DNA of 64,000 nt from Oikopleura dioica (Eukaryota; Animalia; Chordata): contig OU015568.1 in the NCBI GenBank assembly GCA_907165135.1, positions 1,054,001 through 1,118,000 on the forward strand, in the 5' to 3' direction. The position numbers were made by a program, and so were the translations under genes. Shown here piece after piece: positions 1-64,000 of the stretch. The notes beneath the pieces were generated by a model. The model had not been told where the DNA came from and ran no database searches. It worked only from the letters and a program-made list of their open reading frames with translations. Within the stretch, counting starts at the first letter, position 1. Each line of letters begins with the position of its first letter.

Positions 1-902
1 CTCCGGGTTTATGAGCTTGACATTTGAATCGACAGACGAGGAATCTGATGGCTTGGTGATTTGGGAGGAATTTGTGGGTTGGACAGGGCCAGGGCCAAGG
101 ACTGTTGAGGCTTCGGAGATTTGAGAGGGCTCTTCTGGGATGGGAATAAATTCCTTTTTTGGGTTTGTTTTTATATTTTTATTTGAAAAATTAACACTAA
201 AAAAATTATCTACTAAAAACCATAAACTTATTCTGAATTTATAAATTTGGAATTTTTTATCTCACTGATATAATATCAGTCTTTATTGAATCAATTATAT
301 AATTTCTTTTTTTAGAAATATTCGCGTCGACAATCGTCTGAGTGCAGAAAACCATTGGTAGCGATTTTACATTACGAGTAAATTTTTATAAAAAAGAAAC
401 CCTGACAATCGACTTTTTCTCGCTCTCTTGACCTTCAAAATCGTGTCCTCGCTCTTTTCAGGAATTGGCGGAGGCAGTTCTTTTTCGAATTTCTCTTGAT
501 CTTGCTGAATCAGCAGATTGTCTAGCGACTCAAATTTCGGCTCTTGAATTTCTTCCATGTCTTCGTCTTGAATACTTTCGATTTCTGAGATGGTTCCAGA
601 GTCAGAATCGTCGATAGTTTTTGTGGGTTCAGTTTCGTAGTCGAAGATTTTTCGGATCGACTTTCTTTCTAAAAAAAATATCAGAGGTGTTCCCCTTAAT
701 TTCATTTTTTACCCTTTCGTTTTAAAGTTCCGCTTCTTCCAATTTCATGAATAATTTGGCTCATCAAACTATCCTCATCGCTTTCCTCGATTTCTTCCTC
801 TAGAAAATTTTCCCTCTCCATTCGAAAACGAAAAAATCCTCTGACGAGCCTTAGAGCCCTCTTTTTTGTACTAATACCTGGCGCGCGCCTTGTTTTCCCC
901 AC
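1..902 (-). CDS. Unknown acidic/Pro-Ser-rich protein, multi-exon, runs off the left edge
   Basis: Consecutive minus-strand ORFs 702-902 and 367-705 plus an open exon at 1-160 (EFIPIPEEPSQISEAS...). No recognisable domain, and the start is not established. Confidence 0.4.
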
Positions 903-1079
903 AGATCAGAAGAAACAATAAAACTGCTCGTAATAGAGCACTTAGTACTAATCAAAGGTTTTACACCTGCTCGCGCGGCGATTGTTCCGCTTCTCAAGGA
1001 AAGAAATGCGAAAGATGCTCTGAAGAAAACGAATGCTGCCGTTTATTGCACTGATAACTTATGAGTGAACTTGAGAAAC

Positions 1080-3199
1080 TCAGATTTTAAAGTCTTTTCG
1101 GACAGCGTAGCCGGGCCCCTTGCATTCGGGGACGGTGATTGGGAAAAACTTTGAAAAGGTTAAAATTTCATTTTTCCTCCTCTGATTGGTCGAAATTCTC
1201 GATTATTTTTTCTGATTGGTTCAAAGTAGGAAATTCTCTATTTCTTCGTCGCAACCAATCAAAAGTAAGTAGACGCTTTCGACCAATAAAAAGCGTGAAT
1301 TTCTTTTCAACCCTTTTCCTGATCATCATCAAAATTGCTGTCAAGAGAGACGGCAATCTCATAATCTCCCGGCGCCAAAAGTCTGAAATACTCTCCATTC
1401 TTCGTAACAGTAATTCCATGCGAATTTCCCTTGATGACGACCACCGCTCCAGTCGCCGGTGCACCAGTTTGCGCGTCAACGACGAGTCCGTAAACGCCGC
1501 AGTGTACCTTTTAATTTTGTATTCAAAGTAGGAAGTTCGCGACGCGCCTTTAAAAATTAATCTACCTTTGACATAAAAGCGAGGAGCGCGTTTTTGTTTT
1601 CTCCCCAGTAGGTCGGCAGCGTGTCTTCTTTTGGAAACTTGTCGCAGCCAAGTTCAAGGGTGATTTCGAAGCAGTTCGAGGCGAGGTAGTTGAAGTCCTG
1701 CATGCCGCCCGGGACGGAGTACCAGTCTGCTCCGTTGGTAATTCCGTTCTAAAAGTCTTTGAAACATGGAAATCAAGGAAGAAGCCTACCGCAAATTTCT
1801 CCCCCGGATCGCAGGCTTGTCCCTTTTTGCTCATTCTCGTATGCGCCATTGAATAAGAACTGGCCAAGTAACGGAAAGTCGAATCATCAGGCGATTCTAG
1901 ACAGAAAATTAAACTCCTTCGTTCCCCTCTCTTCTCTGATTACTTTGATAGTGACCCATTTCTTGACCATTGCACGAAGCGTCATAAGGATAATTGGCGA
2001 CCAAATCCCCTCCGTGCAGATTTGCGGAGAGCACGAACTTGTGTCGCAAGATCCAGTTCATGACAGCTTCGGTTTCGGGCTGACGTTCTTCGGTTTCTCC
2101 AGCGCGTTTGGTAAGAGCACTTTCGAGAATCGAGAAAATCCAATAAAAACCATACTCTTGATTTTTCTATCGCAAATTTAGTTATTACTGTCAGTAATAG
2201 TTTGAAGTGTTAACGTAATAAAAATTTTTTGTACTATGCATCAAACACGGTTTAAAACATTTTATTAACTAATAAAAAACGTTTATCACATGTATCTGTG
2301 TTACCATGAAATCGAAAATTGATAACTTGGACAATATTCAAGATGAATTGTTGATCTCGATTCATTCCTGTAAACATCTTTGGAGAAGCTCTCCGGATAT
2401 TCTTGAAAGATAGATCTTGCCAACATCGCTGATCGTTGTTCCCGTCGGAAGTCCATGACTCGACTGAATTAAAACAGTAATTGCCTCTTATAACAACTGA
2501 ATCTGTACCTGAGATGATCAGTTCGCTGGCCATTTGGAATCTGACAGGCTGTCGCATCAAGATCTGGAAAATTCCTGTTCAAATCCTGACCATTGGCGTT
2601 TGCGCGACCATATGTGTACGGCTTTGGCTCTCTACAATATGCTTAGCATAAGTTATTACATTCATTCTAACCTAGGATAGTTAAGCGCTGCTTCGTATCC
2701 ATCGGGGTTCATTGACGGGAGCAAATGAATTCGAGTTGTATTCATCAGTAATTGAATTTCTTGGTTGCCAGCCTTGTATTCTTGACACATGTAGTGAGCC
2801 AGCCAGAGGAGGAGCTCTTTTCCAACTACTTCGTTTCCATGCATATTCGCCACATATTTAAAATCTGGCTTCAAAAGCTAAAAAGGCAGATTAACGCCAA
2901 CTGCTCTCTTCTATGTCTTCAAAAGCTCTTACCTGATCTTGACCGGGAGTAGATCCAAGCTCCAAAACAAGCAGGTCCCGCCCTTGAACCGACTTTCCGA
3001 TTGAATAAAGTCGCGATTGCTCTTGAATACTGATTACTCAAAATATCAATAGAAGGGAAGAACCTGGGCATAAGTTGTTCACGAGGCGAAGATACTCCTT
3101 CATCTCCCGGTAGGAATGATGGCGCATGTCCAAATAGGACTGACCCATCGCCAGCTGGACGAAAAGGCTCAAACATATTCCGATGATTCCACGGCCCAT
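1080..3199 (-). CDS. Metallocarboxypeptidase, M14B (CPE/CPD/CPN/CPM-like) with C-terminal transthyretin-like domain
   Basis: Spliced reading: [19 protein letters not shown] signal, [39 protein letters not shown] (Zn His/Glu), [67 protein letters not shown]. Stop at 1080-1082, then AATAAA. Confidence 0.93.
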
Positions 3200-3673
3200 T
3201 TTGAGCGGTTTCCGATTTCTGAAGGAAAGTTTTTTCTCGAATTTTCTTTTGGAAATTAAAAAAATAAAGTTTCAAAAATTATTATTAAATTTTTATTAAA
3301 TATATATTAAATTATATAAAATTATTATCTTCACAACAAAAAGGGCTTCAAATTCTTTCTCATAAGCTAAAATACAGTATTTCTCTCTGATATTCTCACG
3401 CTCTTGTAATGAAAAAGGGACGAGAACGGGTATATAACTAGGGAAAACGAGGTTGATCAAGTAAAATGGAGGAAAATCGATTCTTCTCCTATTTGAGGCA
3501 GCTCAGTGCCATTACCAATTCATGCAGCTACGTATGCGTCCGCCTCCGATTTCACAACTTTACATATACTAATGCATCGGAGATATTATCTGCAGTACGC
3601 TTTCAATTTTTATTGAGCATTGTATTCAGACACTAGGACTCTTTATTAATGTCTGTATCAAACGAAAAAAAAT

Positions 3674-4830
3674 TCAGCAGTTTTGTTTTTTCATGAAAAA
3701 GTTCTTCGCTTTTCTTGCAGATCCGGTGATTTTTCGAAAGAGTTTGCCTCGTCTGTCACATGCAAAGTTCGCAGCAAAACTGTTGATTGCGTCGCTAAGT
3801 TGCCCAATCGCATCGCAAAAGTTGTCAGACTCAAATTCAGTTGCGATTTGCTGCTTTGATGAAAAGCCATTGTTTTTGTAGCAAGGATCTTCGAAGGTTG
3901 ATGATTCGAATTTGGTCAGGACTTGCGTCATTTTGGTTGTAAATCGTTTCTTTTTTAAGAAAATAAATAAAAAATAACAAATGAAAAATTAATTCATTAC
4001 CTTGAATTTGTTTTCTGGAAGATTGCCGATGATTCTCTAAAAGAACTTTTATTTTCTCTTGAAGAAAAGTCAACTAGACCTGTATTTCTTTTTGAAAAAT
4101 GTCGAAATAATACTTTGGGTCAAGAGGCACGACTCGCAAACTAAAGCCTTGGTTCTTTTTGTTCGGAGGCCAACTGCTGTAAAGATATTTGTTTGAGTTA
4201 AAACTCAAATAAGCATATCCGCCATTGACAACAAATGGGCTCTTAGGAGGGATACTCTTATATTTTTTATTACATTGATAAAATTATAAAACCTTCAATT
4301 ATAATTCATGAATTATAAATATCCCTAGTCGGAAAACCTTTGTTGGTTGTAGTAACATGCCAATGATGTCTTTTTTCAGGAGATTCGGAGAGTATTTCTT
4401 CCTCATTAGTTCTCGCATCGCCTTAGAAAATAGCAATTATAGTTATTTAAAGATTTATATTTTGAAAACCTTCAAGTGTCGAAACAGAGTTTGATCCGCA
4501 ATAGAAATCTTTAGTTTCTGGGTTTAGGTCATTTATGTAAAAATAGTCAAATTTACATCGATAATTTGACTTTTCAATTTCAAAATAATCCATGATGATT
4601 TCGAAAGGATAACCTAGGTCGATTATCCAGTCGCAAAGTGCCGATTTCGGATAGTTATCGGGGAAGTTTGGAGATGTTATTGTCTGCGGCGATGTGATGT
4701 TTCCTCCACAGTCGACAAACCAGCCTTCTGACCCTGTTGTTCGCGTTCCGTAAGCTGACGTTGACCATGTTGTATATATTGGCCATGTTCTGGGTGGAAC
4801 GGTAGTTGATGTTTCAAACTCAGTTGTCAA
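3674..4830 (-). CDS. CUB-domain extracellular protein with Thr-rich linker
   Basis: CGGNITSPQTITSPNFPDNYPKSALCDWII...CKFDYFYI...YCG is a typical CUB. The CUB C-terminal part (YLSFNSNK...NQGFSLRVV) is in an exon near 4120-4250, and a Cys-containing last exon lies at 3674-3931. True start not resolved. Confidence 0.75.
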
Positions 4831-4909
4831 ATGATTCCCGAGAATGCCAGGTATTAGATAATGATACTGAACGCATAAAATAAACGAATGAAAACAGGAG
4901 ATTCTCGAT

Positions 4910-5348
4910 ATGCCTACTCCAATTTCAATAAAAATGAAAATTCTTCATACCCTCCCCCTAAGTTCACGCGTATTTATCGGTATTTGCCGAAAATCACGCT
5001 TCTTAACTTTCCCCGAGCCCCCGAAGTTCACGCTTCCTCATTTTCCCCGTGCTCCTAAAATAAGTTGTCCTTACTTTCCTGCGTGCCCCGAAGTTTTCGC
5101 TTGCAACGCTGATTGGCGTTTCTGGCAGTGCCGACGAATTTTCGCCATTCAGCGCTGTAAGCGGGAACTTGGGGGAACGCTGGAAAGTTAGGAGAAGTAA
5201 CTTTGGGAGCGCGGGGAAAACGTGGAACCGTCAACTTCGGGGGCTCTGGGAAAGTAAGGAAGCGTGATTTTGGGGGTAAATAGGAATTGCGCGAGAACTT
5301 TGGGGTGGGGTATGCTATCAAATTTTCTTTTTCAAAATTTACCTTCAT
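4910..5348. repeat. Imperfect ~440-bp palindrome (fold-back) with internal ~33-nt tandem periodicity
   Basis: 4991-5120 aligns without gaps to the reverse complement of 5135-5270. Looser similarity extends to about 4910 and 5348. Centre near 5127 (GGC AGT GCC). Confidence 0.9.
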
Positions 5349-5800
5349 GCTCGCTGTCTTTTTCTCTTTTGAGGGTCCTCAAATCGCTTTAAACATCTGC
5401 ACCCAAGTGCATTTGAAACTTGAAACGATTAAGAAGGTCGCCTAAAGAAACTTTAATCATAGTTCTAAGTTGATCCCCTATTTCATTACGACACGGTATT
5501 GTCGATACCTAAGATCGAAAAGTTCAACATAGAACATTATTCCTAAGCTTGATGCAAGATTTATGCATTTTGCATTTCTGACGGTTGCTTAAAAGACAAA
5601 AGGAACCGCTGACATTGGCATTTACATTCGGAATCTGGATGAGATCGAATAGCAGTCATAATCATAAGTCGTTAAACCAAAACTTTACGACACTTTGTAT
5701 CGTATTCCGGCGCCTATCGCTTTGTTTTTGGTCTTCTCATCAAGAGTAGTCTCATCATTTTCGGACAAAGATAGAGAAACTCCAGAAAAGAAGGGCCAAG

Positions 5801-8199
5801 ATGGGGATGGAAGAGATGCAAGCAACCAATAAGTTCAGAAGACATCTGACCAGAGTGACGGCGTTTCTTCTTGGCGCTCTTGTCCGTGAGTAAAATTCAA
5901 AGAAAATATTATTATACAAAAGCGAGCATTGTTTATAAACAAAATACTATCTTCTAAAATAATAGTATTTAATTTCTAAATTCAATTATAAATATCTTAA
6001 TTATAAATATGAACTTCGGTTTTTCGCGATTTAACTCAGCTAGTGCCATAAAATCGTAAAAAAAAGGGAACTTTGATAGTGGCTGGGATATGCGGATGAC
6101 GTTTGACAAAAGAAAATTACTGGCTGGCTAAGCTTTCGTCTATTTATGACGGCGAATAGAAGAATATTTCTGAAAAAGAATCCATTGAAAAGCTTTTTAT
6201 GTTCAAGATCTCTAATTTTTGATATGTGTTGTTTACTGCCAGTAAACTTTACTGGTATGATACCAGTGGTATCCTAGGTCTCGAAATCCGGGTGCTTTCG
6301 CTGTGGCGGGAGAGTGATGGCGCCCTCGCTGCCTCCGCGCGCTGGAGGAAATCGAAAATTCGCCGCGAATAATCGGAGGCGGATCCGAAAAATTCGCCGC
6401 GGCGGGATTTGTGCCTAGCGCGAAGGGGGTTGTGCGGGGAGTCGCGCGGGGCGATGCGAGTCGTGTGCTCGGGCAGCGAGTAGTGCGCTAAGAAGGCAAG
6501 CCGCGCGCTTAGGCTTCTAAGATTTAACTAAGCTTATGGAAAACTTTATGGAAGGTTTAAGAATTGGTAGGCTTAAGAATTCCTCTAAAATGGAGCGATT
6601 TTTCACCCAAGTTTTCCAGGCCACCTGCTAATTTTTCTTCTCAAAAAGTCTTAGCGAAAATGAACCTACTACTTCCGGGAAATCACCCGGTGTTATTTGC
6701 ATCTGATCCCGAGTACTGGGTCATAGTAAGCACCCACCGAGATTTTGGCGCGCCCTAATGCTTTTTGGGCTCCCTGCGCGTTGCGTAAAGCACTAGTGCG
6801 CTGTCAGTTTCACTCTCTTATCTGACGATTTCGCACGAGAGGAAGAACCAGGAAAATTTATCTTTTGGAGGCAGCAAGAAAAGTTTCTGATAAACAGATG
6901 TAGACGTGCTCTACATGATTTACCTCTTCGAAAAGTTAATTTTGAGTTTTCATTATTGAAGTTTTTTGCCAAATCATTTTCAATATTCGGAATCAGCAGG
7001 TTAAATAACGTATTCGTATAAAAAACATAAGAACACTACGTTATATTTCGACCCCCTGGGAATGAGAAAGAGGGGCTCTCGCGTTCCTAAAAGACCCTTG
7101 CCCCAGGAAAGCGCGCGAATCGCGCCCTATTTGCATGTTTGGGCGCCCGCTCGCTGAAACCTGAAAGTGAGAAAATCTGCCTCGAGCGCGTTTGTGCGGC
7201 AATTTTTCTCCTCCGCTCCCGCCGCGGCAGTGCGCGCGCCACCACTTTCCCGCCACAGCGAAAGCACCCGGATTTCGAGACCTAGGTGGTATCAATATTT
7301 CTACTGAAAAGTATTATTCTAGCATCTAAACTTGAAATCATCTTACGAAAATAATTAAGTCGGAATCGTCTGCCTTGGCTACGATGCCCATGTTCTCAGT
7401 GCTCTTCCATCAACCGTTTCTGCTGTCAATAAGTGAGTATCAAGAAGGATCGTTCTTTTTAGAAATACCCTCAAATGGGCCCCAAACATGATGTTTTCGG
7501 GAACACTTAAGTATTTAAAAGAGCAAACGTGCGGTTCTGATGCGGCAACAAGCTTTTTGGAACATATATTTCAGAAAATTTAATTTGAAATATTCTTCTA
7601 GGTGCTCTTGGGATACATTCATAGTCTACGTCAAAGTCTTCGTCGCCATGGATGCCATTGCCGTCGCTTTCATTCTCCTCTCCTTCCTCGGCGGCTGCCT
7701 CCTTAGCCGAAACACTACTGGTCAATTCGCTCAAGCCAAACGAATGAAATTTATCAAAGTTCTCATCGGTACTCTTCCTTGATTTCAACTGCACGAATTA
7801 AAAATGTTTAGTTTTGACCGCTTTTGCTCTTGCCGCTGATATCGTCGCCGAAATCATCCGAATCTTGTTCTTCGCAAATCTCCTTGGCTGGGAATATGAA
7901 AATACCTGGGATTGTGCCGTCCCAATGTGTAAGCTTTTAGAAATCTTCAACTCTTCCTTTTGAGATAAATAATTGTAGTTGACATCACGAACACGATCCA
8001 AAGTGGTGCTGGAAGAGCCCTTGTTGCCAGAATTCAGACCGATCTTTGGTGGTTCTACCCCTTTACAACTTTCGTCTGTGGATTTGGTAAGTTAAAATTC
8101 CACAATCTCTTCTTAATCCTCTATTCAGCCGCCTTTGTTCTCCGAGCACTCGCCTTCGCCAGAGCTTTCCACATGCTCAAGGCGAACAAGGTTGCTTAA
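5801..8199 (+). CDS. Four-pass membrane protein of unknown family
   Basis: Exons join in frame via GT-AG introns: MGMEEMQ...FLLGALV/LGIVCLGYDAH...; CSWDTFIVYVKVFVAMDAIAVAFILLSFLGGCLL; VLTAFALAADIVAEIIRILFF; DLWWFYPFTTFVCGF/AAFVLRALAF...KVA*. Four hydrophobic segments. Intron 1 (5886-7359) holds the 6273-7286 element. Confidence 0.6.
6273..7286. mobile_element. Non-autonomous DNA transposon (MITE-like, ~1.0 kb, GC-rich subterminal regions)
   Basis: ~50-bp TIR CCTAGGTCTCGAAATCCGGGTGCTTTCGCTGTGGCGGG at both ends. Flanks fit either a TA duplication (ccTA|GGTCTCG...CGAGACC|TAgg) or a 6-bp TGGTAT duplication (6267-6272 / 7287-7292). No transposase ORF. Confidence 0.85.
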
Positions 8200-8778
8200 A
8201 CTGGGAAGCGATAACTTCGAACATTTTTTTTATAAAGTTGTTTTCTTGTTACTGTAAAAACTTTGGCTATGCATGAACTTACCATTCTAACACGATAAAT
8301 AAATTATATAAACTGTATTTCTCGACTCTTCTGTTTATATTCTCGCAAAACTCCTCGTTATTTTCTCTGCAGAAATCAATTTCTGAAGGAGAATCTGAAA
8401 TATAGCAAGCGAATAAATACAGTAATGACCCATTACTAATGGGCAATTAAAATTAATCCTTTCTTTTATCACTTGATCGCCTAAAGAACCATCTTAATCC
8501 TCTTTATCTCCACTTTAGAGCCCCTTTATTCATCTGTTCGCACTTTAGCAATACAGTAAAAGCGTCACTGTAGTTTATATCAGAACCCTTTAGGCTCGAA
8601 AGAGAGGCTAATCCGCCAAGACGAGCTGTGCCTATCTCCGAGCGAGAAATAAAAGCGGATAATGATATTAATGTATTCGCCAGAGCAACTTTTCTGGGCG
8701 ATATAAGGCTGAACTGAAACTCAAAATATACAAATTCAACTGTTGAAACAGTCAAATAAAAACACAATCATTTTAAAT

Positions 8779-9336
8779 ATGAAGCTTTTTGCTTTCTCAC
8801 TTGCTGTTATTGGCGCCAACGCTAGCTTCAATCCCTTTGGACAAGGTAATCTTGATTGATTCGGAAAAAAAATTTTAGATGAAAAAATATTTGACCTTTT
8901 GAGTGACCATTTAAAATCCTTTCAAATTTATCTTTTCCGTAACAAAGCTTCATTTTCACCCCAATTTCAAGCTCATTCTCATCAAGTCAGAAGTGTTAGT
9001 GATTCTGAACCGGATTTTGACGATTTTATGCTTTCAATGAATGCAATGATCAATGATTTATCAAAGGGTAAAAATTTCTTTCTTCAAAGCAATACTTTAA
9101 TTGCTCTGATTTGCCTACAATCAAAAAAAGTTTGGAATCCAGACTGAAATAGGAATGATTATTTGCTCTTTTTTCTTTTTGCTGCCCATTTTTTAATAGA
9201 AAGTAACTTAGGTGGCCGAGTCCCAAGCTGGTTGGAGGACAACGGCACTGGAGTCTACAAACGATCGTCCGGCCGACCTGCGGGAACTGGATTTGACGAG
9301 GATGCTATTAAAGCTGCGTTCTTCCGAAATCTTTAA
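8779..9336 (+). CDS. Small secreted protein / possible peptide precursor
   Basis: MKLFAFSLAVIGANA signal-like exon ending at a GT donor (8847). The last exon after AG at 9211 reads GRVPSWLEDNGTGVYKRSSGRPAGTGFDEDAIKAAFFRNL*. A possible middle exon lies at about 8940-9067. Confidence 0.5.
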
Positions 9337-9381
9337 AAATCGTTGTTTATTCATGTTTCAATAAAGAGTCTTAGAAGCAGC

Positions 9382-11115
9382 TCATTTTTGTTTCTTCTTC
9401 TGTTTTGTTGTGAATAGTACTTTGGTGAATTCAAACCAGTCGTAGAAACAGTTGGATTGTTTGTAGTTGATGTTGAATTCTGCTAGTGTTATGCGGTAGG
9501 CAGGGATGAAATGTTGGAGAATCGAGCCATCAACTAATGAATCATGATTTTCTCCATCAGATTCTCGCAGATTACCTGTAGGAAAAAGATGATGCAATGT
9601 ATGATCTCCAAAAGCGCTTACAGCTATCGAATGAGAAGTATTATCCGAGGATGTCAACCACCTATCCACAATCGTGTCTACTTGCAACAGGCCCCAATCC
9701 GTGTCTTTTCGGCCTTGATGACCTTCGTAGAAATTCGAGGAGTGGTGGTGGATGCCAGGAAGTGATAGGAAGGCGAAAGTAAAACTGAGTTTTTTGAATA
9801 ATTTTTTGCGTTTTCGTACCTTAGAGTACCGTGAAAGACGAAAAAGAACCAAAGATAGCTCTCCTTATTGACCAGATAAAAACCGTAGAGCTCGAGAAAC
9901 GGAATCAAATCAACGAGCTCAAACTCATCTTCAGTAAACAATAAATTACTGATCCATCGTTTCAAAAAATCGATGAAAGTAACGGCTGTCAATAAGATCG
10001 GCTTTTGGCGGATTTTAAGGATTCAATTTCTTTTATATTTTTAAGACCTTAAAACCGTTCCAAGATGAATAGCGAGAAGATGTTGTAAAATAGACTCGTC
10101 GGTTTCGGCATCAGGTAGGCAAATGGCTCAAATTGGGTCACTTCTAGGTCAAGGCATGTGTTTGGGAAGGTATGATGAGACATGGCGTGCGATTGTCGCC
10201 ACCGTGTCGAAGACATCAGCGAGATGTCAAAAAAGCGCATGTGGAGGTTGTCTGATTGATGGAAGAAGTTGTGAGCGACGTTGACGGTCTTTTTTGGGGC
10301 TTTTTTGGAGAGAAAGAAAGAGAATATTTTCTCTTGTGATTTTCTCTGAGGGAAATCCTATCTTTAACCATATCGCTTATCCGTAAAAAGAAGCCCTTCA
10401 CAATGCGCCAAAAACACCCGCCACAACTATCCACCAAACTTGCCCCGTCTCCAAGCCAAGCGCGAGAAACAAAACCATGCAACTAAACCACGCATAAAGT
10501 GTCAAGTGAGTGGAGCTGACAGCCGATGCCCTTTTCGATTCTCTTCGATAAATTGGGAGAACCCGCGCACGCAGGCGGTTGTAAAAGCCATCCGCGGAGA
10601 ATGTCTGAAGATAATTTCAAATGAAAAATTCACATAATTTTGGAAAAAAACTATCAGCTAGTTCAGTTCAAATTATCTCTGATGAAACGTACATATTTTG
10701 AGTTTCTCGCAATCGTGGCATTCTTTACAAAGTATTTTTCTTTTCGGAGTTCTCAATTTTTCATTTTCAAAAACCGGAAAAATCTCGAAAATAATTTAAG
10801 AACTCGATTAAAATCAGATTTGCTTTTTCTATCTCAATATGATGGCTTTCAAAGAGCTCGGTGATATCTGTCCCTTGATTCTTCTCAATCCATATTTTTC
10901 CTCCAGGATGCTTATCGACAAACTCCGTCAGATCTTGAAAAATCTCCTTCCATTCAGAAAAATTTTCTTTTACCATAAAACTTGTCGTGAACTCGCCAAA
11001 GTTTCGCTGGAACTTTGTCGATTTCTCTCCGATTTTCAAACCACTCATTCAAAATGTCGATTCTTTGCAAATCCCGAACCGGGTATTTTTCAAATTTTGA
11101 TGTCTCTTTCATCAT
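9382..11115 (-). CDS. Cytochrome b5-related protein (cyt-b5 fused fatty-acid-desaturase-like)
   Basis: LWRVHD...FVDKHPGG...[12 protein letters not shown] (b5 heme motif). His boxes AHNFFH, HAMSHH and [10 protein letters not shown]. Confidence 0.88.
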
Positions 11116-11294
11116 GAAAAATTTAACTGGGAAATTTCATTTACAGATTTTGTTTGGCAGAGATACGCCTCTATTTGCATAATGCGTAGTTCTATTTATC
11201 AAAGTAGAGATTTTTTATTGCTGCATAGTTTTGAAACGGAAAGATACAAGTACATGTCAATTGTTGGAAAAATTTCAGGATAATAGATTTCACA

Positions 11295-12004
11295 TTAGGC
11301 GACGAGCATTTCGTAGTGCCCTCGATCTTTGATAGACTTTTCTCGATTCTCGTGGTAAGTTCCCATTTCCGCGATGGACATATTCGGCATGCAAGTCGTG
11401 AAAAAACAAATTTGGCAGTACGAGTGCTTGGGAACTGCATCGGTGATTTCATAAACTGCGCGAACTCGGCACTAGAATCGGCGTGAATAATGAGCAATGG
11501 AGATTGACTCACCATGTAAACGTAATAAACGACGACGAAAAAGAAGAAAGGGATGAAATACAAGTAAATCTTGTATTGAATGAAGAATTCAAGAGCTTCT
11601 GATGCATATCGGTTGTAGTAATGGAATGGTAGCTCGTAAAAGGTCGCATTATTTGTCAAAGAGTCGTGAACGATCAAGTCTTCGAATTCGAAGGGTTCGA
11701 AGAATACGTCAAAGTGGACCAGAACTAGAAAAGGGTGAGTCGTCGAAATGTCAATTTCGGTTTATTATCGAGAAAACAAGCACCACTCCACTTTTACTGA
11801 TCGTTAAAACTTACGAATAAATGTCACAATCAGCCCAATAGAGAACATAAACATCATCATCCAGAGCAAAATCGCAATGCACGGAAATTTCATTCCAATC
11901 TTTTTCGAAACGCTAAAAAGCGCACACGGCTGGCACCAAAAGGCGAAGCAACACCAATTGCAGCATGTGGTTGAGCAGCATTTCTGACTCTCTGAACTGT
12001 CCAT
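11295..12004 (-). CDS. PLAC8/cornifelin-like Cys-rich membrane protein with an inserted loop
   Basis: MDSSESQKCCSTTCCNWCCFAFWCQPCALFSVSKKIG, two hydrophobic stretches, then a spliced last exon CRVRAVYEITDAVPKHSYCQICFFTTCMPNMSIAEM. Confidence 0.6.
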
Positions 12005-13196
12005 AACTTGCTGTCTCTTTTTTGATTGATAAATTTTACAACGGCTGTAAAGAAAGAATGCGCGAATTCCGCGCGCAAAAGTTAGTGGAATTTCACGCAC
12101 CACTGAATTGCCGCCGGCTATGTTAGACAGTGAAACCTGGTGGTGATAAGGGCAGACTAAAATAATGAAATCATTATTGGTAACGATGACGAAGCTTGGT
12201 ATATTTCTAGTGAGTTTGGGTGACAGTGATTAGCACCACTAAAAATTCGTAAATCTCTGCGCAAGCTTCATAATCTGAGCCGACTTACACGGTCATCCTT
12301 CGGTAATCGTCGGCTTTTCTTTTATCGTTACCAAGCTGATTCCTTGCCTTCGTCACATGAACTTTCCGAATATTATATTTTACGCACGTATTACGTTCTA
12401 CGTAAAAAGCGCCACTTACGTACTACAGATTGAATCAGTCAGTCAGTCATTTTCTGGGTATATAAAGCTGCCTGTTGATTGTTGGTCATTAGTGTCAATA
12501 ACAAAAAAGCGAAGAAAATAATAATAAAGCATCTCAAGAAGAGCATTCTTTTTCAATTCATTAAATAAACTCTCAAAAACAATATAATTTTTAAAAATGA
12601 ACATTTTCACTTCATTAAATCTCTTGATTTCAATTTCCGCCATCGCTCTACCAGCCTCTTCTCATCTGCGTAACAGCAGAAAATGTCAATGGTATCATCA
12701 ACGAGTCTCGTTTTCTCCTCGGGATCTCACTATCGTTCTTCAATTAAAAGGAAAACATATTCCTCTTCAACATGAATTCGTAAGTAAAAAAAGCGAACGA
12801 GAAAATATTCGAAAAAAATCTTCAATTTCCTATTAAGTGCGATCTTATTCATTCGGACTTTTCATGTTTACGAAAAGAGTTTCGTCATGAAGTTGTTAGA
12901 GCATGTTCCTTTCTTCGAAAAAATGGATGTGTTGGAGATAATACGCGTCGACTTCGTAGCAACGGTCGGAGTTTCAAGTGCGTATGCGACAAAGGCTACA
13001 GAGGAGACAAATGCGAAAAAATTAATGACTAGTTCATCTCCAAAATATAATTTCTAAATAACTGCTTCATAGTTTTTACTGAAAATTCGCCTGCTCGATA
13101 AAATCTCCCTCTTTTACATCTTCTACATTTTTTCAAGAAAAGACTGTTTTTTTGTCATTTTTCCGTAAATAAAGTCAATTTCCACAGGTCTCAACA

Positions 13197-13571
13197 TTGC
13201 ACCATCCAAGAATCTCCAAACATGCACTTGGCCCAAGCAATTCACCGTTGACTGTTTCTAATGATTTTTCACTTCGGCGAGGATTTTTTGCCCTCCTTTT
13301 ATATTCCTTACTTATAAACTTTGTAGGTGATAAAACTTACTTTGGTTCCCCCTCTCACAAATTGACAGGCAATACCGTACGCAATTTCGCAGAAAAGACG
13401 GCATTCATTGAACTCAACTCGGCAAATTCCAATGCATTCTGTCTGCAATTCTTGATCCCTTAACAATAAAAGTGACTGTCCTCTTCTTAAATTTTCTTAC
13501 GGGCATTCTGCTTCTTGCCTCTTGTATCCGTTCGAAAATTGAAGGAATAGATAAATTATATTTAATGTCAT
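13197..13571 (-). CDS. Small secreted Cys-rich protein (3' end unresolved)
   Basis: MTLNIIYLFLQFSNG signal-like start, GT-AG introns, exon DQELQTECIGICRVEFNECRLFCEIAYGIAC. Confidence 0.4.
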
Positions 13572-13712
13572 TTTTTGAGTGAAAACGACTCAAAAGTCAT
13601 CAAAGCAAATCTGATAGTCCAAATCAATTTAATAAATATGAAAATCATAAATTTTTCGTACACAAAATAAAAAATTCGACCTTCTGATATTTATTTGATT
13701 CGTTATTTATTT

Positions 13713-13753
13713 GGGGTACGCGTTTCGGCGACAATTGAGCCTTCATCAGCCCC
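13713..13753 (-). ncRNA. Minimal type I hammerhead ribozyme (inverted copy)
   Basis: Reverse complement reads GGGGCTGATGAAGGCTCAATTGTCGCCGAAACGCGTACCCC. It differs from the plus copy only at two stem II loop bases. Confidence 0.85.
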
Positions 13754-14211
13754 TAGTACAGATATAAATTTCACAGCTCAGAAAAATGAAAGAATACTCT
13801 CACTTAGAGTTGGACAATTTCGAATGAGATTGAAAGTTGAAAACAAAAGATGAAAACTCGCTTTCGCGGCAGATGTAATGGAGCGCCAGAGAAAGCGAGT
13901 TTCAAATTTCTGCTTCAAACACAAACTCGTTTCTGTTATCTCGAATCAACCGTACTACAAAGACCGTACTCTATGTGAAGCGTTTTCAATCAAATTAAAA
14001 GATCGAAGCTTAATTAAGCAGATCAAGTTCGCTGAAGTTAAATTTCTGTAATGGAGCATTTGAAACTCGCTTTCTCTGGCGCTCCATTACATCTGCCGCG
14101 AAAGCGAGTTTTCATCTTTTGTTTTCAACTTTCAATCTCATTCGAAATTGTCCAACTCTAGGTGAGAGTATTCTTTCATTTTTCTGAGCTGTGAAATTAA
14201 TATCTGTACTA

Positions 14212-14252
14212 GGGGCTGATGAAGGCACAATAGTCGCCGAAACGCGTACCCC
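14212..14252 (+). ncRNA. Minimal type I hammerhead ribozyme
   Basis: GGGG-CTGATGA-A-GGC(acaatagtc)GCC-GAAA-CGCG-TA-CCCC. Full catalytic core, stem I GGGG/CCCC, stem II GGC/GCC, palindromic ACGCGT stem III, GUA cleavage triplet (predicted cut after 14248). Confidence 0.85.
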
Positions 14253-14849
14253 AAAAAAATTTCGAATCAAATAATTATGAGAGGTCAACACTGACAATCT
14301 TCTGATATTTGTCTTGCTTATCACTGAGAAAAATCCAACAAATAAAAAATGATGAAAAGTAATTCGATAAGCCCATAAATGCCTTGATGAAATCGTAATT
14401 ATATCCGCTCGTCGATATTTTATAACCCGGCTTTGACAATAAAAAGACATTTGTTTTCCAAACGAAATTAATAAAAAAATATGGGTTCTGCTGCGAAATA
14501 AAACGACTCGCTATTATAGTTTTCATTTATAATTTGAAGTTATCAAATTTAATATTATGTTCGTGTTCAAATGTGACCCGGAAACTCTGTTTATAACCCT
14601 AATTTGTCAACCACAAAATAATTATCACTATCATTTGTCCACAATGATCATAATGACCAAATATGTCAAAATAAATTTGTCATAAAACTTTTCATTCGTC
14701 TGGCTACCATCGTTAACAAATCGCTAAATTAAATAAATAAAAATAAAGATGTCGCGGTCGAGTTCGATTGCATGCCCTTTTCCCTAGTAAAGAAGAACAT
14801 GATTATGATAAGAGAGTTCCAGATTTGTAAAAACAATAATTTTTTCAGA

Positions 14850-16907
14850 ATGAGGATTTTGGCATCGCTTGCCGCTCCGTTGGTTAGCGGCTCCCATTTT
14901 CGGGGAGGATCTTACCAGTACCGATATGATGCGGCGACAAATTCAATGACCGTTATAAGGTCGATGATTTGGAAAAGATATTCCGATAGCTACTCCGGCG
15001 GTTGCAGCGACCATCATGTTCAAAATGAAATCCCCAGCAAGTGAGAGTTCCCCTTTTTGAATATTTTTAATTGATATTCTCAAGCTCGGCGATAGACGAG
15101 AACATCTATTCACTTTCATCCGGGATTAAACTTCTTGGCCCGGGAAATTCTGGGACTTCGGGAAATTATATCGTGAATGAGATCGAAGACTCTTCTTTCA
15201 TACCATCAGGAGAGCATTACTGCGCCGGGTCTATAGAAGAGCAATTGGCCGGAAGCGTAAATGAGCCATTTTATCAGGTACAAATGGTTATTTTTACTAA
15301 AGTTTTATTTGATCCAAGGATGCAAGTAGCTGCTGCACCGTAACACTATACGACGATAATGGATCAAGTTGGAGCGGTAGTTTTCGGCTTCAAGCGACGG
15401 TATTCTTCCTTAATTTTATCATCCATCATCTATTTACCTCAGGTCTACGATATCACGAACAACTCCCCAGCTTTCAGGGCTCCAAGTCAGTTTACCGTAA
15501 TGACAGGCTGTGAGAACCAAGTGATTGAACTCAATCCAGTCGATTCCGACGGAGATACAGTCAGATGTAGATGGGCAACGTCTGCAGAAGCTGCTGACTG
15601 GCCTCCACCAGCTGATAAATCCTTCAATTCTTTCGAGTAAGAAATATGTGACATTCTTTCTTCTAAAGAGTAATAAGATTGGACGAGGAAAAATGTACAA
15701 TCACTTATCGGCCAGAATTTGACAACTACGAGCAAGGAATTCGGCCTATTGCTATTCAATTCGAAGATTTCGACGCGAATAACCAAATAAGGTTTTGTCT
15801 TATTTAACTCTTGGCCTAAAATATTTTTGAGATCATCTATGCCGGCACAGTTCATGATCAAAGTCTTTACTCCCACTCTCCCATCTGGTCGAAACCGCAG
15901 AACCGTGGACCTAACTCAGTACCCTCATTGCGAAGGATCTCCAACTTTCGACTCTCGATCTCCAGCAAACGGCGATCAGCTCAAAGTTCACCCAACAAAC
16001 GGAATCAATGTCAAGTTCTACGCCTCGTACATGCTCGGCACTTCTGGACCCTTCTACGATCTCGATCGATTCTCCGTCACGGGTCCTTCTGGCATGACCT
16101 GCAGTTCAGTTGACAAAGCTGAAGGATCGACAGAGTGTGACTGGACTCCAACTGCGTCTCAGATTCTGATCGGACTGCATGATGTCTGCGCGATGGCTTT
16201 CGATCCTATTCAGCGACCAAGCCCTCGGGTATGCATCAAACTCGACACAAATGCTGGCCCTGGAGATAGAAATTACTGGCTTGAAAGTCTCGCACCAGGA
16301 TTCGCTGGCGCCTTTTTGAACAATTATGGATGCCAGGTAAAAATCGAGATCCCTCTTCTCATTTCAAAGTTCATTCTAGGGGCGAGGTCTTTTTGAGCCT
16401 TTTTCTATCAACAAAGGAAAGCCCGTTGATGAAGTCGATATCTACCTAAACCAATGGAAAAAGTGCGCTCGCTGCTCTATCGATGTCTACAACAATACCG
16501 TCCCCGTTGATGAAGCTTGGATCTACCCTGTTCCCGAGAATAACGTCTGTGCCGACGATAATCTTTTCGAAAAGGCAATTTGCGAGTGTGACAAAGCTCT
16601 TGCTACAGCGCTCAGCGGACTTACGCCAGATCCGACTTACAGTAACTACGATTCTGTTATTCATTGCGGCGAAACTTTTACAGGAATTCGTTAGATAATT
16701 TTCGAATATTTCAATTCTCAAAATGATCTAGGAGGGAGGCATCCAGACCCAAAATGTTGCCAAAATGAACATGGCTACTTCCAGATGTATTCGATTCCGT
16801 CAGAGCATTGCTGTGAAAACAACAAACTTAAGCCGACCGGCACCTGCTCTTCTGATAATGGGTTCAGCTATCTCAACACGATCAAAACGTATCATCCAGA
16901 GCTCTAA
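14850..16907 (+). CDS. Secreted protein: SHFRGG-type N-terminal domain, Ig/cadherin-like middle region, degenerate PLA2-like C-terminal domain
   Basis: MRILASLAAPLVSG-SHFRGG; NNSPAF...GC...PVDSDGDTVRCRWA; NNYGC...GKPVDEVDIYLNQWKKC...KAICECDKALA; Cys-rich tail ending YHPEL*. Confidence 0.7.
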
Positions 16908-17530
16908 AAAACTATTTCAAAGCTTGTATACAGTATACTCCTGTCTCTTCTAAACTCTTCTATGTAATCATTAAAATAGAGAAACATCCTGTTTTTATTG
17001 ATTTCTATCAGTCAGCTTCCTCTTTGATGTAATCTCAGCCCTTTTCTTCTCAAGCCTTGTCCATAGATACTGAAGTACAGTAGCTCTTGCTGAGTCAGGA
17101 AGCCAAAACTTCCCGCCTAAATTTTTTGACAAAAAGTTTTTTCTCTGATCATACCTGGCGAACTATAAAGCTCCTCTAGAATCGCTCCCATATTAGTAAA
17201 GCCAGACATGTTTCCTGTTATAGAAGCGACAAGAGATATTAGATACAAAAGAAATCTAATTTTCATGATCTCTTATTCTGCATTTGTGAGCTTTTTTCTT
17301 CCCAACGATACAAGTCATAAAGACACAGATGCTCGTTATCAAATGTTAACCTTATAATCCTCAGAATCTGAATCTGTCAAAAAGGTGTGAAACCTTCCAG
17401 ACAAGAAAACATCGAGCTCATTGTTTTTACGATGCTCGAAACGGAAATTGCAAGACCAGAGCAGCTTAGCACTCGTTGCCCATCCCTCAGCGCTTGAATC
17501 CTGAAGCATGTCGAAATATTTGAAAAAAAA

Positions 17531-18341
17531 ATGCCGCGGCCAAAAGAGCTCGATTTTGCGAACGCACCTGCTACTTCCAAACCTGGATATCAGGTACCGC
17601 CTTATTTTTCGCCTCAAAATTGACGGTAGAATCAAAAGCCATGGTACATTCCAGCTTCGAATGCCGGATTCGGCGGGGATTTTTTCAAAAACTGCTCGAC
17701 TTGCGACGTTTCTTTGAGGTAGCATATATTTTAAGCGGCTTCTGAATGATTTCAGACCGGGGTTAATAAATGTCCGAGACAACAAAAAAGACGATCGCTA
17801 CAAAAAGCCCCAGCGCGAAGCTGTCATCGCAAAAATGCTAGACTCGATTGAAAAAGACACTGCTTTTCGCATCGATTACGTGGAAAAAGGCACTGAATTA
17901 CAGGTCATGTCAACTGTACGTCAATTCGTTTATGTATCGCGCTGCATGTGATAAATTCTCCTTTTAGCGGCCTCAACCAGAAATAAGGGATGAAGCCGAT
18001 TTGTCTGGTCCATTTGAGCTAGTCGTGCCGATTTCAGAAAGCGGCAATTTCGCGAAGTTTACCTGCAGAGGGGATAATACCAAGCTGACGTGTGGGGCTA
18101 TTGAAGCTCCTTACAAAGTAAAATAAATCTTGAAATCTTAGCTCAATTCTGTTTTCAGGAAAACGGTCGGTGGGCAATGACAAAACGATGGGTTCAATCA
18201 ATCGATCTTCCAAAAAACACTGTTGCCTCCACTATTTCTGTCACTGTAGAAAAGCAGAATAAGCGCTTCATCATCTCTGGTCAGACCCAGTTCGAGTCGC
18301 CTGCATTAAGTTCGCTTGATATTTCCATAAATTTGAAATAA
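17531..18341 (+). CDS. Possible small heat-shock (alpha-crystallin-like) protein
   Basis: Five short exons join in frame via GT-AG introns. The last exon, KRWVQSIDLPKNTVASTISVTVEKQNKRFIISG, resembles the ACD beta7-beta9 pattern. Confidence 0.45.
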
Positions 18342-18968
18342 ACGATAATACTCATTCATTTTTTTTTTACTTTATAACAGAGCTTTATGATAAGGTTTTT
18401 TTTAACTCTCACTTTTTCGGGCAGTCAAGAATTTGTCCATCATCAAGTGTCGTAGCTGAGCCTCTCTTAGCCCTTGATAATCATAGTCTTCGATATTCTG
18501 GGCTCGATAATCTTAATTTAACGTAAGTAAAAACCTAATTAATGATAAGGTTTCAAATCGGACTCACCCATATTTGGAAAAGCAGCAGCAAATGCGAAGT
18601 AAAAGACAAATAGCTTCATTACTCAATTTTCAAAAATAAGGTTTCAGTAATGAGAGCTTGCTTAAATACTGTTCGCTTTGAATAAATGATTATGAATAAA
18701 GCCTATCAGAAGAGTATTACCGAGCACTGAATTTTAATTTGATGACAGATTGCATACTGATAGACTACACGGTTTTTTCTCATTACTGAAAAAGAGGAAT
18801 AAATTGCCCTCTCGTCGTCTTTTGGCGGATAAAATGTTGAGCATTAATTATTCTCGTTAAAAACTCGCTTGAACGTGAAAGAGAAATCGTGAAACTCACG
18901 TCGAAGAATCAGAAATTTCCTTTTGGAAAGTTTGGAAAAGTTCTTTTTATGATTGAACAATATATTTT

Positions 18969-21574
18969 TCAACGAGGAGATGAGAGCGGAGAAAATTGCG
19001 ATCGAGTTCGTTCGATCGCCGTTAGAATATAAGAAATGATATCAGGATTGTTAATGTTTTCAAGCTTTGCTTCGATTCTTGATTCGATCAGTTTCTGTTC
19101 TTTCTCATCTGGAGATCGTCTCGAATCTAAAAATCATGATTTAGACGTTCTTGAAGGACTTTTTACCGAAAATTTCTTGATACTCTTGAACCATTTGCCA
19201 AATCTTGGTCACTGCCTCGGCTCTAGTATCATTATGAAAATGAAAGTTTCTGTAGCTACATTACTTTTCGATGATATTCTTCTGTTCTGAAGACGCAAGA
19301 CTTCTCAAGTCCGGGTTATTCTTCAGCTTTTCAACGGCATTCTGACTTTTGTACAGCCTTTTCGTGGTAACAGGAGTCAGTTTCAAGTCAACAACGATGT
19401 TTGATAGCCTTCTGTAGTCTTCTAGTCTTTCTTCTGCTTTTTCGAGGCTTTCTTTCTTAAAAATATCTTTGCTTTCCCTGTTTTTATAAGAGTACCTTAC
19501 CCATTTCGGATGATGAGAAACCGCCGGATTTTCAATGCATTTTGAATGAAGATTAAGAACGGCTTGGGATAGTTTTTGATAAGACGAAGAATCGCCAATA
19601 TTTCCTGAATAAAATTCGAGCTAATTATTAAAATATAAAAATAACTTACGAATAAGGGCAGCTTCAGCTTCCAAAACGGCATTTGCCTTTAAAAGAACTT
19701 GTTGACTCTGCTCTCCTCTGAACTCAGTTTCTTCAGGTTTAACGAAGAATTCGGCGTAGTGGGCTATTCGTTTAAGTCTTTGATAATTTTCAGCATCAAT
19801 TTCTCCGTTTATTCCTTTCTGAAGGTCGATTAGTTGAAGAACTCGCATTCCAGCGTCGGAGAGATTTCTTGATAAAAATTGATGAAAAAGCCTTTTCTCA
19901 AATTTTTTATAAATATAAACTGCGATTGTCAATTTTTCAATTTTTTCCTGATCTCCGAAGTAGCCACCTCGTTGCCGACGTAATATTGCAGCTCTTTAAT
20001 CACCTCCCTGACTTCAGCTTCAGTTCCTTTCTCGAAGACTACTTTGGCCAAGTTCTCCAGTTGATGGAGTTTCTCGTTGATGTCCGCATCGTATGTTTTC
20101 ATGCTGCAAGCTTCGAAGTCATTTTCGACAGGGACACTTTCGACATCGTAAATTTCATCATCGTCGATGTCTTGAATCGTTGTTGTTTTTGAAGAAGCTG
20201 GTGAGATGGCGCGTTTTCTGAAGTAATTTAAGCCTAACCCTGAAACTTGCTTCACCTTTTTCGAAGAACCAAGATGATAATGATAAGTATCAAAATTAAG
20301 ATAAGAATAAAAAGAGGGAGCCAAAATTTGAGAACACCTTTTTTCTTCTTCGTAAAGTTTTCGAGTCCATGAGAGAATTGCACGGTTTCCTCGCCAATCA
20401 GAAATTCGATTAGGTAAGATGTTTCTTCGTTAGAATTCTTGTTCGCGTTGCAGATTGCTAAACTCATCAATCCAGTTGTTGAGAAAATTTTCATTTGCAC
20501 TTCTTCGTTTCCATTTTTGGAATAAACAAGTTCGTCGTGAAGATTTTCTGAAGGAAAAAGAACCGTTTCAGAGTACCAGAATCGCAAGTCTTGAAAGTCG
20601 CTAACTGTTATTACGACCTCTTCCTCTTCAAGAATGAAAAAATAGTGACAAGATAAGCCAGAGAAAAACTTTCGTTGTTGATGACTTTTCGTGACGAAAT
20701 GAAATTTTAGTGAAAACTCAGAAATACTCTCTGGGATCGGCCTTTGTTCGATTGACGGGATGATTGGGAGAATTTCAATTCCTGATTCACTGCTGATTGA
20801 GGTGAAATTCGAGATGGTGTAGTTTTTTTCGAAGCCATCGGAAGCCAAAATGAGGTATTGTTTCTCGCACCCGGGAAAGTATTCTGCAGAAATAACATCA
20901 ATATTTTCTTTTATAACTGATCCTCCGCCGATTTGATTTTGTCCGAGAAAATCGTCCTCGAACTTTCTAAATTGGTGAATCGGCGAGTCCTCGTTGACTT
21001 CAGAAATCAAAATCGGCACATCGGCGAACTGAAAAACTTTCTGGTCCAGTACTCCGAGGTTCAGCGCAATTTCAGCGACGGCGAATGCCGACTGCTTTTG
21101 TTGCTCGAATTCGAGGACGGAAATAGACTCCGATCCATCAATTATTGAAATCAAGCAAATTTGAGGCGTTTCTTGTTCAAATGGGCAAATCGGTAAGGGG
21201 CTTTTGCTGATGATTTCTGTTGCATTCTTCGTTCTCCAAATTTTCTTCCTGCAGTTTTCTTGTCCGCCGATTGAATTAATGAAATCATTAATTTCTTCGT
21301 CATCGTACAGCTCGATTAATTCTTGAGCTCTTTCAAGAGGCGAATGAGAGTTTCCCCCGAAGATGTTCTTCGCGCAACCGAGATTGCCAAAATTACTTTC
21401 CACCAAAGCCGTCTTTTTCAAAAGCTCCAAATATTCGAATGGATACCTCGAACTCAATTTCTGAGCCACAGCACAGACGGTTTCAACCCCAAAGGATCCA
21501 TACTCGCGAGTGATATCTCTTGCTGGAATTATCTCGCCAAAAGTGGGGAGAAAGAAAAACAAGAAAATGCGCAT
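18969..21574 (-). CDS. Type I membrane protein: signal peptide, AxVES domain, VWA (MIDAS DGSES), TM, long cytoplasmic helical tail
   Basis: The 440-aa ORF does not end at 20252. A 38-nt GT-AG intron (LRK AG|gtgaag...ttcag|A AAA CGC) joins it in frame to KRAISPASSK... and further exons to about 18969. TM segment FWLPLFILILILILIIIILVL. Confidence 0.75.
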
Positions 21575-21679
21575 TCAGAATCCTGTTATTGTCGGTTTTG
21601 AAGCGCTCGAGCAAATCTTGCCGGTTAAAAATTCATCCATTGCATAATAACGTTTGAATTTTCAAATCGTATTTTTTTT

Positions 21680-22774
21680 TCAAAGATGCGTTGAAAAATA
21701 TTTGATCATGAACAAAACTAGAAATTTCTTAGTTGAAAACTTACCTGTTGATCCAGCGCCGATTGAAACCAAAGTATCCGTTATCCACTTTCTCGCCTTC
21801 TCACTTGCGACTTCAGCATAAACTCCTGGCGAAATTATGCTCGTCCCGGGAAAGTACTCGCCGCATCCGACTCCCCAAGACACGATTCCAGCAAGTTTGG
21901 GAACTCCTTGTCGCAAGACTACAGCTGGTCCTCCGGAATCTCCTTGGCAGCTGTCAATTCCCAGCTCAGCGTGGCTCGCGCAAAACTGATCATCAGAAAC
22001 AGTCAGGGGAACATAATCAGGGTCGTAGTCCGGCGAGTCTGGCTCGGTTATGTCAGCTTGCGCCAAGTGAAATCGATTCTTGCATTCTTCTTCAGTCAGA
22101 ACCTTGACTTTTGTTTCGAGCAAATCAGGAGAGAGCATTCCAGACTCAACATCTTTTGTTCCCCAACCGGCGATGTGAAGATTTTCTCCAGGAATGAGGG
22201 GTGAATCAAGAAGCTCAATTGCTTTGATTCCCAGTTCACTGCACTTCGAATCGAGATCTTCTGAAAGTTTGACCACGCAGAGGTCGTTTTTCAATCCACG
22301 AGTCGTGTCGTAATCCGGATGAATGACATATTTATCGACAGGGACCTTCAATCCTTTTCCATATCGCAAATGGCCGAAGAAAAAGTTTTCCCAAGGATTG
22401 TTTGGCTTTCCGTAATTTACGCAACAATGAGCTGCAGTCAACGCGGCTTTTCCACCAAGATAGAGCCCGCCACAGCCATCCGAGTGCCCGATAAAAGGCC
22501 AGTTGTCAATCGTTTCCACGGGCCAGCCGCCGACGATTTTAAACTCGAAATCCTTCTTGCTCATTCTGGACTCTTTCTTAGCATTCGCTCGCCCGATGAC
22601 AACAGAGCTGAGCTCATCCTTGTCAATCCCCATTTCAAGCAAGTTTTGAAGAAAAAAGTCATTCTGGCTCTCGACAAAAAGTTCTTTGAAATGACCTTTG
22701 TTGCAAGTCAATTTTCTGCTGTTCAAAATTTCAGCCGCTACAGAGCCGAAAATGATCGACTTTGCTATTTTCAT
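21680..22774 (-). CDS. Trypsin-like (S1A) serine protease
   Basis: K-IVGG activation site, TAAHC, NDLC, DSCQGDSGGP (Asp at S1), GIVSWG. Triad intact. Confidence 0.95.
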   Translation of the reverse strand: MKIAKSIIFGSVAAEILNSRKLTCNKGHFKELFVESQNDFFLQNLLEMGIDKDELSSVVIGRANAKKESRMSKKDFEFKIVGGWPVETIDNWPFIGHSDGCGGLYLGGKAALTAAHCCVNYGKPNNPWENFFFGHLRYGKGLKVPVDKYVIHPDYDTTRGLKNDLCVVKLSEDLDSKCSELGIKAIELLDSPLIPGENLHIAGWGTKDVESGMLSPDLLETKVKVLTEEECKNRFHLAQADITEPDSPDYDPDYVPLTVSDDQFCASHAELGIDSCQGDSGGPAVVLRQGVPKLAGIVSWGVGCGEYFPGTSIISPGVYAEVASEKARKWITDTLVSIGAGSTGKFSTKKFLVLFMIKYFSTHL

Positions 22775-23000
22775 GTTTTCTCTATATTTGAGCAACTCTC
22801 AGACTAGACTCACATTTCTGAGATGCTGAAGAAGCTCTAAAAGATCTTATCCAGCGGCAGCCATGTTTTCTTTCCAAGGAACAATTTCTCCAATTGATAA
22901 TTCAAACATCGCGCTTTTGAGAAAAGTGCAGCTGCTCCTTGATTTTTCAAAAAAAAAAAACGGCGGGTACGAACATAAAAAGAGCTCAAAGAGGGAAAGG

Positions 23001-23988
23001 ATGAAGATCTTTGGATTTTTCTGTGTTCAGGCGATTGCTGCTGAAGAAACCTGTAATGAGGGACTTTCTTCCAACTATTGTCGAACTCGAGGAAAAACTC
23101 TTGACAATGATAAGGTATTCCAATCTCATCATTTCTAGGCCTCGGACGTAAAAATCCATCACCATCATCGGAGCTTCGTATGGGATTGAGAATAGGCTCA
23201 TTCGAAAGCTCTTGAAGAGGGCTTTATTATGGGCAAATGAAAAAATTGGGCCCTGTCTCCCAGTTTTGAGTAATCAGCCTTTAAAGATAAAGTCGAAAAA
23301 CGTTTTTACGAAATAACTTGAAACAGGGAGACAGGGTCCAATTTTTTTATTTGCCGCCAAGAAAGTTCTCTTTAAGAGCTTTCGAATGAGCCTACTCTCG
23401 TCCTCATACGAAGCTCCGATGGTGAAAATCGATATTTTTACGTCCGAGGCCTAATCATTTCCAAAATAATGTGTTTCTAGCTCTACAACGATGCTGTGAA
23501 ACGATACCAAGAGCAGGAAGCAGAGTTCAACACCCTCGGCCAATGCTACAATGATATCAAAAACTGGGGCGCAACCCGTGAGCTGTCCCTTTTAAAATAT
23601 AGGAAAACTTATTTCTAGAGGGCGATCGCGAATGGGATTTCAAGGGATGCAAGGCTTCCGGCAAGTGCAGCCAAAAAAATCCTGATGGCAGTGATCCAAC
23701 TGATCAACAGAGTGAGGAGATTTAAAAAAATGAAACCTAACAGAAATTAAGTCCGAGATTGCTGCTTGAATAACGATTGGGACTACTTGTACTACTCAGT
23801 ACAGAACGTGACTATTTTTGGCCAAGAAACACTCAATCAAGCTGACGAACTCTACAACAGTAACAAAAAAGTAACAACTCATCTTTTATCATCTTTAAGA
23901 AATGCTGAACTTCAAGAACTGTATCGGAGATCACTGCGGAATCGACATCAAGCGATTTTTCTGATCATTTTCCGTGCTATCGTGAATA
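23001..23988 (+). CDS. Secreted Cys-containing protein of unknown function
   Basis: MKIFGFFCVQAIAA signal, five exons joined by GT-AG introns, ending CIGDHCGIDIKRFSDHFPCYRE*. Confidence 0.55.
23138..23451. mobile_element. MITE (314 bp, almost fully palindromic), TA target duplication, intronic
   Basis: TA|GGCCTCGGACGTAAAAAT...ATTTTTACGTCCGAGGCC|TA. The arms pair over more than 100 bp (ggagcttcgtatg, aggctcattcgaaagctct, ccctgtctccc). Confidence 0.92.
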
Positions 23989-24055
23989 AATCATCTTTAG
24001 TCAATCAAAAATTAAGGACTCAATGAAAACATGTTCTTAATTTTATTCATAATTT

Positions 24056-26074
24056 TCAGAAGTCGTCTTGCGAGAGAAAATTTGATATAATAAAGTTGCT
24101 CAAATTGAGAAGACGAAACCAAATTTTCATCAATAATTGAGCATGAGGATTGACCGCATCTTTTAAAATGGAGGTTCCAACGATCGAAGTTGTTGTATTT
24201 GGTTCACCTTGTTCAGAACATAAAGTACCAGATGATTCGAGCTCAGAAATCTAGAGGAATATTAAAAAGAACATTGATCAAAAATACCAAGATATTGCCA
24301 TAGTAAAATCCGTTAACACAAGTGTTACTTCCAAGATAAATTGATGATTCTTCATTAGAAATTGACCAATGTCCATTTGCCGCCATTTTCAAAGTGTAAT
24401 TACCTTTCTGTCAGGCTTCAGCACCCTTGTTGAAACGCATGTTGTTGGAAGAGACCCATTCGCCGACCCACTTACCGTTGGTGGAGTCACCAACCCATTT
24501 ACCAACCCATTTTCGGAAAGTAGGTATTTCCAAATCCCAAAAATTTGGAACAAAATTATTTTGACTTGGCCTTTCAAAGAGGATTAAAAAAAATCAAATC
24601 TCAGTGATTATTCATAAATTATGAATCATAATTTATGATATCAAAATTAACATGGGAGAACCTTATTTTGTTCTTTTTGGAAATCCTCACAATAAGTAAA
24701 ATAAGCGTTGCCTAAACATTTGCTTTTTCTCGAACCCATTTTCCAGGATCCGTCTGGTCTTGGCCAGATGTAATTTTCACTTCCAATTTTTTTGAAGACA
24801 GGGATATTCGGAGCATACTAGCACCAGTCAATTTGATCAATTCGAACAAAAATTCCTGAGTCGAAACCATAGTACGCATCGCCATGGGCAAGTGTTAATC
24901 TCAGCGACTTTGGATGAGTGTCATTAATTACTTTTGAATAAGCGCCAGTCCATTCTTGTAACAGCCATTTTCAGAAACATAGAAGGTTTCTGGTTCGCAA
25001 TATTCATCGCAGAAAGCTAGTTCTTCATCGGATCCGTCGGCACAGTCTTTTATTCCGTCACAAAGTCGGCTTTCGAGATACTCAGCACCACTGTTACAAG
25101 ATCGGACCTTTATAAATTCCTCTCCTGGTTGACCACAAAAGCCTTCGTACATTTTTGCAAGCTGAAAAACGTCTGTTGATGAGAGTCGTTCAACTTCTGG
25201 CCATTGGACAGGGTCTCCATCCAGATTCGTGATAGTTGGTAATTCATCTACCGCAGCTTCAATCGTTTGGAATGAAAAAGCGTCGTAGTGCATGATAGAC
25301 TGTATATGATATACAGTATATCATAAGGACTTGACATATCGAACCAGGCAAAGGCATTTATCTTCTCGAAAGCGTATCGTTTCTCAGGTCTAATACGATC
25401 GAAATAGACAATTACATGATCGTCTCGATCGGGTCTTTCATGTTCATGATCAAATCCAAGCGCATGCAGCACTTCATGGTTGACTACGTCGCTTCTTAGG
25501 CAACCTGATGCAAGGTTGATTCTTTGGCCATTAGGGAACGATGGATCATCGCCGTGATAACCGATGTATGACTTGCAGCCATCATTTTCATCATCTTGAA
25601 AATCGATCCAATGAGAGTGAGCTTGAGCTTCACTGTCGTCAACAAATCGAATGCACCCACCAACATCAGCTGTTATCAAATCGAGAGACTCAGCAATGAT
25701 TCGTTGGGCATCAGCAATGGAAGTATGAGCTCCGTTTCTGAATCGGTACGGGATAAGGAGGTAAGGTCGATCTTCAACACCATAAGTATTTCCAGGCCAG
25801 CGTTGATTAGTACGCGCTCCTCTTGGTCGAATGAGCGAAGATGTTTCACCAAGAGCTTCAGGATGAATGGTTGCCTGCCAAATATTATAAATAAAAAAAT
25901 TGAAAATAATTTATATGCTCTTAAAAGATATAAGAAGATATTTTATAACATTTTCTTGGACATATCTATTCCAGCTATCAGAGCTTGCTCCTTAGTCCGA
26001 ATTAGATCATCGTGCATGTAGTCCAGAGGCGGAGGAGTTACAGTTGACTCATTTATGGAGGATACCGTTGGCAT
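24056..26074 (-). pseudogene. Astacin (M12A) metalloprotease with LDLa module; this copy is frameshifted by a 14-nt insertion
   Basis: HEVLHALGFDHEHERPDRDDHV zinc motif; the SIMHY Met-turn is in a different frame; CDGIKDCADGSDEE LDLa. Removing 25303-25316 restores PYDIQSIMHY. Both gene ends are approximate. Confidence 0.75.
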
Positions 26075-28484
26075 GATCTCTCAAAATTCTTTTTCGATAG
26101 AAACTCAGAATAAAAAGAGCGGTCAGAATTTTTACTATTTACATTCATTGAACGTCAATAAAAAAGGTGCTTTTTTCAGGAATATATTTATAAAACAGCA
26201 GATGGGCCGTTTAGCTCATTAGTAAAAGTCAAGAACCATTCAAAGTCAAATTTGTTTCAAAGAAAAACAAGCTGATTCTCCGCTTTTTCAGCAACAAAGC
26301 TTTAATGAAAGGCTGATTCTCTTGCGTAAAAATCTTTTTTTAATCTAATTTTTAACGCACAAGGTGGTAAATAATTTAATTATTGAATTAAAACTTGTTC
26401 TGAAGAAATGATTCATTGCAGGTGAGACACCACCCCCACTTCTCTTTTCGTCCAGTGAGAGCGTGAGGAGTGCGAATAATTAGTCGTTTTTGTTAATTTT
26501 TTATTCATTGGAATCAAGGAGGAAAATAAGGCGAATTCCGAACAGATACAGTTTCAAAATAGAGAAAATAGAGAGACGATACAATGAACGGGAGCAGTGG
26601 GGATGAAACAGCGTTGTTGAATCAGTTGAACAATCTTTGTTTGAGGAATCAGAAGATGCAGTACAATAGGTACAGTTATTTGTGGTTGTAAACCCTTAAT
26701 TTTTACAAAATAGGCATTTTCGGTTCATAGAAATATCGCGCTTATAAAAATAGAAATATCACACAAGCAAAAAAAGATAAAATCATCCGAAAAGGCGACC
26801 CAAAATAAGAAAGACCAAAAAGCCAACAAGCCACTCAGCAAATTTAATCAGCAATTATCAGAATGGTCTGCCGGCCCAGAGGCGAATTATTCTAAAAGAC
26901 AGAATTTTTTTTGTACCGCTTAGTCTGGCCGACCTGAGTAAACTTGGAGTCAGCCCAACAGCTCTTTTGTAAAAGTTACGAATTCGCGGACACTAAGAAA
27001 AAGAGCATACAGTGAATAGGAGAGCACATATAGAGAGCAAGAGAAGATGGAGATTCCTTCTAGTCAGTATAGCAAGTGAGTTAAAATCAAAAATATTTTT
27101 TATGAAAAGAATAAATGGGGCAGAAACAGGAAGAAACTCGTAAGTATTTGTTTCATAACAATTATTGAGCTTGACCATTTGTCATAAAAAGACACTCCAT
27201 AGAAATATTAAGAGGAGGGGGCTCTTATTTTTGAGGTTTTTTAAAATAAAGATTCAAATTCCACTCTATTATTTTCCCCGAATTTCTTTCTTTTGATAGC
27301 GCTGCCCTAGAACAATTGGTTTTGGCGACTTTCCAGAGTCATCATGTCATTTTATGTCCATTTGAATTTTGAATGAACTTTTGAACTTTTCTCAATTTGA
27401 ACTTTTGTCAGAGAGCGCCCTCTCCGCTAAAAAGACCATCCTTTTTTCAAACAAAAAGATATTTCTCCTTCAACCAGATTATCTGTGAGACCTCGGGATC
27501 AGTCACTATTGTCTCTCAGGATAATTTTTTCGCTCTTTTGTCTCTCTTTTTTTCTGACCTTTCTGGACGCGTTTTTTCAATCAATTTCTTTTTTGTTCGA
27601 TTTCTGACGGCCAAGGTCGCCAATAAACAATTTTATTTCGACCGGGTTCATCGTTGTCCACGGCGGGCTTAATTGAATGAAAATTAAGTTGCCACACTGA
27701 CGCGCTAAAAGCCATCTTTTCGGATCCCTTCAATTATTCAAATCATTCAAAATAACCAAGAGAAAGAAAAAAAGAAGCGCCGAAGTCAGAGGACCGCGGC
27801 CAACTTGGCCGGTAAACGCAAAGAAAAGTTGTAAAAAACGCGCCCATCTGGAAAAGAGAGATAGAGCAAAATAAAGCCAAGACAAAAGCGTTTTTTTGGG
27901 AATCAAGAAAGAGAATTTTCCGGCGAAAAAAAGGCAAAATGGAGGCAAAAACCGTTATTCGCCATGAAAAGCAATATCAAAGGTACTTATAAATTGAACT
28001 CATGGAGAAAGAGAATTTTATGGGCAAAAACTTCTGGGAGATTTCCATTTTAACGAGCATAGTTTTCCTTCGGAGGGGCCGAATTACAACAGATTTTGAA
28101 ACCAAAGGCTTGTTATTAAGCGAATCATCCTCAGTCCTTCGAGAAAGTTCTTGTCGGGTTGAACTGTTGATATAATATTCGCGATTTAAAAATTCATGCC
28201 GTCAGACAAATGTCGATAACCGGCCTTTTCTCGAGTAGCTGGCCCATCTAAATGTTGCAGTATTTAATTAGCTTCATCGATCTTTAGTTCCATTTCAATT
28301 CGAATTAATTGCAAATAACGGATCCATTCAGTTTTTCGAAGTTCAATTATTCTTGGTCTTACGATTCTTGGTCTCGACTTTCTAGTAATCATTGAACTCG
28401 ATTCTTGCAAGAAATTTTCTAGATCTTGCATTGATCACTCGATCCAAGTCTAAATATCTCTTAGAATAGAAAAAGAGAGCAAAA

Positions 28485-31703
<3,219 letters not shown>

Positions 31704-32074
31704 GAAGCTTATCTATCTTCACTTCTGTATCTTTTTTCACTCTAGAAAATCACCTTCACTTGTTTTCACCACACTAGTAGACTGTCAACTGCTGAGGATA
31801 ATTACACACAGACAGAACTCTCGCTCTTTGTGCGCTTAGAAAATATTTTAAACTTTCACAACTTACCTTTTTTCAGAAAAGAATATTTAAATTAATAAAG
31901 GCAAAATTGAGGATCGTCAAAATTTCATTTTTTTATTTATTATTTGTACACAAGAAAGAACGGAAAATATGATTTTATCCGTTCGCAGTTATTTTGTTTG
32001 AGAAACTCGTTTCGAATTTCTACGTCTTTGGATCAAAAACAGAAAACAGGAAAATATTTTTTGACTTTAAGAAC

Positions 32075-34278
32075 CTACACCGTGTAGATTCCTCTTGTTG
32101 GAGCGGGGACCTCTGAAGATGACGAATCGGCTGCTTCGGCAAATATTTGGAAGTCAGAGCGATAAGGGCCCCAGAAATCACCATGAAGAGCTTATATCGA
32201 GTTTTCAAAAGGTTAAAGGGGCTGTTGAAGTACCTGGGTCAGAAGCTGGATCAGGAAGTGGATGCCATGGTTCCCGAACATTGTCCATTTCTTTGTGAAG
32301 TCGATGCAGAAGCTTGTGGGTAAGGTTTGGCATTGTCCCACTAAATCATTCAAGCTACAAAACGACTGAGTGAACTATAAGGAACCTGAGATCATTTGCT
32401 TCTTGAGGGTCTTCTTTGATATTATACAGCCAGACGGTCTGGTAGTCAGATGCTTTCCGACGGAGAACTGAGTGTGATCCTACGACGACTTTATAATCTC
32501 CATCGATTATTACGCCTAAACCGTTAATCAAAAAGCTGCAAAGAAGAGTAACTGACCTTGAACTCGAGTATCCCAAGTACTATTCTGAAATCTTGTATCT
32601 TCTTCCCAAAGCCGAAGAAGTGGATTGATCTGCATGATGATCTCGGATCGTTTCTGTTCTTCTGCGATTTTGTCGCCTTGCAGGCGAGACCACAAGTCGT
32701 GGCCATCCAAGACTTTCGGTGGAAGAGTGTGACATTTTGCTGCGGAAAGCATGGTTGGAAGAACGTCCGACACGTGAGACAAATCGTTGAGCTAAAAAAG
32801 ACTAAGTTTTCTAAGAAAAAAATTCGTCATACCTTTTTGCCGCGCATTTTGTTCGGGATGGCAGGACCAGAGAAAAAGCCATATCCCGTTATGCCTCCTT
32901 GCCAAAAGTCATTCTTGCCACCTTTCAAGACGAAAGCCGAGTCATCTTCTCGACCATTATCGTTCGAAAAATAGATCAAGGTGTTATTCCACAGGCCTGA
33001 ATCTTTGAGCCCGTCGACGATTTCGCCCACAGCTGCGTCAAGAGCAGTGACCATTCCAGCGAAGACTCGTTGGCCGTTTGACATTTGGACATTGTCGTTG
33101 TAGAGGCTGACGTATTGCTGGGGAGCTTCGGTTTGTTCAAAAAATGAACAAATAAAAACCATAATTTCGCGATTGGATTGAAGAATTAGGCCTTTCAACA
33201 GACCAGATTGAAATTGAGCTAGAATTCGAATCCATGTAAGTAAGTGCACGGTGGTCCGTTTTAATTAAACTTATTTTTAATAAATTTTGATGAACACTTT
33301 TGAACATTTCCTTGAAGAGGTCGATGAACCGACTGGAAGGCAACGTACATGTAGAGTGGCTCTGTTTTGTTGTGAGCGAAGAATTTTTCTCGAGCTTTTC
33401 TCTGATATCAAATCTGTCCCCGTATACATTTACGTTCGTTGATTTGAAGATCAGTTCCTTTATCAGCGTACAAGAAGGGTTGATACTTCATCGATGTATC
33501 TCTTACTGGACCTTGCTCGGTTCTCAAGTCATATCCGCAGAGATTTCCATAGTTTCTCAGCTTCAGGCATTTTCTTCTACTATAGTAATCCTGTCCCCCT
33601 AAAGATTTCTGGTTAAAAATGATTATGAAAAGGTCTCTTACCGAGAAGTTGTCCAAAAAACTCATCAAATCCGCGCTTCCAAGGAAGATAATTGTCTTTG
33701 AAAAATCCAAGCTGCCATTTTCCGACCATGTATGTTTTGTAGCCGCACTCCTTCATGTACTGAGGCATAATGTACTAAGAAAACGAAGCTTTAGTGTTTG
33801 TCCTTTGGAATGAATAAGTACGGGGACGACGGTACAAGATCCGGTACTCGTCTCCGATAATAACCTCATCAAGTGGCAGGCCAGCTGGTCTGTATCCAAC
33901 GAGGTTTTCGTGTTGCAAACCTAACCTGAACCAAATTTTTAGGTTATATTATAAAGGATTTTAAGGCGGTTGAAGTTATTTCCCGCGGATTTACTTTTTC
34001 TTCAGCCTTTTTTCGATAGTCTCATACCTGTATGGATATCGACCAGTCATCAGACTTCCTCTCGTTGGCGAGCAAACTGGTTGAACATAGTAGTTATTCA
34101 GTAGGACTCCATCTCTAGCTAGCATGTCCAAATTTGGGGTGTAAATGTCCGCCCCGTGCATGGAAACATCGTGTTTTCCAAGATCATCTGCTACAATTAC
34201 GACTATATTTGGCGGTTGCTCCGCTTCGGCTATACTGGCTGATAAGCCTAACATATACAATAATTTTAAATTTCTCAT
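32075..34278 (-). CDS. Arylsulfatase, ARSB/I/J-like
   Basis: Signal peptide, [13 protein letters not shown], formylglycine motif [48 protein letters not shown]. Confidence 0.93.
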
Positions 34279-37062
34279 TTTTTTCCAATATTTTTTTTTT
34301 CTTTTTTTTGTGTTTCTCTTATTTATTTTGTTACGTTTACTTCTTTTTCAATTCAAAAAATATTTTTTAAAACGGTGAACGGTTTGATTTTACGGAAAGT
34401 TTGCGGATAAAACAAGGGCTCCACCTTTCTTTCTCTATTTTTCCTGACGTCGGCGAGAAACCGCGGGGTTGGTGGTGGTGGTGGCGCTTCCACTTCATGA
34501 ATCATGTAGGTAGCATGAGCACTAATACTAGAAATTACGGGCACCCTGGGGGCGATATTACGAATATGAGATGGAGGGGGTTATGATTGCGTAAAGAACT
34601 TAGAAACACTTTGTTTTCGTGATTCACACTACCACGTAGTTTGACGTCAGAAGCACAGGATATTTTATACAGTAAGTTTTTGAATAAAATTTCTTAGCAT
34701 AATGATTATTGAAGTCAAAATTTTTAGTGAAAATATGAGCAAAAAAAATCGTAAAAAATTTTTTCTCGTTAAAATGAGGTCAATTATTCTTTAAAAGACG
34801 TAAAGTCAAAACAAACTGGGCTGAGTAGCTCCGGCGCGGTTAGACGTGAACTTTTGACGAACCACAGGATTTTCCGAGTCAGGCGAATTCTGCGGCTCAG
34901 ACGAATACTGAAGACGGCCGCAATAATGGGCCAACGGAATTGCCTCTCAAACGTGAAAGATATGTTAAAATGCTCGCACAAGAACGCGCCTTCGGAATTC
35001 TGACCAAGAAACTTTTCGGTTAAAAGGATTAATAGAGACTTCTAGCTTGAATTCAGATTGCCCTAGTTTAACTTTTTCCTTGTTTTTTTTGCTTTCTTAA
35101 TAATTTATTTGGTTGTATTTAAAATGAAAATAAATAAAGGTATTTTCCGTTAGTTGAACTCGATCAGGAGATTTTTGGGTTCGACGAATGTTCAGAATTG
35201 TTGGTTTTGAAAGATTGTCAGAATTGAGCTTGCAGTAGAGTTTGGAGTCGCATGGCAATTTTTATCGTCCAATGAAGTCGAGATCGGAGAAAATGAGGGA
35301 GAAGCTTCGGGAGACGGATCGAAAGTGTGTTCTGGGTAAAGGTGGGAATTGTCGTACACGCAAGGAGTCTGAAAGATAATGGTCAACGGCCTGATCTTGT
35401 GTAATTATCAGAAAATATATGTTGAAATCGGAACAAAGGAGATTTTCGTTTGTTTTCCTTATGTTTCCGAACAGTCTGTTTCCGAAAGTACGGACGCGAT
35501 AAATCCGGACTATTCTCTTATTTTTTGATTTCGTGCGCATTTCTAGCATTTCATTGTTACGGTAAAAATTCTGTTTCATTATTGACAAAAATTTACTATT
35601 TATTATCCTCAATTCAAGTTTATCAGAATAAAACAAAAGCAAATAGAAAAATGGTTCGTCACAAACGGTATCAAGTTAATGAAATAATCCAAGAACTTGG
35701 ATGAAACATCTTTTTGGCCACGTAGACTTGACTCAACGGCATTATCTAGACTTTCTAGGCTCCTTCATTAATGAAGGCCACGTAGCGTTAAATGCATTTG
35801 AGGCAACATCTTTAAATATTGGGAGAGATAAATGCCGAAAAATTATGACTTCTTAAAATAGGCTATTTGGATAAACCTGACTAAATTTCCAGAAACAATC
35901 GATTTTTTTTTCAATATATGTGTAATAATTTACTTCGATAAAATATACCCTTGCTTTCTATAACGACGTCTACACCCTAAAAATGACTCACCAGTGATGT
36001 TGAGCTTGATTCTGAAGAAGTCGAAGTAGTTGATCCATCAGATTGTCTTCTGTTGAACCTCAGCATTTCAAAAAACTTCGAATCAACGAAATCTGGGTCA
36101 ATTCTGTCGAATGGAACGCGCCTTGGTTTATTGATGAATCCAGTCTGTCCTGGTTGTCTTCTCTTCTCTATTTTTCCTCTTGGTCGTTTCAAGTGCGTTG
36201 CAAATTCGATTGGTTTTCTTGATTCTTGGGTTCTTTTGGACTTTGTTTGCTGGTAGATATGAGAAGAAGGAGGAGCATCCGAGTTTTGAACCGGTTGGTA
36301 TTGTATCGGCGGTTCGGGCGGAAACCAACGGGAAGAAGTTTTTTGTCCATTCGGCGAGTTCTCAAGTGGCATGCTATTCAGAGTATATGTTGCGTTAAGA
36401 AGTTGGGAAAGAAGCGGGCATTGCTGGGGAGAACCGAAATACAGCGTCATAAAAAATTCTCTTAGCCACTAAATAAAATTTATTTTCATTGATTCTGATC
36501 ACTCAATTTTCTAAAATTTTCTTTCTCAATTTCATATACCAGAGAAACTATTTTAAAGCCACCTCTACTCTCTTACCTTATTAATCTTCTTTTTATCCTC
36601 CTTTTTTCAATCTCTTATTTTTGCGAAAAAAAATAAGTAAAATTGTGTGCGTCCGCGCAAATCGCTCGCTTTTCTCTTTATAAGACACGGCTAGTCAGTT
36701 TCTTCTATTTGGGTGTCTATTTTTTTCTAGGGCAAGGGGAAGTTTTTAAGTAGGTCAGTAGACACGTGTAACACCGGGGGGCTAAAGTGGGTCAAAGATG
36801 GCTGTTTCTCGTTTTTTATTACTCGCACGATCGTCCTTTTTATTTGATGATGATCAGAAGACAAAGAATCTACCGGGCGAATTTCTCCGAGAATAAACTA
36901 TATCTTCCGATAATACATTGTCAGCATTTCGTAACCAGGCAATTAATGGCGCCAGAGGGATCTCAACGTAAAATAAGCTTTTAAATAACTTACAATTTAC
37001 CGTAAATATCATAAACTCATTTAATAAATTATTATTTGGCATCCAGTTTTGCGAAAAGAACT

Positions 37063-37113
37063 GAAAATAGACTCCAAAGCAAAAAAAAATGGAAAATAGA
37101 CTCCAAAGCAAAA
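37063..37113. repeat. Short tandem duplication (period 29)
   Basis: GAAAATAGACTCCAAAGCAAAA occurs at 37063 and at 37092. Confidence 0.8.
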
Positions 37114-37790
37114 GAAAAGCTTCGATAAGTCTAAAATATTGGATTGCAAAATATAGACACTCCGTTCTGAGTCCAAATTCGGACTCTTGACATAGAGGAT
37201 GTGAAAGGAAAATCTTTTTGTCAGTGAGTAATAGCAGGAAATTACACTTGGCTCGTCTGAAAACGAAAATTTATTATTAATAGAATTACATATTAGCATT
37301 AAATTTTCTTTTTAAAAAAGCTTCATAATAGCCTATTATTAAAAGGCTTATCATGATATTCTAAGTTAGAATCTTAGGATTTTTTTCACAAGAAAATGCT
37401 CGAGAAGGATACCACTTTCTTGTTCACTTATTTATGAAAATTGAGGTCAAATATAGTCAAACAGGTTCTAATTTTATACCCCAACTGAACTTTATTTTGT
37501 CGCTATGAAATCATCAAATTTTACATTAAAAAAAGTTCACTCAATACTCGATGCACTCATATTCAAAACTCAGTATCACTAATCGCACCCAAAATAGAGA
37601 AGAATAAAAAGTTTTTTCCGACCCTCAGATTGATTCCTACCCCTGCGGCCAACCGCACGCATTCACCGGATGATCATATAATAAAATAATCTCCGACATT
37701 TTAGAAATTCATCGCCCGGGCAAGCGAGAAACGATAGGCGCTTTCAGAGACAAGAGGTTTTGAATTTTTCGTTAAGAAAAAAAAACAAAA

Positions 37791-40700
37791 ATGAAGCTTC
37801 TTGCGGGGCTTCTCGCCGCTAAAAGTGCTTTTGCAGAGGAATGTTCGGCTATGTGTGGTGGAGGTTTTTATCAGGTATGTCTAAGAAAGAGATTGGCAGG
37901 GGGATTCCTCACTATTCTTCAGGAAGGCGAACTGAAAATCCTCTGCAACGGAGAGCCATGTTCAATCTACGAAACTCAAACAATCGTTGCCAACAACCAC
38001 TTTGACGACCTCATTTCCTGGACAGCCAATGGCGGCATTACTCTCGCCACAGTTTCTCCTGGCTATTTCTCGGATAATGCGATGCATATTTCGGGCAGAA
38101 ATGCGAATTGGAAGAACCCGCAGCAAACTATCGACAAGTCCTTGTTGACGAACAGAAATTACTCCGGCAAGTTTTTCATCAAACTAGACTCAGATGTAGA
38201 CACAACTGTGCAAATGATGGCCAAAATCACCGTCAACGGGAGTCCTAGTTACTTTCAGCTCGGAAGTGTGAGCGTCTCGACCGCTGGAATCTGGTATCCA
38301 GTTCCCTTCACGCTTCTCGTCCCCCAAACAACTCTTGATACCGCTGAAAGTATTGTGCTGTACCCGCAAGTTTCTGATGCAATGGTTTCATACACGATTG
38401 ATGAGATGTTTATCGTTGAATCTGATGATCTTGTTTCATACACGTCTTTGGTTACTGATGGTGACTTTTCGACTGGACTTGGTATTTGGACGAGTCAAGA
38501 ATTGGTTTTCTAGTTATCCTTAATTTTCACGAGAATTCAAAAAGGAATTCAAATAAATTGTCAATTTCAATTAACTCCTAAATTATAAACATTAGACTTT
38601 TGACGAAAAGTCAAATTATTGTTTTTGTTTTTTAGAGCATTTTCAAACCATCAATCAGGAACACTTAAATATGTTCAAGACGATTCTGGAAACTCCTACG
38701 CTCGTGTAAGCGATCGATCAGCTGATTACTTTGGTTTGGAGCACGAAATCGCTGTCAACGAGCAAACAAAAAACAACGACATTGAGGTCTCCTACAAAAT
38801 GCGCACTGATGGGCAATACCACAGTGCGGGTAAACTTGTTGTCACCCATAGCACTGGCAAATCATACATCGGATGTGTCGCATCATGCCACCTTGCTAAT
38901 GACGATTGGCTGACTGTTGGCGGCAGATGTAACATCGCAACAGACAACGAGGATAATATCGATTTGAGTACAGTGACTTCAATCAAATTTGCCATCAGTG
39001 GAACTGGCTCCGATTCTGGCTTTGTCCTGCCGAACCTGTTTATCGACGATGTTACAGTTAGGCTCTACGAAAGAGATCTTTCCTGGGTCCCTGCCGCTGA
39101 TCAACGAATTGATTTCTTTCGAAAAGTTGGAGTCGATTTCGATGTTCAAACTCCTGGAGCAGCAAAAATTGAAGTGAAAATGACCAAGAATCATTTTCCT
39201 TTCGGAGCAACTTTCCATCAGCAAATGCCCGACGAAATGTCTGACTACAAAAGTTGGTTTGATATCTTCAATTTTGGCGTAGCGAGAAATGCATACAAGT
39301 GGAAGCAGCAAGAGAAAAGTCCCGGAGTTTATGATTGGTCGAAATCGGACGCTATCAATGACATTTTCTTTGAACAGCAAGTTCCTCTTCGAGGACATAC
39401 ACTTTTCTGGTCTGTGGATAAAAATGTTCAGCAATGGCTTCATGATGTTGCGGAATCAGGAAACATGACTGCTCTTCACGATTATACAATGAAACGAGTC
39501 GACGATATTGTGTTCCGATACCTCGGCAATATCACCGACTGGGACTTGTTCAATGAAGTTCACCATGGAGACTTTTTCCGAAGACACCTCGGCATTGAAA
39601 TCTGGACCGAGGTTCTCGATCGTTTGGATGCCATCGCTCCCAATACCGGCCAGGTTATGAATGATTATGAGCTGACAAGAGCTGACCATGGATCTTGTTT
39701 CTTGGACTTGATAAATCCGATAGTGGGAAGACTTGATGCTGTTGGCCTTCAAAGTCATTTTAAGAAGATTCCGAATAAACAAGTCTGGAATCGTTTGAAT
39801 GTAATGGCCGGAAAGAACCTTGAGAACCGCCTTCTTGTCACCGAGCTCGATGTTGACAATGCTGATGTAGAAGTTCGCGCTACCGACATTGGTGACGTCA
39901 TCAAAGTGATGTACTCACATCCAAACGTCGACGGCATCATCCTCTGGGGCTGGTTGCAAGAGATAGTCCGTCCGTGGCAGGAGGAAGCAGAAAACAAACG
40001 AAAGGTGCTCTTTGAAGACAATCTTGGCCATCTTGACTGGGCAAGCCCGATCATTCCCAAACCAGAAGTTTGTGACGAATACAACGTTCTCTGCAACTAC
40101 CCATTGAATGCTAACGCCGCAGGTCTCCGCTACCTAGAACTGGTCAAGCAAGAGTTCAATACGACCTCAGGACATGCAAACGTTGATGATTTAGATTTGG
40201 CAAGATTAGACGAAGAAGTCAAGCTCTTCCCGGGAGAATATGAAATCAAGGTTCTTGATGGGGACGGAAATATCATTGAAGAGCATGATATTGATATTCC
40301 ATTGCCAAAAGGTATGTGACTAAATCGTTTTACATGTCTTTTAAGGGAAACCATAAAGCCTTTATAATATAAGCCAATTTATATTTTTGTGAGATTAAAT
40401 CGCTGATCCTCATAAAAAAGTCTCACGAAAAAATTTCTCCAAACGGTTGTTTATTTAACGTATTTCAAAGATGCATGTTCATCTCTCCAGGTCTTCGAAT
40501 TCGAAGATTCATCGGCTCTAGAATCCAACTCGCTCTTTGAATACGCTGGCTCATTCTCCACTAAGCTCGACTCAGATGGATTCGTCAAGAATGGCCTCTC
40601 TTTTACCTATCGAACCGCAGCCTGGAACACTGTCAAGTTCAATTTGGCGGACATTCCTGATGAAACAGAGACAGTTGCATCTTTTTGGGCAAGAATTAAT

Positions 40701-41038
40701 GGGGCTGAAGAGACTTCAGCTGTTCTTACTAAGGAATCTGATTCTGGGTGGAATCCCTTGGCGACATTTGATGTCACTTCTGATAAGACACGTTACAAAA
40801 TCAATCAAAAAAATGTAATCAATTCTTTGAGAACAGTGTTTTGCAACGAAATAAGCTCTCGACCTGGGTGCAGATTAGTGCAACCTTTACGAAACAAGCT
40901 GGCGACAATTTTGTTTACCTCGAAACACCGGGTTCTACTGTGGATTTCTCCATCGATCACGTTTACGTTGGTTCCGCGAATGATTTCAATGCTTGCAAAA
41001 AGCTGCAGGTTAAGATTGGAGAAGGTAAGCAAAAGTGA
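37791..41038 (+). CDS. Secreted GH10 endo-xylanase-like enzyme with several CBM4_9/CBM22-like modules
   Basis: Signal peptide; CBM-like repeats (ISGRNANWKNPQQ; YARVSDRSADYFG; TYRTAAWNTVKF...IDHVYV). GH10 motifs FPFG, NAYKW, LRGHTLFW, WDLFNE (acid/base Glu), GLQSHF, VTELDV (nucleophile Glu). Confidence 0.9.
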
Positions 41039-41121
41039 TATTATCAAAGTTTATCAAAACAGAACAAATATCTTGTGTTTATTTTTCAAATCAATAAACT
41101 TTATTTTCCTCTTTCCTTGGC

Positions 41122-42479
41122 TTATTTTCTGTTGCATGTCCCGGCAATAACTGCATCGGCCATTACAGTCAGTCCTGCCCACATTTCTTCAGCAACTGGT
41201 TTGATTTGATTCGCAGGGAGCAGGAACCCGAATTGACCTTAAAATGAATGAGTCGAATATTTGAACAGAAACTTGCCTTGATCTCGAAGTTCAAGAGCAA
41301 ATGAGCAAGAAATATTGGCCTCATCATAGGCCCAGTCGGCGGAAGAACCGGATGCTTGGTAGATGACATCGTTGATAGTTCCGTATCTCAATTCAAAATG
41401 AGAAAATGTAGAAGAAGATGTCTTACTTGAACTGTTTTCGATGAACAAGGGCAATGGCAATAGCAGCGTCCATCGAAATCGTGTTCAATTTCAGGTTGCT
41501 TTGCGAGTGTTGAATTTTGTATCCGTAAGGATACATCCAATACTGCCCGTAAGCATGGACATCGACGTATGCTCGAACATTTGAAAGAGATTTCAAATGA
41601 TCCGAGGCAGCTTTCGTCTCTGGCTCGGAGAATGCGCTTGGTCCGTAGTACGCTTCATTGCAGGGATTGTTACTTGCACCGGGACATTGCCAGCAAGCAT
41701 CCCAGTTTCGGTTAGGATCGACTCCGATGCAGGTACTCGGGGTGTTATTCGTACTTCGCGTCTTTCGCCACATTCTGCTGCTCTCGAAGGTGTACTCGTA
41801 TCCATCAGGATTCATATTGATGACGATGTGCCACGTGATGTCATTGAGATACTTGGCCTTGAGTCCACCGGCCCGGTATTCATCGACGAGTTGTTTTGCA
41901 AAGTTGACCATGGTGATAGGGCTAATCCACTCACGTGCGTGCGTCCCTCCGTGCATGACGATATGATGCGATCCCTTGCCGATTTTCATTGAGTTTAGTG
42001 GCCGACCCTAGGGAAAAGAGAAAACTAAGCAATCAATACGATCATCTTACCTCAAATGAGCTTCCCAGGTCTTCGATCTCCACGATATCCGCATTTATCT
42101 GCGAAAATTGCCGCTGCCACTCCTGGTAGTCATCGAAGCGATGGTATTGCTCGTAGTCGAAATCGTTGAAATTGTTGAATGGCTGAGCTACACCTCTCAA
42201 ACTCTCTTTCACCAAGTCTTCCACATTTTCAATAAAGATTTCTGAGGAGATCTTCCTTGATTTCAATAGAACTTCAAATCGATCAAGCTCGTTTCTAGGA
42301 ACTCGAATATCAGCAAAATCCTCGAAATTTCGCGGCTCTTTCCAAACATCGAAGCCGTCTGAGAAGGATTCAAAAAAGTTTAACTTTTCTTGCGAGTCTA
42401 TTTTCACGCGAAAAACCTTATCTCCATGATAGTGCTCTCTCGCAAAAGCAGAGGTGAATAAAATGCTACAAAGTTTCAT
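41122..42479 (-). CDS. Carboxypeptidase A/B family (M14A) zymogen
   Basis: Prodomain, YEQYH, HAREWISP, RMWRKTRS, GVDPNRNW, DVHAYGQYWMYPYG, YQASGSSADW, FALELRD. All Zn ligands and the catalytic Glu are present. Confidence 0.95.
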
Positions 42480-43168
42480 CTTGTCCAATGTTGATCATTT
42501 TCTTTTTCACGAAAAGCGAGCAGATGACCTTCTCCCATCGAGTCCAAATTTCGCAATAATTCTTTTGTCTTTGGAAGTCCGCCGAATCGTACTTTCCTAC
42601 AATTTATTTGCCGTCACCTAAAATATGAGACTTATAAACCCTTCAAATTAACGCCATCGCAATCAAAAATGCCCTTTTTTCAACACACAAAAGGAAAACT
42701 AAATAATAAAACTGTCTTGAGAGCACTTTAATTATTGTCTATGACCTCGTGATTCGCCGGGGTCTGTCCGTCTCCCTCTGAATAACTTACTCATTCAAAA
42801 TTCAAACAAAAAGCTATTTACCGATCGATCGGCGAAGGGCAAAAAAGAAATGAAAAATCATTAAAAACAGCAAAAATAAAAAAAAATCCGAAAAAAAATT
42901 GTAATGATCGACGAAAAAGATGAAGAAATCGAACGCCTTCGACAAGAAAACAGCGAACTAAAGCGAGAAATATTCATTCTTCGAAAGCAAGCGCAGGCGA
43001 ACAAGGTTCATGAGCGACGAAAACTCAGACTTTGCTCGATCATGCTTGGAAAAGACAAGAACTTCGATTGATTGGAAATTTTTGTTACTTTGATTTACGG
43101 ATAATTTTGAAAATAAAGACATTTTATAGCATTTTTCGTTTATTCATTTATTCTTGGTTTATCTATTT

Positions 43169-43408
43169 CTAGTGACCATGGTGGTTTTCGCGCTTGTATT
43201 CCTTGTACCCATTCAGCTGATTTTGGTCAGCCACGTGATTTCGGTAGGATGTTATGTAATCGTCCATGATTCCTCGTTTGCCCATGTCGAGCTTGTACTG
43301 AAGGGGTTAAAATGCCTATTCGAATTATTAAGAAAGGCTTACCAGGTCGCTCAAAGTGGAAAACGCATCGGCAAGGGCAAAAAATTCAAGAAGTTTGAGA
43401 AAGTTCAT
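43169..43408 (-). CDS. Small secreted peptide, paralog B
   Basis: MNFLKLLEFFALADAFSTLSDL | GT-AG intron | YKLDMGKRGIMDDYITSYRNHVADQNQLNGYKEYKRENHHGH*. Confidence 0.65.
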
Positions 43409-43687
43409 CGTTTTCAATTCAAGTTATCCTTATTTTTGTGAAGATTTTTGGCAACTGCTCCTTTTTATACGGTTATTTGGATACATTTTGAATTAGATTA
43501 AGTGTCTCTGACAGTATTATGTCGAGCTGCCAACACATCTTGTAGATCGAGTTTTGATCATGTTCTGAAATCATCATCAAGGTGATCATTTTTTGCCAGT
43601 CCTGTCGAAGTAGGGTCACTTTAGGGTCAAGCAACTTTCATGCCAATTCGTACATATATTTTATCATGAGCAGATATATTTCGTCGT

Positions 43688-43944
43688 CTATTTCTTATCT
43701 ATTCCGTACAATGTCTTCTGATCGCTGATGTGATTCCGGTAGGCGTTGATGTAGTCGTCGATGACTCGTCGTTCCGCCATGTCGAACTTGTTGTACATTA
43801 AAGTTTTTAATTTATCGAAGCGATAACCGCTCTTTTGATATTTTTTTATCTCATCTTTTTTGTTCTTACCAAATTGCTCAAGGAAGAGTATGCGTTGACT
43901 CCGAAAAAGCCGAGTATTTGAAAAGCTAAATAAACAAACTTCAT
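43688..43944 (-). CDS. Small secreted peptide, paralog A
   Basis: MKFVYLAFQILGFFGVNAYSSLSNL | intron | (YNK)FDMAERRVIDDYINAYRNHISDQKTLYGIDKK*. Clear similarity to paralog B. Confidence 0.65.
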
Positions 43945-44142
43945 CTTATTTCTTCTTGAGATTCGATTATCTATTCTGTCTTTTATACTGTCTTTTGGGT
44001 GCAATTCGATTAAGATTAATTGCTCTTGAGAGTTTTCGCTTCCAAAGAGAATCGGTTTCAAAAGGAATATCAAATCATTTGAATTGAAAATCACATGATT
44101 AGATATTGATACCGCCAAGTTTAGATGAGGCTGAACTTTATT

Positions 44143-45530
44143 TCAGTGCGAAAAGGGAGAAACATAAAGAGTCACGCATTGTTCAATTTTGTTGTTTCCA
44201 AACCAATGATCTTGAATTCCAACCTAAAACGAGCTAACACATTTTCAAGAAGTAAAAAAGGGACCTCGAATTGTCGATAATCAGTGACGAAGAACTCGCT
44301 GTTCAGATTCGAAGTCCTCCAAGCAATATCGCCAAAATCCGGACTCGAGGGATCTTCATTTGTCGAGCAAAGAGTAAGCAAGACATCCCAGTCTGCGCAG
44401 TAATGATCGTTTATCGAGCTTTTTACATTTCATTTAATGGAATGACTTTTGATGAAACCTGAATTCACGGTCGAGCCCCTGTCGATAATTCTGCCAGATC
44501 ATCTTCGCACCCATTTTCTGGACGACAGGGACGTCGAGGCGAATGTTTTTGGAAGAAAGTCCATATTGACTTTTGATGTGTTCTTGGTAAACTTCCGCTG
44601 ATGCCCCCGCGAATTGATCGATTTTCCGACAGCCATTGTATTTCTGATCGTCGCAGCCTTCCGCGTGTGAGGAGAACCAATGGACGTGTTTCTTGTCGAC
44701 TTTTGGAAGAGGGGATGAGAAAATGAAGTTTTAGAAATCAGACACTTACTTTTGAGCATGTTGCTGACTCGTTGATCAACTTGACTGGCGAACGCGAGGC
44801 GGCCTTGTCGACTTGATTCTACCAAGGAGTTTCGACATGCCCTCCATTTCATATTAAAAATCTTTCTTTTCATTCCTTACCGTGTGCTAGACCCAGCGTT
44901 CGGATTGGTTCGACAACCAGTGTACCATTTATCGAAGCAAGTGTTGTAGTTGACGTCGTTGACGTCATCGATTCCATTGTAATCGCCACAGCCCTCGGAG
45001 TTTGAGTCAAAGACTGCGATGACCCAGCCCTCAAAGCTGTGTAGATTTGACATTGAGTAAGTCAAAAGTTCAGATATTTCAGCATTAGAAATTGACTCTC
45101 GAGGAGCGTCAAGAAGAGGGCGGGCGTAGTTCTCAAAGCTTACAAGGGATAACACTTTATCTTATCAATACACCATAAATGAGATGTTAAAATGAATCTT
45201 TTCACTATTTACAAAAATCTATCAAAGGAAGAGTGAAGAAAAATTATTTTCGATCTGATATTTTCAAAAAAGGTAAGTTGAAGTGAAAACCCTATTTTTG
45301 TGCCAGTCTTCCTTGATATCAATTTGTCGCCTTGTTGGATTTGGAATTTCTTCCTGCTTATCTTGACTCATTTTAATTCATTTTCTTGATGCTAACTTAC
45401 AGTCGGGGACAGTTATGTAATCCTTGATATGCTCCCTGCACCACTTGTAATCTGTTCTCTTTGGACATTCTCTATTGCATGAAATCTGGGCATCAATAAG
45501 GCCAAAAAAGAATGAAGCTAGAATTTTCAT
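44143..45530 (-). CDS. Secreted Cys/Trp-rich protein of unknown function
   Basis: MKILASFFFGLIDA signal; several exons with GT-AG boundaries (CFDKWYTGCRTNP; HWFSSHAEGCDDQKYNGC; HYCADWDVLLTLC). Confidence 0.55.
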
Positions 45531-45664
45531 TTTTTAAGAAATGAGTCGAGAGAGGATAACGTCAGAATTCTGAATCAGAAGCAGCAGATTTTAGAATTCC
45601 CACGAATTTTGAGATAATTTATCTTTATTGGGCCTAAACATGATTTTTCCGCAGAAAAGGTTGC

Positions 45665-46754
45665 TCACAGCTCATCGTGGTAAAGTTGGCCATTGTCGCT
45701 AATGTGTGAGGTCAGAACAGTTTCATAGTTGTCGAGAAACTCTTCGAGGGTGATCACACCATCGTGATCCTTATCAGCGTGATAGATCAGATGGTCAGCT
45801 GTTGCTTCGAAAGAGTTGCTGTCTTCGGGGTCGAAAAGTTCAATCAGCTCTTTGAAATCCAAGGTTCCATCTTTGTCCTCGTCGTAGGCGGTGAAATGTT
45901 CTTGGTTTGACCTTTTGTCCTAAAAGAAAAATGTCAAATTTTTGATGAAAAAGGCTTTTTTACGATTATTCGCCAATTTCAACTCATAAAAAGCCCGTTT
46001 ACCTCTTCGGAAAGACTCGCAAGCTCCAATCCTTGGTACTCGATAAACTCCGCAAAATCGATCTTCTCATTTCTATTCTTGTCGAGCGTCAAGAACATCT
46101 CCTTGTGCCAAAAAATCTTGCCCTTCTTGTCGAATCGTGGAAATTGAAAGGTCTCGAACTCGCTCATATCCAAATCGCCCGACTCATCAAAATCGCAGAA
46201 TTTGAACTTTTCCTTCATGAGCGCGTAGTCGTCGTTGAGATGGTCTTGCAGCTGACCGAGACGGTCGAGGAACTCTTGCTCGGAGATTTTGTCATCGTCG
46301 TCGCTATTGTAGAACGGCCACCAGCGGTCGATTTCTTTACCGATGTAGCGCTGCTCGAGAATTTCGGTCCATCGGGCCAGCTCGACTCGGGATAGGTTTT
46401 CGTTTCCGTCGGTATCTTCAGCATAAAATTATTATATTGGAACGTGAGCCTAGCAACTGGTGTCATAATCTGCCTAATGAATATTAATCAAATATTTTAT
46501 TAGAAAAATAGATCAAATTTGTAGAATAAATATTTCAGTTATGGTTTCTTCCTCTCAAAAACCGAGAATTTTATTTCCTACTTACCAATTTTCAGGAACA
46601 ATCTCTTCAGCGCCTCCTTCTGCTCCCTCGGCACCAAATCATTCAAAATCGTCCTCTCTCTATCCGTCATCGCCCCATCCGAATGCAAATTTGACCCTCC
46701 GACAGAATGTCCCAAGGCTCCAGCAAAACTTCCGATCGCAAAAATTTTCACCAT
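45665..46754 (-). CDS. CREC-family (calumenin/reticulocalbin-like) ER EF-hand protein
   Basis: Signal peptide; multiple EF-hands (DTDGNENLS, DFDESGDLDMSEF, DKNRNEKIDFAEF, DEDKDGTLDFKE, DKDHDGVITLEEF); C-terminal HDEL. Confidence 0.9.
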
Positions 46755-47680
46755 ATTTTCAATTTTGAGAGTTTGGTTTCTTTATTTATCTCTTTGTTGT
46801 TGTGCTTTATTGGGTACTTTGGCCGGGTATAAAAGGATTGAAAGCCACGTCAGTGAATGACCACGGACCGGCGCCCAGCTGATGAAAAAAGGCGCTTTAA
46901 ACAAACAACAACTGACTTAATTGGCCTTGCCAAATTTTTTTTTTGTGAAACAGATTTTTACAAAAAATAGCTTTATATTTATAACTTTATATAAATTATA
47001 AGACAGTAAAAGAACCTAGATTTACAACCGTCTAGTAGCTATCATCAGGGAGTCCCTATTTTTATCAATTGCGACCGCATAGTTTCTTCTCGTGACCAGC
47101 AAGCCACCTTTCTTCTCAAATTCTTTCGTCACTTTGCCCTTTTTGTGAACTGCCAACTCCTGCCAGTTGTTTTCGCACCCAATATAGAAGCAAAAACTCG
47201 CGTGGAAACCTTCTGTTCACGCACTAGAAAGAGAGTAACAGACTCAGAGCAACTCAAAAATGATTATCAAAGGAATTCCATATTTCTACATTTGCAACAA
47301 AGGCGATCAAGTTCCGGCGGCGCTGATACCAGATAAAATGGGAAAATATTACAAAGAGAATTTTTTGGCCTCTCAGCCAGAATTTTACATGCATATGGGT
47401 GCGTTGATAAATTTTTTTCTCTATTAACAACTTTTTTCTAGTGCTGATGGAAGACCTCGGCGGAGACCGCTTCGTCTGGCCTGAAGAACCGAAACAAATC
47501 TGGGTGAATATGGAAAACATAAAAAGACGACTTGAACCCCCGGAATTTGTCGTTACTGACTCTGGAATCCCCCTTTTCGCCGAGTTCCCCTCGATATCAG
47601 ACTCCGACGGAGAGTCATGACTCCTCCTTGTTCATTCCAGAGATATTTACTGTACATACGGATATGATGATAAATAAAGT

Positions 47681-49646
47681 TTATTTAGACTCGTGAGCTT
47701 GTAGCTCGTTTGATTCGTCAGCAATTTTTATCCCAGAGCCTTTATAAAATTGCTCAGCTTCTTCGATTGTCTGCGCTAATGGAGCGTTATTAGTTTCGGG
47801 CAGGAATATCATCAATGTTGCAGAAATGATCCCCATTGCGCCAAAAAGAGTGTAAGGGAACCAGCCAAGCCCGGGCTGAAATTGGAATTTTTACAAAAAA
47901 ACAAAATTGTACTTCTTACTTTATATTGAAGATCAAGAACGAACGGCATGACAATTCCAGCTGCTCGACCAATCATCGATGAAAATCCAACCCCTTTCAG
48001 ATGCTATAAATCTATTACCGTCTCTTTTTGACAGTTCTTCTAGCACATTCCTACAGTTCGAATCTCAGTGGGATAAATTTCCGCAGCGTAAATAAAAATA
48101 TTGTTGAAAACACCCGAGATGCAGAATTTCCCAAGAAATGCCATCCATCGCGCAGTTTCTAGTGCAGCTTTCTCGGCCGTCAATTCATTCAACATCATAA
48201 CCACAAGAACTGCAATGGAGCCAATGTACATCAGAATAACAGTAACTGGCCGCCGTCCAAATTTATCGATGAGCGGGATGCAGATGAAATACGCAAGAGT
48301 TTCTACAGCACCGTTCAATGCATTGTTGACATAGGTACTCCCTCTGAAAAGTGTTTTTACACAAGAAGAGATGCTTCTTATTACGCAAGGGATGAAACGT
48401 TGAAAGATAGCGCGTAATAAACAGTTACTGTAACAGCAAATGCAAGTCCAAGATTAAGAGTTACTAGAAATCATTATTTTTTTCATCCAGGGAATTTTTT
48501 CCTACCTTTTCGAGTAGCAGAAGTCCTGAACAAATCAAGCGGAGACCGTTCAGCCTTCTTTGGCTCTTGAATTTCCTCCAGTTCCTTCACCAAATCCGCT
48601 TGAGAAAGAGTTTCAGATGCAGTCTTTTGCCCGATCTTCCCAATAACTCTGCTCGCGTGTTCATACTTCTTCTTTGCGACCAGAAATCGAGGCGACTCAG
48701 GAAGGAATATCGTCAATATCAACTGCAAAGAACCCATGATGCCAATAGCGAGGGCATGTCCCTGCCAATGAGGAATGAAATACCCGATCAACGAGCTGCC
48801 CATGTATCCAGCACCAAAATAGACATTGATAAAAGAACCGGGAAGCGATCGCTTCGAGGGACCAGTGACTTCAATTCCATACGTCAAAGCGGCTATGTAC
48901 ATGATCGTTCCAGTAATCGTCGCCGAAATCCGAAAGAAGATGAAGGATAATTCATTCTTTATCAGCGCCAATAAAACGTAAGAAATGCTGAAAGCAATCG
49001 TAAATACCCAAATAGCATTTTTCCTTCCGAATCGATCCGAATAAATTCCAGCGAAAAAAGACCCGATTAACTGACCAATAATCGAGGCTGAAATCATGAA
49101 TGTGTCGAAAAGGCTTCTTGAGCAAATTGGCTTGAAATAGGTCGCCGTTGTTTCCCAGTTGTCGGGTCCTTTAGAAAAGATGAGATTCTCATGTCCTTTC
49201 GGGACACCAAGAGCTTCTTTGTTGAAGGAGAAATCGCTGCAGGATGCGTTCTTTTGAACAGTTTGGAGAATATTGTTTTCCAAACAGTTTGAAATCAAGG
49301 AAGAATTTTCAAAACCAACACACTCGGCTGGTATAAAAAAATCGCATTCTGTCGAACATTCGCTAAAGCTCCCAGCGCAGTTTTCTTTTAGAATACTTTC
49401 TCTCTCTTCGAATAATATTTCGGGGTAAAGAATATCGAGTTGAGTTTCGCAGTGAAACTGAGGCCGCCACTGTCCAAAGACGGGGAAAAGGGCGGACAGC
49501 CCGATGACGGTACTCAACCACCCAGCAGCGAGGAATGTCAAGAAGTATTGATACCAGCTATGTATGTTGTCTTAGAAAACTGGGGAAAGAGATCTTTCAA
49601 ACCTGAAATGAGGAAGGTTCTCCCAAATATCATCGAACTTCTTCAT
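47681..49646 (-). CDS. SLC22-family organic cation/anion MFS transporter
   Basis: Large Cys-rich loop after TM1, SDRFGRK, PESPRFL, IDKFGRRP, AAEIYPTEIR, LPET. Confidence 0.9.
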
Positions 49647-50031
49647 TTTCTCTCCCTATTTTTTCGCTCTTTGACAAGTCTTGTCAAGCTGAAGATAAAA
49701 GAATAGAACCTCAGGGCCAGTTTTCAACTTTCAAGGGCCGGAACAGAGATTTTTATGTAACCGATGTTTTTGTATAGAAAGGAGGAAGCGCCGTAAGTTG
49801 TTAACCAAATACCCTACCGCCGCGGTTTTTCAAGATTTGAGCGAACGTGAACTCAATACATCGAAGTTCTATAGAACTTTTTTTATTGAATGATCGTTTA
49901 TGTACAGTTATAAATCGAACTACCTTTATCGGCATTTTTAATTGTTCTTTTCTTAGTTTACAGAGTTGGGCAAAGTTTGATAGAGAAATATTTTTTGGCT
50001 TTATATAAAATTATTTCTTCTTGATTTTCGA

Positions 50032-51600
50032 TTACTGAGATGATTCACCAGTGATTTTCAGATGATCTTGCTCGATGTCTTGGATCTCCTCGGGCGTGAA
50101 AAATGTCTCCTTCTGAATGTCTTCTGGCGCTTCTGCTGGGCACTGGCCCGCGGGCATGACGACGCCTTCATCAGAACAGCATTGGCGGATTTGATGGTAG
50201 GCGGTCATCAGGTTTTGGGCACTAGAACTCTGATTATTGACCGGCAAAAGAGGAAATCTTTACCGATTGTAGCAGCAGGTAACATCTTCAACTTGGAGAA
50301 GCGTGGCACTCTCGCAGTCTCGTGGGTCAGTGGTAAGTTCGGAATCTGCTGAGGGAATTTCGAGAGACCTCAAAGTGCTCACGAAATTCCTATCGCATTC
50401 GCAAATGGCCCGTTCGACCGAACCGTATTCGTTGGCTGAATAAATTATTTTAATTTGTATTTTAAACAGAAACAATTAAATTGGGATAAATACGCATCAT
50501 CAACCGGGTGCTACTCATTTCAAGGACAGATCGAAAGAAGTAAATTTTCAAAATTGACGATGTTTTGAAAAAATCAGAACAGTTATGGTTTTTTGGTAGA
50601 CAACCATAATATCATGGAAAAATATTCCCGTTTTATAATAATTATCCGTTTCGTTACATCATAAAATATTTCCGAAATGAAAAAAGGGTCAGCCAGAGTG
50701 GCGCGCCCAGCGCAAAATTACCGCGCGCTCCGGGAGGTGGCGCTCGTACGAGGTCGCGCGGGAAGCGAAATGAGTTCTCATGATAAGTTCAAATTCAATA
50801 TGTTATAATAATAAAATGAATTTGTTAGAATTGAAAATTTTAAAATGCCCTTACAGCAAATTTCTGTTTCCAATTCGAAATTGTAGAACACTTTTTCGTC
50901 ATTTTCAAATTCGTGGTTTGAGCATCTTCTGCACAATTTCCAGCCATTGATTGCGTCGTTTACTGGGTCTGATGCGGGTCTAGCGTTTGTTTGAAGAGTT
51001 CGGAAGATGTCGAGTGTGTGGACTCCATTACAAGCGTAGTAGTGGAGTTTCATGTGCGATTCGGGAAGGTAGTGGTAAAGCATCGTGTAAATATCTGAGA
51101 CGTCGTTGGAGCTGAAAAAGGAGCGTTACGAAAATTCAAGTAATGAAAATTTAACGTGATAAAATGCTAAGCCACGCGATAATCTTTCATCGATCATATT
51201 TGTATAGTAATATCTCCTCGAGTAATCGATTACTCGCAAATTTCAGAAAGTGTCCTCTAAAATTTTTCCAGAGAAAGAAATTCTAGAGCGAATTCTGGTG
51301 CCAGAAGAGCAAGGAGGATTTTGAAAATTTGCTTAATTTTATCCGCACCGGAGTAAAAATGACTTCCGAAAAGGATTTTTGGTCAGAGGTTGCAAAAACT
51401 GAGACTTACTAGTCCATTTCTCCATAATCAAACTGAGCAGTCAGATATTTCGCCGAAGTCGTACTCTCATCGCTAACAGCCGTCACTCTAACATCCTCGA
51501 CAGGAATGTAGTCGTTGATTTCTGTGCTGATTCCGAACGGCAAAATGTTCCAGTTCTTCAATTCTGTTGGACAGTCTTCGACGGAATAAGTGAAGAATCG
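50032..51600 (-). CDS. Degenerate PLA2-like domain protein (5' end unresolved)
   Basis: HYYACNG...ASDPVNDAINGWKLCRRC...RAICECDRNFV...CCYN. PLA2-like Cys pattern with WK in place of the catalytic HD. Confidence 0.6.
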
Positions 51601-52661
51601 TGGCTGGCCTAAAAGGAAGACGGAATTAGTAAATGTTTAATGCGGATTTGATCATCAATTGGACGGTGTATATTTTCGCATAAAATAAAAGATTCTAGCG
51701 CCGTAAAACTTTTGATAGCGACAAAAGTTTGTCCTTCAAACATGTTAACAAGCCCGGAGCAGGTACCAGCTCCTGTTTTATGTTTGAACTGCAAATAATT
51801 TATTAAATTTAGAAGCACTTCAAGTACTCAACCATGATCGAATTATCAATCGCATTATCAAAATTTGTTCACATGAGCTTATAAACACGTTAATTTGTAG
51901 AGAAAAATAGGTAAAATGAGGAATTTGTCTTGAAAACACAATTTTTGAGCGACAAAATTTGGGTTAGGGCTTTCTCAAAGCTCATTGACCTGTAAGCCGA
52001 ATAAGAGCTTTTGATTGGCTCAAATCTTGAATAATAATTAACGATTTTTAGTGATGATTTCTTTGTAAAATTATCCCCAACCCAAATTTACTGAAAAAAT
52101 TTATACCAAAAACATAGCCCTAGCCTTAACCCTAACCTATTGAGTGTAAAAATTTTAAAAAGAATCTTTTAAAATTTAAGTTGCCATGTGAACCTTTTCC
52201 AAGCTTATTAAATTTTCAACCCGCTAAAACGTAGTACAAAAACCCTAAGATAAGGGATTATTCTCTTATCAAAACATTTCCCATTGAACCATCTTTCCCA
52301 GGCCGCGAAATTTCGATCCTTCTACATCCACTCCGCACTTGGGCGAAATTTGTATTAAGCGGATAAAGAAGAGTCTAAAAAACTAACGTGGAGGCGATAA
52401 GAGCGCTGTTTGGCGAAGGTGTCAAAATTTTGTCAATGTTTAATTTGGCGCCTTTTTTATCGGAAAAAGAGCAGGCCTGTTAGAAATTAAAACTCGGGAA
52501 TTCGGATGACATGGAATTTGAGAGGGAGGGAAACTGAAAAGATAACATCGAGTTAACATAAAGTGATAAGAAATTATATCAATCGTGATAACTCATGTCA
52601 AAGGGGTGGAAAATTTAATGCAATTCGATTTCGAAGTAGTTCAAGTTTTTTCGAAGAAATT

Positions 52662-52879
52662 GCGTATTGATGCCCTTATTAAAGTTTGCGAAAAAAGCTG
52701 AATCTTGTTCAAATCTACAAAGTTAATCCGAATAAGGGTGTCACCATGTTTCTTTCGGATTAAGTCTTTTATTGAGATTTCCCTGGAATTGAAGAAGTGA
52801 CACCCTTATTTGTATATTTTATGATTTTGATAAAATTTTCGCATTATTTTTGTTAGCTTTTTTAAGGGTATCAATACGC
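52662..52879. mobile_element. Small MITE-like inverted-repeat element
   Basis: GCGTATTGATGCCCTTATTAAAG versus the reverse complement of the right end, GCGTATTGATACCCTTAAAAAAG. Inner inverted repeat AATAAGGGTGTCAC / GTGACACCCTTATT. Confidence 0.65.
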
Positions 52880-54624
52880 TATTTTGTCGAAAAAAGCTTC
52901 AAATTCTGAAAAATTCATCATCTAGCTATCATTACCTGGCTGGTTTGTGAGAACCCAAGCGGATCCACCAAAAATGTCATCGACATACTGTAGCCTCACT
53001 GAAGTACTTTGGCCTCTACTTTTAGTCCAAACCTGTTTCCCCGCGATTTCATGATCTTCATCAAGCTCGTAAACGCCGTTAAAATGGCCCTGTGGCTTTT
53101 CATTGCCCAAATGGTTGATGGCAGAGTACAGGTTGGTTCCGGCGACTTGGATTTTTTGAAGATTGCAGTTTGTGGCGGCCTCTAGAATAAAAGAAATAAG
53201 GATTTGAAAGTGCGGAAAAATCAAGAAAGACGCGCCGTCGCTCAAATTTGATCAAAATCAAGCGAAAATTTCAAAGTGGATCGGCGAAAAAACGTCGTTA
53301 AAATCGTAATTGAATTTTTCACTTGATCTGGATTTTGTAAAAGTGGATTTTTGAAATGTGCTTTGAAACCGCCTCCTCGTGTCGGGCGCGATCTTAAAGC
53401 ACGTCAAGGGCAAAGAGGAGACTGCTGCCAGATTTTTGCGTGATAGTTTTGAGGTAATAAGGTCGGGTCGTGAAATGGGATGCACAGACGTTTTAGAAGG
53501 ATGGATAGTTTCTGATGGAAATGGCCGAGAAAAAGATTTAGTGTCCTTTTTCTCATTTTTAAGAAAAATACTTTATCTGATGAAAACGTAGCTTCTGCGT
53601 CAGAAATAAGCAGCACGGAGCCGTAAAGAATACATTTTTCTTGCCCAAAAGCTGTTTTCTAATCCAGTCTTTTCTCAACCTTTTTTAGGCAAGCAAAAAT
53701 AAAGTGGAAAAAAAGGTTTGTCTTTTAATGAGGTTAATGACTGTTCAAAACGACGCCAGAGAAAAAGACTGATTTGCAAGTTTCGAAGATAAATTGCTTG
53801 CAAAAGAAAAAAATCTGGCTTTTTTGAAGCTAGAATTTCTTTGAATGGATAAGACCTTTTGTCTTTTTCGCTCGAAATTTTCCTTAAAATTTGGGATTGC
53901 CAAGTTGTCTAATAGAAAAGAAGGTGGTTGGAAAGAAGCTCCGCCGTCATTTGAAATTGGCAGTTCGGATCGAGATTAGGCTGACTGTGTACCAAATAGC
54001 TCGTAAAATTGATTTGCGACGATGATTTGAGGGATTAGAGCGGCGGAACACGTTTTGGACTGTCTTGTAGAAGGCGCGCCGTTTTTGCGACGGAATAACA
54101 AGGTCAATCTCGCTGACTTTCAAAAACTCTTGTTTTCAGAAAAAATTTCATTTTTAGAAGCAGAAAAAAAACCAAAAAAGCTACAAAACATTTGCATGAA
54201 AAAGCTTTTTGAAACGGATAATGTTAGACCAATCAGATTTGAGAATAATTCAGGTCGGCCAATCAAAATCCAGAAAAAATTCGAAAAAAAACTTATTTCT
54301 TTTTTCTATCGAGACGGTCCAAATTATGAAGAAGATTTTCCTTTTTTCTCTAGTTTTTTCAATCTTTAACGAACCTGCAATAGACAGTAAAACAGCAGAA
54401 GTCTTCATATTTACTCTCTTATCAAATGATCGAAAAAAAAACAGGAAATACAAAAGTAATATAAAAAAGTAAGAATCTTCGTTAGCGCGCGGGAGCCTCA
54501 ACGTTGGTGGAGCTTTGCGGGTCAAGAAAATTCTAGCGCCACTCCGCCACCACTTTTGCGCGGCACTTGCGCTCGAGAAGGCTTTTTTCACTGCGTATTT
54601 TTGCCTCTTACGAATTGGAGTTAA

Positions 54625-55217
54625 GACGCGCTTTTTTTAAGATGGGTCAAGTTATTTCACCGACTTCTTGATTTTAAACCCTGGAACACCATACATATTT
54701 GGAATCAGCAGGAAATTTTATGAACTTTGACCGTTTTAGTTTCTGAAATTTCCACTTCCGGTCGGATTCTAGAGCCGGAAGTTGACGAAATTTTTGAGTT
54801 TGGGCAACTTATTACTTATCAAATTGATGCTTAGAAGATTTTGAGTCATCTCATCTACAAATCATTTAAAAAGACCATCCCAACTGCGGTTTAACCGACC
54901 GGCAAAACAAGGAAAAATGACATAAATTTGTGATTTTTCTTTCAGTTTTTAGCGGTTGATTTGACCGCGGTCGGCATTGATTCTTCTCTCAGATGATAGG
55001 AAATTTTCTGAGAATCAATTTGATAGGTCACAAGCTGCCCAAACTCAAAAATTTCGCCAACTTCTGGCTCTAGAATCGGACCGAAAGTGGAAATTTCGGA
55101 AACTAAAACGGTCAAAGTTCATAAAATTTCCTGCTGATTCCAAATATGTATGGTGTTCCAAGGTTTAAAATCAAGAAGTCGGTGAAATAACTTGGCCCAC
55201 CTTAAAAAAAGCGCGTC
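54625..55217. mobile_element. MITE with ~190-bp TIRs and TAA duplication (Tourist/PIF-Harbinger-like)
   Basis: TAA|GACGCGCTTTTTTTAAG...CTTAAAAAAAGCGCGTC|TAA. The arms (about 54625-54810 and 55030-55217) are highly similar. Confidence 0.9.
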
Positions 55218-57152
55218 TAAGTATTATCTTTTCATGGATTAGTTGTAATAAACCAAACTGGTATGTGCATTGAGTTTCGTTCCGATGCTAATTCATCACC
55301 TTCAAATTCACACACAATAGTAAAATACTTATTTTCCTAAAAAAGAAAGAATATTATGGTTTATTTTATATCTTTGACAATTTTCGTCCGAATAGAGGCT
55401 CTAGAAATCCGAAAGATATGGAAATGTGATCCTTCCACCGGATCGAATTTGACAAGAAACATGAGCTCAAATCAATCGACTATCTTTTTCAACCTTCTGC
55501 TCTTTCGATAACCTTATCTATCAGTTCTTTATTGCGCTCTTATTCTGAAGCCAATTTCCCTAATCAACGAATAATTACAAACAAGAGATTTAATTGCGCG
55601 GTACTCAATCGAAAATAAATTCTCCGAGATGTTCCTTAGTTGATGCTGGAAACAATTGATAAAGAAAACATGAAAATTAATTTAGTTATAATTGTTTTCA
55701 AAGCGCACGGGCGTTGTTAGCACTAATTTTCTTTAGATAGAAAAAGAAGAGAGTACTCAAAAACTCGTCTAATAGAAATCAGTTGGAAGCCGCAAAGCAC
55801 TCATAAATTTAAATAAACAGCCCCGATCAAGAAGCGGAGGAAGGTGGGTAAGTTGGTACTAAGTGGTTGGCCACTTGACAGCTCCGGATGATTATCCCTC
55901 ATATGCAAGCAGGACTTCATTTTTTTGATGAAGACCTGCGCTGACAAGATATCCATGTAAGCCTCAAAGAGATCATCTTTATGTCGTTGTCTGTTATTTT
56001 TTTCTTCGTGATCAAAAGACAAAAAATTATATTGAGTGTGTCAGGAAACGGTTATTTTTGGAGTGAATTTAGTCAGTTCTTTGAAGCAGGATCGATGTCG
56101 TCGTTGATGGTCTCCCCGTAGATTTCATCCGCCTCATATATAATGACCGGCACATGGGATGCATCGAATGAAGCGGAACAACACATAAGTTTGACAAGGA
56201 AACCACCTTTTTTAAGAAAACCTATTGAAATTTTTTGAAAAAAATAATAAAACTATTGTTACCGTTTACAATCACGTCAATGTTTTTCATCATTATCTTG
56301 TGACTGAAATATTGAAATCTCTTTCAGACTTCTAGCGACACTATGAAAGTCATTCCAATAAAAAAACGCGGTTTGAATAGCGCAAAGATGTGCGAAATCA
56401 TAATCGTTTATTAAAATGACGGTTTTTTTTTACAAAAAGCCATTATTTCTAATGAATCACAAGATGGCTCGAATCATTTCTTCAAGTTCTTTTTGAGTTC
56501 TATCTGTAGGCTAAATTTATCTGCAATTCCCGAATAAGCATCGAACACGTCACTAAACAACCAAAAGAATGCTAGCTCTGGAAGTGCGCATTACAGAACA
56601 AACATAATTTTCCCTCGTCTGCAGCTTGAAGCACTTTGCAAGCAGAAGCAAATCAAGGAAAAATGCGCGTTCAAAATTTTTTCAAGCGCTTGACTCTTAG
56701 AACTCTGGGAAAAGAAAGAGTGAGAAAGGAGCCTTTCAATTTTGAGAAACAGGTATCTTTCAGGAACTGGCTTTTTACTTCCTTTGGGGAAAATGTTTAT
56801 TTTTATCAATTAATTCAGCATAAAAAGCCAAATACAAGAGCACAAGTTAAATCATCGCGAGACCCGGATCTGGGCTTGGGACGTCTCATCGGAATCTTGT
56901 GAGAATTTTCTGCGACCTTCAATTTTCATAACTTCATTTTCTTACTTCTACAAAATAAAACATTTCCATAATTAAATTAAAACAAACTATTCTTACCTTC
57001 AATCAGCATTTTCGTTTAACAAAGGACGGTATTGATTTTTTTATTGAGTAACCGTGACCTCGAGTCCGTTTTAAACTTGATTATTCATCAGTAAGCCACT
57101 GTATGTTCTGATCCACCCGAAAACAGACAGCTCCAAACAATACCAAGGTACA

Positions 57153-57615
57153 ATGCGAAATGACTTGGAAGACCCACCTTCTTATGTTACGTTTGGGAAT
57201 TCTAACGACGATTCCCTTCCTTCTTATGGTCAGGCAGTGAGAGAGAAAATTGAGTCTATGGTCTTGATACAGTCTCAAAGAGAAGAACGGGATTTTCTAC
57301 TGCGGCATAAACCACCAGGAATAAGAGATTAAGATAAAATAAAGTATCGTTTTTATTAATTCCTCATGTCTTTATCTTCTTCAAGAAAAAGTCTACAAGG
57401 TCCTTGCCCTTATTCTTTGTCCTGTACTTGGAATTGTCGCAGCGATTTTATATGCAAGAGCAAAGTCAGCTTACAGAAAAAGAGATTCTCGTTACGCTGA
57501 GCGAGAAGATTGTTTTGTTTCAGTAGCTAGATGTTCAATCTGCTGTGGAGTTATTTTGTTCGTCATTCCTGGAATGCTCTGCTTTGCCGGTCTTCTAGTA
57601 ATTTTTGTTTTATAA
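57153..57615 (+). CDS. CD225/dispanin-like (IFITM/PRRT-type) membrane protein with N-terminal PY motifs
   Basis: MRNDLEDPPSY...LPSY...HKPP | GA-AG intron 57319-57385 | EKVYKVLALILCPVLGIVAAILYARAKSAYRKRDSRYAEREDCFVSVARCSICCGVILFVIPG. The last exon is uncertain. Confidence 0.55.
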
Positions 57616-58163
57616 AATAGGCGAAGTTATTTTTTCCCTAGGTGACTGGATTTTTCTTTCCGGCAATCTTTTTTTGGTAAATTGATGGGAAACACTTCTT
57701 TACAATTTTCATCAAGGAAAATCTCTCAATTTGAGATTTTTTAAAACTTCTGCAATAAATGACACCCCGAATAAAAATTTCTAGTTAAAATTTTGTTAAA
57801 AATGGTCACAATTAAAAACTTTGAAGATCACGTGAGTGGTAATGCTTTCAAAGACAATATTTCTTTTGCTTGGATTACCCGTCGAAATCTTCCTGACTAG
57901 AGCGTCAGCAAAGCCTTTTTCTATTTATTTTAGAACGGGTTGATCCGGCGTGTTTTTTCGTCATTCAGAACTAGGAAAAAATCGCGGGGCACGTAAGATA
58001 ATGAAAGAAAGCAGAAAAAAATTCAAGCGGGGAGTCGTTTAAGGCGCGTTTGTCAAACTTCTTCGATAACAGCTTTCTAATTCTAGAGTCAGGCGCAGCG
58101 GGGGACAGTTATTTTCCTGGTAACACGAGTTCAATTTATATTTTGTAAGCGTCTAAATACTGC

Positions 58164-58379
58164 TGTAATGCTCTCTATACTAGACGGTTCTCTTTATCAG
58201 CTAGTCGTAGCCTCTAGTGTATCTTCAATAAAACACGAAACGGGAGTTTCCGATAAAAGCGTGTATTGCGCACTTTAACTGTGCTTGGACTGAAGCAGTG
58301 TTCGTAAAAGTGGCAGGGAAGAGCGCGGGGCGAGATCCCTATCAGATCTCTAACCGACTTTCAGCACTAAGACCTCACA
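58164..58379 (-). repeat. 3' LTR of the Tor-like element (216 bp)
   Basis: The minus strand reads TGTGAGG...CATTACA (TG...CA) and is immediately preceded by a purine-rich GGGGAG PPT-like tract. No second copy in the window. Confidence 0.65.
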
Positions 58380-60950
58380 GCTCCCCAGATTCTAGAGACG
58401 ATCGAGAATCTTCGGTTGAAGAGTTGAAGTCGGTGAGATGAGTCATCGTAGAAGTGCAGAAGGGAAAGGTGAAGGGAAAGGCAGCCAATCAGCTCAGCGC
58501 GGCGTCGGAATTGCACCAGCGTAGAGACGAAAAGTCGAGAAATGTCGGACGGAGATCGAACCATTTCCGGACAGCGGGGGCCAGAGCGTCAGAGCGCAAG
58601 AAGAAGTAGACTCACACCAGACGAGTTTTCTTTTGCAGAAAACTTCCCTTGTTCTACGAGTACTCTTGCGAGTGTGGTCAACTCGAATCAAGGAAGTTTT
58701 TTTCCTGATTCCACCACCAAAGACGCTCGGATTTCCGATGAAGGAAGAAAGATCAGCTGACGAAGAAGGTGAATACAAATGATGTCCATGTAGAGAGTCT
58801 GCCGCACATCCACGAGGAGCAGAAGTCGTCTTATCAGGTAAAACTTGAACATCATTTTCCACCAAGTCAGTCGAGCGAGGCGTAGTTGAAGTTGACGTAG
58901 AACGGGCGGGAGCGGTTGAATTTCCAGCAGTCGAGGGAAGAAGTGAAGCTGCATTTTGACGCTTCGGATCAGGCAACGAGTCGGGACTCGCCCTTTTCCT
59001 CTTTTTTTCTAGTAGACATGCCAGAGGTTGACAATTGCTTTTCAGCAGCCGGCCTCCCAACCTTTGGTATTTTTGCTAGAGGTTCAGGATACGAACCAGA
59101 AGCGCCGACCAGTAGATTTTGAGGCGAATCGGGATCATCGCCACAAATGAGCTCTTGTACAAGAGCCAGGTCGGATGGAGATTTGAGTTGATCATTGCGC
59201 GGTGGGACCAGACGCAGATGAGATCGGTGAGCCCAGTCACGAAAGTCGGCTCCGTCGACGATTTTGACGACAGTTTCTGAGGCGATTTCATAAGGGCCTA
59301 TCCAGTTACAGTTGGAATCTTTGGCTGCCTTAGTGACGGGTTGATAGAGATGGACCATATCGCCATATTTGAGAAGGCGATCACGATGTAGACGCCTATG
59401 TTGGCGTTCCAGAGCTAGATCAGCGGAGCGATTGGCGATTTTCGCTAGCTTCGAGAGCATTTGAATCCGCTTGCCATAAGTTTTAGGCGAATCGTAGCGT
59501 ACATCAGGGTCGTGTAGAGTATCAGGCAATGTGAAGAAAACCACCACTTTGACAATCGTGCGAGCAGCAACATTTGCTCGCTCCCCAGTGGAAACTCGAG
59601 CGACGGAAAATCGCGTGGATGTGTCGAGTTTAGTGCAGCACAAGCGCTTGCCAGCACAGCTGGGGAATTCGCCATTTGTCGGGATTCGGACGGGTCTGTA
59701 GAACAGGCCAAGCTCGTCAGTAGAACTTCCAGAGACGTCTTTATACTGGACACAAAGATGGGCGAGTTCATGAAGTTCGCTTCTATTGTGGTAATAAGAT
59801 GGAAGAACGAGCTCTTTCTGGCTTTGCAAGAAGCTCAGAAGGTCCGAGGTAGAGGTGTTGGGGCCTGGAGCAGGAGGTTTAAGCTGAATTTTGGCAGCTT
59901 GAGAGGGTTGAGATCGACGAGCGTCAGAAATATGAAAATCTGCGCTACTGGGGTTGCCAGAGTCGATCAGAAGCGCATTCCAGGGATCACGGGCGTACGA
60001 CTTGATCTTGAGAGCCTGTGTGTAGATTTCTGCTCCAGGGCTATCTCGTCGTTGAAAAATGTCTTTGGTACCAGTTCCACCAAATGGGACATTTGCGGCG
60101 TGATCGTTGACAGTACTGCTGATTAGTGGCGGCGCGTTGTGGCCATCTGTCACTAGAATGCGGGTTCCAGCGGATTTTGAATCGCTGAAATCGATGATAG
60201 CGCGGGGCTCGCCTCGGGCCTTAGTCTCGGAGTTGACGCCAGTGACAGTGAACTTGGAGCTCTGCAGGTGCTTCAAAAGTTCGTCAGGGATGTGCCATTT
60301 CGGCAGCCATTTTGGCAGGATAACATCGTCGGCGCCAGTGTCAAACATGCCGTTTTTGACGGTGAAGGTGTGTTCGGCGAGAGTGACTGTGAAGTCAGGT
60401 CTGGAAGGTTCCGAGAAGGTGAGTTGCGCGGAGGAAGTGGGTGGAGAGTTAGAGGTGCGTCGATCTAACTCTCGATCCGAAGAAACCTGATCGTTGTCAA
60501 CGGGAGAAGCGGAATCGGTGCCAGTAGCGGAGTCATAGACGTCAGCTGAGTCGTCAGAACTTTGGGTCTCGTTTTGATCAGTGCGAGAGGGTCCAGGTGA
60601 ATGTTCGAACTCCAATAAAGCCTTAATTCGGGCATTTATAAGCTTTTGGCGAGTTTTGATCGCTTCAGAAGCGGCTTTGAGTAGCGCAGGGTTGACGGCG
60701 AGAGCCATCAGGTGATCCACGATCTCGAACGTGAACTCAGTCAGCGTGTAGATGCAGCTGCATGAGTTGATTCGATCTTCGGAGAGGTTGAGCGCGTAAC
60801 AGGCGCTGGAAGAAGACATTTTGGCGGGCCAAACTGTCGTTGGAGATTGGGATCGGCGAAGTTCACGGGGTTTCGTTTGCGGAATTGATCAAAATCGGCG
60901 GCGCGGCATAACGGAATTGGCGGTAAGAGGTTCACAACAAGATATTGTAC
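58164..60950 (-). mobile_element. Internally deleted, 5'-truncated Ty3/gypsy (Tor-like) LTR retrotransposon
   Basis: 616-aa ORF 58969-60819 with retropepsin FDTGAD, integrase fragments (HELAHL-C, DTSTRF, LPDTLHD) and a GPY domain (WIGPYEI...WAHRSHLR). No YxDD RT motif. Broken downstream ORFs (possible env remnant), PPT and LTR. Confidence 0.85.
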
Positions 60951-61037
60951 CTTTACAAGGCGCTCAAGTAACTGGAAATTTCCTTGAGCGGCGCACGTGG
61001 CGAATTTTTCACGTGATGTGTGTGTTCCAGTTTTTGA

Positions 61038-61806
61038 TCATACTTGAGCAACTTCTTCTGGTGATAAAATTCCCATCGGCTGGTTTTCCTTGACTTTTTC
61101 CGCAAATCCTGCCATTGCTTCTTCTGGAAGACCATGCGCTTTTTGCCAAATTTCTGTCAGAACAGCAGCTGGATTGACGGTATTGACCCGGACTTCGTCG
61201 GCTGCAAGATTCCCGGCAAGAGTGACACTCATGTGATCCAGAGCCGCTTTTGTCATAGCATAGATCAAGTGGTCTTAAAAATCTCTTAAAAATTTGATCT
61301 CGACGGGGAGTATACTATTTGTTTGATAGGAGCTGCAAACAGAAGAGACATTGACGATGGCGCCTTTCGCCTTTTTCAGAAAAGGTAGAGCTTCTTGTAT
61401 CAGAAACATTGGAGCTTTGACATTCACAGCGAATAGCTTGTCTGTTTCGATTTCAGTCACTTGCTCGATGTTGCCTTGAGCGAGGAGGGCAGCATTGTTG
61501 ACAAGGACGTCGATTCCGCCGAAGATTTCGACAGTTTCTTTTATGACCCGCGGAATATCTAGAATCGGTGGTTAAGAAAACAGTCAAAATACTTTTTTTA
61601 AAATAGTTACCAGAAAGATTGGACAGCTCCATTTCCACCATGTGGACTCCTCCTGTCCCTATTTCTTTGATTTCATCGTAAACTCCTTGCAGTTTCTGTT
61701 TATTTCTTCCATGAACGACGACATTGTACCCTTTTCTTGCGAAAAGTCTAGCTGCTGCTGCACCAATGCCGCAAGAACTTCCAGTTACGATCGCTGTTTT
61801 TGGCAT
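61038..61806 (-). CDS. Classical short-chain dehydrogenase/reductase; canonical C-terminus not found
   Basis: TGSSCGIG Rossmann motif, VNNAA, IVNVSS, YAMTK, VRVNTVNP, ...PEEVAQ, after which the sequence abuts the retroelement. Confidence 0.9.
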
Positions 61807-64000
61807 CTCTTATGAATTCATGTTTTTGGTTTAAAAACGGATCAGTTTTTGTCCAAATATTAGCTTGAACTCGAAGCAATGGAGGGCAACCGTGTTTACT
61901 TGAGAAATATTGAACCCGGTAACTGTTGACCTGAGCGAAAATACCTTATACAGTTGTTACAGTAAGAAGGAGCAAGAAAAGAAGTAAACATTTTGGAAGG
62001 CTGGTTATTTGGAAGAAACATTCTCAATATGCGTAAATTGTTATGCCACGTGACAGGGCAAAATGTCAGCCTGGCTGACAATGCTGAGGGTCGGCTGAAT
62101 TTTTTAACGTGTAGCGTCAAAACCACGTGTATATCAATTCAGGTGTTCTGTTTCGTTTCTGGTTTTTGCACGATAATTTGCGGCAATAAATCGGCATTTT
62201 TCAAAGATTTTTTACCTAATCAAAATCAATCGAAAATTGCATCTACAATTCGATCCTTCACCTTACTTCTCCGGTAACCAAATTCTGTGTGCGAAAATCT
62301 CTCAAGCCCATAATGGTAATGGCATCTTCGGGTGAACAGGGCGGCACACCGCGCGAAAGAGATTGCGGTGCAAAATTAGACCATGCGCGGAAACGTGGTG
62401 CCGTTTACTCTCAACGGGGTCATCAATACATTCTTATCGGTTTCCCCCGACTTTTTAGACCACTTCGCTGCGATAACCTTTTGAATCAACAGTTTCTAGA
62501 GCAACACAAGCCGCTGCTGCTAAATCACTCCGTGTGCGCCACTTTGTTCGGGGCTAATCCCGCATCAAAATTCACCAGTTGCGGTAACTTGTTCATCCCC
62601 ATCGGAGGATCATCCCTTAGCTCGGAATTTTAGGCCTCAGACAGAGCGGAAAGATTAGCGAAGATTAGCACTGAATCAAGAGACCTTTTCGAAATCTAAA
62701 AGCCACAGACTTTGGTCAACGCATCTTTAGATTGCCTTTGTTTCTCAAAAATATACAGTTAATTCTCGATAAAAATGACACTGCACCTTTTGTTCAAGAA
62801 AAGTAGTTTCCTGCTAGCCCTGTTCGTTAATTACAACCTTGGATCAAACTTTGGCCTGAGTAAACGTCCAAACATCCCAATTACTGATCTGGCATCTGGC
62901 TCTTGAATTTCATAAGCAGCTTCGAGTGCCTGGAATAATATTTTATCATGTCTCTTTCGTACCCGACAAGAGAAAAAATCATGTTCTTGCGTCACCCGCT
63001 TTATTTTTGCAAAAAAATGACTCCATCAAAAAACTCAATGATCAACTTGAAAATGGATAAGAACTGTCTTCCTGCATTTCTTCTGACTGTCATTTATTCG
63101 TTCAGTGAAAGAATGCCAGGTTACAAACAGCAAGGTTGAAATTGCGAGTGCCACAGAAAACACATTACTCGATTACTTCGATATTAATGAACTCACTAAT
63201 GGGTGACACCTTTCCGTATAAAAAAGAAGGAAGAGCGGCCTTCGCTATTCAACAGTTTCTTTTTTGTAGAAGAAAAAGATGAAACTTTCAATAATTTTTG
63301 CCTCTTTCGCTTCTTTTACCAACGCTAGTGGTCCACGCCGTCCAGGACGCTTTTCTCAGAATAAGGTACTGCTCCTTCTCAAATTCTTCTAACCAGCTTC
63401 TTTTTCAGTTCGGCTTATCAGGATATCAATCATTTGACCGAAACAACAAATTCGGCGGATTTTGACGAGATAACCATGTGATTTTATGTCTTGCTGTTCA
63501 ATAAACCGAAAAATCTAAAAATGAGATTCTTCCTTGATTTCAAGGCCATTGTGATAAGAGTTTAATCATTCGAACCCGTCATTGCTGACTATTGGAAAGT
63601 TTTGTTCGTTTCGATGATGTGGTTTAACCGCGTCATAAACTTCAGTAGTCTTCTTTGGTCAGAATTAAATTTGAATAAATATCAAAGCAGGAGGAAGACA
63701 ATTTTGGAGTTCATAAAAGTTGTGGCATACACCCTAGATTCTATTAGAGAGCATCGAAATCGATCATCTCAGGGAAACCATTTTTGCTAGTAGCTGCCTT
63801 TGGCGGTCTTATTGAGAGTGCCTTAGTTGACAACTTTGATTTTTCAGCGACCCGAAAACTCTCAAAAGAGGACTGCGTGTAAGCTGAAACTGTTATTTTA
63901 TGTAATTTTTTACGAGAAAAAATAGTGACGCGGATATTTATGAAATTTGCCTTTCCGATTGCCGATTGAAAAATAGGGAGTGCCTTGCTAGCTGTGGCGA

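Follow-up and report, generated by a model that had tools for sequence, protein, structure and literature searches.

An insertion of 606 bases at positions 13693-14298 of the window (the whole 64,000-nucleotide stretch of the Oikopleura dioica genome that was analyzed, positions 1,054,001 to 1,118,000 of contig OU015568.1 in assembly GCA_907165135.1) is very probably a non-autonomous, 5'-truncated copy of a low-copy Penelope-like element (PLE), which arrived as a single insertion, carries a hammerhead motif in each of two inverted arms and would derive from two cDNAs. The presence of PLEs in O. dioica and that of minimal hammerheads in PLE repeats (since 2014) are already known, and the finding is in itself an ordinary one. 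As to whether the family is already catalogued, a point that a preliminary description of this DNA had raised, PLEs of O. dioica have been published, but a literature search turned up no paper in which hammerheads are connected with Oikopleura PLEs. In the annotation of the Okinawa O. dioica assembly, PLEs were reported as "almost absent", with 44% of the repeats unclassified (PMC8008620). The family described here occupies about 33 loci, several of them with 100% identical arms, and the motif model eases its annotation. This set of insertions is small and clean, with legible PLE footprints (a 12-15-bp duplication, a one-sided tail and an inverted arm of fixed length that ends at a hairpin), and its four subfamilies provide a compact natural covariation series for a hammerhead with a loop-less helix III.

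Anatomy and integration footprints of the insertion

The 606 bases form one insertion between perfect 12-bp target duplications. The raw repeat search returned inverted arms at 13683-13907 and 14058-14282 (225 nt, 96% complementary, spaced by 150 nt), and gap-free global alignment placed the true arm homology at 13693-13907 versus 14058-14272, a length of 215 nt that is free of indels and has 7 mismatches (96.7%). Past this point, the right arm extends for another 26 nt (14273-14298) that have no counterpart in the left arm. The flanking direct repeat, CTTCTGATATTT, is identical at 12/12 positions between 13681-13692 and 14299-14310 and abuts the element ends. The spacer (13905-14054) consists of the C-terminal 49 codons and the stop codon of an open reading frame (ORF), is colinear with the ORF end of longer copies, and meets the inverted arm at a 5-nt microhomology, CAAAT (13903-13907). 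The preliminary description had recognized near-identical inverted arms, although their length, given there as 217 bp, is 215 nt with 7 mismatches by alignment. It was also right about the 12-bp repeat outside the arms, which is a target-site duplication of the kind seen in at least 9 further copies, and about a 150-bp spacer with a GIY-YIG-like C-terminus, which proved to be the last 49 codons and stop of an ORF for a reverse transcriptase (RT) and a GIY-YIG domain. The features, with window coordinates and strand, are as follows.

13681-13692, no strand: left target-site duplication, 12 bp (CTTCTGATATTT), from the repeat search
13693-13907, minus: inverted arm, the reverse complement of 3' UTR positions 1-215, without tail, from the alignment
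13706-13711, minus: AAUAAA hexamer immediately 3' of helix I, common to all subfamilies
13713-13753, minus: mirror copy of the minimal hammerhead motif, predicted cut between 13717 and 13716
13853-13903, minus: mirror of the conserved hairpin (13-bp stem), in the innermost part of the arm
13905-14054, plus: ORF remnant, last 49 codons and stop, covering the last strand and helix of the GIY-YIG domain
14058-14272, plus: sense arm, 3' UTR positions 1-215, from the alignment
14062-14112, plus: conserved hairpin with a 13-bp stem (14062-14074 with 14100-14112)
14212-14252, plus: minimal type I hammerhead motif, predicted cut after A17 at 14248
14273-14298, plus: 26-nt tail at one insertion end only, conserved among subfamilies, a PLE-specific end signature
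14299-14310, no strand: right target-site duplication, 12 bp

The insertion corresponds to one integration event at a 12-bp staggered target cut, which left an inverted 3' UTR arm, 49 codons, and a sense arm with a 26-nt tail. Target duplications of 12-15 bp, AT-rich and directly outside both arms, are present in 10 of the 13 two-armed copies; because a single duplication brackets the unit, the inverted arm, internal piece and sense arm were inserted together at one staggered cut. The element ends are unequal: one stops at about arm position 215, and the other adds a conserved tail of 25-26 nt, which is on the sense arm in the window and on the inverted arm in most sister copies, and which was seen at the outer ends of copies L031-L040 and L060. 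The hairpin at 14062-14112 starts 10 nt past the first base of the stop codon and shows three compensatory pairs among the subfamilies. Inverted arms stop between arm positions 1 and 10 in 11/11 two-armed elements, usually between 1 and 5, at a point immediately beyond the base of the hairpin and 10-14 nt downstream of the stop codon's first base; no description of an inverted arm that ends at the base of a conserved hairpin was found in the PLE literature. Elsewhere in the family, the junction between inverted arm and internal piece contains filler, of about 25 nt in one copy (L037:1300-1345), where it includes a 12-nt direct repeat, and of 2 nt in another (L060:1325-1335). Every inserted arm spans both sides of the hammerhead cut site, so the templates had not been cleaved by the hammerhead.

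The two window arms differ at 7/215 positions (3.3%); of 11 further two-armed copies compared, 8 differ at 0-2 positions (0-1%). On account of this difference, the window copy is among the older members of the family, even though its target duplication is still perfect, and the adjective "young" that had been applied to it is a relative one. No empty site, the search for which had been proposed as a check, is present in this assembly, in which the flanking sequences are single-copy. Each of the two arms has private changes with respect to the subfamily, and on this ground an origin of the arms from different template RNAs, considered since C2:3222878 has the helix II variant of the left arm as well, was rejected.

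Several smaller observations concern the same region. All 7 arm mismatches lie within the outer 112 nt (roughly p = 0.01 if randomly placed), a clustering that is absent from the other elements compared. The AAUAAA hexamer, intact in the left arm, is lost in the right arm at 14254-14259 on the plus strand (14256 is A, not T); it lies about 13 nt before the short-type element end and could be a poly(A) signal or mere AT-rich conservation. About 2.6 kb upstream of the element, at window 10767-11048 on the minus strand, an exon-like ORF matches the Pfam cytochrome b5 heme-binding domain (E 9e-9), and none of the other eight ORFs tested between 9.4 and 16.4 kb, including the two nearest the element, has a Pfam match.

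The element family and its encoded protein

The arm or the 606-bp unit matches about 33 loci in the 64.3-Mb genome, many of them as inverted pairs with a spacing of 0.15-2.8 kb, and there are also head-to-head pairs in which each arm is shortened. Solo arms occur at about 13 loci, which is what might be expected had the window unit arisen from two independent PLE insertions that came to lie head to head. Such an origin is extremely improbable, given that a single target duplication encloses the unit in its entirety, in the window as in 9 further elements, that the arms are 99-100% identical within most two-armed elements as against differences of 14-23% over the arm (77-86% identity) among the four subfamilies, and that 11/11 elements have the inner end of their inverted arm inside one and the same stretch of 10 nt.

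Long terminal inverted repeats (215 bp) and a perfect 12-bp flanking repeat, taken as a target duplication, would also suit a foldback or MITE-like DNA transposon, but this identity of the 606-bp unit is hardly credible: the spacer consists of the 3'-terminal part of an RT/GIY-YIG ORF; the sister copies differ only in the length of ORF retained, with internal pieces of 150 to about 2800 nt between the arms; the ends are asymmetric, with a one-sided tail; the length of the duplication varies from 12 to 15 bp; and the junction between remnant and arm in the window is shared by no other locus in the genome.

The assignment to a PLE rests on the protein encoded between the arms of the longer copies. 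Three of these have a Pfam RVT_1 match in the inter-arm ORF. The 626-codon frame of one copy (L033) contains a DKG-like block (which reads DKE), a YGLPK-HK-like block and YVDD, and has a C-terminal module, GVVY...C.C...YQGET.R....R..EH ... E...I....LN, that was aligned to relatives; YVDD and other RT blocks can be aligned with rotifer and schistosome relatives. The closest relatives are environmental proteins (63-80% identity), then rotifer and Schistosoma proteins (about 26%) with the same domain set. TERT matches weakly in the profile search (E about 0.009), and the PDB sequence search with the family protein returned generic RTs only. The Pfam GIY-YIG model has no direct match to the family's own protein and matches 6/12 aligned relatives at the aligned position (best E 3.3e-5). 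For an AlphaFold model of the last 144 residues (pLDDT 78), the best structural matches, as far as the top 14, were GIY-YIG nucleases only, among them the catalytic domain of I-TevI (Z 7.3, rmsd 2.5 Å, 82/92 residues) and the N-terminal domain of UvrC (Z 6.8). Matches to these two nucleases had Z values of 6-7.3 and covered almost the full domain.

Domain matches and the predicted fold identify the longer copies as endonuclease-positive (EN+) PLEs, with a single ORF for a reverse transcriptase and a putative C-terminal GIY-YIG nuclease. Since the window spacer encodes the last 49 residues and the stop of this ORF, the window element is a 5'-truncated EN+ PLE, and the link of its arm to RT and GIY-YIG ORFs elsewhere in the genome bears out the PLE membership that had been proposed. 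The window copy encodes no enzyme and is most likely inert.

The elements are about 2.9-3.3 kb in length. No direct pseudo-LTR was seen in the copies examined, in which the upstream repeat is inverted. Judging from the several copies with identical arms and from the long open frames, the family is of low copy number and apparently recently active. Scans of metagenomes, one with the protein and one with the motif pattern, found no relatives. Copy L031 (C2:4638700-4643600, minus strand 3677-1231) is among the longest, with 2403 nt between 100% complementary arms; its coding region comprises two overlapping open frames of 664 and 159 codons, and this split would imply a frameshift or an intron.

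The hammerhead motif

On the plus strand, the motif consists of helix I GGGG (14212-14215), CUGAUGA (14216-14222), an extra A (14223), GGC (14224-14226), a 9-nt loop (14227-14235), GCC (14236-14238), GAAA (14239-14242), CGCG (14243-14246), U (14247), A17 (14248) and CCCC (14249-14252). Helix III is the palindromic ACGCGU, 6 nt long and loop-less, and the cleavage site is GUA. The CUGANGA and GAAA boxes, the type I order and the U-H site are found in both window copies and in all subfamily majority sequences. Two hammerhead motifs on opposite strands, as first described, were thus confirmed at 14212-14252 (plus) and 13753-13713 (minus), and the cut proposed after 14248, predicted from the motif, is at the correct position for a type I hammerhead.

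A strict motif pattern found 21 copies in the genome, against 0 for a reversed control, and a covariance model found at least 59 motif copies in the 64.3 Mb. Alignment of the homologous segment of 48 arms gave 31 distinct sequences in four subfamilies. Between subfamilies, the core boxes and helix III vary solely at N7 (U/C) and H17 (A/C), the positions left free by the hammerhead consensus. The unpaired nucleotide after A9 is A in 29/31 distinct sequences and G in the other two, both degenerate; the G10.1-C11.1 pair that closes helix II is G-C in 28/31 and G-U in 1; ACGCGU is kept in 28/31, each of its three self-pairs being standard in 30 or 31 of the 31. The stems are compensated, with helix II variants GGCAC/GUGCC, GGUC/GACC and GGCC/GGCC, which include a C-G to U-A double change, and with GGGG/CCCC versus GGGA/UCCC in helix I, a G-C to A-U double change. 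In the named structure, 87% of cells are paired, compared with 22-51% in slid controls. Double changes occur at three pairs (10 cells), and the observed pairing or covariation was reached by 0/500 shuffles, a result that counts as support and not as a probability, the aligned rows being related sequences. In other copies of the element, core (CUGAUGA/GAAA), extra A, G10.1-C11.1 and palindromic helix III are thus retained and the stems compensated, in agreement with the original interpretation.

The motif is small. Helix I has 2-4 bp, and helix II, previously described as a 3-bp stem, does form GGC/GCC, but in the right copy it can extend to 5 bp with one bulged C. The Rfam hammerhead models, proposed earlier as a check, gave no match at the gathering threshold or at E up to 10, as expected because these models require helix III and the motif has none of its own. 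The stability of the monomer fold is no better than that of shuffles (z -0.4 and +0.4). Two plus-strand copies cofold as a double hammerhead, with an intermolecular 6-bp helix III and a trans helix I, at -30.3 kcal/mol versus 2 x -11.5 (-23.0) for the monomers. In the left (minus-strand) copy, helix II has two private changes, at 13733 and 13738, with which another dimer pairing becomes the minimum-energy one. The designation "intact ribozyme" applies to the motif only, in view of the poor cleavage of such minimal hammerheads in vitro and a monomer fold equivalent to shuffles.

Minimal hammerheads of metazoan PLE terminal repeats were described by Cervera & de la Pena in 2014 (PMC4209133), who listed as hallmarks the extra nucleotide, G10.1-C11.1, the palindromic helix III and covarying families. 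The Oikopleura motif possesses all four, and the PLE hammerhead properties cited in the preliminary description are correct against this source. Shared with the published motifs are the location in PLE terminal repeats, the CUGANGA and GAAA boxes, the unpaired nucleotide between A9 and G10.1, the G10.1-C11.1 pair, a short palindromic helix III that implies dimeric action, a short helix I, and covariation; the arrangement also resembles that in Schistosoma, where motif pairs lie on opposite strands 100-700 bp apart. The hosts listed there include no tunicate, whereas Oikopleura is a larvacean. The loop-less 6-nt ACGCGU helix III differs from the published motifs; helix II has 3-5 bp in Oikopleura versus 6-8 bp in most metazoan PLE motifs, and the family has tens of copies rather than thousands. 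The published minimal hammerheads cleave poorly in vitro (PMC4209133).

It is possible, though on balance unlikely, that the motif is conserved for a role other than cleavage, such as RNA-RNA dimerization or protein recognition in the 3' UTR, and makes no cut in vivo. The low or absent in vitro activity of minimal hammerheads (PMC4209133) points that way, as do the finding that hammerhead mutants leave PLE insertion in vitro unaffected and that no Anolis reads end at the cut site (PMC11167929), the inserted arms that span the cut site and hence come from uncleaved templates, and a helix I of 2-4 bp with an unstable monomer fold. The variation, however, is of exactly the catalytic type, with only N7 and H17 free, G10.1-C11.1 kept and the stems compensated, and the Anolis PLE hammerhead cleaves with the protein present, its C3/G8 mutants behaving as expected (PMC11167929).

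The placement of the two motifs also bears on whether the stub is an animal retrozyme-like non-autonomous element, propagated as a circular RNA through double hammerhead cleavage. PLE terminal repeats are the presumed source of retrozymes (bioRxiv 10.64898/2026.07.22.740005), but animal non-LTR retrozymes consist of tandem direct repeats with a sense hammerhead each, whereas the Oikopleura stub has no tandem array, its motifs lie on opposite strands so that a transcript carries a single sense ribozyme, and its junction is unique in the genome. We give this identity very little credence and retain that of a truncated PLE.

Apart from this family, two weak matches to the motif model on opposite strands, about 35 nt apart, were found at C1:8256972-8257103. 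This pair may represent another PLE family, more divergent than the first, in the form of a head-to-head stub.

Proposed integration model and relation to known elements

Canonical EN+ PLEs comprise the Penelope/Poseidon, Neptune, Nematis and Hydra clades (Craig et al. 2021, PMC8557442). Like these, the Oikopleura elements have one ORF with RT and then a C-terminal GIY-YIG, frequent 5' truncation, an inverted 5' copy, a one-sided tail, AT-rich targets, variable duplications, and a hammerhead near the 3' end. Both the inverted 5' copies and the tails of PLEs have been described before (PMC8557442, PMC11167929). The Oikopleura tail has 25-26 nt, compared with 30-40 bp in the published elements (PMC8557442), and the Oikopleura family further differs in the fixed length of the inverted copy, the lack of a direct pseudo-LTR in the copies seen, an element length of about 2.9-3.3 kb, and DKE in place of DKG.

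In the Poseidon PLE of Anolis, RT starts at two adjacent internal sites and both target strands are cleaved and extended (Frangieh et al. 2024, PMC11167929); hammerhead cleavage is dispensable for insertion in vitro (PMC11167929). The Oikopleura footprints agree with that system in the two 3' start points separated by a tail of 25-40 nt, the use of both strands, and templates left uncleaved by the hammerhead. The Anolis evidence is biochemical (PMC11167929), whereas Oikopleura is known here from genomic footprints only, and the position of the tail and start sites differs, being within the ORF start of a tandem unit in Anolis and at the extreme 3' end of the UTR in Oikopleura.

Published PLE biochemistry suggests a route by which the Oikopleura insertions could have formed. 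A dimeric RT-endonuclease would nick both DNA strands, and reverse transcription would be primed on each strand at either of two neighboring start sites internal to the 3' UTR; the use of two such sites would explain why the tail is present at one end only. On one strand, a short cDNA would always end at the base of the conserved hairpin just after the stop codon, and would be joined, through microhomology or filler, to a longer cDNA of the other strand, a joining that would yield inverted arms around an internal piece of variable length. The two-cDNA joining model and the order of its steps are inferred.

As for the hammerhead, which lacks a helix III of its own, ACGCGU would need another copy as its pairing partner, and the resulting double hammerhead is predicted to cut after GUA (14248). 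Such cleavage is expected to be weak and probably protein-assisted.

A further proposal, which we put forward as speculative and consider improbable, is that the inverted arm represents a defined intermediate: the short cDNA stopped at the hairpin would prime second-strand synthesis on the long cDNA, and the palindromic hammerhead might pair templates for the dimeric enzyme. If this were true, the Oikopleura footprints would expose a still undefined step of Penelope integration.

A transcript that spans the whole stub would bury the ribozyme in a hairpin of roughly 208 bp. The predicted fold has 208 arm-to-arm pairs at -401 kcal/mol, with the ribozyme fully buried, in line with the earlier suggestion that read-through of both arms would form a double-stranded RNA (dsRNA) that sequesters the ribozyme. 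Given this fold, dsRNA or small-RNA silencing fed by the stub transcript would be plausible on physical grounds, and genes for Argonaute/Piwi and tandem RNase III proteins are present in the genome.
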